The position numbers were made by a program, and so were the translations under genes. 64,000 bases of DNA from Eremomyces bilateralis CBS 781.70 (taxonomy: Eukaryota), in assembly GCA_010015585.1 (NCBI GenBank), contig ML975157.1. The stretch is one strand, 5' to 3'. The notes beneath the pieces were generated by a model, which was not told the origin of the DNA, did no database searches, and saw nothing but the letters and a program-made list of their open reading frames with translations. Position 1 is the stretch's first letter; every line of letters begins with the position of its first letter. This document shows positions 1 to 64,000 of the stretch, one piece after another.

Positions 1-1342
1 CGATCTGCGGTTCTGCACACTCCCATACAGTAGCCAGATGCAACTCCGTCCCATACAACTCGATCGGATAGACACCGCAGAAAACTATCCCAGCATCCGG
101 ACCACAGTATAGGACACCATGGTTCTGACTGCCGCTATCCCGGAACAAAGGGACCGCCCAGAAATCAGACTCGGCAGCCCAAATGGATGGCTGGGAACAG
201 GACGGTTCAGTCGTGCAGATCTTTGATTTGTGGTGGTGCGGTGGGAGAGGAGAATTGGCTTCTTTCAGTGGGAGGTGCATGGATTGGTTCCCAAGAGGCG
301 AGATGGGCGTAGTACAAGCAAGGGAGAACAGCACACGATTTCACAAGGACTGCTGCAGTATCGTGGTTTGGGTTGTGTTCCCTTTGGTGAGTGCTGCAAC
401 TAATGTGTATCAAGATGAAGTCTTATATGCTTGGCATTGTAAGGAATCGGTATGCAAATACCATAAGGGACTAACAGACTTAACCAATTTGCATGAATCA
501 TTTCTGTTTACAATCTAGCTCCCCATCCAAAGAGTAGCAGGAGGGAATCTTTGTGTAGGCATTGAAGTCCCAAAACAGTTTCCGTCTAGGCGTCGAAAGT
601 CGCTTTTATGAGCAGTGTCAGGTAGTAACCAGAGCCATTGATTACCAATGTCCTCCGTAGTAATGAGCATGCGAGTCTCTATAGATAGAAAGAGCAATAT
701 AGATATTTAATTCCGTTGAGCTCGAAGCATGCCTAATTCGTTAGATTTTCCCCCTTTCCCAAAGCCAGTGGACGAAGCTTCGTCCATCAGCTGACAATCT
801 CCGCTCCTGAAACTAGAAGTCTGCTACTGTTCATACAGGGGAAACATGCAGAACGTAAGAAGTATGATGGGGAAATTGCATCAAAGAACAAGGAATCTGC
901 CAACCCTAGGTAAAACTATAGGATGACGTCCGATAGAAACCAAGAGTGCCATAATCAGAGAAATGCAACATTGAAGAGCCGGTGAACTGACACTCTGTTA
1001 TAAAACAGATGCAAAAGAAGTCCAGGGGCGTCCCATTGTGACAATCGCAAAAGTGGTATCCGTCGCATGATTCCAATCCAAGCCGAGATGATAAAACCCA
1101 GAAACGCAAGCCAAATCAAACCACGAGCACCCATAAAACATCGACCCAAATCTTCCAAGCATAGAACCATGAGGCCAAAGATATCCAGTGACTCCGAGCC
1201 AAGATCCAACCCATTCCAACATACACATTATTTTCCGGTGATGGTTGGCACCTAGCAGCGCCTAGATATATAATACAGTCGCTAAATGAAGCGAAGGAGC
1301 AAAAATCGATTTGTCCATCGGATCGATTATCACGGCACCGGC

Positions 1343-2678
1343 CTATTTCTCCGTCTTCGTTTTGGAGATGTGTGGATCGCTGGAGGGATCTTTCTTCTCG
1401 CCGTCGGGGACCGGCTTTCCGCATCCTTTCACAAGAATATGTCTCTGTTCGATGTGTATTAGCAACGGATGCCCTATGTCGCGATCCTTGTCATCAGGCT
1501 CATTAACTCACCTTCAACGCATCCTTCCTTGAAAAGCTCTTGTCACAATCTGTACACGGGAACGGCTTGACAGCCAGATGAATTCGCTTATGGCGTTTCA
1601 AATCGTGGTTCCTGTTGAAGCTCTGAGGGCACTGATCGCACTTGAACGGTCGATCGTTCACCGGCGCCGAGACCGGGGCGTGGTGGTGCGCTCCATACAT
1701 GTGCTGCATGGTCGCGGCGTGCCCGGAATTATATGGCGGAGCCATCATCCCCGGAGGAAACCCGCCAATAATAGTAGGTCCTGCTTGCGGGTTCTGGATG
1801 TTGCTGAGGACAGGTCCTGGAGGAAGAGGGTAACCATACGGCCGCTGGTAGGTGTGGTGGGGTTGGCCGGTCGGGGTCGACATTGTAGGCATATGCGCAG
1901 CTGAAACGGGTGACATTCGTGGTCCGTTGGAAAGAGGGCTTTGCTGCGAGGGAGGCGGTCCAGTGGAGTAGGCATATTGAGGTGGCGCGGAGTTGGGGGG
2001 ATAGTAGGTTGGTGTTGGAGGGAGACGAGGGGTGTGGAACTCGCCCTGCGACTGTTGGGGCGACTGATGCGGCGCTACTTGTGGGGAATGTGGCCGTGCC
2101 ATGGAAACTGCCATTACTGGTTGTTGGGGTCCCATAGTGGTCATGCTGGAAGAGGTCGTGATATTCGTGGATCCGGGAAATTGTGGAGGGTTAACCTCAT
2201 ATCCCGGTGCTGAATCGGCGGAATTGGGTGCGTTGCCGCGCACCATGGAATGCATCGAAGGGGGGAATGCCATGGGACGGCCGAAGTTGTGCGCTGACGC
2301 TGGCGAATATGTGTATTGGTGCGATGCTCCTTGTCCCGACTGTGGCCATACATAGCCATTTTGCGCATATGTCTGCTGTATGCCGTGTGTTGTTGTTGAG
2401 CCGGTCGTCGCAACGCCAGATGCGGGGCTCAAACCATCCCCTTGGACGGTGCTTGGAGGAGTCAGAAGGTTCCCTACACTCGACACCGGTGGGACCCCTT
2501 GCGCCTGCGAATTCGAATATTGAAACTTCTGGCTGCTCGACATGTGAGGCGTGGGTAGTTCGAAGTTCGGGAGGCTGGAAGCATTCGGCCGCCGAGAGGC
2601 GAAACTCGATTGCGCTGTGCCGCCCAATTGATCCGGCCCAGGATGCATAAGGGTCGGATGAGCGACTGCGGCAGCCAC
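1343..2678 (-). CDS. C2H2 zinc-finger transcription factor (two C-terminal fingers, long Pro/Gln/Ser-rich N-terminus)
   Basis: ORF 1503-2678 ends in RPFKCDQCPQSFNRNHDLKRHKRIHLAVKPFPCTDCDKSFSRKDALK. Intron 1511-1445 (GTGAGT..GCTAAT..CAG) joins it to RHILVKGCGK...TEK*, completing finger 2. First in-frame ATG is 2648; an in-frame GTG at 2678 lies in strong context. Confidence 0.93.
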
Positions 2679-5600
2679 GATGACGGTGTTTTCCGCGACA
2701 CGGGCCCGGCGGCCGGAGATAGATGAGCGGGAAAGCGGTCGGAGTTGCTACAGCAAAAGGCAGCGCCGACCTGCTACCTTGTACGCTGGAAGCAGGAGGT
2801 AGAGACGTCTCCCTAACAATCTAGAGGCGTCTAAGAATGTTCCCAAGCTCTTTGCAGGGTCTCCTGTCGTACCGAGTGACTGAAATGAATTCGAAAGGTG
2901 ACAGATGGCTTCGCTGATGGTCGATAGTTCAGAGCCGAAGGGGGCGATGGCAAGGCATATGAATGAAGCGACAACCGTACTCCTGGATGACCCTCTCCCA
3001 AATTCCTAGGATGAGTCCAATAGGCGGACAGGGCGTTCACGAGGGTTCCTCGACAACGCTCGCTATTAGGCCCACCTGGATGTGGTACTGAAGATGCAGC
3101 TTCACCTTAAAGCTTCTTAGGTTCAAGTCCTGTGAGAAAATAGGAATCTGGTCTGCCAGGCCGGACTGATCGGGTACCAGTGTGATTTCACCCGTACGAC
3201 GAGGACCCTGAATCGCAGATAGAACCAGTAATTGGGTAAGGTCCCGAAATTGTGGTCTTAGGGAGCTGTGCGACTTCAGGTCGCACGAGGCTTTAGTGAA
3301 GGCGGGTTTTGGAAATGGCCTGCTCTGGGTGGACTCTTCTCCCAGCTGCTTGGTTAAGATAGAATAAACGAGCTTGATCGTTGAATGGGAGGTCCGGAGT
3401 TTCAAGGCAGAGGACGCAATGAAGAGGATCTAGTTTGACGTAGGACTAAGTTCAAAGAAGCGTGTCGATCCAAACAACAGTCTGGTAGCCTAGTGGGGCG
3501 TGATCGAGACAGCTAAAGATGGTTTCGCTAGGAATGTCCGCTGACGAGAGGTGTACAGGATCCAAAGCTGACCGGAACAAGATCGCAGACGAAGAAAGCG
3601 ACACCCTAAGAAGTCGATTCGTATGAAAAGGCAACGTCGCGGATTCGCGACGATGTTGATGATGTTGGGATAGACAGCGGGGCGGTCTCAGTGGTGGACT
3701 GGGTGGATGAGAAGGAAGTGAAGTGTTGATGTATGCTTCTACAATGTGCACCGGGCTAGGGGTGCAGGTTGGACTGTTCGCGTGGCTCTTGGACGGGTTA
3801 GGGCAGTTGCTGGCCTTCGTCCCGTCCGTGCTTGCGAAAAGACTGGGGTGCGGGCATAGGGGATCTGGATCTGGGAAGATGAGATACTAAAATGGCTCAA
3901 GCCTGATCAAATGGTTCGGATAATGGACATGGGAGGTTTCTAGGGTCAAAAACAGAATAATAGTGCATGGGGAAAGACTCGACCCAAGGTACCGCATGGA
4001 AGAAGCAAACTATCAACAGCAACCTAGTGGACAACTTCATCCTCCTCAAAGGGCTGATTCATGACACAACACACCACTTTGATCAAGCGCATTCAAACCC
4101 CAAATAAGGATCAAAGTACAGCTGCAGGGTTTGAGAAATTATGATAGAGAAGGGATGTCTGCGGTTCCAGAAAATTAGGGAGATTTTGGACTGCAGTCGT
4201 CTTTGACGAGAAGAGGCGAAGGGGAGGTTTCTGATGGAACCGGCGTAATACCAGCCCTGAGCCATGCGCCGCTCTCATAGCGGACACCCAGTACTCGACA
4301 TGATGTAGGCAAGTCGTCCCGCCCACTCCGATATTATGGGACTGGGGGTAAAATAGCGGGAGCATATTGGGGTGAAAGTGGTGTTTCTCAACGCGCCAAA
4401 TCCAAAAGGGGGGCAAAGCAAAAGTACGGGGGGTCAACCGGTCCCCGCTAGTTCTGGTACCGTCAGCGGCTCCGTGGCAGCCCAGTCCAGGTTCCGGGAC
4501 AGACAGGGTCCTGGGTCCCAAAACCCCTGTTATGCTTTAACTGTATTTCCTCCCCTGTCGCTGCCTCGACCCCAGCTCCAGACGAGACGGCCATCCCCAC
4601 TCTCCAGGAGCTTGGGACGGCGAGGGAACTGCCTTTGGGCGGCTTAAATAAGTCTTGTCATCGAAGTCGCCTGTCCTAACCGGGCCGGCTTTGCGTTGGC
4701 TTTCATGCAACGATCATGAGGATCACTGTGCTCTTCTCGGTGCGAAGGTTCAACCGACCATGATCTCGGAATGTTGCCTATCGTAGGACCGATATAGATC
4801 ATAAAATAGGTTCCTAGAGGGCAGAGTCACCTCTGTGGACAGCAAGTATACCAAATCAAGACCATGCATTCGTTTTCGGGGTATAGTTTGGTTCCGTTAA
4901 CCTCGGATCCATCGCTCATCATTGGCTCTGGGGGTCGCTGAACGAACAAATGACCGGCTCGGAGGGGGAATCCAACAATTCAGTCATCGGACTGTTAGGT
5001 CGGCTTACACCTTACAGGGTGTCAGAATTCAGAGACCTTAGAAAATGCGCCGAGCGATGTTGACCGGTTAGGGGGAGCCAAAAACAAGCGAGTGGTGTAC
5101 GGTGGTCTGTGGTCCAGGTCCATCTTTGTCTCGTGTGAGCTGAGGTATTCCGCCTGGGATCAGGGTATTAGGGAGAGACCTATTGTAGGTGGTTTGTGCC
5201 GCTAAGGTTTCTTGTATTTGATCGATTTGGAGAGGTGCTTCTGAGTTCTATGTCCTGTCACCTGTGACAAAGTAACGAACTTTCGAGGTTCTTGTTCCTT
5301 GCCCTCGTGCAAACCGAATATTTTGTGACCGGTCCAGAGGTCAAGAATTGCTTTACCGCTTGCCATGCAGCCTCCAGCATAAGCGAGAGTCGCCCAGATT
5401 GTGAACAATGAGAGGAACCATCCATGCGGCAACAGATGCAGGATGATTCGCTCCCAAAACGTCAGTCCATCTCGTCGTGCATGGAGATTTGGAGAATTCA
5501 GCCGACTTCCTTCCCAGGAAACCCCTAGTGCGTACCATACAGGTGCGCATTTTAGTATCATTGGTCTGATGATCCTGAACCGGACCCGATCGCGGGGGCA

Positions 5601-8600
5601 TCACAGTCCTGGGAATTGGTATCATGTAATATTTGATCTGAGGGACGTGAGGATGGACCAAATGTTCATCGCCCGTTCATCTTATTTGATCGTCGCGCAC
5701 AGGAGCGATGCATCCACCCATATTCCTTGCGCTGTCCCCAGGATGAATCCGATCGTCGCCCCACGCAATGCTCCCGATATGGATGGGGCATGCTAAATTG
5801 TTGAGTGCTGGCGGCTGCGACAGCCGACTGCTTAGTGCTCGGGAGACACGAAAGTCGACCAAGGGAGGGGTCAGCTATTAAGCGTGCTAAGAAAATACCG
5901 ACAAGGCTGTGGAGCAAATAATATTCTTCGACGACAAATTGCTTTCGCTTCCCCGTAGGCCATAACCAGTAATGTTGCAGCTCAAGCAGGAGCCACCAGG
6001 AAATACGAAATGACTTTCGGATCTCCTCGAAGTTCTGACATGATGAGTGGCGTCTCCGGAATGATAGAGTAATACTTCGGTGACTGCGCTAATAACCACC
6101 GTTCCATTCTTGCCGCCAAGCCCAAACAATCAATGGATTCGTGATCACGAATGGTTATCCATAATAATAACGGTAATGATAGCTCTCAATAATAAGTCAA
6201 ATACCTGCTAGTAATTCACTGGGGCCCAGAAAAGGATGACTTCAGATGAGATTGTACAGTGCTAGGGCTACAATCAGCATGGATGATGAGCAGATGGGCG
6301 GTTCCAAATCACGGAACTTTCCGAAATCCATCCCAGCAACTCAAATGTCTCCGATTTCTCTCCACCGACCACGGGAAATCCTGAACCTGGTCAGTATTTT
6401 GATATTATTACTGTTTCTCTTTGTTGGGAGGGTTGCCTTGAGAATGACCTTCCTGCAAATGTCCAGCTGTGGTACCTATGTCTGGTGTGGAGATGCGGAA
6501 ATGCGCCAATACTAAACATCATGCTGGCACAGTTTCTCCGTTGATTTTCGTAGACTAGATTATTGCTTCATGACAATCACAAATTGGATCAAAGTCATAG
6601 ATATACGAGTTCCAAGTCCGATATCTAACATTCGGATATCGCCACAAGTTTTATGCTTCATTTTCGAGTGAGCCTGGCGATTCTTACGCACGTCGTTCAT
6701 GAATACTTTCGCCCGTGCAACGAGGCGCATATGGCTTCTCAAAACCGTGAATTCGGGATGGAGTTGGACTGGAAATGCGTGTTGCGCAGAGATCTGATGA
6801 CAGCAACAGTGGTTTCGCGATCGTGGATGCACAACCCGAGTCAATGGAGAGTGGTGGCACTGGATGCCACAACAGGGTTCCGGTGGTGATGAACGAGGGC
6901 ATCTGCAACCACCCGATCTGTTTCCCGTTTTCTGTCTCCAGACTCCAGTGAAGTTGGCGATGCTCATGACAGCGATCCGATGGCCTGGTCTACGGTTCCC
7001 ACAGACAGAAAAGGAAGTGCTGGACGAGTGCTGGCGATGGCACCAAATCATACTCTCCACAGACGGTCCACTGGGCACTAATCCAGCGCCAATATAACGC
7101 CATGGAACGCCTCGCCTACGAGATACACAGCTGTGGGTTCGGGCTGCTTAGCGCTGGGTGCAGAGAGCGAACTCGGTCCCTTCCCCAATACCCAGCATGC
7201 ATTATGCACTATGCAGGAGCCCATCAGAATTCAGACATGGGCTCGTTTATCAAGGATACCGACCCTCCATGACTCCATCAGATTCGCAGCTGGTGGCGTC
7301 ACCCGGAACTGACCGAGGAGGAAATGAGATGGTGGAGGCCATGGGGTCCCTGACTAGTGACTTCTGGTTGCAAGCACCTAGTGCTGTCGTGTGGCCGCTT
7401 CTGGGGTCAAGAGTAGAAAATCACGGGTGAGGCGTCCACTATGGCTCTCGTTCAACTTTCAAGTCTTGAATTGCCCGATACTCTTTATCCATCCCTCTTG
7501 AGTCTTGACAGGCTGCGATACCCAGTATTCACTACTCTGTAATAGGTACGCCCAAATCTGTCGAGGTATACTTGAGTCTGAAATGGCGTCTTGGGTGCAC
7601 CCGTCGGGCTTGCCAGAGTACCTCCGGATTTCCCTTCAGTATCAGTCCTAGGAAATAATTATGGATGCTCCGTCCGATGCAAACACCCTCTAATCTAGCC
7701 CCTTCTTGATCTAAATATAATCAATCAAAGAGGACATGCCACAAAGACACGCGAATTTGGTCGACTTAGGAGAAATGCCCCATCGCGGCTAGCTGCCTCA
7801 ACGCTACTTGGATGGATTCATTGACCGATGAAAATACCGAATTACTGATGGACGGGATGGTATCGAAATGAGCCGAGTGTGCATGAGTAGTGACAGCCTG
7901 ATAGACCGTCAACGATGGCCTCAGTCATTCCTCCTGAGTTCTCACATTCTCACTGCTAAAAAATCACAAGTCACATTCCCACCCCTTCCTTCAAAGTTCC
8001 CATCGCGCATCTCGCATCTCGGATTGGTTTAATTTGCAATGGAAGGATTGCAGGACAAGCGCGAACAATACGACGGGGATAGCGCGTATCCTGGTTGACA
8101 TCCGCCAATGGAGCCGGGAGGTAAGCGAGACCCTGGCAGCTAACCAAGGATTTTCCCAATATTTTCTTCCTGTATGAGCTTGAACCGTCAATCCATCACA
8201 ATTCACCTAATTTCCCATGGTCGGGATTGCGTGGAGGAGGTTTCCTGATCCAATTCTCTTTTATTCAACTCACTTCAACGGCATTTGCCTTGCTCGAAGA
8301 TTCGCCTAAGTCTTTCTTGGTCCACTCGTGTTCCCGTTGCTTTTTCTTCCTCTGTCTTTCCTCTGCAGGCATATCTTGATCTGGTTGACCAGCGCTTGAC
8401 TATCATGTAAATGTCTCGGAGCATGTCGTGCCCGATTCCGTATCACAGTGCAGCTTCCCTGTATCGGATCATAAGGATTATCGTACTACGTATGTATGTT
8501 GATCTGCTTAAAGGAGACCCTTCAGGCCTCAAGGCCTCAACAGTGGATCAGAGCATTTTCCAGCTTAACTAATAACTACACTAACTAAGTTAAGTTAGTT

Positions 8601-11600
8601 AACTACATAATCTGGTTAAGTTACTGGTAGGTACAGTACGTAGCTCTTTGGAGTAGGGACTTTTGCAACATCCTGGGATCCACTCTGATGATCTAAATGG
8701 CAGTTCTATTTTGGGTTTGCTCTGACTCTGCTGTTGTACGAGAATCTCCGACCTGCTCTTGCACGATTGAAGCCTTGGGCACAGACTCACAGCTCAAGTT
8801 TCTCAGTCGCCCATATCTGAGTGGAGGAGCAAGAATTAAGCATCAACAGATGATCGACATGGCTTTCTCCAGCCTTCAGCTTTTTTCAAGCCTGCTGGCT
8901 GCTGCACTTGCCATTGGGACCTGGGGAATGGGGATGGTGGAGAGCCGCAAGGCTGCCACGCGATTCCGACTTTGGTCTCTGGTGAGTGGTGACTGGTCTG
9001 GACTCTGGGCCATCCCTCGACCGCAGCGAATGATAAGGCACTTCTTGCCTCCTGGCCGTTGGAGAAAGTCAGCGCAAGTGCCACTGGATTTCTCCGTTGT
9101 GTGATCTGTTGTCTTTACAAATCACAACCAGGCCCACCCTGGCTATCACTTTACTACTGCGCGACGGTCGGTCAGCCAGCCGTCCGCCTCAGCCGCTCGT
9201 GATATTTCGCTTCTTTTGAACCTGCCCATCAAGGGTTAGCCAATAACCAATTGCATACAGGAGACGAGATCCCCGGAATTGGTACCGGAGGTACCTCCTA
9301 AGTTCAACGGAGGTCTTTACAATGTATTTCGTTCCCTCGGAAATTAGCTCTGACTTCTGAGGCAGTTTATGATAATCATCACTGCGAACTCTCTCCTCCT
9401 CACAGCGTTGGTTCTAATCTTGTCTCAACCTTCGACAAACCTTTTCAGCATCCGATCTCCCTCATTACCTCCATGCAACAACACAAAGCGAACATGATGG
9501 ATCGACCAGGATCTGACAGCGCCTTTCCAATTTCCAAGGTCCAAACCTTACCTGTCGCACCGTGCTCATTTCGAGGGTGCTAAGCAATTATCTGGCCCCT
9601 GCGTGCGTCCATCCCCACCGACCAGTGAGAACTGGCAAACTTCGCTACTCCTTGAGGGGCTAACAGTCAAAAGCCTCTCCCGCTTGTTGGCTGAACTTTA
9701 ACCTGGTTCAATATTCCCGTCTTTCTGGTGAAAGAATCCATAATCCATTTAGTGGAATGTGCTGTGGCTCCTCCACACCCTGGTAAGTTCCCGGCTTCCC
9801 GCTCATTATCCCCCTTCTGTTTGTAAAGGAGGGAAATACGGAGTATTAGTAATACCGTACGAAGAATTTACAGATAACCGATATATTGGATAGGCAGCTG
9901 TTGGAGATCAGTTACGCAAGTCTGGATCAGAGTTCAATTCACGGACTCCCTACGGTGCAGGTACCTTTCATGTTGCTTGGAGTTTCGGTGCCCTCCTAAT
10001 TCCTCAAGGCTCAACGTCATGGCAGTGTCGGAGATCGTCGAGATCGGCAAGCTCCATACAACTAACAAGGTGGGTATACCTGATGAAATCAGTACTGGGG
10101 AGTGGGGTCTCAAAACTCGGTGATGGCGGGGGCGGACGTACAGATAAGAGACTAGGAACATACCGTATTACCAACAATTCTCCGTGATACGTATGTGCTC
10201 CCTATTCTCTTTGTTCATGTCGTGAAGAAAGACAGGCCAGACCAGCTTTGAGAATCTACAATTCTGCATTCATGTTTTCGCAATACGAGGTGCGTGCTGC
10301 GTAGTGGCCAAAGCCAATTCGCTCCGATAAACGGACTGGGGATACAATACATGTGACCAATAATTCCGTGCCGCTGCTGTACATGAAGGCAGCATTGACC
10401 CCAAGCAGGATAATTATCATGCATTTCCCTTCCATGGCCTCTTTTCGCTCTGGTACTCATTCTCTACGAGGTTTGGCGACCCTGACCCAAGCTTCCGGTT
10501 TGGCATTTGGCCAAAACGACCTTTATGTCCCTTCAACAGGGATACCCTTCACTGGTGGCTTTGACAGTTAACTGTGTGTCTTCACCACTCCTCAGCAAGT
10601 CAGTATCACTACAACCACAACCTCTGCTGTCAAACGAACGATAAGCCGGTCGTGAAATACTTCAATCTACTGGCAAGGTGTTTCAATAGTTTCCCATTTC
10701 CGCTCCACTATGCCCCCAAATTTCGAGTGTCCTGAACTGAAATCCGAATGAAAATAATCTATCAACCTTCATGACAAAGGATGAGTTACACTGTACACAT
10801 AAGCATCGGTATGACAGCCGGGGGATATCCCGTTCAATAGACTCTTGCTTCCACTTACCGTGATATGGCCTGATATTAATTTAGGATAGAGGTATTATAA
10901 CTCGCTTCACGATTTAAAACTTCTTCGCCTTGGAGACGCCCACAATTGCCACCGTGCCACATTGGTGCTCTGGATCGGCCAGCCTAGTGCTGGTTCAGTG
11001 CTTCAAGGACGGCTGCCTTAATGAAGAGGCACAACAGTCAGCCTTATCATGTCATAATATAGTCAAAGCTCATGGTTGAGCTAGGCCATTCGATGAATTC
11101 AACGGGTAAACTAGTTACATCCTCATACATGCAAAATGCAACAAGGACGCTCATCGCTACAAAGAGAGGACTATTCAGTGGATGAGCGTGGGGACACCGA
11201 CCGTCAGATAATGTATACGATGCAATTGATGACTATTTCGGATGCCCGAGGACAGTCCGGTCTATTCTTCGAATTGAAATTAGCATTTGCTCGTCCAGTC
11301 TTACCAGTTAACTACCATACTGAATGTCCCAGGCGGTCGCTCTGGGAGACGTATCTGCTCCTACGAGGGAGGACCTTGTTTCGCGTTTCTTTGATCCGTT
11401 CCCTCAACCGAGCCGCTCGAGTTCGGTGTGTTTTGCAAAGTCTAGCCCCCTACTGGGCTAATTCTCATAGCGGGAAGTACATCCGAATGTCCAGACAGCA
11501 TCGGGATGGAGACGCATGGTATTCCCGAGTGTTGCCACACGCCCCTAGCATATACATACATACCTCGTAAGCGACATCTGCAGGAAGTGTCATAGGATTT

Positions 11601-12427
11601 AAACTGGTTATATTGAAGCAGGGCATACAAAGAGGCGGTGATTGGTTGAGGAGCCTGGGTCAAGAACTCGTTACTACACTCAATCCCTCATTTGTGATGC
11701 ACTAGTGTCTTAAGGGGCTAACCTCGAAGGTGTGTCTAGTTCTGAGAGCTGAGATTTGACCTCCTAAGCTGCCGAATCCGATTACTCCCTATTTTGCTCT
11801 TCCGGTGGGGTTGAGTTTGCATCCATCAGCGTCCCAATAAGTCAATATTTCCTTCTTGTGCTTCTCTCCACGCTCTTGGTGACTACTAGATGGCGCCCTT
11901 GAACCCCCCCAGCAGGCTGAAATGGGAAAGACAACTACTTTTCTCGGGGGCTAAAGTACCACTGGCCTAGATCTGTAGTGTGTGCATCATGGTGAAGAGG
12001 GCCTCCTCAATACGTGATGGCGAAGTTAGTCTGCCTAAGTGTGCCCTTCATCAGCTGTGCTAGCTTCCCGCAGTGGCAGTATATCGCGATGTACCTTATC
12101 AAGTCACTGATTTGAAGTTGGAGTCTCATTCGAGCCTCTCATTCAAAATATGAAGAAGACCTATACCCGTGTGAAAGCGAACAAGTTTGTTGATCAAAGG
12201 ATAGCTTGGTCTTCGGGTCAATTCGGATGATGGATAATCAGAGCCAACACTCCTGAACTTGTCAACGAACATCAGAATAACCTCTTGGTAAGACCTGTTC
12301 ACTCATTGAGGCTATTCGGGTGGCTAGAGATCTAATCATTTTTTTGTGCTATCAACTTATAAATTCCCCAAGGTGTCATAAGAATAACTATTGCCAGAAT
12401 AATATGCCTGCATCTCAAAGCTCAAAG

Positions 12428-14425
12428 TCAAGCAGAAAAATCCGTCCACCTTCTCGTCTCTAAGTATGCCTCCAACGCTTTCTTCACCTGCACGCCACCT
12501 GCCCTCCCATCGTTATCGGAACCACAAGGGCATCCGTTCAGTCTCCCAGCCGTCCGTAAGACAGCCATCAAGGCTGCCTCTAGAAGACGATTCTCCCTCT
12601 CTAAACGCTCAATCTTTGTATCCTTCTCTCCATCTAGGATACTACCTTTCAATGAACGTGGTGGAGACTCTGTCCCGATACTTGCACAGGCACCGGGCTG
12701 GGTGGGGTCAGAGGGGCTGGGATGGTGCGAATGGGCGCTGGGGTGGGTTAAGGCATTGATGGGCGACGATATATGTTTCTGAGAAGGCCTGTTGCGTGAA
12801 CTGGAAAGAGTGTTGATCGGGGACGTCGCACCAGGGCGAGGTGTATCAACCCGTGATGGGGCCAGGCAATATGGCCTAGGACCAGCAATTTCAACTCCTG
12901 AGGCAGTGATATGCGGTGCCTTCGAGGTCGAGAGAGATCTTGCGGGAACAACAGTGGCCTTCTCAGCAATGGCTAAGACTGACGAGTCGTGTCCCGTGGT
13001 AAATGCCAACCCACCAATACTGTCCGGGGTCATGGAAGCATCATGGTAACCCGGACAGCGGGGTTTATTTTCGAATGGGAGACCGAGACACAATCCGAGC
13101 CTCTTGGGCGATTTTTCTGGTATCTTAATCGACTCAGTTGCCGCATCAGTCTTGTTGGTGAGGTCAAGGGGCCGGGCCATAACTGAATCGATGCTGTCAC
13201 GCACTCGACGCAGATCTCGGAGCTTTCGAGCCCTGATTTTCTCTTCTCGGTTCTTCCGGGTTTGTCTATTAGACGCCGAGCGAGAATCGTCTCGGAATAG
13301 TTCGCAACGGCTAGCGCTTTCATGTGTTGCGTCAACTTGGTACAATGGCTCCTGACCATCCCGAAGAGGAGGCTCGATGGTAGAAACAGTACCATCCTCA
13401 CTGGCTCGGGATGAGGCCTGATCGCGACTGGGCCGTCGTAGTCCTTGGCCTGCGAGCCGCTCCCCATTTTGTCTTTCCACCAAGTGCGATGCGCTTATTT
13501 TGTGTTTGAGGCTATCCCTATTCATCTCAGCTTCCTTAGATCCCGAGCTCCGCGGAAGGGAATGGCTTTCCATGAGTGACTGGTTATCAGTGTTGGCGGA
13601 AACGAACGACTGTGACGGCGTCGGTACGCTAGAATTTCGATCATCGCTCAACATAACGCCAGTCGATCCACCAGGACTAGTGCAGACGTCCACATACTCT
13701 CCTCGACTCTGAGCTCCTTGTTCCCCAGGTTCAGTGTTTTCGTGACCGTGTTCATCAGTGGCTCGTAAGGTCGACCCGGAGAACTGCGCTTGTTGCATCT
13801 CTAGGGTCGAGAGCCAACTATCAAATCCATCGATATCAGCTTCTTCCGTCGTGGATGAGAAGAGGGATGTTGTGGGGGCCGCTAGATTGTATCTAATGCC
13901 TGGTCAAGCTATATTCACACCAAGTTTTGAGGTTGCCCACTCACTTGAAGTTATTGGAATCGACCAATCTTTGGTCAAACCCTTGCGTGTTCGGGATGAT
14001 CTGAAGATACTTATTCCCTAAGTGTGCGGTACGAATAAGTGTCTTGCTTATGGATCTCGTGAATGACATTTTCTGAGCGTACCGTCTTGGGACACTTTCT
14101 GAACAACACCGTCATGTGGAATAAAGAGACCATCTGCGGGAATTCGAGCGATTGATCTTCTTTAAGTTAGAAGGTAGCATGAATTTACGAATTCATACAC
14201 GGAAACTTACTCTCTGCGAACCCGGGTGCGAGGACTATGCTTGTTGGTCCTGAACAGTCTCAACCCAGTCTTAGGAGAAGCAGCCCTCTTCTGCTGTGTC
14301 TTTGGTTCTGGCCCTGGCTTCGTTGGTGGTCCCGTGTTCTTCAAGAAGTACGCCATATCAAAAGACGGATTGGACATGGGCAGAGCGAGGACCTGAGCGT
14401 CCTTCCCAGTATCTACTAATGACAT
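12428..14425 (-). CDS. Uncharacterised fungal protein, low complexity with a C-terminal coiled coil (4 exons)
   Basis: Exons can be joined in frame via introns with donors near 14210, 14082 and 13944, giving FDMAYFLKNTGPP, VVQKVSQDG-NKYLQI, DGFDSWL and KIERLERENRLLEAALMAVL. Start codon uncertain (14425 or further upstream). Confidence 0.7.
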
Positions 14426-15705
14426 CTTGTTATCAAAGAGGCGATGGTTCTGCTCTGAGAAGGAGGCCCAAGATCGACGGCGCAACAGTGATGATGGAGG
14501 CCGATGGTATAACGGACTGGATCGGGGACTCTGAGACCTGCTTTTCAATCCGTCTGAGCCACCGAGTAGAGGTCGAAGATCCCCTTTGAGAGGCCGTAAT
14601 GTTGCGTCAAGGCTCATGAAGTGCAAGAATGTCAAGAAACAATGCTGTACAAAAGCCGTCGCCCCGAACTATATCGAGCTGACGGATCGTTGTCCAATAG
14701 ACAAGCCGTTGAAGAACAAGGCTAGAAATGTCCACAATTAGAGCGTCGTTCACACAGATGTACTGCAATCAAAGAAGTAGTCAGATTGCGGAACTTTCTA
14801 TAGGTCAAGGTAGGACGAGGAAAGACACGCAGGTCGCCATTTATCAAGTCGCTGAGCGGTCTTGTTACATAGCCTCCTCGGACATGCAGACTTTACCAAT
14901 ATGATGAATCCTGGATAACCTGCTGTGCTTCGCCAAAACCATCCATCCCTTGCCCAGGCATCTCGAGATGTATTACCGATTGCAGGAGGGGTAGAAACCC
15001 CCGCAAAAGTACCACTACATAAAGGCACGGCTGAATGGCAGAAAAGCTTGATTCAAGAAGAGGAGAGCATATGGATGAACGCACGAGGTCAAGCACAAAG
15101 GTAGGCCAGGCAAGTATTCCCGATATGCAGCAAGCCGTAGAGCGCAAGGGGTGTGGAAGCCTGCGTACAGAAGCTATGGGATAGCATCCGAATTGCAAAA
15201 CGAGCCATCTGGCTAAGAAAGTGACACGTCCAATTTTGCGGACCTGGATTTTCATGCCGCCAAACTTCTTACTTAGTAGAGAGATGGTATGTGAAAACTC
15301 TAATTAACTGGTGGGTATTACTCCTGATTTTGTGGCGTCGACTCGCGATGAAAGAGACTGGCCTCCATCCGGGTGTCTTGAACATCAAGATCTCGATGCC
15401 CCGGCAGTGGCGTGAATTGAGGTTGCACGGATGGTGGCACAATTCACACGCACTACACTTCTTCCTTATTAGCGGTGCGATGAGCTGCATCGGACAGTGA
15501 ATGTGAAGCCGAATGGTAAGTAACATGCCCCGGCGAGATATTGGGGATGAACATGCGTCTGACGAAAACTGATTATTAGTGGCTAGTTCTGACGGATACA
15601 GAAGCACCATCACGTCGAGCAATGCTGCAACCCGGATTTAGAATTGATCGCGCGTACAGCTGCGCAGCGCTCTGGTAATTAACAGAGAACCTTTGCACTT
15701 TAGCA

Positions 15706-17428
15706 TCATTCCCATATTCCAAGGACTGTCATAACTCCAGCTCCCCCCCCAAGACTAATCAGTCCCACTGACACCTCTTTCCAGTCCGCATTGCTCAGTT
15801 CACCACGTAGCCAGTCCTCACTCCACATCTCCACCACTGCCACCCAGATTAAAACTCCGGCACTCAAAGCATCCATCGCCCCCACCGTTTGGATCGTTCT
15901 CGGATCGTTCTCATTGAAAGTGTGGCGGACGATGAGACCGATAGCCATACCAATCGGGGCTGTCACCGCAAACGCCACTCCGTAGAGTAGTTTGCTGAGA
16001 AGTGTCGGATGCCAGAGCGTAGCGATTCGGGCACCAAGCGCCAGACCTTCAAAGAGTTGATGGAGGAGGATGACGGCGAAGAGGACCGTAAAGTTGGCGG
16101 CGGGCGTCACAGTCAGTAAGACACCGAGCACTAGATATACTTATGTCAGATCGTCTATCGCTTCGTGGTGAGAGAAAATGGCAACCCACAGATCGAATGG
16201 AAAATCATTCCCGCTTCCATGATCATAACATGTAGCTTTTCCTTCTCATGCTGAGCGATTCCTTCCTGGTCCCATATTGCTAGGTCCCGCTCAATCGCTC
16301 TCGGACTCTTCATATCGCGTTGTTGTAGAGGTGCCAGGATGCGAGATGGATATATATCCGTGGATGTCCCGTGTTTTGCCCTGGACGAGAGATACCGAAG
16401 ACCTGCATAGTCCACCAAAAACGAAATGAAGACGCCCGCCATTGCAATAACGGTTGCTGTGCTCTCAAATGACAGCTCTCCAAGGCAGGGGTTAAGGAAT
16501 TGTAAGAATGCATGCGAAAGGAGCTGCAACTGTCAGTACTGGGAGTTGAGGGGCACAGGAGGTATACTTGCGTGAATAAAAATCGTTGCAATAATAACGC
16601 CCGTCCCAAATTGCTTGATAGCAGTGAAAACCAGACCATCTTTTCGTATACGGGTCCACTTTCTGATCCCGATAGGTCCCAGGACGGCTGTCGAACTCGT
16701 TAGCGGACAGACTTCTGGCTGGCCATCGAGACACGAACCGACGGAGCTGGTCGCTAGGACGATGAAGATGCTAGCCACTCGAAAGGTAAGGTCCGAGTCT
16801 CCAACTCGTTCTGCATCACACTTTGCGATGCCACCCATCTTGGCATGGCCGTGTCCTCCAGAGCTCTCTTCCATAGAAGACGACCCTTCTCTATTACTGC
16901 TTTCGCCGGCACCGTGTCCGCCATGAGCCGGCTCATGGCTGTGGCCTGGAGCTTCAGGAGACTCATTGTGGCTAGTATCTTGCACGTGTCTGTCATCGTC
17001 ATTTCTTAGAACCTGAGCTTCGCGGAGTTCCGCAACTTCCGTCCAGCTACATTCCATCTCATGAAAGTTATGGACCTACCCTGGTTGGATTTGAGACGGT
17101 ACACTGTCTGTTTGGCCCGGAGCGGACGCAGCTGTTGGAGTGGAACCATCTACAAGGCAGAATCTACAAGAGGAATCAGTCAAGATATTAGCCGCCCCTG
17201 AGCTGTTGCCTTACAGCTGGCCCCCCTCAATATGGCAATCTGGTCTTGCAGAAGGCGTGACTTGCGGCAGATCGGTAGGCCTTTCACAGTATCTAGAATT
17301 CATTAGCGAGTTGATTATTCGAGAAATTCGGATAAAACAGACTCTATATTGCCATTCCAATGACACTGCGAAACGACCGGGCTGACTGCCAAAGAAATAC
17401 TAAAGATTGAAAACAATAACCGCCTCAT
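15706..17428 (-). CDS. zrfC: ZIP-family zinc transporter, ZrfC/Candida Zrt1 type, with signal peptide and CH-x7-C repeats
   Basis: Signal-like MRRLLFSIFSISLAVSPVVS. Spliced repeats CHWNGNIE|YC and CHIEGGQL|FC (introns 17342-17293 and 17214-17164). His-rich linker. ZIP motifs IKQFGTGVIIATIFIH, NPCLGELSFE, MEAGMIFHS, HQLFEGLALGARIA, DALSAGVLIWVAVVEMW. Confidence 0.88.
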
Positions 17429-17887
17429 AGCGAAGAATGAGTTGAGAAAGGAAATGCATTGGAGCGCGATGCCATAGCAGCGCTCCCATCTAGGTGGATG
17501 GAGGTAGGTTGATATAACATGCAACCAGGGAAGCTGTACAAGCTGGAAACACCCACCGAGAACGGCGAGAATATATTCCGTACGGTCCGAGGACTTCGTA
17601 GTAAAGCCTATCAACTTGCTGCGGCTCAAAGTGAATAGATATATTCCGAGACGTGCCAAGCTACGTTTCAAACGTTTGGGTCAATCTAGTTGGGATTGGC
17701 AGGGGTTGGCGTTGACGCTGAAGGAGACACAAATCGAGGTGATCAGCACGATGACCTGCTGGGGAAGCGCTCACTGGGAAAAGTAACGATCACTTGGTGC
17801 GAGATTCATTACATCTGTACAACTATTCCATGCAAGAATTCTAGTGAGACCGATGTAGTGTAGGTATTTTCTGTGTTCAAATCCCCC

Positions 17888-18268
17888 CAGGGTTTAGGGC
17901 ACCCAAGATTCTGTCGGTAAGGAATCTGCAGTACATGTGTTACTATCTGACGAGTTATACAAGCAGAACCGGCACCACTGCAGACTCCCGCAAGATGATG
18001 TTGAGGTTTAAGACTGAAAAGCGACCACAGAGGATAGACGGATTGGAAAGGAGACGGAGTAAGTGTTTCGAAGACAGACATGGTCAAAATTCACCTGGTA
18101 GACTCACACCGGTTGCGAGGATGGTTTTGAAAAAATAATAAGACACCCGGAGTAAAAGTAAGGCCGAATGAAAGCAGAATAATGGGAATGTCTTACCGTA
18201 CCGTTTGCAAGTTTGTTTATAAAAGATTCTGTTTGTCGGCAGCGAACCATCAAGGTTTCCATCAAGGT
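17888..18268. promoter_or_regulatory. Putative ZafA/Zap1 zinc-response elements in the bidirectional zrfC-NAS promoter
   Basis: CAGGGT at 17888-17893, and tandem CCATCAAGGT copies with CAAGGT cores at 18251-18256 and 18263-18268. ACCATCAAGGT is one mismatch from the yeast ZRE ACCTTNAAGGT; CARGGT is the core of the Aspergillus ZafA motif. Confidence 0.6.
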
Positions 18269-18411
18269 ACGCTGGAGACACCCCAGGTTGCCCTATTATA
18301 CGACTGGAGATTGGGATGCCGTAAGTATCTTGGGACTGGCTTCACTTGGTATCAGAATCGAGCCGAACGTTTTCCCTTCATTGGACAGTAGTGTGGAGAG
18401 AATCGCCAGCG

Positions 18412-19539
18412 ATGACTACCCCAACAGACCGAACCGCAACGGTTCCAGTGCAGTTTCAAAAGCCGTATCGAGGATCTGTGGCGGAGACTTCTGGCCTTGT
18501 TACCCCTCCGGATGACACGGGCAGTCCGCCGACACTGCATGACGATAGCGCTCGAGAGGAGGCTCATGATATAATAGAGCGGCTGGTTGGAATCTATCAC
18601 CAATTGCTCGCACACCGATCCTTGGCTCCAAGTGCAGAGGTTTCCGAAACGTTCGGTCGTCTCGTGCGTGCATGCATCGAGCCTCGCAGCAAACAGACCG
18701 TCGAACTCGTCTTGTCGGATCCGGTCCTGAACAAGATTGCCTCGAGCCTGCTCAAGCTGTGCTCTGCTGGAGAGACAGAGCTGGAACTGTCTTGGGCTGG
18801 ACGCATTGTCAATTCTGGTGCTGGGAGCAACCAGTCTGGTAAGCACAGTGCATACACACTCTTCCAAGTGCCATCTGCTGACGGACAGTTCCGCAGCACA
18901 AGAGACGCTGCGAGCGTTCCCCTATTACGACAACTATGCCAGGCTCAGCCGCCTCGAATGCGCCAATCTCGTTACGCTATTACCCTCGGATCCAACATCC
19001 ATTGCATTCATTGGATGCGGTCCCCTTCCTCTCTCGTCATTCTGTCTGTCTGACCGATTTCCCGCCGCGCGAATCAATAATATCGACCACGACGTGACCG
19101 CCATCAGCCATGCCGAGAAACTATCCAATGCGCTCGGATACGATCAGGTTACGTTCACTCATGCATCGGCGGCAGAGTGTGGGAGCCTTCGGACGTTTGA
19201 CGTCGTGCTCATGGCCGCGTTAGTCGGGATGGACCAGGGCGAGAAGATGAATTTGGTGCGGAATCTCGCGGCGGAGATGCGCCCTGGAGCGATCCTGTGC
19301 ATCCGGAGCGCGCATTCGTTGAGGTCGTTGCTCTATCCGGTAAGCTGGCGCTTTGAATCTGCCACGAGGGCTATCGTGGTCGAGACATGCTAAGCAAGTG
19401 ATCACAGACGATTGAGATGTCCATTCACTGCCTTGATATAGGACTGAGACCACTTCTGGAGGTTCATCCGTGGCATGACGTCGTCAACTCGACACTATTT
19501 ACGAGTGTAGAGAGGACGGATGCCGGAGATGACAGGTGA
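18412..19539 (+). CDS. NAS: Nicotianamine synthase (3 exons)
   Basis: Exons 18412-18838, 18897-19339, 19408-19539 with GTAAGC..CAG introns. NAS motifs TFGRLVRAC, LLKLCSAGETELELSWA, FPYYDNYARL, IAFIGCGPLPLSS, FDVVLMAALVG, RSAHSLRSLLYP, EVHPWHDVVNS. Confidence 0.93.
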
Positions 19540-20266
19540 GCATGACGGGGCACTTGGGTGTTTTTGAGCTGTGCATCGAGCTCCTGGATGAGGAAATAGA
19601 ACCTCCATTTCCTCCTGGTGATCAGATGTGTCGTCCCTTGTTAGAACTATCTCAGCTAGTTCCCTAAATGCAGAGATCGAGAGAGAGAGGGCGAAATTTG
19701 GGTGGAAAATAGTGTGCCACTCGATGAAATGGATTAAATCAACGACTGGAAGCATGAAACAATGGAGAGGGCTTCCATCAAAATACGGGACGCTGATGAA
19801 TCCAGGTCGGGTTAATAGTAAGAAACTGGTTGGAGTGCTAATTAATTAGCCACCCATGCGCCAACGCAACATTCAACAGTGAGACAACCAACCCAACAGC
19901 AACTTCAACAGCGAAATAATTTTGTAAACACTTCCCTTACCAGTAAGATTGCTGACGTATTGGTTAAGCTTAAAACCTGGTACTAATAATTGCCTTATTG
20001 AGAAATTCGACAAGATTTGGTCAGCATCTGTCATCAATGATCAATCAGAGAGACTTTTAGCCCCACGCTTTCGCTTCATCTACACGTCATTTATATCAGC
20101 TCTTGCGAAGGACTGGGAGGTCTGGACGCATCAGAACGATCTCGCGGGTTCAATTTTAGACCTGTATATTATTACCTCACATTTGATATTTGTATAACCG
20201 TTCTTGAACATTTTCCCTTCCTCTTTTCTTTGGTGTGTCGAAAGAGCTTGGAAGTAACCGTAAATA

Positions 20267-21200
20267 ATGACAACACCCCGAGTCTTTCTCGTCCGACATG
20301 GAGAGACGGAATGGAGCTTGAACGGCCAACATACAGGCACCACTGAGCTTGAACTCACTGCCAATGGCGAAAAGCGTGTGTTGGAGACGGGGAAGGCATT
20401 GGTCGGCAACGATCGATTGATCGTACCCAAGAACCTTGCCCACATGTACGTTTCGCGGCTCCTGACACTATTCCAGACACAGACATTTAATGGCGACCCA
20501 GCTACGTATCGCCGCGAAAACGCGCTCAAAGGACGCTCGAGTTGCTTCGGATCGGCTGCAAGGAGCGATACCCATGGAACGAGCAGCGTGAGCAGAGCGA
20601 CGGCGCGATTCGGACGCAGGCGGAAGTGGAAATCACGGAGGATATCCGAGAGTGGGACTACGGTGCCTATGAAGGATTGACGACCAAGCAGATCCGCGAG
20701 ATGCGGTTGCGGGGAGGGGAGAGCGAGAATTGGGATATCTGGCGAGATGGGTGCCCAGGCGGCGCGTGAGTTTCGCACTCACTTACCGAAGAGGAGCAAT
20801 TGCTGAACATCTCAGGTCTCCCCACCAGATCACGGAACGGCTGGATCGACTGATCAATGATCTGCGGTCCAGGTTCCATGCTAATGCGATTGGAAAGCCC
20901 AAGGGCAAAGCCGGCCCTTGCGATGTGTTGATCGTTGCCCACGGACACATTCTCAGGGCATTTGCGGCTCGATGGGTGAAGCGAGATGTAGCGACCAATC
21001 CGTCTCTAATTATGGAGGCCGGCGGAGTGGGAACCCTGAGGTGAGTCATGGTTGTTAGCCTGGATATTGAGGGAGTCGTCGTTGACTCGATTAGTTACGA
21101 GCATCATAGTATCGACGAGCCGGCCATCTTGCTTGGAGGCGGCTTCATGGTGGACATCGTCGAGGAGATAGAGCAGGAGAAGAATCAGACGAAAGGCTAA
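20267..21200 (+). CDS. SHB17: Histidine phosphatase (phosphoglycerate mutase family), sedoheptulose-1,7-bisphosphatase-like
   Basis: [67 protein letters not shown]. Introns 20446-20501, 20766-20816, 21041-21094. Confidence 0.88.
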
Positions 21201-21725
21201 AGGGCCATGCACTGTTTTCGAGCGGATGTCTGGGGGACGATATGAAAGTTATACTACTGAGGGCGCCGTGCCTCTATCTGTCATCTCATCCTGGCTGTGG
21301 AACATGCTCGAATGAAGCGCGTTAGAATAGTGATCCCCTCTTAACTTAGCTATTACGATGACGCATATGGAAGCATAGTTAGTATGGGAGGCGGAACAAA
21401 ATACGAAATCGTAAATCGTAGCCTGCAATTTTCAAGTCTCGTGGGTGCTATGGTTCTTGATTGGCGGGGTATGACTTGGGGGCACGATCGGACGAAGCGA
21501 CTCAGAAGAGGGTCCAAACAGCCCCTCACTAACTTGAAAAGGTCTGGCAGTTAGGAGAGAGGCAGAGACAAGGACCGATTGTCAATTGGACTTGATGGAA
21601 ATCTTAATTCCTTGAAACCGGGTGGGGGAAGTGGAAAATCGTGAGCGATAACGGCGGAGTGGCACTCCCACGGTTCAGTCATTCTGTAGAGTGGCGTCAG
21701 AGCAAAACCCGGTCCCTGATCGCTG

Positions 21726-21731
21726 TGACTC
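21726..21731 (+). promoter_or_regulatory. Candidate Gcn4/CpcA element upstream of ARG5,6
   Basis: TGACTC inside the dyad CTGTGA-CTC-TCACAG; a second TGACTC at 22085-22090. Arginine biosynthesis genes are classic cross-pathway control targets. Confidence 0.4.
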
Positions 21732-22043
21732 TCACAGGGAAAATTTCCCCTTCCATCCATCCATCACTCCATCCGATCAAAATCACTCACCGAACCTCAA
21801 CCTGTTCGTCAAAATTCCCTCGTGCCGGTTTCCTTCCTTTCCTATATCTTCCCGTCGCAATCCTTTCTCGGCCGCTCTCTACTCCTCCCTTTCCCATCCT
21901 CCCCAGAGCTCCAGTCAAGCTCCTCGGGCCATACTATGCACTGAGCGCACCTCAATTGCTGGTTGGCCTGCCCTGATATCCTTTCACGTAAGACCTACAC
22001 AATTCGCCTACACACCGTCCATCCCAGAAGGACCTTTGAATAG

Positions 22044-24976
<2,933 letters not shown>

Positions 24977-25686
24977 ATGGAGTGACGAAGCCAAGGAGCG
25001 CAGAGATACGCAGCGATTCCTTCCACGTGCTATGTTGGCAGGGAAGATGGGACTCTGAGTAGTCGAGAGTGCTTGTGGGACGACGGATTGGCCTTGTGAT
25101 GTCCGATGCATTGTCTTTCGAAGTTGGTCGTGGTTATCTGCAAGCATCTCGTAGCGATATAAAGGCATCGAACAGCCTTGACAGGGTTGGCAGGACAGCG
25201 TGGGAAGACGCTCATAGCGCGAAAAGGGGACGTGTGCTTGTCGGTGAATGATGGCAAGGTAGATTAGAGGAGGATCCGGCGAGGAAACGTAGGGACATTG
25301 AATAGATGCAACCGTTCACTTCGAGTAGTTATTGCTTCTCTATTTGCAGTATGCTAGTAGTACCTCGTTTCACTTCGATTTCGGAGAAATAGGGGGCACC
25401 ACTAATATCCCAGACGTCAGATCCATCCTCATCTGTACCAGGCGTCAGTCAGTTGACCCTTTCCTATAACTTACCTTTTGGCAGTCCTCACAGATAACAC
25501 AATGTACCAGGTACATGAAATTCGGCCAGCAAAATATATCTGCCTTTGCGAGACGATGCTGGGCGCCTAGTCTTAATATTGCTTAATCTCGTCACGGCGA
25601 CAATGCTTATTGCTCAGTAATGCCGCCTCGCTGGATACGAGTTTTCTCGTTCCGCCTTGGCCAGCTGGCTTGTTTAGCGGCTGAGA

Positions 25687-27060
25687 TCAGAGGCAGGTAT
25701 GGTTGTATGGAAGTTGCTCCGAGCGCTGGTGGAATGGTGCCGGATTTAGCACTGTGGGGGCGCCATGGATTAGTATATGTATTGCAGATGCATATTCCGA
25801 GAGATCGGTGAGATTAGCGATGAGATTAAGTTCTAGGGCCATATATCTGCGGATTAGAGACGTATGTTTCAGCACGTCGGAGCAACAGGATGGCAACATA
25901 AATCTTCCGTGGCTATCAGTCGCGCGAGCCCACGTGCTGGCGTGCGTGCATCTCATTCGCCCTTCCCACCCCTGGTGGTCAATGTAAGCTGTGTTCAGGA
26001 GCCTCAGCTTATTGTTTACGCTGTGGCCAAGATGGTTTGGGAGTGATTGCTTCCAAAACCCGAGAACAAGGGCTGGAAGCGAGAAGGCACAACAACAACG
26101 CGATGCGCGCATGCAGGCGACCATGGGTGCCAGAAACATGTTCAGATAAGCATATCATGACTCTAACTTCAGGAGTGACACTTCACAATTGACGACGATC
26201 TCGGTGTTAAATATAGACGCTCATTGATGACGAAAAAGAAAATGCGATCTAAGAGACATATTGAAGCAACACTGGCGGTACCGACAAAAATCTTCTGCTG
26301 ATGTTGTTTCTTTAGAAAAATCTGAGACAATACGATTATTCCAGCTGTATTCTCCAGCATCATCGTGTCATCGAGGCGGCAACCAGTCTAGATCGCTCCA
26401 GATTTCCGAAACTACTGCTCGATGAACGAAACAGCCGAGAAGGATAACCCTACGAGAGAAAGGCCGGCCAGGATGCCCTGTAGTACCAAGGAACACATGC
26501 TTTTGCCATATAGCTTGATTCTTGCGGGATTGTATATAGAATGACCATAATATATGGCAATTTATGTTCGGGTAGATCTTTCATCTACACGAGGGAATAC
26601 GGTGGATTGAAATTTGAAGGAGCTCAAGGAGGGAGTTGAGGACAAGGTCACGTGCCTCGGACCAAGGATCGCTGCATTTCGCGCCCCTGTCGCCCGCCGG
26701 ACAGCACCTACTTGCCATTTCGGCACTTCCTACACTGCCTGACTGACGTGACTGAAGTTGACGGTAGTGGAGAAAGGCCACCATGAGGTCAATTGTTTCT
26801 TGGCAAGCCTCCACTTGTACAGGCCAGGTCTCAGGGTTTATACCTGATTCGGAAGTTCTTCTAGAAGGATTAGGCATGCTTCGTCTCATTCGAACGGATA
26901 CATAACCCTCAAGTACATTAGCCAAGACCGCAGCATATGTCTCTCCTGATGCGCAGCATGGTACTTTGGCCAGGTCTCGCCGGCTATGCCCGAATATATC
27001 TGCGGAACGTTTGATGTTTTGTTGATGCAGCAATAACTGGAGAATGAAGATGGAATCCAT
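25687..27060 (-). pseudogene. Possible decayed gene remnant of unknown family
   Basis: Three successive minus-strand ORFs (27060-26581, 26363-26169, 26139-25687) with protein-like helical stretches separated by stops. No consistent splice model or motif found. Confidence 0.25.
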
Positions 27061-27103
27061 CAGTGGGTACGGCGTTACGGTGATCTGGAGATGGACGAGG
27101 GCT

Positions 27104-27145
27104 AAGCTTTACGGGTTAAGCTTTGCGGGTCAAGCTTCACGGACA
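27104..27145 (+). repeat. Degenerate 14-bp tandem repeat, 3 copies
   Basis: AAGCTTTACGGGTT / AAGCTTTGCGGGTC / AAGCTTCACGGACA. Confidence 0.7.
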
Positions 27146-27681
27146 CGGGGACAAGCCATGGGGGAGATGCTTTGCATTTAGTGATGCCATCGCATCTTTA
27201 GTAGATCTGATCTCCTGATAATTAGCATTGCTCCAGGTTGGCTTTCTCCTGGCCTTTCCAAGACTTTCCTCGTTCATGCCTAGACTTTCATTTCTCCATA
27301 GACGTTGAGTTGTTAGTTTACCGTTGGCAGAGCCTTTGGTTGTTTTTCAAGGGGCCACCTTTTTTTCCAAGAGGGCCTTCTCTTCTCCCCAAGCGCCGGC
27401 GTGTCGATCATGTTTTCAATTCTCGGATCTAATCCAGTAAAGTTAATCACGAGCCGTTGGAACAAACCGACTGTGGAAGTGAGTCCCAGCAACACTTGCT
27501 TTTTAAAAGATGAAGAGGCAGAGCACCACTGCCCTCCTTCATCCTATGAAGCTTCGGTTTATCCCTCTTCCACCCTGGGCCACATGACAGTGCGGGATCC
27601 TTCGACTTCGACTGGCTTCACCATTACCATAGAGAGGTGGAGCCGAAGGTTACACAGAGCCATCTCCTTTTCCGCATCACC

Positions 27682-29450
27682 ATGGCCGGCTCTTTGCCTC
27701 TTTATGATTGGCGTATTCTGCTGCTTATGGGTAACTGGAGCTTTGGATGCTGCTGGAAAGCAAACAAGGCAGACGGTATCCACTTGTATGGATTTCTTTT
27801 CCCTCGTGTGGATGGGTGCTAACCTTTGTAGACTCTGATCTGGCAAAACAGGCTGCAGCTGCCCATCGCCGCATCAGGCGAAGTGGTGGAGCCCATGGAC
27901 ATTGCGGAGAAAGCGATGATGATGATGATGACGATGAGGACGAATTTGACTATGATACGCCGTGGCATATAGCTGCTGTCGGGATCATCTTCGCCATTAG
28001 CACGTCCTCTGCTTGTTTCCCTATGATTGTGAAGACATACCCAAGACTTCGGGTTCCCACGTCTTTTCTTTTCTTTGCTCGTCACTTCGGGACCGGAGTG
28101 CTACTCGCAGCGGCGTTTGTTCATCTCCTCACCGAAGCGTTCGTCTCATTGACAAGCAAATGTCTCTCCGACTATTGGACCAAGAGGTACCCCTCAACAG
28201 CAGGCGCCGTCTGTCTTGGGGCGATTCTTCTCGTCACACTCGTAGAGATGATCTTCAGTCCGAATCGTCATCTCATCCGAGAGAAAGTCCAATACATCGA
28301 GGAGCTTGATGAATCGAGATCCAGCCAGGACGAGGCGGTGTTTCGTCTAAAAGAGATCAATATTGGTCACAAACTCGAAATTCCGGACTATCTTAGAAGC
28401 TATGCAAATGAAGCTGGAACGCATCATACGCACCATCGCCGAACTTTTTTCCGCAGGAGCAGCGGCATATTTGGAGGTCACCTTGAGCTTCCTCGATTTA
28501 GCAGGATCAATCATGGTCCTGGGATCCGAAAAAGTCACACAGCATGGCGTGACAGTTACCATCCGCGTTTCGGAGGAGCCTATCATCCCCCGCTTCCTCG
28601 ATCGAGCCACCACCACACCCATCGGGCCCCGATAAGTGGCCTTGGCACTGGCAACTTCAATCGGAACTCAACAAGCATCGGAAAAGGGCTAGATGACTTT
28701 ATAGAAAATGCGAAGAGACAAAATTATGAATTGGACGAAATTAAGAAGGCAAGGAAGAGCCGCCAGTCAACTAGGTTTCAAGGAGCTATAAACGAGAGCC
28801 AAGAAGACCTGGTCCAACCACAAGAGATGCCAAATGAGCGAAAGCTAAAGGTTACGGAGGTTGAAAGCAACTTTGAGTCGATCCCATTGTCACCAGAGCA
28901 GAAGTTCCAAAGGATGAGAGTCCAAGTCACGATGCTGGAGATGGGTGTTCTCTTCCATGGGATCTTCATCGGAATGTCTCTCAGTGTCGCAGTTGGCATG
29001 GAATTTAACATGTTCCTCGTTGCCTTCGGGTTTCACCAATTGTTCGAGGGGTTGGCTCTAGGCTCACGAATCGCGGCATTGCCGTGGCCGAAAGGTTCGA
29101 AAAAGCCGTGGTTGATGTGTTTATCATACGGAGCAACGTAAGTCTTCCCCTGCTTCACACTTTCACATCGTCCAGACACTCATGATTCTAGTGCGCCGGT
29201 CGGCCAGGCACTTGGAGTAGCCACTCATTCAGCGTATGACCCAAGCTCAGACACCGGGCTCATCTTGGTCGGAATCTTCAATGCTATTTCATCTGGACTC
29301 CTGATCTATGCTGCTCTCGTCGAGCTTCTGTCCGAAGACTTTTTGAGCGACGAAAGTTGGCGTGTTTTGCGAGGGGCTCGACGTAGCTTTGCGTTCTTTA
29401 TGGTATTTCTGGGTGCTTTCTTAATGTCTTTGGTTGCGGCGTGGGCGTAA
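27682..29450 (+). CDS. Second ZIP-family metal transporter with a long His/Arg-rich cytoplasmic loop (ZrfD/E-like)
   Basis: Start in ATCACC-ATG-G context; introns 27776-27831 and 29138-29191. Motifs ARHFGTGVLLAAAFVHLL, LEMGVLFHGIFIG, HQLFEGLALGSRIA, NAISSGLLIYAALVELLSEDFL, GAFLMSLVAAWA. Confidence 0.92.
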
Positions 29451-30105
29451 CTGCTGGGGTGTGCGCGCAACGATGGAAACCACTGAAGTCGTTTGACGAC
29501 AAGAGTTAAACTTGAATAATATCTCCTCCAGTCCACACCAAACGGTTAGGATAATGATTCGGTGGCATCGTAGTACACGATGCGGAAGACCAAAGACACT
29601 AGAGGGCTGCCGCGTTTTGTACAGCAGAACAGAGAAAGAATATCTTGTGTTCTCTATGAGTAGATAATGAAATTAATGAATTATTAGTAGTATATAGTAG
29701 AAGAGACCTCAATAGGTACCTTTGATCAATTTGAGACAACCATCAAGAATAGGAAGATCGTAGTTTGCGAGACTAGTAGAGTTCGCTGTAGAGATAGATT
29801 GCGAAGCCAAGCGTATTGGGCTTGATTGCCCAACCTCCTGCAAAAGAACGACTGCACTGTGCTCAAAACGGGACGGACAGTGACAGGTTGAGAAGGGTAG
29901 CAGAAACCGTTCCGAGGGTATCCAGAGGGCGCACCTAATATGTACGGCCGCCGGACTCTTCTGGACTTCCACCTATCGCGTCCGCCATATATATATCATT
30001 AAAAATTTTGCGGACAGCAGTGGAGCCGTTTAATGGATAAAAGATGATCGTCGGGTTCTTTTACTCATACCTTTCGGTTTCATTGAGGGCAGACGGGGAG
30101 GCATA

Positions 30106-30390
30106 CGGAGGTCCATTTCAAAAGTTATTGCTCGCCAAGAAAGGGGCTTGATTATATAAGCCGTTCGAAAGCCGATAGCACGGCGTGCACGGGCAGTAGG
30201 GTGCCTAGCCAACGGGCGGGTACTACACGCGGTAAATCGAATGTCCGGCGCCCTTGCCTCGAATTAGGCTCTATAAAATCTGAATTAAATGCCCAGTTGA
30301 TAGGCAGTCCAATGCCCGTGGGCTTCTCGAAGCTGCTTATATAATCACGCCACTTCCTTGGCGAGCAATAACTTTTGAAATGGACCTCGG
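30106..30390. mobile_element. Non-autonomous Tc1/mariner-type MITE, 285 bp
   Basis: 56-bp terminal inverted repeats at 30106-30161 and 30335-30390 with 4 mismatches (C[G/C]GAGGTCCATTTCAAAAGTTATTGCTCGCCAAG...), flanked by TA at 30104-30105 and 30391-30392. No transposase ORF inside. Confidence 0.88.
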
Positions 30391-30581
30391 TATAACGAAC
30401 GGATATCGGACCGGAAGTCCGCCATGCACGTGACCACGGCTGAGAGCCGTCATGTGACGTCATATATATCAGGCTGTGAGGACGTAGCTACATAGTACAG
30501 AATTCGGGTTCATTCCTGCATTACGAATCAAGATTGACATAGTGGGCTATTAGAACTAAATAGACTCGCTCATCCCCCCGT

Positions 30582-31571
30582 ATGGACGAACCTGTAACTG
30601 AGCTGGTGCGACCATGCTTTTCGTTCATAACTCCTGGCAACCAGGTTGAGCAGAAAGACTCGTACATGATTATAAACCAAGGCTATGTTCATTTCATCAG
30701 CCCTACCACGCCATTATCATTTCCAGATGAAGCACATCCCCAGCGTCCACTGCTATTTCTCCATGGTGGAGGGCTTACATCTACCGTTTATACAACGCCA
30801 CTCCATCATTCGACGCAGACATGGGCTACGCTGTCCGCCGACTCAGGCCGGCCAACATATCTCCTAGACTTCCCGGATAGTGGCCACTCACAGCGGCCGC
30901 CGTCCAAGTTCCGCACGCTTGAGGAAGGCTTCGGACCCCTAGAGCATCGAACGGCAGCGGAGGCATGGTCCATGTTTCGCCTCGGACCGGCGGAAGGTCT
31001 CGCGTCCCGTAAAACGTGGGAGCGGAGCAAGTTCCCTGGGGAAGCCTTTGACGACTTAGTAGCTATGCAGGCAGCGCGGAGGCGAGGTCCTGGTGTAGAT
31101 GACCTGGAAGCTCGAGCCGTTATAGATGCGGTGAACCGCATAGGCGAATGTGACGTATTGGCTCATAGTCATGGCGCTGTGGTTTTACTGATCGCCCTGA
31201 AAATGATGGATGAGATGAACGATGACAGCAAAGTCTTAGTACGAGACGTGGTACTGGTGGAACCTGGTCCAACCGGGGACGGAGACATGCTCAAGCAATC
31301 ATCGAGTATTGGCAGAACACTGGTAATTTGGGGAGATTTGGTGGATAAGTTCCCAGGGTCTGTGGCTGCATGGGATCGGGTCAAGAGCGGCTACAAGTCA
31401 AACACCGCAGAGGAGTTAGTACTTCCCCAGCTTGGAATCATGGGAAACTCACATGTGATGATGCTGGATACCAATGCTGCGCAGATTATGGACATCATTC
31501 TGCAATGGCTCGATAACCACACGATTCAAGGCGCTCCATGTCTGGATGTGGGGAAGAAAATTCCGCAATAA
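30582..31571 (+). CDS. Intronless alpha/beta-hydrolase (esterase-like), resembling bacterial enzymes
   Basis: 329-aa single ORF. Oxyanion region LLFLHGGGLT, nucleophile elbow LAHSHG, IWGD, and C-terminal LPQLGIMGNSHVMMLDTN with the putative catalytic His. Confidence 0.85.
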   Translation: MDEPVTELVRPCFSFITPGNQVEQKDSYMIINQGYVHFISPTTPLSFPDEAHPQRPLLFLHGGGLTSTVYTTPLHHSTQTWATLSADSGRPTYLLDFPDSGHSQRPPSKFRTLEEGFGPLEHRTAAEAWSMFRLGPAEGLASRKTWERSKFPGEAFDDLVAMQAARRRGPGVDDLEARAVIDAVNRIGECDVLAHSHGAVVLLIALKMMDEMNDDSKVLVRDVVLVEPGPTGDGDMLKQSSSIGRTLVIWGDLVDKFPGSVAAWDRVKSGYKSNTAEELVLPQLGIMGNSHVMMLDTNAAQIMDIILQWLDNHTIQGAPCLDVGKKIPQ

Positions 31572-31771
31572 GCCAAGCACACGGTCAACGGAGGAAATGA
31601 ATATAAGAAAGCAGCATGGACATAATAGCTTGAAACACAACAGATACTATTTCCCCCTCTCAAACAACGTATCCTAGATTTGAATACACCAAACATTATA
31701 TCCTAAACCGCCATTCATAAACATCGAGGACTGTGCTGCAGTCGAGGCGTTAGCAGCGTATCATTTCCACG

Positions 31772-33407
31772 TTACTTGCAGTAATTGGCCGGAAAACTCC
31801 CTCTCACGCCTCCTAGCTCTCCTTCCCACCAATCAATATTGCTCTTCGTCCTCTTCAAAACCCGGATCCTATCCCCTTCGCGGAAGCTCAAGTCCTCATT
31901 CCCATCACCGTCGAAATCATACAGCGCGACCACATAGTCCGCCGGTTGCTGTAAATTCGGTTTCTTCTTCGGCGGGGGTGGTGGGGGCTTCTTCTTCGCC
32001 GCAGCAATGGCGGCGGCGGCCGACGTCGTGGCTCCGGGGGTGGTAGGTGGGAAATAGCCTACGGAAGAGGCCGAAGGAATGCGGTTGATGGGCGCAGCGG
32101 ACGGGACGCGGCCGTAATAGTTGCCATACGATCCCAGCTGCTCCAGCGTGGACGGTGTGGAAGGAGATGTGCCCGTGGACGCGTGCGATTGGTGGCTAGT
32201 CGTCGGTGAAAGGAGGTTGCTGGATGCCTGTCTCGATAAGGAGGGGATCTTTGGTTTCGGTCCAGGTTCCGATGGAGCGGACTGCGAGCCGTAGGAGCTC
32301 ACCTTGCTCAATGGCGGCGACGGTTGTGCAGGCTGGTCACTGGGCTTTCGCGAGAAGCCATTCCGAATGTTGAAGCCACCTTTTCCCCTTTCATTCTCAT
32401 GTGACCTGGACTTTCCTGTCTGAACCGATTTTCCGTGAGCGATCATCATTAGATTGGATTCGATTTCCCTGCATATCGGCGTGAATGCACTATGGAATGC
32501 CCGGAGGATCACTTCCACCTCTGGGGGTGGAGACTCGAATCCATAATCTTGACAGAAGTTGTGGAGCGAGGTGTAAAGGTGGCCTAGAAGCGCATTTTGG
32601 ACCAGTATTTGAGCATTGAGAAGGTGTGGAAGCATCGAGAACGCCCCATGGACGACCCCAGGGAGGCTACTCTTGAGCCTGTCATCGGCGACTTCATAGT
32701 CCTGGATAATGTGAGCACTTCACCAACAATATATGAGAAGGTTGGTTGCTCACGGCGGATGCTCGTTCCAGATCAACCTCATTTTTCTGTAATGAAACAT
32801 TCTCTCGATCCGATCGCTTGGTCTTGCTTCGTAGAGACTCACACCGGCTGTTGTATCGTTCATAGTCCAGCTGCAGGAGCATTAGCTCCAGGTATGACTT
32901 AATATGACGACGTAGCCACATACCTTTTTATTGTCCCGGTTTTTGATGACTTTCTTCATGAATTTGATCGATTCCTTCGTTTCCCTGGCAGGGTTGACAA
33001 TTCTGGTTTCCACCATCTGCAGCTCCTCCACCATCTCTTGCCGCAGTTCGGCGTATGTTTCCTTTAGGGTCGAGGTTCGCCCCATCTGCTCCTCCAGCGT
33101 TTCGGCGGGGATGTGAGTTTGGCCGGAGCAGTCTGGAGCGGCAATGGGTTTGTATATGGCCTCCAGCTCTGCTAGAATCGCCGATTGTCGCATGAGGATG
33201 TCGGACCATGCATCTCGCCATGCTTTCGATGCATCGATGAGCTATTTGCTGGTCAGCACCATCGCAAAACGATTTAATAGAGATGGAAACACGTACAGTA
33301 GTAAGCATACGATCCGCCTCTTCAAACTCATGAATTAAAATGTTCACTTGCGCGTCGCCCGCTGTCCGCGGCATGAAAGCGCCCACCTTCCGTTGCATTC
33401 GCTGCAT
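31772..33407 (-). CDS. BAR and SH3 domain protein
   Basis: Multi-exon helical N-terminus (MQRMQRKVG..., IKNRDNKK|LDYERY), poly-Pro KKKPPPPPPKKK, and C-terminal SH3 VVALYDFDG..DLSFREGDRIRV..DWWEGELGGVRGSFPANY. Confidence 0.9.
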
Positions 33408-33963
33408 CTTGAACGCTGGTTGTCGTGTCGGTGACGGAGACGCAAAATACTGGGCCGGTACGAGATGCAACTTCAATTAAGAAATTCACGTTCTTCGAAC
33501 GGACCACAGTAGGTATCATAGACTGATAATAGATGATTCATAGAAGGAGTCAGAGCAATTTCAAGGACAACCAGCACCTTGACCCCAACTTGACCGGTGG
33601 CACGTTCATCTGCCAACCACTGGACATTTCGGCTTGTGCTTCGGGGAAGTTTCAGGACCGAGAACCTTGTCAAAATGATGATGAGTCGCACCACAAGTCA
33701 AGTGGCGCAACAGTGAGAATCAATAACCAATTATGCCAGCTAAAAATAGTGTATTCATGCCATGATGCGAGGATCACTAGAAGATAAAAGAGATACAAAT
33801 ATGTCGACGACGTGTGAACGAATGCGCAAATAAACAGCAGACCATCGGTACGCAAATGCGGAGGAGTAAATCCACTTTCTAAGATCGCACGATTGAATTT
33901 CATTTTGTTTTTACAGGCAGTGATCGAATGCATGGCTGCTATGGATACATGTAGTCGTGCGGT

Positions 33964-35808
33964 TTACCTCCCTCGATACCCTCCGTGTGGAGGTCCTCGT
34001 CTTCCACGACCACCACCACGAGGGAATCCGCCCGGTGCTCGATCCCCAAATCGAGGACGATGTTCGCCGGAGTCGACCAGTGTGTCGCCATCCTCAAAGG
34101 TGTACCGTCGCAAGCTTTCTGGGGAATCCCGGAGTCCCCTAGCCCAACGACTGCTCTCGGCCCTATCAAACTCGTCCAATCTCTTCTGCGCCAGCTCTTC
34201 GTCGACTGGATGATAATACAGCTTTGGCTTCGCAGTGGTCGACGGGAAGAGCGCATCGAGAGCAACGAAGCTCTTCCCGGTCGCCTCTGGCTGAGGCGGT
34301 GCGGCCGACCTCGAACTAGAGGGTTCACCTAGAGGGCTAAGTTTATTAGGTGCCGCTCCGTACAAAGGAAGGCGATCTCGGAGATCAGAATGTCTTCGTG
34401 GAGGTGCTGCGCCAGCATCCTGCAGTTCTGCATGCACTGTCCCGTCGTCACTTCTCTCGTACGTCACTTCCCACCGCTTGGCACCTCGTCCACCGCCGGT
34501 TTCGTATGCAATCTCCATCTCGATCCATTGCTCGACCTTGTCTTCAGGAATAAAGTCGACCCACAAGGGCTTGCGATCCCGCTCGGTCGGCCAGACCCGA
34601 TCATGGAGTGACGCACGAACACGGGCAGCTTGGTTGGAGGTGGAAAACAGGACGAAGGCGTGCGTGCGGATGGGATCGATATGGAATTTGACGATAATGT
34701 CTGATGGCGACTCGGAGGGGACATCCTCTCCATGGGATGGCGGTGTCGCCAGACGGATGAGGTGATTCTTGAGTGCTGGCAGCTGTAATGGGCGCATCAG
34801 GTTCCGAATATAGATGGCCGGGGTGGCCGGGTGAAGCGCGGGTGCGATCTCCATTTCATCCTGTTCCACGCTTGGAGCTAGAGTAGGGTCCCCAGGGGCG
34901 TTGAAGAGCTCTCGATAACGTGCATCCTTCCCAGACATTCTGGGTGATTCTTCTAGGGCTTGACGAGATGTACTGGTCTCAAAGTCTTCGACTTTTCGAA
35001 GTTCTTCTTCTGCAGTATCCACATGTTGCTTTGTAGAAGTATCTGGCTGGGGGGTGGGTTCCTTTTGGGCTTCCTTCGATTCGTCAGATGCCTTGGGTTC
35101 GACATGTTCGGCTGGTGTAGGACCGGCTGGAATGTTTTCTTGCAGTTCTTGAAGTTGAATATCTTCCATGGAATCGACCTGCGTCTCCACCACTTTGTCC
35201 TCAGCAAGATGAACCGCGCCGGTTTCTTCATCACTCTGCTTGAGCTTCTTGGCGACGACCTCAGCAGGGATGGGTGGCGTTACGCTTCTCCTCTTTCGTT
35301 TCCGACTCTCCTCAGTATCCGACGCTTGCGCTGACGACGTAGGGATATGCGGCTCTTTCACATCTTCTGGTAAGGTAGGCGGTGGTTCTAGACTCGGTAG
35401 TGGAGTTTGCGACAAGGCTGACCGTGGAGCATCACTGGGCTGTGAACTCCCTTCTAGTGGAGCTGAAGTAGTCTCCGCAGGTTGTTTTTGCGCAGCACCG
35501 GGCAGTTCTCTCTCCTTAGGGACCTCCGCAGGAGGTTCGATATCAGTTGGTGCTGCAGATGCTGCTCCCTCCGGGCCTTGGGGACCGGCTTCAGCAGCCT
35601 TGGTGGTCGAGCCAGCAGCTTCTGCGGCGACAGCCTCGTCCGGCTGCTGCGGCGCATTGGGATCGACTTGTGTCGGGGCTTTTTCACGATCGTCTTGTTC
35701 GAGGCGGTCAATGAATTGTTGTTTGCGCGTCAGACCGGTGGCAGGAATGCCACGATCCTTGAGGACGGCGCGGAGATTGACGACGGTGAGTTTTGCGTAA
35801 CCGGACAT
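33964..35808 (-). CDS. Acinus-like SAP + RRM + RSB-motif protein (ASAP complex, splicing-associated)
   Basis: SAP domain YAKLTVVNLRAVLKDRGIPATGLTRKQQFIDRLE; RRM PAIYIRNLMRPL..IRTHAFV..RASLHDRVWP..KPLWVDF; RSB LDALFPSTTAKPKLYYHPV; RGG tail. Confidence 0.88.
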   Translation of the reverse strand: MSGYAKLTVVNLRAVLKDRGIPATGLTRKQQFIDRLEQDDREKAPTQVDPNAPQQPDEAVAAEAAGSTTKAAEAGPQGPEGAASAAPTDIEPPAEVPKERELPGAAQKQPAETTSAPLEGSSQPSDAPRSALSQTPLPSLEPPPTLPEDVKEPHIPTSSAQASDTEESRKRKRRSVTPPIPAEVVAKKLKQSDEETGAVHLAEDKVVETQVDSMEDIQLQELQENIPAGPTPAEHVEPKASDESKEAQKEPTPQPDTSTKQHVDTAEEELRKVEDFETSTSRQALEESPRMSGKDARYRELFNAPGDPTLAPSVEQDEMEIAPALHPATPAIYIRNLMRPLQLPALKNHLIRLATPPSHGEDVPSESPSDIIVKFHIDPIRTHAFVLFSTSNQAARVRASLHDRVWPTERDRKPLWVDFIPEDKVEQWIEMEIAYETGGGRGAKRWEVTYERSDDGTVHAELQDAGAAPPRRHSDLRDRLPLYGAAPNKLSPLGEPSSSRSAAPPQPEATGKSFVALDALFPSTTAKPKLYYHPVDEELAQKRLDEFDRAESSRWARGLRDSPESLRRYTFEDGDTLVDSGEHRPRFGDRAPGGFPRGGGRGRRGPPHGGYRGR

Positions 35809-36272
35809 GACGAAGCTCAAGTAAACTCCAATTGGAGGGATGTGAAATGGGACGAAGGGTGCCACATCTGGGCCTTTGGGAAATGCTAAGTTTGTTGACG
35901 GTAGAGATGAGAAATTGTGTCTGAACTGTACAAAGCACTGAGCATCAATCACTGCGTGGAGGGATGCATCAGCCAACAATTTAATACATGATGCAGCAAT
36001 GCGACGCGTCCTTGCGACTGGGGAATTTGGATGCGCTAACAGCGAATGCAATGCAACCGGAAGGCCACAAGGCGATAAGATTTTAAAACCTGAAGTGCGA
36101 CTGGACTGACTGACTTATGAGTCGTGACTGACAGGGATTTCTAGGCTCCTGCTACAGTATAGGCAAGTGGGGCAAGCCACAATCACAGCCACGTCACGTG
36201 CATCGATTTCGTTAGCGCATTCTTTCGTAGTTTCCCACCGAAAGTCCGAAACCTAGAGGAATCTGACTCCCA

Positions 36273-37740
36273 ATGCGCCGATTCCAACCTCATGCGGCGT
36301 ATTCTACCGAATTCGAACATGCATCCACAGTATTTGAGAAGAATCTAGCTTTGGATCCTTCATCTTGATCGGCTTTCACAGATTTCCTCTTCCTGGGTTT
36401 AGGGGTTGGCTTCGAAGGTACGTCCGGGCTAGGATCCTCAAGGGGCATTCCATTTAGTGTAGTTTCCTCAACTGTGGGGGTGCCGACCGGCGCCTCTTCC
36501 TGATGAATGGGAATATGAGAATATATGACATCGATTCTTTGCATCGGCTCAAGAAATTTGATGACCACGATTCCTTTGCAGTCAAACTGATCTCCTTCAC
36601 CTAATTACAGTGTTTTGTCACCCGGGTTCGATTCCATGAAATTAGATATGTATTATCCAAGCCCCCGTATTCCTCACCATCTTGAAGATTAGTCTCCGTT
36701 CTCTGTTCTTTTAGCCCTCCTGGTCCTCGAGCGTGCAACTAGAGATGATTTGCATAGAAACTTGTAGCAAAAAGCGCTAATGGCTTGGTTCTGCCACTCG
36801 TGCGACTTTTGGTAGGCAAAATCATCCCCCTTATCTATGCCTGCGATCAACGACTTTAAGACTGCTTTCCGCATTTCAAGCTTCTGTTCCTCGCTCTTGA
36901 AGTCGGAGACCACATCTTCCACCGAAATTGATGGGGGAATGTCGAAGTCCCATGTGGTTCTAGGTGTCCCGTCCGGGCTTTTGGTGGTTGATGCTGCCTC
37001 TGCAGCCGGGTTGCTGGCATCGAACACGACCTCAGTAGTAAAGGATGCCTGGAACAGCACGCTCTCGGGGATTAAACTCTGAGTCGCATTCTGGTGAAGA
37101 TGCTCCAGCAACAACTGGAGCTGGTCCAGGGATTCACAAGGATACAGCACTTTTGGCTCGGGAGCGGCGGTTTTCACGGCGATTTTCACGGCGGTTTTCC
37201 TCTCTGCCTTCGCATCACTGGCAGTACCATTCATTTGGGTACCGGCCGTGAAACGGCGGAGGATGAACAGCTTCAGTGCACAGGAACCAACGCCACGGAA
37301 GAGAGTCGGCCCCATCAAAGGATGCAACATCACCATCCTCGTCAAGATCCAAGCCTCAAACCTCGCCGAAGAAAAGTAGCAGTCAACCGAAAACCGGACA
37401 GCCCAATGCTTTTGCTCCCCCTAGCATTGAAAGACTCGAATCTGCCAATCAAGAAATACCCGGCAGCGCAAAGCCGGCCTCAATACCTGCCAAGGGTGCA
37501 CCGAAAGCCAGTGCGAAATCCTCGAAATCTCAGTCCACCAACCCAGATGCCAACTCGCGCTCGAAGACTGGCTGCTTTGAGTGCAAGGTTCGGAAACGAA
37601 AGGTGAGAAAAGCGTCCGCAACTTACGTCCTATGCAACCAATCATCTCTTCTATAGTGTGATGAGGCGAGACCAATTTGTAGCGTCTGTAGAAAGCGAAT
37701 TGAACGTGCAAATACCCGGGTAAGCAGCGAAGATTTTGAA
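36273..37740. pseudogene. Zn2Cys6 transcription factor gene disrupted by an internal inversion (~36358-37239) and frameshifts
   Basis: Plus strand: RSKTGCFECKVRKRK | intron 37603-37656 | CDEARPICSVCRKR, with the sixth Cys (TGC AAA TAC) out of frame. The middle coding segment (..YKFLCKSS.., FDCKGIVVIKF..VIYSHIPIH) lies on the minus strand. Confidence 0.7.
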
Positions 37741-38129
37741 GTCCAAGCGCTTCCTCTGGTATCAACCATGGGATGTGTATGCTCCAATCCACCGAGTGGC
37801 TTGATACCGTGGCCGGTGTCTGGTGATTGCACCTCGAGAAAGAGCGTGATGTGAGAATCCAGGGCTGCTCGCTTGGCTTGCTCGCGGCGATGCTACATGA
37901 TGAGCGGGTAACGGACGTTTGCAAGGGAGCATCATGGGGACTGCCATAGCTTACCGTGCTGGATTTCCCCGGGGATTTAATGTGATATGATATGGGCGTA
38001 GGGAAATAAAACCGCATAAAATACTAGGCGGCATTACGTTGCGGAAAGCGGCCCCATGAAGCAACGGAGTATACTGTATTTATACCGATCTGATAATCGG
38101 CAAGTGGTATCTATTTCCTCACCTTTACT

Positions 38130-39411
38130 CTACGACGCAGGCGGTTGCTCATAGAAGGCTCTCTCGTTCTTGAGAAGCGCCTCGAACCGTTTCCGCTCGC
38201 CTTCTTCGTCGCTCCATGTATCGACATCGTATTGCTCATCGTCCGAGCCCCGATCGCGATACTTGTAGGGATCAACGTTGTACTCGTCGTCGGAATCCAC
38301 TTCGTCTTCGGGATAGTCGTTGCCATACCAATCCTCGGCTGTAATTGTCAGTTTGGCCCCTTAGCAGTGGCGAAGTTGGGTCACACACCGTTCTCGTCTT
38401 CCTCATCGCTATACACGTATTCCCCCTGCTCGTGATGCATGTAGCTTTCCCAATACTCTTCGTCCTCCTCCTCAATGACAAGGATACCAACGTTGTTCGT
38501 CGAGAGACCCAAGTTATCTGTCGCCTCATACTGAACAAAGGTATCATATACATATTCCCCCTCTTGCTGGCCAGATGTAGTCATGTCCACCTGCATTGCG
38601 TTGTTTTGTGGCTCTTCCTGCCGGATATCCGAAACTAGTCCAACCCCCGTTTCCACCTCCTGCGCCCAGCGAGACATCTCCTCCGCAAGCTGGCGCAGTT
38701 CTTCCGGGTTCTCGGTCGGCGGTGCGTTTTTGATACTCTGGTCCCTCACTCGGTCCCTCAGCGCTCGGACGTTGGGTCTCTTCCTCTTCGGCGACGGAGC
38801 CATTTGTTCGGTTGCAGTTGCTTCGGGAACTGGTGGGGAGGTCCAGGTGTTGTCGTCTGGGGTCGCTTGGCCAGAAGGGTCGCTTTTCTCTACGAATGTG
38901 GCAATTTCCGACTTCCGTTTCTTACTCGGATTTAAAGCGCTGGGTGTGAGCGACCGATGCCTCATAAGATGAAATCGCCGAACACGCTCCCGCGCAATCG
39001 GGTGTGTTGGCAGGACGGCATCCTGCCGACCTGGAACATCGAGCCGGTTCCTATTATCCGCGCCCTGATGTTTCCGCACCCTGAGAGCAAAGGGGTCTCG
39101 ATCTTCGTCGCCTGGCGCGGTTGCTCGGACGGGTGGAGGGCGATCGGGAGCCGGACTCCTGGGCTGAGTGGGACGGAACACACCCTTCTGGAGGATGCCA
39201 TCCGACGGGGGAAATGCGCTGCCTGATTCCTGGTCGAGACGCCGGAAGTAGTAGCCTTGGTCGGTGAACTTCTTCTTGTTCGGGCGTTCGACATCTGTTA
39301 AAGGTTAGCGTTGAACACCGCATCTCAGGGACGTGGCGTACAAAGCAGGTCGACGTGCGGTTCTGACTTTCGCCGCTTGATGTGGACAAGTTGAGGGGAA
39401 GAATGAGACAT
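38130..39411 (-). CDS. IWR1: RNA polymerase II nuclear import factor Iwr1
   Basis: Exon 1 MSHSSPQLVHIKRRKSEPHVDLL; EYVYDTFV; spliced DEEDEN|AEDWYGNDYPEDE, the Iwr1 signature. Confidence 0.9.
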
Positions 39412-40222
39412 GATCACCGTGTTGATGCGATATGGATATGGCAATTACCTATCAGGCATTGAGAGAACTAGAACGGCGCAAAGCCAATGTCAGACTTTCA
39501 TTGCGGCGATGGCGAATGTTGAATGGACAAGCGCGCCACGAGCAACCAGAAACCAGGGTTCAGGTTCACGCTTACGCCTTATTAGGGTATGGATATGAGT
39601 ACCATCTCATATCTTAACGGCCTTACTTAATTCCTACTAGGAACCATCGCTATGAAAGTGAGACGTGTGAAACGAGTGAACACTGAACTGTGTGTGTTGT
39701 GGAGAACTGAAGTGAAAGGGGAACTCTGCTCCACTGCGAAGTGGCTGGCTGGTTATCTTCGATTGTTCAACCTCCTCTTTCACTCATGCATGCCTCTTGG
39801 TTCATGTCGATATTGAGGAATCTACGGAATAAATCTACATGGATTGTTAGGATCAGATCAACTGGAGTAAATCATGTGTTTTCTTGGTTGTCAATCAGCT
39901 GGCTTCTAATTTAAGGCCGCCAACAGAGCCCCAGCTGTGCCTCCTGCCTTCCTGTCTAATATGTAACATGAGCCCCTCCATTGAGAACAAAACTGAAACT
40001 GGTAACCATTATAACTTGATGTATTCTTTCCTCTCCTTCTGAGCTCAGTGTTTTATTCTTTCATCCTGCCTTGCCAAGTCAAATTCTCTATACGGCATCA
40101 TCTCTGCCAACTACCTATTCTACTCAATTGTCATACTCCGTTCCAGGACGTCCCATCCACTCCTTGCGATCGAACACTTGATACTCTAGGCATCCATCAC
40201 CCAAGCTATTCGGACCTTCATC

Positions 40223-40759
40223 ATGGGCCGCTGGGGCGATCTAGACGAGGATGAATATCGTCTCCCCGAAGGCATGAAGCGCATCGCCTATGATGCTGAC
40301 ACCCAGATCTATACATACCAAGACACCGATGGGTCTATTTGGGCGGGTCAACCTGGTGCAATATACGGTTCTCTCAGACGGGTGAATGACGACATCGTCG
40401 ACAACGAAGCGCCGGGAATGTATGAATCACCTACTGCGGATGCAGATATCGAAAAGAAGTTGTCTCAAGATTCCTCCCCATCGAAGAGCCGATTCACTTC
40501 ATTTGATGCGCTTTGGCCAGAACATGATGGCAAGGCGGGAAATACAAGGGAGGCCACCTTCGGCGTACTGGCCCCATTAACGAAACTTCCACGGTCTCTG
40601 ATCAGTCGAGTGCGGAGCCGCCGACAGACTGCGAGCTGGGTCCCAAAACGACGCGAAAGCCGCGATGAACGCGTCTCCGAGAAGAGAGATGGCCTATCGG
40701 AGCAAAATTTGGGTTCAAAGGTTGAGAGTCGGAAAATGTCGCGACGAGGAACTGTGTAG
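40223..40759 (+). CDS. Conserved fungal protein with the N-terminal domain seen in intracellular LysM proteins, but no LysM domain
   Basis: MGRWGDLDEDEYRLPEGMKRIAYDADTQIYTYQDTDGSIWAGQPGAIYGSL followed by a basic low-complexity tail; single 178-aa ORF. Confidence 0.75.
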   Translation: MGRWGDLDEDEYRLPEGMKRIAYDADTQIYTYQDTDGSIWAGQPGAIYGSLRRVNDDIVDNEAPGMYESPTADADIEKKLSQDSSPSKSRFTSFDALWPEHDGKAGNTREATFGVLAPLTKLPRSLISRVRSRRQTASWVPKRRESRDERVSEKRDGLSEQNLGSKVESRKMSRRGTV

Positions 40760-41263
40760 GGTGCTGGCGTTATTCCAATCCTTCTCCGGGAGCTTGTGTT
40801 GGATGGACAGGCCATTCTAACGACTGAGGAAGTACGAAACCTATCGGATTGAAAGGAGTTTGGTGGCTAGGGTTCATTAGACAATATTTCTACGGGCTTA
40901 ATATGGAAGGTATGAAATTGATATCTTTGAGCGAGCGACATCGAGCCCTGTTTTACGAAGAAACAGAGGGACAGATGGACAAATGAATCAAATTATGAAT
41001 TTAAGTTCCCTCATGAACTGACCTAAAAATATTCAGTAGTCTGCAAGTCCCTTCTTGGGATTTGAGTCTTACTTCTGCATGCTCAGATTGCAAATTGTAT
41101 CTTCATTCTCTAGACATTTGCTGGGGGAAAACCTAAATCGAGTAATTTCACCACCGGGAAACACAACTTCCACACCAACTCTATCAAACAATATAAACCG
41201 GATGGTTCCTCGAAACAAACGAATCAATCCATGGCGACTCCTAATTAATGCGACTTCTAAACC

Positions 41264-42013
41264 ATGCCGCCAACAACACATCCTCCCATCAATGGCCAAG
41301 CAATTTCTGATCACCTCGTCCGCCTAAATCTTCACCCCTCTCCATCATTTCTCCATTCATTCATCTCATCTCAGACGCGCAATCTTCCCATCAACGCTGT
41401 CTGCCACTCCGCTCGCTTCCGCATCCTAAACGCCGACATCCGCGAATGTCTCTCCCCTCCCCCCAATCAACTCCTCCCCCGTGATCTGACCCGGAGCAAT
41501 CCGCACGACCTGCCCGCACAGGAGCGCCACCTCGCTGGACCCTTCGTCCTCCAGATCGCCTGGGTCGAGGACATCGGCAAGAGCAAATGGAGTCAACTCA
41601 CCGAATGGGAGCAGGCGAAGCGCGATGAGGGGAGAGAAAAAGTCGTCGGGCTGGCCGATGCCGACAGCGATGATGCCGCCGAGGCGACGCATCCAGCGAA
41701 CGCGATAGGGCAAGGCCGCTCGCAGGCGCTGGCGCCAAAAGGCCCGTTTAAACTCCATTTGCACGATGCGCAGAATCCGCCAGCGCAAGTGCATGGCGTG
41801 ACTGTTGGTCCGATCGAGGGCATCAACGTCGATGTGCCGATGGGCGGAAAAATCCTCGTTAAGGATGTCGTCGTTGCGAGAGGGGTGATGCTTTTGGATT
41901 CGTCCAATACGACGCTGTTGGGAGGAAAGGTACACGCTCTAGCGACGAAGTATAAAGAAGGTAGGATAGACTACCTTCGCAGACATCTGGAGGGCGATGG
42001 TACCGTTGGCTAG
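41264..42013 (+). CDS. RMI1: RecQ-mediated genome instability protein 1 (OB-fold)
   Basis: ARFRILNADI, QERHLAGPFVLQIAWVEDIGKSKWSQL, GPFKLHLHDA, GGKILVKDVVVARGVMLL..LLGGKV. Confidence 0.87.
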   Translation: MPPTTHPPINGQAISDHLVRLNLHPSPSFLHSFISSQTRNLPINAVCHSARFRILNADIRECLSPPPNQLLPRDLTRSNPHDLPAQERHLAGPFVLQIAWVEDIGKSKWSQLTEWEQAKRDEGREKVVGLADADSDDAAEATHPANAIGQGRSQALAPKGPFKLHLHDAQNPPAQVHGVTVGPIEGINVDVPMGGKILVKDVVVARGVMLLDSSNTTLLGGKVHALATKYKEGRIDYLRRHLEGDGTVG

Positions 42014-42989
42014 GATTTCGAAGTGCATTCATCTCGTCGGCTTATGGTGGAGCAATGCAAGACTCCTACTCAACAGATACTGGGCTACAGGGACAGGCAA
42101 CTCAAATTATGATGAACTCACCATTAAGATCTGAGGTGGTTCGGTGAGAAAGGCATAAAGACGATAAGACAGTCTATTTACTCTGGTACCACTGGTTAGT
42201 GGTGGATTCCACGGTGAGGCATATTCGAGCGGTCTATACGGGCTTGATGAAGCATTTGAAATCACTCGCCTACGCTGTATCTCACCCATTGCTTATTGGA
42301 CGAATGTTACCGTTCTGAAAAGATGAAGAGGGACACAAAGGGCTTGAACGAGCGACAGCCGAATCCACTGCTTCTAGAGGATGAACAGAGATGGACGACA
42401 TCGGTAAATCATGATTTCTCTTATCACGGACCTGAGCACATGATAGCACTTCATACCGTGCCATTTATAACCATTGCTGATCCTATGAGATATAGCCGTA
42501 CCCAGTGGTGTTCCTCGAACAAATTCTTTTATTGCTCCTGTGTCGTATCCCAGTCGTGAAAACGTATCATCTTTCGTGGCGGGTGTGTCCTATCCCCCGA
42601 CTCGTTATCATACCCTATGCACACCGCGCAGTTCCCAGAATGCGTAAACCTGCATCTACAGCCCAGGCGGTCTTGTGACTGCTGCTGATATCCTGCGCCT
42701 TGCGTCCATGGTTGGAAGGTTTGACTACGTCCCCGGCAATGAACCAGCGTGTAAACGACCCTGTCTATGATCCGTCACACTCCTCTCACTCCGTTGCATT
42801 CCCTAGTACATGTTTGTCCACAAAAGCGAGGATGGGAAGCAGAGCAAGAACTAAAAGAAAAAGAAGAAGGAAAAGGAAAAGATGACTGCAGTGAGAAAAG
42901 TCCGGTTGAAAGAACCGCATCCGAAGGAAGAAGGTTTTCGGGCGCAGGTGGATTTTGTATTGCGGGAGAGACGAGAATTTCAGGGTCGA

Positions 42990-45900
42990 TTAAGTCTCCG
43001 CCTCGACACCATCGTCGCTGTCGCCAGACATGTCTGATACTCCCCAACACTCGGCGTTATCTGAGTTGCGTAAGCGCTTGCGGTCGCCAGTAGATTGCGG
43101 AGTGGTCACCCACCAGACTGTATCTCCTCATGCTCATCGCTATTCGGCCACTGCTCATAAATGCCTGTACAGTCTGTGACCCGTCCGGTTAGCAAACGAG
43201 CCCATACGTTACTGATCAACTGAGGAGGGAGCGCCTACTCATGCACCTCTCGACCAAGGCTTCATCATCCGCTCTGAATCTCTCAATCTCCGCAGCCAAC
43301 TCATGCCCGTCTTCTTCCATCGCAACCGCTGTCTGATGCACCAAGTGCAGCCAGTTCGCCATGCCGTTCATTACCTCCATGAGCTCCTGCATCCCCCGCT
43401 TCGAGAATACTTCGGACGAGATCACGTTCTCGGCTTTGTGCATCATGGTTTTGAGAAGCTCACGCGTCTTCCACATCCGCCGAAGGAACAGCGGATCGAC
43501 CACATTACCGCCGTCGGCCGGGCCGTCGACGATCTCGGGAACCGCGGCCGTTTCGTAGAGGAGCTCGGAGAGCAGCTGCACGGATTCTTCGCGGACGCCG
43601 ACATCGGGGTAGCTCAATAGACGGTATCCCCAGTTCGGGGTTAGTTCCAGGATTGTGTCGAGGATGATGTGCTCGCCATCGGGGATTGAGGCGGTGAGAT
43701 GTTCATTGGATACCTTGCGAAGTTCATTGAAGAAGCGAACGTGGAACTCGCCGCCCTGTCCGTCGAGGGACGCGGTGCTTCGTGCTGCTGCGCGGATGAT
43801 CTCGACGACGGGAACCGGCTCGCGGGCATACTGACAGAAGCGAAGTCCCGCCAATAGATATGGGGCAACGTATATGTGCGCAACCTGCTCAATGCCCTCA
43901 AAGATGGTCATGAAAAGAAGGTTGGTGATCCCAAGATGCGCTGGTGCGTCAAGGAGAAAGGGCACAAGCTCGCCAAGGAAGAACTCGTCACCCCTTGCCG
44001 TGTCCCATTTGTCCAACATGCGGTTGAAGAAGATCAGCGACTTCTCCTTCGGGTCCCACATCTGCAGTCGTTCAATATCATGACTCGTGGGAGGGAACAT
44101 GTGAGTGTTGGCGTCATACTCCTGGACTCGCTCGGTTTCCGTATCGACCGGGTCAGCGTCCAGGTCGATCTGCATCAAGACATGATAGAAAAGTTCGAAG
44201 AGTCGGTGTTGAGGAGGGCTCCGTCGCTCTATGCACCGAAGCAGCCGCTCGAGATCCTCCCTGATCCTGTAATCATGATGGGCAACGAGGATGTCGAAGC
44301 AATAGCTGAACACGCCAGTACGGAAGATGACGCTGATCTCGAAGATGCCGCGCTTCGATATGTCGCATAGCAACCCGAACGTATCTTCCCAAGCCCGTGC
44401 GTTCCAGAAAAGTCCGGGAAGAGAGGAGTGCAACGCTTGAACGACCATCGGCAATATACCATCGTCAGAGACCTCAGGTGTGGAGGTCCCCTCCGCAGGA
44501 AGCCCGTAGGAGACCGGATCCGACTCTCGGAGAGAATTAAGCAGGTCTATGATCAGTTGCCTGATCCCGAGACGGACCTTAGGGAGTGTAGAGCGAATCA
44601 GCAGATCCGTGAGAGCGTAGGTGCCGTTTCGGTCTTTCATGAAGGCGTTCAACGCCAGCGCATTGCACGTGGGGCAATCGCCGAGTGTATCTTTGAGCAG
44701 CGTAACCATGTCCTCGAATATGGGGGTTTCTTTAGTCCGACCAAACACTTGATGCAAATGGGAGACAACAAGCTCGATGACTTGCATATGCAGACCATGG
44801 CTGTTAGGATCCTCGTCGTGCGGTGCATCGCCACGGAGCCGGTCCAAGAGAAACTTGACGAACCCCGCATGGTTGGGATCGAACATGCAATATTCCCGTA
44901 ATATCAGCTCATTCTCGTGGGCCATTTGTTCTTCCAAATCCGGGGGTCCTGGGACGTGAGGGGGAATCTTCTCGCATCGACCGCTCCACTCTTCTTCATC
45001 CTTCTTGATGCTGGAGGCCCGTTGGTAGAAGAGCATATATGCATTATAGCCCTTGAGCATCGGCGTGTGGTATTCCGTCCCAAAGTGCGACTCTTTGACG
45101 TCCGATAGGCCACCGAAGCACTTTTCGCGAATTTCCGCCGGGTTGAAGACCGTGACATCCGAATCGTCGAATTGCAGCCACTCGGGTTCCACGTCCTGTG
45201 AGGTGTGCCGTGTGCGGATATAGGAAAAGTAGTGTCCATGCTCTGCGACACCTTTGTGCAGCAATACACCCACCAGTTCAAAGATATCTGGTTCGATTGG
45301 CTGACTGGGGTCATTCAAGTGTTCCACAGTGTATTTGGAAAGATCGATCGTCATCGGGAACTCGAACAGATCGTTGATCTTGCTCCGCTGCATCAGACCA
45401 AGATCAAAATCAAACCGCTTCAGATGGAAGATGACGTTGTCCGGGACTTCTTTGAGACACGAACGCTTGACCGCATCGACGAACTTTCCGCCACAGGATT
45501 CGCACTTGTACTTGTTCTCTCCTTCCATGACGTCGCCTTCGACGTATGCCTGCAGGCTCTCAAAGAGATTGGCTTTCCCTTTCACATCGCATTGGATGGC
45601 GATGAAGCTCTCCGATCGTTCCGAGATGTGCTCGCACTCTTTCGACTTAATCTGGTTCACCGTTTGCCCGCCGAAGAAGGACCGGAACTGTTGCTTGTCG
45701 TCCGCGGAAACCATTTGCCCCTCCCATTGATCGAACAGCAGGTTGAAGAACTCTTCTACGTCCATCTGGATGGCAATATCGATCTGTGCGTCATCGTACG
45801 TCCGGATGCACCTTGCCAACTCCCCCGCGTCGGCCGCCTTGATATAGCTGTTCTGCATTTTCAAAAATAGCTTCTGCGTCTCTTCTAGCAGATTCTGCGA

Positions 45901-48900
45901 TCCGTTCGTCTGCGAAATCGGGAGGCTCAGGACGAAGCGTCGGAATTGGAGGTTCATAAAGAGCTGCGTGAGAAGCGAGTTCATGTAGCATGTGTTGCCT
46001 AGATTCCGAATCCCAACATGGCCGGTCGATGATCGAAGGGTTCTTGATCGGTCGTAGAGGTAGTACCGACCTTCCTCGGAGAGCATAGCGCCTTCAGCAA
46101 GGTTGACTAGGCGCTGAAACTGGCTGCGTTCAAGGGCCAACGTGGTCACTAGTTGATAAAGGGCCATGCGCGTTGTGCTTTCGAGCACCGGATGATTGAT
46201 CTTGAGAGGTACACCGCCCTTAACAACTTCCAAGAACGCATGCGGCGGGAACAGGAAGCTTGAGAAGACATGCTCCATAAACTCGTCATCTCGGTATTGA
46301 TCCCCTGGCCGATTCAGGCATTGTATTCCGTATGTGATCAACGTAGCAAGTCCAAAGATCAGGATGTCGGGAAGGTCGCGCCCGACAATCTCTTCATGCG
46401 CATGGCTCATTAGGATCGTGCGCCAAGTCTCGATGTGGTTGGCAAGAGAGGCTTTATCGACAACATCAGCATGCCGCTGCATGACAATGGCGAAAAGGTC
46501 ACGGGCGAGACCGTAGAAATCCGTCGAGGTTTTGGGAGACTCCACCGTCCGTGGGATGATCGACAACGCCATCTTCCAGAACAACTGGGCGATTTCTCGG
46601 ATATCGACGCGCGATCCTGGCGAAGGTTGCTCGGAGACCATCTTGATCACTTTGGCGATGGCGGACCGCAGACCGGGGCGGTTATCCTGGACTAAGAGCA
46701 GGTAATGCATATCCTCAACGTCAGATGCCGATGTAAAAGCGTGCCAGATGTCCGCCGAGAACTTCACCGACTGGACGAGGAAATTGTAGAAATTGTACGC
46801 CGCCACATCCGCCATTTCCAATGGACTCGCGAGTACCGCCTTGAGTGCGCGGAGGATGTTCGAGGTGATTTTCTCGGGATTTTGGACTTTGATGCCCACG
46901 TCACCGTCCGGTTTATATTCGTGTGTTAACCGCAGACAAAGGCTGCTAACTTGACAGAGCTGCTCCACCTCTTCGCTGCCGGAGATGATGGCGGGATATT
47001 GTGGGAAATCGAGGATGAAACTGAGCAGTAGCTGGATGGCGTGAGTGACAAACGTCTGCTCCACGAGGCCCATGTTCCTCTGGCGATTCAGATGCGCTTC
47101 AAGGCACCAAAGTGAATACTGGACCTTGAAGGGCTTTCCATGTACGAAGACGTGACTGGGATCCGTATGGATCGTCTCTATGCAGGCGAGTTCGGTCGGC
47201 ACAAACTTCTTCAGAAACGAGTACGTCGCGCCTGCGATGGGGTCGTCGGCTTCCAGGAATCGATAGAACGACTTCAGCTGGCTACAGATTTCGGCCTCGA
47301 TCGCGGACGAATAGACGCCAATCGGCGCATTCGGCTCGATGATCGCCGGGGCATCCGCCGTTCTCCGGATAAGTAAAAGCCCCTTTCCAAAAATGCCCCA
47401 GTCCCTCAACGTCTGCGTCGGAAAGGCGCCAGGTTCAACTTTCTGGCCGGCGCAGATTAGCTGGAACGTCGAGAACCCGGTCAACTTCGCGAGACGCTGG
47501 ATGAAGTCTCGACGGGTTTCTAAGTCGCCTACTTGCGCAGTGCGGATCTCGGGAGGGTTCGCATCGTCTCCAAAAGCTTGGTAGCTGAATGTGACGGGGT
47601 CACCAACAATCTCGTCACTCACCCTGCCCACGCCAACTGCCGTGAGCGGAGCGGACGCGAACTCCTTGTTGGTCCGTACTTGATGGAGAAGGATTCCAAG
47701 AAACTGAATCGCGCGGGAGAAGGATTGGGTTGGTTCCTCCGATATAGGGATGTCGAATGGCATGGCCGTATGTTCGAACTCGGTCATGCTCCCGTCTCGT
47801 CCGCATGATTCCAACAGCAATGTGAGGCACCGGTTGACAACGGAGACGTGCATGGCCTCGATTTGTTGCTTCGGAACCGAACGCAACTGCAAAGGATTGA
47901 GATACAACTTCGCCAACAGACGCATAACATTCTCCGCGATTTCATGCTCACGTGCCAAAAGGACCATTCGCCAGAGGATACCTTCGCAAGGAACGGTGAG
48001 TATTCCGTTCTCAAGGAAATGAGGGCCCGGGGAGGCGCGGGTGGCGTAGTACGCCGCATGATGAACAAAATCGAACGCTCCAGTTGTGAAATGAACGGGT
48101 TGAAGCGCCTGCAAGAGGGTCTCTATGCATCGATCAATAAACGGATGAGTACTGGTCGACGTCCGAGCTACATCGGCCAACCTGGACCAAACTTGATCGC
48201 GGGCGTCGTCATTAACGGCGCCGGATCCGCAAAGTGTTTCCCAAAGATCGTTGTATTCTTCAAGCGGCAACGAATCGCAATCGTGGAGAAGGAGGGTGAG
48301 AAGGAGGTTGAGCGAATGCTTCATGATCTGGGATTGCATAGGTCCCAATTTGGATTCATTCGAGGTTTCGCGGACTTGATGCTGGAAGCGCTGCAGATCC
48401 TTCAAGACCAGTGATGAAAGACCTAGATCTCCGGTAAGGAACGTGTGGTCTGTCTTGAATAGACGGGCAACATGGGAAAGCGCTTGGATTTCGCCGGTTG
48501 CGCCATCGTTGCTGGTGTTGATTCGGGCTGCACAGTTCGTGTAAAGCTCACGACGAGCTTCTCTATCCGTCGCTCGACCCAGAAGGCAAATCAAACGCGA
48601 AGCTTCTTCATGGACTTCCCGATAGTTCTTGATGGGGCAGCTGGGTGCACTGGTGTCTTGTAGCAGGCGGACAAGCAGTCGAAAAGGCACCATCCTCGAC
48701 GTGTCTCGCATCCACTCCGGCTGTCGCTGTGGGAAAAACTGAGCCAGACTAGTCATGAACCCTAGGATTTCGTTTTGAAATGCATCCGATGGCAATTCAT
48801 CCAGTTTGCCGAATAGATAGAGTAAGTCTGATATCGGCATCAGCTGCATGCTGTGTGAGAGCATTTCGACCGTCGCTGCTGCTACCCGAGGGTCTTGACT

Positions 48901-50853
48901 TTTCGCCAGGGCTTGCCAGACAATGTCGGCCGTCTCGTTCGTGTACTTGTTCGTCACGACGAGGAACCCGAGTATATTGCTGCTTCGTTGGATGAGCTGA
49001 GGGTGTGAATCCACCCCAACTATATACTCGATGATTTTCTCATCGAGGAGAAGCTGTGCAACGAGCTGCATCAGTGCTCCCTGTGAACCAGGACCTTCGC
49101 CTTGCGTCTTGTAAAAGTCCACGAGTTCTTGACTCATGGTCTCGATACCGAACACGCGAGTGTCCATCTTCCCGCCGCAGATGTACTCCTTCAGGAACCG
49201 CACTTTCCAAAAATACATGGCCACGGTGCCCCGGTCATTCAGCTGGCATGCGCCAGGCACGCCGACAAAGTCATCAAACGTCTGACCGGCAATATCCTTG
49301 TTGAGAAATGTGGCAGTATGGAGAACCCTTCCAGGTACGAGGTAGAACAGTCGACGAAGGTCTGCTGACGTTGATGAAGGAAGTTTGTGAACGGATCCGA
49401 AGAGGTTGTTGTGTACCGCTCGGAAAAGAGCAATCGCTTGTGACGGATACGGACCGATCGCCGCGTCGACTGGAAACGAGCGTGGGCGGTACAGCTTGCT
49501 GGCAAGCCGATTAGTCTCTCCAGCAAGTCGCAGGATAAAGAGGACGTTGTGGCCATAAGTTGGGCAAGAGTAGATACGTGCCATGCACTCTTGGCACAGG
49601 TTTGCCAGGTACTTCATTCCGTCGGTGCCGTCCTCAAGGAAGCTGAATAGGGTTTTCTGGCAAATGCCGTCCACTGAGAGCCGATACTCACGATCCAGCA
49701 CATCTCGAAGCACCGGTTCTTCTTGGTCGTGTAAGAAATACCAAAGGGCTTTCAAATGACGGGGGCTGAACAACAGCGGCTTTTGGACACAGTTTAATGG
49801 AGTCTCTCGAATCAGGATCACATCGGTCTCTAGTAGCCGTGCGACGATTTTCACGTAGCTCCGCAGAAGTCGAGTGAGACCGGACTCCGCGTCGATGACG
49901 CTGATTCTGGTCCCGAAATGAACTCTGTGGTGACATTAGTGTTCACTCTTCGCCGCGCTTGATGCGTTGGCCTACCTGCGCGTAAATAGTTTGATAAAGA
50001 TGGTCGCGACCTGCTCCCAGAGATCCCTCTCATTGAGATACAACTCATCCCAGTCGGCGCCATGTTGAGACAGGATTGTCACCTGAGTCTCAAACCAATG
50101 GGCGAGTGAGCCGAAGAAATCGCCCATGATTTGATCGTCTAAAACACATCAGAACTGATGACGTGGGTGACGGTTGGGGGGATGAGAGCACTCACCACGA
50201 TCAATATGGGTGGCCATGGCTTTGGCAGCCTCCACACAGGAAGCAAAACGGTCAACGAAAGGAAACTGGTCGAGGATGTCGGCCGAGAGGGAACCTTCGT
50301 CCCCAGAGATCTGGATGAACTGGCCTTCGTTGAAGTTATCAATCATTTCTGGTTCGTCTGCCTCGATCTCCATCGGAGGACTCGGCTTGGGGGACAGAGG
50401 GGAATCATTTCTCGCGTCTTCCTTCTCTTTCTGAGAAACAGTCTCAATACCTACTTTCTCGCCGTTCACGGGTTCGGTGGCCTTGCCGTTGCTCGCGTGT
50501 TGCTCGGGCTGGTCGGACATATCCATGGGCGAGCCTTGTTGGGTGCGAACGGTCATGGTGACCTGATTTGCCAACGGCGGGGACATGGTGACTTCTTCAG
50601 ATGCTGGCTCGGGCACTCTCTTCTCTTCCGGTTGATGGGGTTGAATTTTCTCTCCTTGATCGTCCATGGCGATGGACACGGGGTCTGCGGACATGCTCCT
50701 TGCACGCTGACCCCCACTATCCAATCTGGGTCGCTTTCTGGTTAGTGATGAATTGGCATCTTCGTAGGAATCCCGTCGCGGTAACGAAGGCTCCGAGCTG
50801 GGAGCCGGAGGAACTGGAGGTATTTCAAAATCTGCCACGCTGGATCCGTCCAT
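42990..50853 (-). CDS. USP34: Large ubiquitin-specific protease, USP34/USP9X/USP24 family
   Basis: Main 2212-aa ORF with Cys box GIRNLGNTCYMNSLLTQLF, QMDVEEF, HLKRFDFD, His box LLHKGVAEHGHYFSY, WLQFDD, AYMLFY. 5' exon 50853-50196 and two small 3' exons ending at TAA 42990; middle 5' exon boundaries approximate. Confidence 0.92.
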
Positions 50854-52043
50854 AGTAGTAGGTAGGCCTCAAGTGAATGTGGGATGCTCCGACGTGCAAC
50901 GCGGGGCACGGCACGAGTGGGGAGGGAAATGGGTTGCAATCAAAGATTGAGAGCCATGGCGGGAAAAGGCGTAGGAAGTGAATGATGGAGTCGGATCAAT
51001 CCTGTCAAGAAAAAAAAGTGCATAGAATTATTGTGTTGTGTGTTTGGGGCGGTTGAAGTTGGAGAGCAGCGTGAGGTATGGGGTGGCTTGAGGCAGAGCG
51101 CAGACCGTGAATGGTGGTAGGCTGCAGCCTTTTTGGCCTTTTCTAAGCCCTTCTCAGCGACAAACACCAACAACCCACACGCACACAAGGTCAACCGCGG
51201 CCCCGAAACTACCAGAAGAAGACCAAATCGGGGAGAGAAAGAAAAGGCAGGATGGAAGAGGTCCAGGGGATGAAAGAGGAGAGACGAAGTTCGGCAAGGC
51301 GATGATGCTAGAGGGAGCTAACTAGCAGAGCTGCAGGATGGATGGAATAGTGGGAAGAATTGATAAATAGATTTTATTGGAACAACCTGAACCTGACATG
51401 GACGTTCAACTGAAAGCCATAGTCTTATTCATCATTCACAAATCACTTCGGGTCTTGGTTCAGATCTAGTGAATCAATCAACAGAATCAAGTGAAACTGG
51501 ACATGGTGGGTGCCTGAGGGCCTGGGCTTCGCTGCCTGACAACTGAACCCCTCCACCGTTACAAAAAAAGCCTCCCCCAAAACTCGGCTGAAAATGGTCC
51601 CTCCGCGTCTGGTCGCTCCAACTAGTTTTCCACGCGTCACTTTGTTGGGTCCGTGCGGGGGTCAATCTAGGCATCAGACGGCATCTGGCATCAATGCATC
51701 ATTGCATCAATATGTCAGATCACATGCAGGAGTCACGTGCACTGCAGGGACTGCGAACACAGAAAGGCTAATTAATCACCAGATTAGGCAACGAGGCGAC
51801 AGTACCCCTGTACAGATGGGCAGGACATGGAAGCTCGCTGGGATAGAGAGTTGGAGGCATTCACGCTCTTCAATCAGGATGATATACCTGCCTCCATATG
51901 CTCGATTCTGGTTGATGATCTGATAATATGATAGACACCGAGTTCACTGCCATCTATGATGTATAATCCTGCCAATCTTAGACTCTACTCTATCCAATTT
52001 CCGTCCCCAAACACCTGCCACCGACCATGACCCTCGATCACTA

Positions 52044-53669
52044 TCACTGAATGTACTTCTTCAGGCCCCGCAGCCGCTCATGCGCCCTCTCCAATATCTC
52101 GTCGTCTTTGCACACCGCAAACCGCAGCCAATCCTCCACTATGTGCGCGTTCTGCGGCGTAAAGAACTCCGTCGGCGGGATGGCGGCCACCCCCAGTTCC
52201 ACGATGAGGAACCAAGCCAGTTTGAAATCGCGCGGCCGGCTCGCCACATGCGGCGGGAACACGTAGTCTTCTGGAAGCTTCACTTTGGCCATGTTCACCA
52301 GCACTAATTGGGTGGGTTAGCGTATAGGCTCATGCAGTAGACAAGGGAGGTAGCAAACATACCGAAATACCCTCCTTCTGGGTCCGAGTAGGGCAACCCT
52401 AATTCGTCCCAGATGGCGTTGAAGCGGTCCATCTTCCCCTTCATCTCCTTCTTGGACTCCTCCCAGAAATTGTGCCCCTCGGCCTCCTCGAACCCGATGG
52501 CTGTGGCTTCCTGAAGGGGGCTGACGCTGCTGTAGCAGATGCGCGTGTGCGCCGCACTGACGTACTTGATCAGATGCTCCTGGCCGATCAACCAGCCCAC
52601 GCGCCAGCCGGTGGCGTAGAACAGCTTCCCGCCGGACCCCACTGTGAGCGTGAGCCTGTTGATTTCCGGGGAGAGGGTGGCGATCCGCGTGAACGGGACG
52701 TAGTAGAGCTTGTCGTAGACTTCGTCGGAGAGGATGATGATGTTGTGCTCCACGCAGAGGTTGCCAATCGCGAGCAGTTCGTCCCGGGAGAAGACTTTGC
52801 CGATGGGGTTGTGCGGGGTGTTGATCACGACCATCCGCGTTCGTGGAGTGATGGCTGCTTCGAACGCTTTTATGTCGACTGTCCAGTCTCCAGCGGAAGT
52901 GGTTTCAGATGCTCCCCGAGCCGGCGGGTGCATGGGAACGTAGACCACTTTCCCTCCAGGCATCTCGATGTTGCTGACATACCTGTATCGTGGATGAGAG
53001 ACCGAAATGCCACATCACAAGGGGAACTTACTGGTCAAAGAACGGTTCAAAGACAATCACCTCATCCCCGCTTTCCAAGAACCCCATAAAAGCGCTAAGC
53101 ATACCTAACGTCGTACCAGTTAGAGAAATTCATGATGGGAGTAAGATTCCTACCTTCATTTGCGCCAGTGGTGATGGTGACCTCCTTCTCAGGATCCAAC
53201 TCACGGCCAAAGAATGGCGAATACGCTTTCGCAATCGCCTTCTTTAACCTTGGACGCCCCTTTGACATCTCAATCAGCCGCGCTCACGACTGCTACGATG
53301 CAAGGCAATATACCTTCGTCGGAGAATACTGATTACACTCGACCTTATCCAGCGCCTCTTTGGCAGCATTGAGCACGAACTGCGGCGGGTTATACCCGAA
53401 AAACCCCTGTCCCATATTGACAATCGGCTGCACCGGCGACGCCGCCGCCGCTTCATTGATTATGGACCTGCATGATCAGCGTCGAGCCTCCAGGGGGATC
53501 GGTCGACTCACCAGACATCCTGAGGTTGGTTCGCGACGCGGGCAGCGGGTTTGAACGGGTCGGACCGCGGCATGGTGGTGAAGAAGCTGGAATATCGATA
53601 CGGTCGGATGTTGCTCGAGCGTGCTGGCTGTCGGAGAGGGTTGAAGGGACGGGTTGAGCGCAGTCGCAT
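52044..53669 (-). CDS. BNA3: Kynurenine aminotransferase (class I/II PLP-dependent), multi-exon
   Basis: VNMGQGFFGYNPP, TTGANEG, EPFFDQY, NTPHNPIGK, LSDEVY, GSGGKLFYATGWRVGW (PLP lysine), LRFAVCK. ATG 53573, plus an upstream in-frame ATG at 53669. Confidence 0.93.
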
Positions 53670-53936
53670 CGAATCAACTGGTGATGGTTCTGGGCTCTCC
53701 CGATATCGGGGTGGTTACGGATTACGACTGGGGTGTGGATTTGGTCAAGTGTGGATGGGGGAGCATGAACCGGAATTGATAAGCGAGGCAAAAGGTATGA
53801 AAAGATGAATGTCAAGCTCTGATAAATGAGTGGTGACGACTGCTGTACGACGGTGAGGTTCGGGTATAATTCTAAGTCTATAATTCAACCGAGATGATAA
53901 GATGACGTGCTGACGCCAAATCAGCGCAACAGATGA

Positions 53937-53943
53937 TGAGTCA
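53937..53943. promoter_or_regulatory. Perfect Gcn4/CpcA (AP-1) site upstream of BNA3
   Basis: ATGAGTCA about 270 bp upstream of the first ATG of an amino-acid metabolism gene. Confidence 0.5.
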
Positions 53944-56774
53944 ACAGTCCAGGGGTCTTAACCCTTAAGTAAATGTTAAATAAGAAAACCATGAGCTCGC
54001 TCAATTAGCATTTCTCCGAATCGGTACAGTAGTCATCAAGTACTGATATCTACCTGATAGGACCGATAACCCCGGGGAACCTCGTTACATATGGGATGCA
54101 CTTCGTACTCTGTGTGCTACTGAATTTCCCTATACGGTATAGCGCGCCATATCAGGCATAGCGCTCTCCCATTTCTAAATCTTCAAATCCTCGAAATATA
54201 AATACTACTACCTACCTCCTAATCTCTTGATAACCCTCTTCTGCCTCTACCTTTCGGTTTCCTTTTCTTCTTGCTTCGCCCTGCCTACTAATCGGGCCCT
54301 TGCTTGCATCATTTTTACCAGCTGAATCACCTGCCGACCTGCACTGCGCCCTACGCAAGATTACCCTCCCTCCTATTCTATTCCATACTTGACCACTCAC
54401 TCCTCATAGCACCCTCTAGATAGTGAGTATATATGCGGTTTTTCTTCCCCCTTTGATGTTACATTTCCTCACAGATTATCGGAGCTCCTCGCTTAACCTA
54501 ACAGTACCATCACGATCTGTGTCCCTAGAGCGCATCCCTTACTCGGCGTCCCCGTCTCCTAAGGCCTATCCCATCGCTGTCACGAGTTGGCTACGGCACT
54601 CGTGAGCTACCTCGACAGAGGACCTTTATATACTGAATTACCTCAATCAACACCGACTTTGGTTTAGTCATGTTGGTGTCCTTTTAGCGTAGTGGTTAGC
54701 GCGTCACAATCGCTTCTACATTCTTGTTTCCATGGCTTTTCGAACGTCAAACTCGATAGGCTTAATCCGTCGACCCTTTCCCCACTCATTTTAACGTACT
54801 CGCTTCTCTCTATCCTTTTCCTCCGAGGTCTGAGCTTATGCCATAGATTATAGCCACCGCCCTCCCTCTCCCCTACTCGTTACTTTATGCATTATACACA
54901 CACCTTCGAGCCTCGACTATTCCGGATCTTTCGTCGCTTTCGTCTCAGACCGCATCATCAATCAAGTTACACCAATCATAGACAGGAGGCGCACCTTCTC
55001 GAACCGGCTAACCTTGATGCTCGGCCACATCTCCCCGTGCACCGCATGATCATGATCGCATAATGATGAACGTGATCGCCTGATCCCTTTATCTTATTCG
55101 AATCGACGGTGGTTTTATACGGACACTGGCATGGGCATTCTATGATTGAATAGGAATTTGGAGTGGACAACTATCCGCCAGTCGGTTTCTGGCTTGAATA
55201 CTTGGAATTGAAGACGCCAGCCTCGGGCCCTTGGACCCTGCTATTCATACGAAAAGTTTCGAGGCGCAGCCCAACACCTTTCAAAGGATCCAGTGAGGCT
55301 GAGCCTGGTAAATTCGGCGATACCGGCAACATTGACGGCGACGATGACGGCGAAGCATTTTGATCCATGAAGGCTTTGCAGTGTGACCGCTCCCGGATAC
55401 GCTCCCGCACGCAACTCATCCATGCATGCTCGAACCGCCTCGAAGGGCCATGGGTCCAATTGCCCTTCTGCTTGAGGTTCGCGATAAGCCACGCGATCTT
55501 ACCCGGGTTTGTATCGCTTTCTTCTCCAACTCCGGATAAATCGAAGCTGGGACTCGTTTTGCTACCGGTAAAGGTGAACTCTCTGTTTTCTTTCGCTTAG
55601 GCAATCTCGCAATTCGTGTACACAGTAAATTCCGTTTACAGGGTAGGGGGCTCTAGTTCCGGCGGACCGAGCCGGGTCAGCCATGGGTCGTGCAGATCAG
55701 TTGCACACGAGGGACCCACCACTTATTTGAGCTTTCCTTCAAAACTTCCTTTTGTGCAGTATCAAAATCCCCGTCTCGCTCCCGTCCTTGTACTATGGTT
55801 GTCGTACAGTATCAATTCTTAGTGAGTTAGTGTACTCAATCGGCTTAATGGTTTGCAAATCCAGCTTCGTCTTTTGCACGTATAGATTCATTCAAACCCC
55901 TATAGTACAAGGCGCCTTGCAAATGGCCCAGTTGATCACTCGCTACCAGCCCTGATAATCTGGAGCTGGCTGTTCTGTGGTGTTTTAGGGGGTTCACATG
56001 GGCTTGGAAATTCTCTGTCATCTGATTTAGTTCGACGAATCCAATTTCCAGTCGTTCACGGGTATCTACATAAGGATCATGGCGGATGCTCGCGTTCGAC
56101 TCGCTACACCCAAATGGTTAGAGCAACGGTGTGTTATCATGTGTCGAAGCTTGAGTGATAGCAAAGATCATAAACACTAAAACACATACTGGGTATCGTA
56201 TGGAAGCTCTGGTCACATGAACTCGATTTTCCGCGTGTGAATTGCTGTCACCCCTCTACATAAATCTGCGATTCAGATCACTTCTTACTTACTTTCACTC
56301 ATACTCCCGCTTTCAATACTTACTTCTTCTATTATTGGTTTTCCATTCACTCCCCCAGGCAACCACTCACTCCCCTAGGCAACCTTGTTCTTGCTGGGTG
56401 AATTGAGCATTATCTCCTTTTCTTCCTTTTCTTCCCTTTCTTCCCTTTCTTCCCTTTCGCTTCGGCTCTCTCCTCTCCACCACTTCCAGTCCTCCACCTT
56501 CATCCGTTGCCCACGGTCACCTCAAAATTCCATACCACGTCCGCTCGCCTCTAACAAGTTAACATCATCTGGAGAAGGCTTCCTAAGTTAATTCAATTGT
56601 GGTACCACAAAGTCTCATTCCAAGAGGTTTGTCTTTTCTCATCTCCACTGAAAGTTGACACACTAACTCACATAGGTTACTCCAGGCATAGCTGTGACTT
56701 TCAGGGGAACCCGAAAGCCTACCATCACCAAACTCTCAACTCTTCCTCAATCGATTTCTTGCTTTGTTACCGAA

Positions 56775-58070
56775 ATGCCGTCTGCAGCGATGGATGATCA
56801 GGTTGCCAAACGGCCCATGAATTCTTGGTTGGCTTTTCGATGTACATCGACTCTGACTCTCGTTTTGAATTATCGCTAACCATAAATGAAAGCCTTCTAT
56901 TGCACCATATTTGATGGAGTGCCTCAGAAAGAGCGCTCTAGCTTCCTTCGTCAGATGTGGAGCAATGAGCTCTTCCAAGCCAAGTGGGCCATTGTCGGGA
57001 AGTCTTACTCGATTATCCGTGACAAAGTTGGGAAGCAGAATGCAAATCTCACCGAATTCATGGAATTGGTTGCTCCTATCATTGGGATCATCCACCCCGA
57101 CGACTACCTAGAGATGATGGGTTGGGAAATCTGCAAGGTGAATGAAGACCACAAACTCATCCGCGTCGTGGAGCCCGACCTCAATGACTTTGATGAATCC
57201 ATCAAGTCAACCACAATGTCTGCCCACGATGTTATCAAGTACTACCGTGACTCTGGCTACACTGACTTGGAGGACTCAGTGATAGGTAAGCCACTCTTTC
57301 TATTTAAAGCAAGCAGTCACTTACTCAACGCCACAGATGAGAGCAGCGTGAATAGTGGCAACTTGACCATGACGTCCAAGCCTAAGAAGAACGCGAAGAG
57401 CAATCACCTAGTCAAGAATGCGCTCAGAATCGAAGCAGATGTCTCATCAACTGGTTCTGACCCGGCTTCGTTTGCGTCCAATGGCAACAACGCCTGTACC
57501 TTCAGCTCCAACGGACAATCTGCTGTTCCTCCTGCAGCCAACGGCAATGTCGCTGCTGGGAGTGTGGCGAACTTGCACATTGGCCAGATCTTTAATGGAT
57601 TCGTCTGGAACGGCGCTGAGTTCGTGCTCCCGGGCAGCAATGCGGACCACAACTTGAACAACACAGCTGCTGTGCCTCCTCCTGTTGCAGCGACTGCGCA
57701 GCGTCATCGAGCTTATCCTGAACCGCCCTCTATTATCGGTCGCTTTGATTGTGCGCTTGGCTACTCGCGACCCCCTAGCAATCTTCCCTGGCTCGGCTGG
57801 CAAGTGCATATGGGAGGAGCTGCAAATGCTTCACGACTCCATGCTCTTGGAATATTGCTCCATAATGGAGCAGCGCACCAGGCGACTATCAATCCCGGTG
57901 TCCTTCAGCTTCAGCCCTCAGCCGTTGCTCAAACGCCTGGCGCGATGACTGTTCCGACCGCCCCGACCGCTCCATCTGCTCCATCTGCTCCGACTGCCCC
58001 GACTGCTCCGACTGCTCCGACTGCCGGGCCCTCCGTAGCGGCCTCTGGTACCTCTGGTTCGAACCCTTGA
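56775..58070 (+). CDS. MAT1-1-1: Mating-type alpha-box transcription factor MAT1-1-1
   Basis: KRPMNSWLAFRS|FY..F...PQKERSSFLRQMW..ELFQAKWAIVGKSYSIIRD..F..LVAPIIGIIHPDDYLEMMGWEI, with the alpha-box intron 56842-56892 at its usual position. Probable second, in-frame intron 57286-57336. Confidence 0.95.
57954..58025 (+). repeat. 9-bp coding tandem repeat x8 (PTA/PSA) in the MAT1-1-1 tail
   Basis: CCGACCGCC CCGACCGCT CCATCTGCT CCATCTGCT CCGACTGCC CCGACTGCT CCGACTGCT CCGACTGCC. Confidence 0.9.
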
Positions 58071-59353
58071 GTTCTGATCATTTAGTTCCCCGTCTTCCGC
58101 AGCCTTGGCCCCCTCTTGCGGACGCTTTTTATAGCAACACTGTCAATGCAGATAACTCTTGACCGACAGTTGGAAGTTACTACCGACCACTAGAGTGTTT
58201 TGACCTGGCTAGTCCTCTGTTATTCTGGTCATGAAAGCGGTTTTTAAGATACTAACCGTGGAAGGAGTATGGCACAACTTAGTTTCGGGCGAGGTCCTAA
58301 GGGGGATGATTGTTGCTTATTATGCAAAGGAGCACATGGCGCCGACACATTATTCATATGCAATCATATCTGTTCAACAGAAGACCCTCGGGTTCGTTGG
58401 ACTTGTCCTTTTTTGAGTGATAAATATCGCATCGCTTCCGGTCCATCGATATGCCCCATGGAGCCCAAACCTAAGCGGAAACATTTGCTCCTTTGATGAA
58501 TCAGAAGAGCCCTCCTGGCCCATGTCCTTACGCGAATCGCAGCGCCCCTGTCTCCGATGTAATCGAAATATATTTGAACATGAATGACTGAGTTGGCTTA
58601 TGATACAAGGCGAGCTCTAGTTAGAAGAAGATATATCTAGTTAGTCTTAAAATTCAATTCAAAGATGGACGGTGGCTCCACTATGGAGCCGTAGCGATTA
58701 ACAGCATCATGCTTCTGAAAATAGCGTGGAGGCATTGAAATTCGAAGGTCAGAGAACTGAAGACTGAGAGAATTAAAGTCCAAAATCAGAACCCCTAAAT
58801 GTCCTGGGAAAGACTGCGTTCCCGTAGGTATGGACGATGGAGCAAGGGTCCGACCCGTGCAAGGCCGTCGGTTGGCACTACGTCAGAGTGCTTTGGAGTA
58901 ATATCGCCAGTAACGAAGTGAGAGCGTTTCGCCTAAGCGGAAAGCCCTCTGAAAACGGCTTTAGAATCCCCCGTTGTTGGAGCCAATTTCGGTAGCACAA
59001 CGTTACTACGTACTCCTTACAAGTTACAACACGGAAATATGAATGCATGTGATGATCTCCTGCCCCAGCCACCCAGCCTCTGCTCTGCTGGTGCCGGTAT
59101 TGCCGAACTCCGAACTCCCGCATTGGCTCCAGTCGGCTCCAGGAACCGATGGCGCTTCTCGGTCGCGTCGCGTCCAGTCCTGGATTTACACTCCAGGGAT
59201 TCGCGCGCAAGGCGCGAGATGCAGGTATCCGACAGAATGGTTCCAAGATCACCATCGCCGCCCACCCTGCACCTATTTCTCGTCCACTACCTAATATTGC
59301 TGCTTTGAATTTTGTATACCCGGAGTCCTTAGTCTTGGTTCACCGAATTCATA

Positions 59354-60984
59354 ATGGTAGGTTGTCCGATATGTGGTCATCCCGTCCGCGAAAAGGACAT
59401 CAACGCCCACCTCGACTCCGACTGCGCCGACTTCATCTACGACCCATCCGACGACGGGCCCCCCAAGCCCGCCGGAACCCCCGTATCGACCTTCTTCACT
59501 CCGGCGTCTGCAAAGCCGCCTCGCAAAAGTCCTCCACCCACAAACGGCGTCCCGTCGACAGACACCGGCCCGCAAGGTCCCCCCAACGGCACGAAACGCA
59601 AGCTCGACGATGCCGCCGCCCCCTCCCAACCCTCTCCCTCCGAAACGGCCACCAAGCGCTCTAAACTCTCCAATCTCGACCGCGTCGCCCCACTCGCCGA
59701 CCGCATGCGCCCGCGCACCCTCTCCGACGTCGCCGGCCAAGACCTCGTCAGCCCGCACGGCATCCTCCCCAGTCTCCTCGAGGAAGGTAAAGTCCCGTCG
59801 ATGATCCTCTGGGGCACGCCAGGGACAGGCAAGACGACGATCGCGCGGCTGGTGGCGGCGGGGGTGGGCGGCCGGTGCGTGGAGATCCACAGCACGAGCT
59901 CGGGGGTGGGGGAGTGCAAGCGGATTTTCGCGGAGGCGCGAGGGGAGCTGGCGATGACGGGGCGGCGGACGGTGCTGTTTTGCGATGAGATTCATCGGTT
60001 TACGAAGGCGCAGCAGGATGTGTTTTTGGGGCCGGTGGAGGCAGGTAAGTCGTGGTGTGGAGGATGTGTGGGTGGATGGGGCTGATTGGAATAGGGCAAA
60101 TTACGTTGATCGGAGCGACGACGGAGAATCCGTCTTTTAAAGTGATTAATGCGTTGCTATCCCGATGTCGCGTATTTACGCTTTCGAAACTCTCGGAAAC
60201 GGATATCCTTTCCATCTTGCATCGAGCGATGGCGCAGGAAGACCCGGACGGCACAAGCGCTGCCCTCCTAGACGAAGAAATGCTAACCTACATCGCCCGC
60301 TTCGCATGCGGAGACGCCCGCACCGGCCTCAACCTCCTTGAGCTGGCCCTATCTCTCGCCAAACAACCGACCGTCACCCGTGCCACCCTCCAGCAATCCC
60401 TCACCAAAACCGTCCTCTATGACCGCGCGGGCGACTCGCACTACGACACCATCTCCGCCCTCCACAAATCCATCCGTGGCTCCGACCCTGACGCCGCGCT
60501 GTTCTACCTCGCGCGTATGCTCCACGCCGGCGACGACCCGCTCTTCATCGCCCGTCGGCTGATCGTCGTCGCGTCGGAGGACGTCGGGCTTGCCGACGCC
60601 TCGATGCTGCCGCTAGCCACGGCGGCGCACGCGGCGGTGGAGAAGGTCGGGATGCCGGAGGCGAGAATTAATCTTGCGCACGCGGTGGTGGCGTTGGCGC
60701 GTGCGCCGAAGAGCACGAGAGTGTATCGGGGGCTGGGGGCGGCGATGGCGATGGTGGAGGAGGTGGGGTCGGATGGGGTGGGGATGGAGGTGCCGGCGCA
60801 TCTGCGGATGGGGGTCAGCAAGCTGCTGAAGGAGATGGGGGTCGGGGTGGGGTATAAGTACAACCCGGATTATGAGGATGGCAGGGTGAAGCAGGAGTAC
60901 TTACCCGAGGCGATCCGGGGCCGAACATTCCTGGAGGATCGGGATTTAGGGACGAAGGTCGATCCGGATCTTGATGATACGTAG
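59354..60984 (+). CDS. MGS1: MgsA/WRNIP1 AAA+ ATPase with an N-terminal UBZ finger
   Basis: CPICGHPVREKDINAHLDSDC, PLADRMRP, WGTPGTGKTTIAR, FCDEIHRFTKAQQD, intron 60045-60094, LIGATTENPSF, HYDTISALHKSIRGSD, ASEDVGLAD. Confidence 0.96.
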
Positions 60985-60996
60985 TGACGACCCAAT

Positions 60997-62242
60997 TTAT
61001 CGCACAGCGGCTCTTGCGGATGGGAAATTGCGTGAACTCAGTAGCACGCCTTTGACGCCACGTATATCCGCCTTCACCGCGTCGACCGCATCGATCTTGC
61101 CCGTCCCCGATCCTGCGGTGGAGTTCATGGAGTAGTTGAAGGTGTTCAGGCCGCTCATGCCGTAGTAGGGGCTGGAATACGTGATCCCAGTCAGGTAGCT
61201 ACTCAAGTCCCGGACCTGCTCGTCCATCGCGTCGTTGCTGGATTTGGACGTCTTGGCCGACTCGATCATCTGCTGGAGACGGTCCGATATCGACTGCAAC
61301 TTGGCCTCCTGATCCGTAACAGCATCCCGTGCTGCTTCGGGAAGACCGCTTAGGCTGTCGGGGCCAACCGAGCCGCGACGGGACAGCGCCGGCGATGTCT
61401 GAACTCCAATATCCCGGTGAAACAGCTCGGTGGGGTCCGAATCGCTGGAGGAATCCGATAGTTGATCCGCCTCGACCAGCTGGTTGACTTGGTCTTTGAG
61501 CGTTAGGGGCATAGCCGGTACTGTGGATACAGTGTCGGTCAACCGGTCGTTCAGAGTCGTCAGATGTTCCTGGGTATGGTTGAAGAAGTCATGTCGCGTC
61601 TCGGAGAGGCTCTCCACCAGCGGCTCGACCAAGAACTTCGACGCGCCGTATATGACTGCGGCGGTGGTGCCGGAGGCATATAGAATGTTCCACAGCAAGT
61701 TGGCAGTGATTAGAGGAGGCTTCTTGGCCGAATGCGTAAGGAATTCGGGATATGTGATGATGGGAGGGATATCTTTGGTCGATTGTTTCACAGCCGGCGT
61801 CTCTACCTTCGCAACCGGTGTCTGTATCTTCGCAGCCGGCGCCGAGGGCTGGAGCGTGTTAGGATAAACGACGTTGAAAATAGATACTACGAGCACTAAC
61901 CTGATTATCTGCCTCTTTCACGACCTCTTCCACAGATTGAACCTCTGGACCCAATAACGTCTCTGCATCGGACCGCGGAATCCCCTTCGACTCCAGGAAA
62001 GCCACCTTCCGCTCTCGCGATGCATCCTGGATACTTGGGTCCTGCAGGAACTTCGTAGCTTGGTCCCGGAGACTGGCTTCGGCGGATGCGGCATCCACAT
62101 CCCCAACTGCAACTTCTGCAGTTTTCTTTTCCGGAGAATCGCCCTTTGGTGAAGATGCCACAGCTGCTTCACCATCGGAATGCCCAGGTTGGGCACGCTG
62201 CCATGACGGAATACCGGCGGCGTCTTTCTTGGAGAATGCCAT
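60997..62242 (-). CDS. PEX33: Peroxin Pex14/17 (Pex33), docking-complex component of filamentous fungi
   Basis: IPSWQR; Pex14_N-like QATKFLQDPSIQDASRERKVAFLESKGI; intron 61900-61849; PPIITYPEFL; DPTELFHRDIGVQT; VKADIRGVKGVLLSSRNFP. Confidence 0.85.
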
Positions 62243-62423
62243 GTCGATTATGTCTAGAATTTCTCAACAACTCTGAACTCTGGAAATGTCTGACTGGTTA
62301 TAAGAAATAATCATTCAATTGAAAAGGTCTAGGATGAGCAAATGCATGTGCAGTGGACGTCAGAGTACGTTTCCCTTGAACCCTTCGGGACCTGAGGCTT
62401 GTGAGACGGGAGGCGATGGATTG

Positions 62424-62429
62424 CCTCGG
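62424..62429 (+). promoter_or_regulatory. Candidate FarA/FarB site in the PEX33-PEX26 bidirectional promoter
   Basis: CCTCGG hexamer roughly central in the 433-bp intergenic region; this is the known Far motif of fatty-acid and peroxisome genes in Aspergillus. Confidence 0.45.
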
Positions 62430-62675
62430 CTTGTGGTTCGGTGATTCCTTCCTCCCGTAAGATCCGATGTCACTGGACCGCTGCACCACTGGCGGCAACC
62501 ACGTTCACTGCACCTGCCACTCCACTTCCACCTCCACCTCCATGCACACCTCCCGCGAATCCTCATTCCTCCGCGTCCAACACCTTCACTTCGGAATGCC
62601 GACAAAGGAGTAAAGACCAACTCACCACCATCGGCCTATAACATGGATCCGGGATAATGCTCGCGTACACTGACA

Positions 62676-64000
62676 ATGACCTCCGAGATTGATTCCTCTC
62701 CCACTGCATCAAACGGCGCCATGCCTGGATACGCGAACCACTACCCTCCCGCTGACGACCTGTCGTCCTCCCGTATGCTCTCCACCTCCGTCGGCTCCCT
62801 CTCCTCCTCCCGACATCAGCAGTCGCAGATCGCGAAGACCTATCGCCAAGCCGCTCAGCTGTTCCTGACTCGACGTCTGCCGGAAGCGTTGTCGACCATC
62901 GAACCCGTCATCACACCTCAGCTTCCCGAGGGCTCGGCCGATGTCCCGTTCGATACACATGAGGACTCGCAGAAGCCGAGGGCGGTGGCTCCCATTGCGT
63001 CGGCCTCGCGTGGGACTCGTATCAAAGTATGGAGCTTCTATCTGACCTTCCTCAATGCGGTCGTGGAGCTGGGACACGAGGAGGGGAAGCATGCGTTCGG
63101 CAGTAGCAAATGGCGCGCATTGGTCGCCAAGGCGCGAGATGGCAGCGTATGGGAAGAGGTGGTGCAGAATGGATATGGGGGAAGTGAAAGCGATGTTGAT
63201 CCGGATGTGGTCATCAATCTGTAATGCCCCCGAACTGTACTCATATGCGGCGTTTGACTGACCCTTCTGCAGTGCGACCCTTCTCTTGACACATTGCCCG
63301 GCTCAGACCCTCAACCAACAACGGTTGGAGACATATCTCTCCGCAACAGCAAATCCCACCTTCGACATCACCTCCCGATTATCCTCGTCACAGGGCCTCC
63401 ACCACATCCCCAAGCGATACTCTCCCCCAACCCCCGGCGGAGGCACATCGACGCCCCGAGACCTCAACACCCGGTTAAAGTTGCTCGAACTGTACACCCT
63501 CCACGTCCTCCCGCGCAACGGCGAATGGGAGTATTCCCGCGAATTCATCATGATGAGCGAGGTCCTCGACGACGAACGCAAGGAAGCCTTCCTCGCGGCG
63601 CTCCACTCCCTCAAGGAAGAACGGGAGCAAGCCGAGGAACGGGAGCGCGAGCTCGAGCAATCCCGGGAAGAAGAGATGGAAGCCCGTCGCCGCGAAACCG
63701 AGAAGGAGGCCGACGAGGAGAGAAAGCGGCTGCAGCAGCTGGAGAAGGACGAGCAGCGACGGCGGCAGGATGAGAAGAGACGACGAGCGCCCGTGCAGCC
63801 GGACGCGGTCAGGCCGGAGAGCAGACCCAATCCAATATCAAGATCATCGGGTGCCGCAAGGGAAGATCGACCGGCGCGAAGACCGAGGAAGGCACCACCG
63901 AGTCTCTATAAGCGATTCGGCGCCATGTTTGGTGCGCTCCAGACGCTTCTCCTCAACACCGCGCAAGGACTACGAGCCCGACCGCTGGCTCTGCTGCAGA
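62676..64000 (+). CDS. PEX26: Peroxin Pex26 (runs off the window end)
   Basis: [56 protein letters not shown] (intron 63221-63272), [38 protein letters not shown]. Confidence 0.88.

Follow-up and report, generated by a model that had tools for sequence, protein, structure and literature searches.

A nicotianamine synthase gene with tandem ZafA-type sites, divergently paired with a ZIP transporter gene in Eremomyces bilateralis

Structure and transcripts of the divergent gene pair

The locus described here lies in a 64,000-nucleotide stretch of contig ML975157.1 (assembly GCA_010015585.1) of Eremomyces bilateralis CBS 781.70; this whole stretch is called the window below. It contains a ZIP transporter gene (EbZIP; minus strand, 17428..15706) and a nicotianamine synthase gene (NAS, here EbNAS; plus strand, 18412..19539) arranged head to head, which confirms the arrangement proposed in an earlier note on this DNA. 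The ZIP gene has seven exons and encodes 457 aa (ATG at 17428, stop at 15706-15708), and the NAS gene has three exons and encodes 333 aa (ATG at 18412, stop at 19537-19539). Both genes are present as spliced RNA: all eight modelled introns, six in ZIP and two in NAS, are spliced out in a 5,118-nt contig from the public run X1. The contig skips exactly the introns modelled, as cDNA would, and extends beyond the ZIP stop codon to 15633. X1 is a single run of unrecorded library type from which only the joins within contigs were taken, its contig carrying no expression level, strand, transcript start or growth condition. The parts of the two genes are as follows.

15706..16130, minus strand: ZIP exon 7, from the HQLFEGLALG metal-site helix to the stop codon; Pfam Zip, E=3e-22
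16190..16523, minus strand: ZIP exon 6, with a variable cytosolic loop and the beginning of the HSILLG helix; RNA contig and translation
16524..16571, minus strand: ZIP GC-AG intron of 48 nt; the joint ends CT..GC on the plus strand, that is GC..AG on the gene strand
16572..16687, minus strand: ZIP exon 5; junctions 16687/16739 and 16523/16572
16739..16989, minus strand: ZIP exon 4, with a His/Gly-rich stretch, a conserved Cys and the first transmembrane helix; Pfam Zip profile positions 13-55
16990..17079, minus strand: ZIP intron of 90 nt, containing an in-frame TAG and the start Met of the public model P0121; skipped in the RNA contig
17080..17163, minus strand: ZIP exon 3, a Ser/Thr/Pro-rich linker of the N-terminal ectodomain; junctions 17163/17215 and 16989/17080
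17215..17292, minus strand: ZIP exon 2, where motif 1 ends and motif 2 (CHIEGGQLFC) begins; junctions 17292/17343 and 17163/17215
17343..17428, minus strand: ZIP exon 1, with the start codon, a signal-peptide-like N-terminus and the beginning of CHWNGNIEYC; RNA junction 17292/17343 and translation
18412..18838, plus strand: NAS exon 1, with the E-x3-E pair (ETELE, residues 121-125); Pfam NAS, E=1.2e-09; RNA junction
18897..19339, plus strand: NAS exon 2, with FPYY, the GCGPLPL SAM-binding loop and VGMD; Pfam NAS, E=7.3e-39
19408..19539, plus strand: NAS exon 3 and stop codon; junction 19338/19407, cut +1

Both public gene models are corrected by these structures. The unspliced ZIP frame runs into the TAG that sits in the 90-nt intron removed in the RNA contig, and the public model of 397 aa starts at a Met within this same intron, so that the signal peptide, the motifs and the whole N-terminal domain are missing from it. 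Our first ZIP models, one reading through the TAG and another using an alternative 67-nt intron, were overruled by the RNA junctions.

Identity of the two proteins

EbZIP belongs to Pfam PF02535: its last exon alone scores 79.7 bits, well above the cut-off of 35.1, and the exon 4-5 read-through piece scores 23.7 bits by itself, which is below that cut-off. The spliced protein keeps the metal-site helices FHSILLG and HQLFEGLALG, corresponding to FHSILIG and HQFFEGLALG in Aspergillus fumigatus ZrfC; these are the HSxxxG and HxxxEG motifs of ZIP proteins. The assignment to the ZrfC/Zrt1-type group made in the earlier note held up. In a search of 5.8 billion proteins the top matches were of the ZrfC type, the identity to A. 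fumigatus ZrfC is 36.9% over 507 columns covering the N-terminal domain and the core (just 29% over 201 columns to the second ZIP of the window), and EbZIP falls within a clade of 25 rows with 99% SH-aLRT support that includes A. fumigatus ZrfC, in a tree that was rooted on the second ZIP of the window as single outgroup, was built without ZrfA/ZrfB references, and carries a long-branch risk for EbZIP. The EbZIP branch measures 3.5 against a median of 0.41, or about eight times as long.

This divergence is also seen in the ectodomain. The CH-x7-C repeats reported earlier number two (CHWNGNIEYC and CHIEGGQLFC), and both are without the second His that marks a canonical CHxHx5C; EbZIP thus has no strict CHxHx5C and two relaxed CHx7C motifs, and at least one strict motif occurs in 175 of the 177 relatives of at least 400 aa. 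The juxtamembrane CH[FYW]HxGxEHC motif (CHFHxGVEHC), carried by 171 of these 177, was not found in EbZIP, where a His/Gly-rich stretch occupies that region. The signal peptide of the earlier note can be kept as putative, read from the sequence alone as MRR followed by a hydrophobic run. The ZIP group of zincophore loci (ZrfC/CaZrt1) corresponds to OG5_141027 in the available part of PMC5751234. EbZIP departs from a common, though not universal, trait of this group in that its divergent neighbour is NAS, not Pra1/Aspf2, and a Pfam scan of the 121 ORFs of at least 110 aa in the window revealed no Pra1-like family. EbZIP would be expected to import Zn2+ across the plasma membrane, its substrate and location being less sure in view of the long branch and the lost hallmarks.

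The NAS gene, described earlier as an intact three-exon gene starting at 18412, was borne out by its splicing in the RNA contig and by its match to Pfam PF03059, where exon 2 reaches 134.2 bits and the cut-off is 27.1. The protein is related to the solved MtNAS structures 3fpe/3o31 (E=3.1e-06). EbNAS keeps ETELE at residues 121-125, FPYY at 150 and VGMD at 252, and the corresponding motifs lie at 72-76, 96 and 202 in the plant NAS proteins P0098 and P0113. According to the available text of PMC10248798, the activity of AtNAS1 needs E73, E77, Y106 and 206-VGMD-209; the EbNAS motifs were placed on this numbering by motif, not by alignment with AtNAS1. In an alignment of 43 fungal NAS, EbNAS retains every one of the 32 invariant columns. 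Its identity with the other 42 enzymes is about 33-46%, and it carries an N-terminal extension of about 50 aa. Its first intron follows codon 142, and tblastn matches at several metagenome NAS loci (L013-15, L027/30, L040/43, L052, L065) break at the same place, around query residues 134-147. EbNAS is best explained as a cytosolic core-type enzyme that would make nicotianamine from three SAM.

ZafA-type sites and the neighbourhood of NAS genes

The two start codons are separated by 983 bp, which contain the following features.

17429..18411, no strand: divergent intergenic region, 983 bp; unbroken in the RNA contig piece 17343-18837
17655..17660, plus strand: single PacC-like GCCAAG, at chance level (about 1 expected in 983 bp, hand estimate)
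17883..17897, plus strand: weak site 460 bp upstream of the ZIP ATG, with a CAGGGT core and 4 flank mismatches
18246..18260, plus strand: ZafA-type site ACCATCAAGGTTTCC, with 1 flank mismatch to DYYVYCARGGTVYYY; starts 166 bp upstream of the NAS ATG
18258..18272, plus strand: second ZafA-type site TCCATCAAGGTACGC, with 1 flank mismatch, 12 bp after the first; starts 154 bp upstream of the NAS ATG

The three CARGGT motifs to which attention had been drawn are indeed there, with cores at 17888, 18251 and 18263, but their count alone is near chance: the window holds 63 CARGGT cores, or about 1 expected per 983 bp, and a Poisson estimate made by hand for this count gives P of about 0.07. What distinguishes the region is the pair of tandem near-consensus ZafA zinc-response sites (CCATCAAGGT, two copies) at its NAS end. 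We searched for the 15-bp ZafA consensus DYYVYCARGGTVYYY, taken from the accessible text of PMC6070888, within 1200 bp of a start codon, with a one-mismatch tolerance that follows the ZR1-9 classes of that paper; it is an Aspergillus consensus, and its validity in the Dothideomycete E. bilateralis is assumed. Sites with at most one mismatch number 7 in the window against 3.6 +/- 1.9 expected. The only close pair among them is the tandem at NAS, and a pair of this kind was seen in 1 of 150 simulations of 64 kb each. These two sites are also the sole occurrences of CCATCARGGT in the 64-kb window.

In A. fumigatus, divergent gene pairs less than 1200 bp apart are co-regulated by ZafA, as stated in the part of PMC6070888 available to us. 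The co-regulated unit put forward in the earlier note stands in part: the shared region holds credible ZafA-type sites, but the strong ones are proximal to NAS and distal to ZIP. Since their CAAGGT cores lie 823 and 835 bp away from the ZIP start codon, and the one core closer to ZIP differs from the consensus at 4 flank positions, ZIP may not share these elements. PacC control was set aside because the single GCCAAG is at chance level. A second ZIP gene of the window was likewise rejected as a member of a 'zinc island', every site in its upstream region having at least 3 flank mismatches and its Atlas name being that of a generic ZIP.

The ZafA motif also recurs upstream of NAS in many unrelated fungal-like contigs, and this is potentially the more important result. 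Of 30 non-redundant metagenome groups, 11 carry it in the 1 kb before NAS, as against 1/36 downstream and 2/16 at 2-3 kb upstream. The upstream and downstream frequencies differ (Fisher p=0.0007), and the comparison with the far-upstream control alone gives no significant difference (p=0.10). The true core ranked first of 360 permuted cores, with the decoys averaging 1.06 and reaching a maximum of 8. Fungal origin was confirmed by Pfam for 3 of the 11 motif-positive groups (L005, L027 and L043). For Neurospora crassa, a preprint (10.64898/2026.08.27.747422, citing Trampczynska 2006) describes, in its available text, induction of NAS by zinc deprivation and intracellular chelation. The motif in other contigs, together with this reported induction, strengthens the case for zinc control of NAS, and the recurrence of the motif suggests that NAS may belong regularly, if so far unnoticed, to the zinc-starvation response of fungi.

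The adjacency itself was observed in one genome only. The earlier note had treated the pair as a candidate fungal module, and conserved adjacency did not emerge at any other NAS locus examined, an outcome that the earlier note had named as refuting its proposal, here for distant relatives only. No ZIP was detected at 80 metagenome NAS loci (0/80 over 703 kb; best tblastn match E=1.8), and NAS and the ZrfC-like ZIP are on different contigs, told apart by their lengths, in all four species listed for both, namely Verruconis gallopava, Pyrenochaeta sp. DS3sAY3a, Bisporella sp. PMI_857 and Cladorrhinum sp. PSN259. At six metagenome NAS loci, a Pfam scan of 127 ORFs showed Amidohydro_3, Fung_rhodopsin and TRI12 as neighbours instead; the TRI12-type pump beside NAS in L027 was not pursued as a general clue to an exporter, as it occurs in one group only. 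The pairing seems to be a lineage-specific rearrangement rather than an ancient module. Our literature search, with most subscription journals outside its coverage, found no report of a fungal NAS-ZIP pair or of ZafA/Zap1 sites at NAS.

Interpretation and comparison with known systems

We favour, with somewhat better than even confidence, the reading that two genes of the zinc-starvation regulon were united in one lineage and that nicotianamine acts inside the cell. The tandem ZafA/Zap1-type elements would most likely turn NAS on under zinc scarcity, and the same elements may also drive ZIP, since the whole intergenic region is shorter than 1.2 kb. The divergent ZrfC/Zrt1-type ZIP would then bring Zn2+ in across the plasma membrane, and nicotianamine most likely would be an intracellular low-molecular-weight ligand that holds and distributes the scarce incoming zinc.

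A chance or neutral adjacency, in which the tandem sites are NAS's own, ZIP is separately controlled or has drifted, and the two genes form no functional unit, is a serious possibility to which we give clearly less than an even chance. It would account for the 80 NAS loci without ZIP, the separation of the genes in all four species, the different neighbours at six loci, the distance of the sites from ZIP, and the roughly eightfold branch of a ZIP that has lost a motif kept by 171 of 177 relatives. On the other hand, members of both families belong to the zinc-starvation genes of other fungi (zrfC in the available text of PMC6070888; NcNAS through the preprint), and the same portion of PMC6070888 documents ZafA co-regulation at such short divergent distances. 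ZIP is moreover correctly spliced through 6 introns with its metal-site helices intact, and it is improbable, by our own uncomputed estimate, that exactly these two among thousands of genes should come to lie head to head.

We regard as improbable a secreted zincophore system, in which nicotianamine or a derivative would be exported, a remodelled ZIP ectodomain would strip its zinc, and NAS would functionally replace Pra1/Aspf2; if true, it would give eukaryotes an equivalent of staphylopine and pseudopaline. The unusually altered EbZIP ectodomain could be read in this way, and NAS is, as the earlier note had pointed out, the divergent partner, at the position held by Pra1/Aspf2 in 61 of 87 Pra1-positive species (PMC5751234, available part); evidence that it 'replaces' Pra1 was not found. 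Bacterial NAS-like enzymes make secreted zincophores (PMC9175090, accessible text), and N. crassa has lost PRA1 (PMC5751234, same part) and has an active NAS. However, no exporter or OPT/YSL-type importer occurs among the 121 window ORFs of at least 110 aa, as previously noted, although genes of short exons could escape such a scan, and the Pfam scan of the same ORFs gave no opine dehydrogenase; the proposal that nicotianamine is secreted to feed ZIP found no support. ZIP proteins transport ions, not chelates, and the adjacency is unconserved. The N. crassa work cited in the available preprint text concerns intracellular chelation. Histoplasma and Paracoccidioides, Pra1-less in PMC5751234 Table S1, which contains no Dothideomycetes, retain intact four-motif ZrfC orthologues (P0143 inspected; P0193 listed), and so Pra1 loss alone does not explain the altered ectodomain. 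Spizellomyces punctatus, which has PRA1 (same table) and a congener with NAS (P0059), also speaks against a strict NAS/Pra1 anticorrelation. That the pair serves another metal, for example iron, copper, nickel or manganese, is very unlikely: Cu, Ni, Co, Zn and Fe are all bound by nicotianamine and related compounds (PMC9175090, accessible text), and a fast-evolving ZIP that has lost the canonical zinc-binding repeats may have switched substrate, but the cis-elements fit a zinc-response consensus enriched at NAS genes generally, and the nearest ZIP relatives are all zinc-importer types.

The locus suggests that the chelator has a part in zinc handling but does not establish it as a secreted zinc scavenger. 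Nicotianamine in fungi has barely been studied and is absent from the principal models of zinc biology, and the portion of the A. fumigatus ZafA paper available to us (PMC6070888) makes no mention of it. With a putative zinc importer and a chelator synthase facing one short control region that holds two clean zinc-response sites, E. bilateralis offers a compact testable case.

Among known systems, the locus resembles aspf2-zrfC of A. fumigatus and PRA1-ZRT1 of Candida albicans in having a ZrfC/Zrt1-type ZIP with a putative signal peptide and a Cys/His ectodomain next to a divergent zinc-handling partner, across an intergenic region of less than 1 kb with CARGGT sites (884 bp in A. fumigatus, 983 bp here; PMC6070888, available part, and PMC3386192). 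In contrast to aspf2-zrfC, the partner in E. bilateralis is an enzyme for a small chelator instead of a secreted HRXXH protein, the strong sites cluster at the partner end, and the ZIP and NAS products are not expected to interact; EbZIP, which is without CHFHxGVEHC, has two degenerate motifs where the ZIPs of the aspf2-zrfC and PRA1-ZRT1 loci have three to four CHxHx5C. Like NcNAS, a class III core-NAS, EbNAS is a fungal core-type PF03059 protein with identical catalytic motifs, and the response elements in E. bilateralis fit the induction of NcNAS by zinc deprivation as reported in the available preprint text; neither a ZIP neighbour nor a ZafA/Zap1 site at NcNAS is described in the literature searched. 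The bacterial Cnt operons for staphylopine and pseudopaline likewise place a NAS-family gene by metal-uptake genes under a zinc-responsive regulator (PMC9175090, accessible text). The opine dehydrogenase CntM, an exporter and a chelate importer are also required in those systems. The 121 window ORFs of at least 110 aa include none of the three, and unlike the Cnt opines, the product in E. bilateralis should be nicotianamine itself.

Structure and transcription of the ZIP-NAS locus

The ZIP gene EbZIP and the nicotianamine synthase gene EbNAS are both transcribed and spliced. Their introns, at first modelled by eye and with a script, were then compared with the contigs of X1, the one public sequencing run covering the stretch, whose library type is unrecorded. 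A 5,118-nt X1 contig omits eight segments whose borders are exactly those of the modelled introns and whose ends are GT..AG, with one GC..AG, and this intron-skipping pattern is what cDNA gives. The gene models bear out the arrangement described in the earlier note, in which a ZIP gene starting at 17428 on the minus strand lies head-to-head with a three-exon NAS starting at 18412.

Exons of EbZIP and EbNAS and the GC-AG intron, from the gene models as compared with the X1 contig
17428-17343, minus, ZIP exon 1
17292-17215, minus, ZIP exon 2
17163-17080, minus, ZIP exon 3
16989-16739, minus, ZIP exon 4
16687-16572, minus, ZIP exon 5
16524-16571, minus, ZIP GC-AG intron
16523-16190, minus, ZIP exon 6
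16130-15706, minus, ZIP exon 7
18412-18838, plus, NAS exon 1
18897-19339, plus, NAS exon 2
19408-19539, plus, NAS exon 3

The spliced products are 457 aa (ZIP) and 333 aa (NAS) long. Searched exon by exon, the locus matched two public proteins of Eremomyces bilateralis CBS 781.70 at 100%, P0001 (332 aa, 'nicotianamine synthase') and P0121 (397 aa, 'Zip-domain-containing protein'), which are encoded on one contig. Both of these models have to be corrected. Translation of P0121 begins at a Met within the 90-nt intron 16990-17079 (minus strand), which also contains an in-frame TAG, and therefore lacks the whole N-terminal domain (83 residues missing), while the borders that P0001 gives to NAS intron 1 (region 18808-18896, plus strand) disagree with the X1 contig. 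Read in frame downstream of the TAG, intron 16990-17079 yields ...VHNFHEMEC..., a faint echo of the CHFHxGVEHC found before the first helix in relatives; it may be a decayed motif turned intronic, although so slight a likeness may be due to chance.

The contig has no gap between 17343 and 18837, which places all 983 bp of the intergenic region in RNA. It also passes the 3' end of NAS, with about 1.3 kb lying beyond 19900, and this unbroken course from 17343 to 19900 and beyond means that transcripts overlap or abut at the locus. Such a contig carries no information on transcript start, strand or level, and one contig over two genes is not proof of a single transcript; the promoter may be crossed by upstream or antisense transcription.

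The two proteins

EbNAS matches Pfam PF03059 (E=7.3e-39 for exon 2 and 1.2e-09 for exon 1) and archaeal thermonicotianamine synthase structures (E=3.1e-06). The motifs ETELE, FPYY and VGMD are all present, and were equated by motif with E73, E77, Y106 and 206-VGMD-209, the residues required in AtNAS1 (PMC10248798). The same source describes fungal NAS as 'class III' core enzymes, reports NcNAS to be active, and counts 321 fungal entries in five phyla (PMC10248798). An alignment of 43 fungal NAS has 32 invariant columns, and EbNAS agrees with every one of them; its overall identity to any other NAS aligned is at most 46%.

EbZIP matches Pfam PF02535 (E=3e-22), and its closest relatives among the matches listed are ZrfC-type. 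In a 46-row tree rooted on the second ZIP of the window, it falls inside a clade of 25 rows (99% SH-aLRT) that includes A. fumigatus ZrfC (P0167), as the earlier note had supposed, on an end branch of 3.5 against a median of 0.41. The alignment with ZrfC extends from the first motif to the last residue at 36.9% identity, and identity to other ZIPs is at most about 40%. ZrfC has four CHxHx5C motifs, and at least one occurs in 175 of 177 relatives of at least 400 aa. CH[FYW]HxGxEHC, a motif absent from EbZIP, is carried by 171 of the 177. The CH-x7-C repeats noted earlier do exist as two relaxed motifs (CHWNGNIEYC and CHIEGGQLFC), but the strict CHxHx5C form is absent. By descent, EbZIP is therefore assigned to the ZrfC/Zrt1 group, although it lacks two of the group's hallmarks. 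No further E. bilateralis protein appeared among the best 120 matches of either ZIP search; that EbZIP is the sole ZrfC-type copy in the genome is weakly suggested.

The second ZIP gene (27735-29447, plus strand; at least two exons; Pfam Zip, E=6e-29; Atlas name, generic ZIP) encodes a long His-rich loop and lies 8.2 kb from NAS. Its product is 29% identical to EbZIP, alignable over 201 columns only, and no good zinc-response site was found upstream of the gene.

Candidate zinc-response elements at NAS promoters

The ZafA consensus DYYVYCARGGTVYYY was derived in A. fumigatus, where divergent genes less than 1200 bp apart are co-regulated (PMC6070888). The earlier count of three CARGGT cores between the genes is correct, but such a number is not far from chance: the 64-kb window contains 63 of them, and shuffles 59.6 +/- 8.7. 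Scoring of the full 15-mer against the A. fumigatus consensus gave seven window sites with no more than one mismatch in the flanks, against 3.6 +/- 1.9 expected.

CARGGT-containing sites between the genes
17888, third CARGGT core, four flank mismatches
18246, ZafA-type site ACCATCAAGGTTTCC, no more than one flank mismatch, 166 bp upstream of the start codon of NAS
18258, ZafA-type site TCCATCAAGGTACGC, no more than one flank mismatch, 154 bp upstream of the start codon of NAS

The two ZafA-type sites are spaced 12 bp apart; among 150 simulations, one produced a pair no more than 30 bp apart, and CCATCARGGT occurs in the window only at this pair. PacC-like sites in the intergenic region were at chance level (one). 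Judged by sequence, the zinc-response elements between the genes are credible.

The motif was also sought at 80 metagenome loci encoding NAS relatives, which fell into 43 groups at 85% nucleotide identity; groups with at least 500 bp in a region were counted, with a site defined by at most one mismatch.

Metagenome groups with a site, by region
1 kb upstream of the NAS match, 11 of 30
1 kb downstream of the NAS match, 1 of 36
2-3 kb upstream of the NAS match, 2 of 16

Fisher tests of the 1 kb upstream region gave p = 0.0007 against downstream, 0.10 against 2-3 kb upstream, and 0.0006 when the two controls were combined. Among 359 permuted-core decoys with the same flanks (mean 1.06 groups, maximum 8), none reached 11, and the best-scoring ones overlap the true core. 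Site flanks are similar between groups, e.g., GCCATCAAGGTG and ACCATCAGGGTA, and none of the low-GC groups has a site. The motif upstream of metagenome NAS fits the induction of N. crassa NAS under zinc deprivation (reported via preprint 10.64898/2026.08.27.747422). The E. bilateralis elements appear to sit where other NAS promoters carry them, as judged from metagenome groups of which three positives only (L005, L027 and L043) were checked by Pfam for fungal origin. In a literature search of incomplete coverage, neither ZafA/Zap1 sites at NAS nor a fungal NAS-ZIP pair was found described.

Origin of the pairing and the place of Pra1

The adjacency was not seen again as far as we looked, which was among distant relatives. 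tblastn with four ZrfC-type proteins found no ZIP at the 80 metagenome loci (703 kb; best E=1.8), several of which (L013, L027, L043) have 4-10 kb of DNA upstream of a NAS that contains introns, and in four of four species listed for both genes, NAS and the ZrfC-like ZIP (ZIPs among the best 120 matches listed) lie on different contigs. No close sequenced relative of Eremomyces is among the matches listed, and the identities of EbNAS and EbZIP to other proteins are so low that the non-conservation concerns distant relatives and not its own lineage.

Pfam annotation of 127 ORFs from six metagenome loci gave other NAS neighbours, some of them recurring. Amidohydro_3 lies upstream of NAS, and Fung_rhodopsin downstream, in both L043 and L052; L013 has the same upstream amidohydrolase, and the upstream DNA of L005 is too short to reveal any. 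Downstream, L005 and L052 have Fung_rhodopsin, GMC oxidoreductase and eRF1 in common. L027 encodes a TRI12-type MFS efflux pump (7308-8360, plus strand) that has the same orientation as NAS and lies 1.6-2.7 kb upstream of it, a possible exporter candidate in one fungal-like group only.

Nicotianamine most likely acts inside the cell. A scan of 121 ORFs of the E. bilateralis window turned up neither an exporter nor a chelate importer nor an opine dehydrogenase, in agreement with the earlier impression that no exporter or importer of the chelate was visible, and ZIPs transport ions, not chelates. Elsewhere in the window, an ORF at 56886-58067 (plus strand) has a MAT alpha 1 HMG-box domain (PF04769, E=3.8e-27), and the window seems to contain a mating-type (MAT1-1) locus. 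An ARG5,6-type acetylglutamate kinase/reductase (22044-24530, plus strand) and a large ubiquitin hydrolase (43219-49935, minus strand) are ordinary housekeeping neighbours by Pfam.

In other fungi the two families belong to the zinc-starvation response; here the control elements look credible, and the two genes are transcribed and spliced. The simplest account is a lineage-specific meeting, in which two members of the zinc-starvation regulon became neighbours in the E. bilateralis lineage. The earlier proposal that NAS replaces the secreted zincophore Pra1 in this fungus has circumstantial support only, from the divergent position of NAS beside a ZrfC-type ZIP and from N. crassa, which is recorded without PRA1 (PMC5751234) yet has NAS. 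Set against it, Histoplasma and Paracoccidioides, Pra1-less in Table S1 of PMC5751234, keep orthodox ZrfC orthologues (P0193 and, inspected individually, P0143), and in Spizellomyces PRA1 is listed for one species in the same table and NAS occurs in another.
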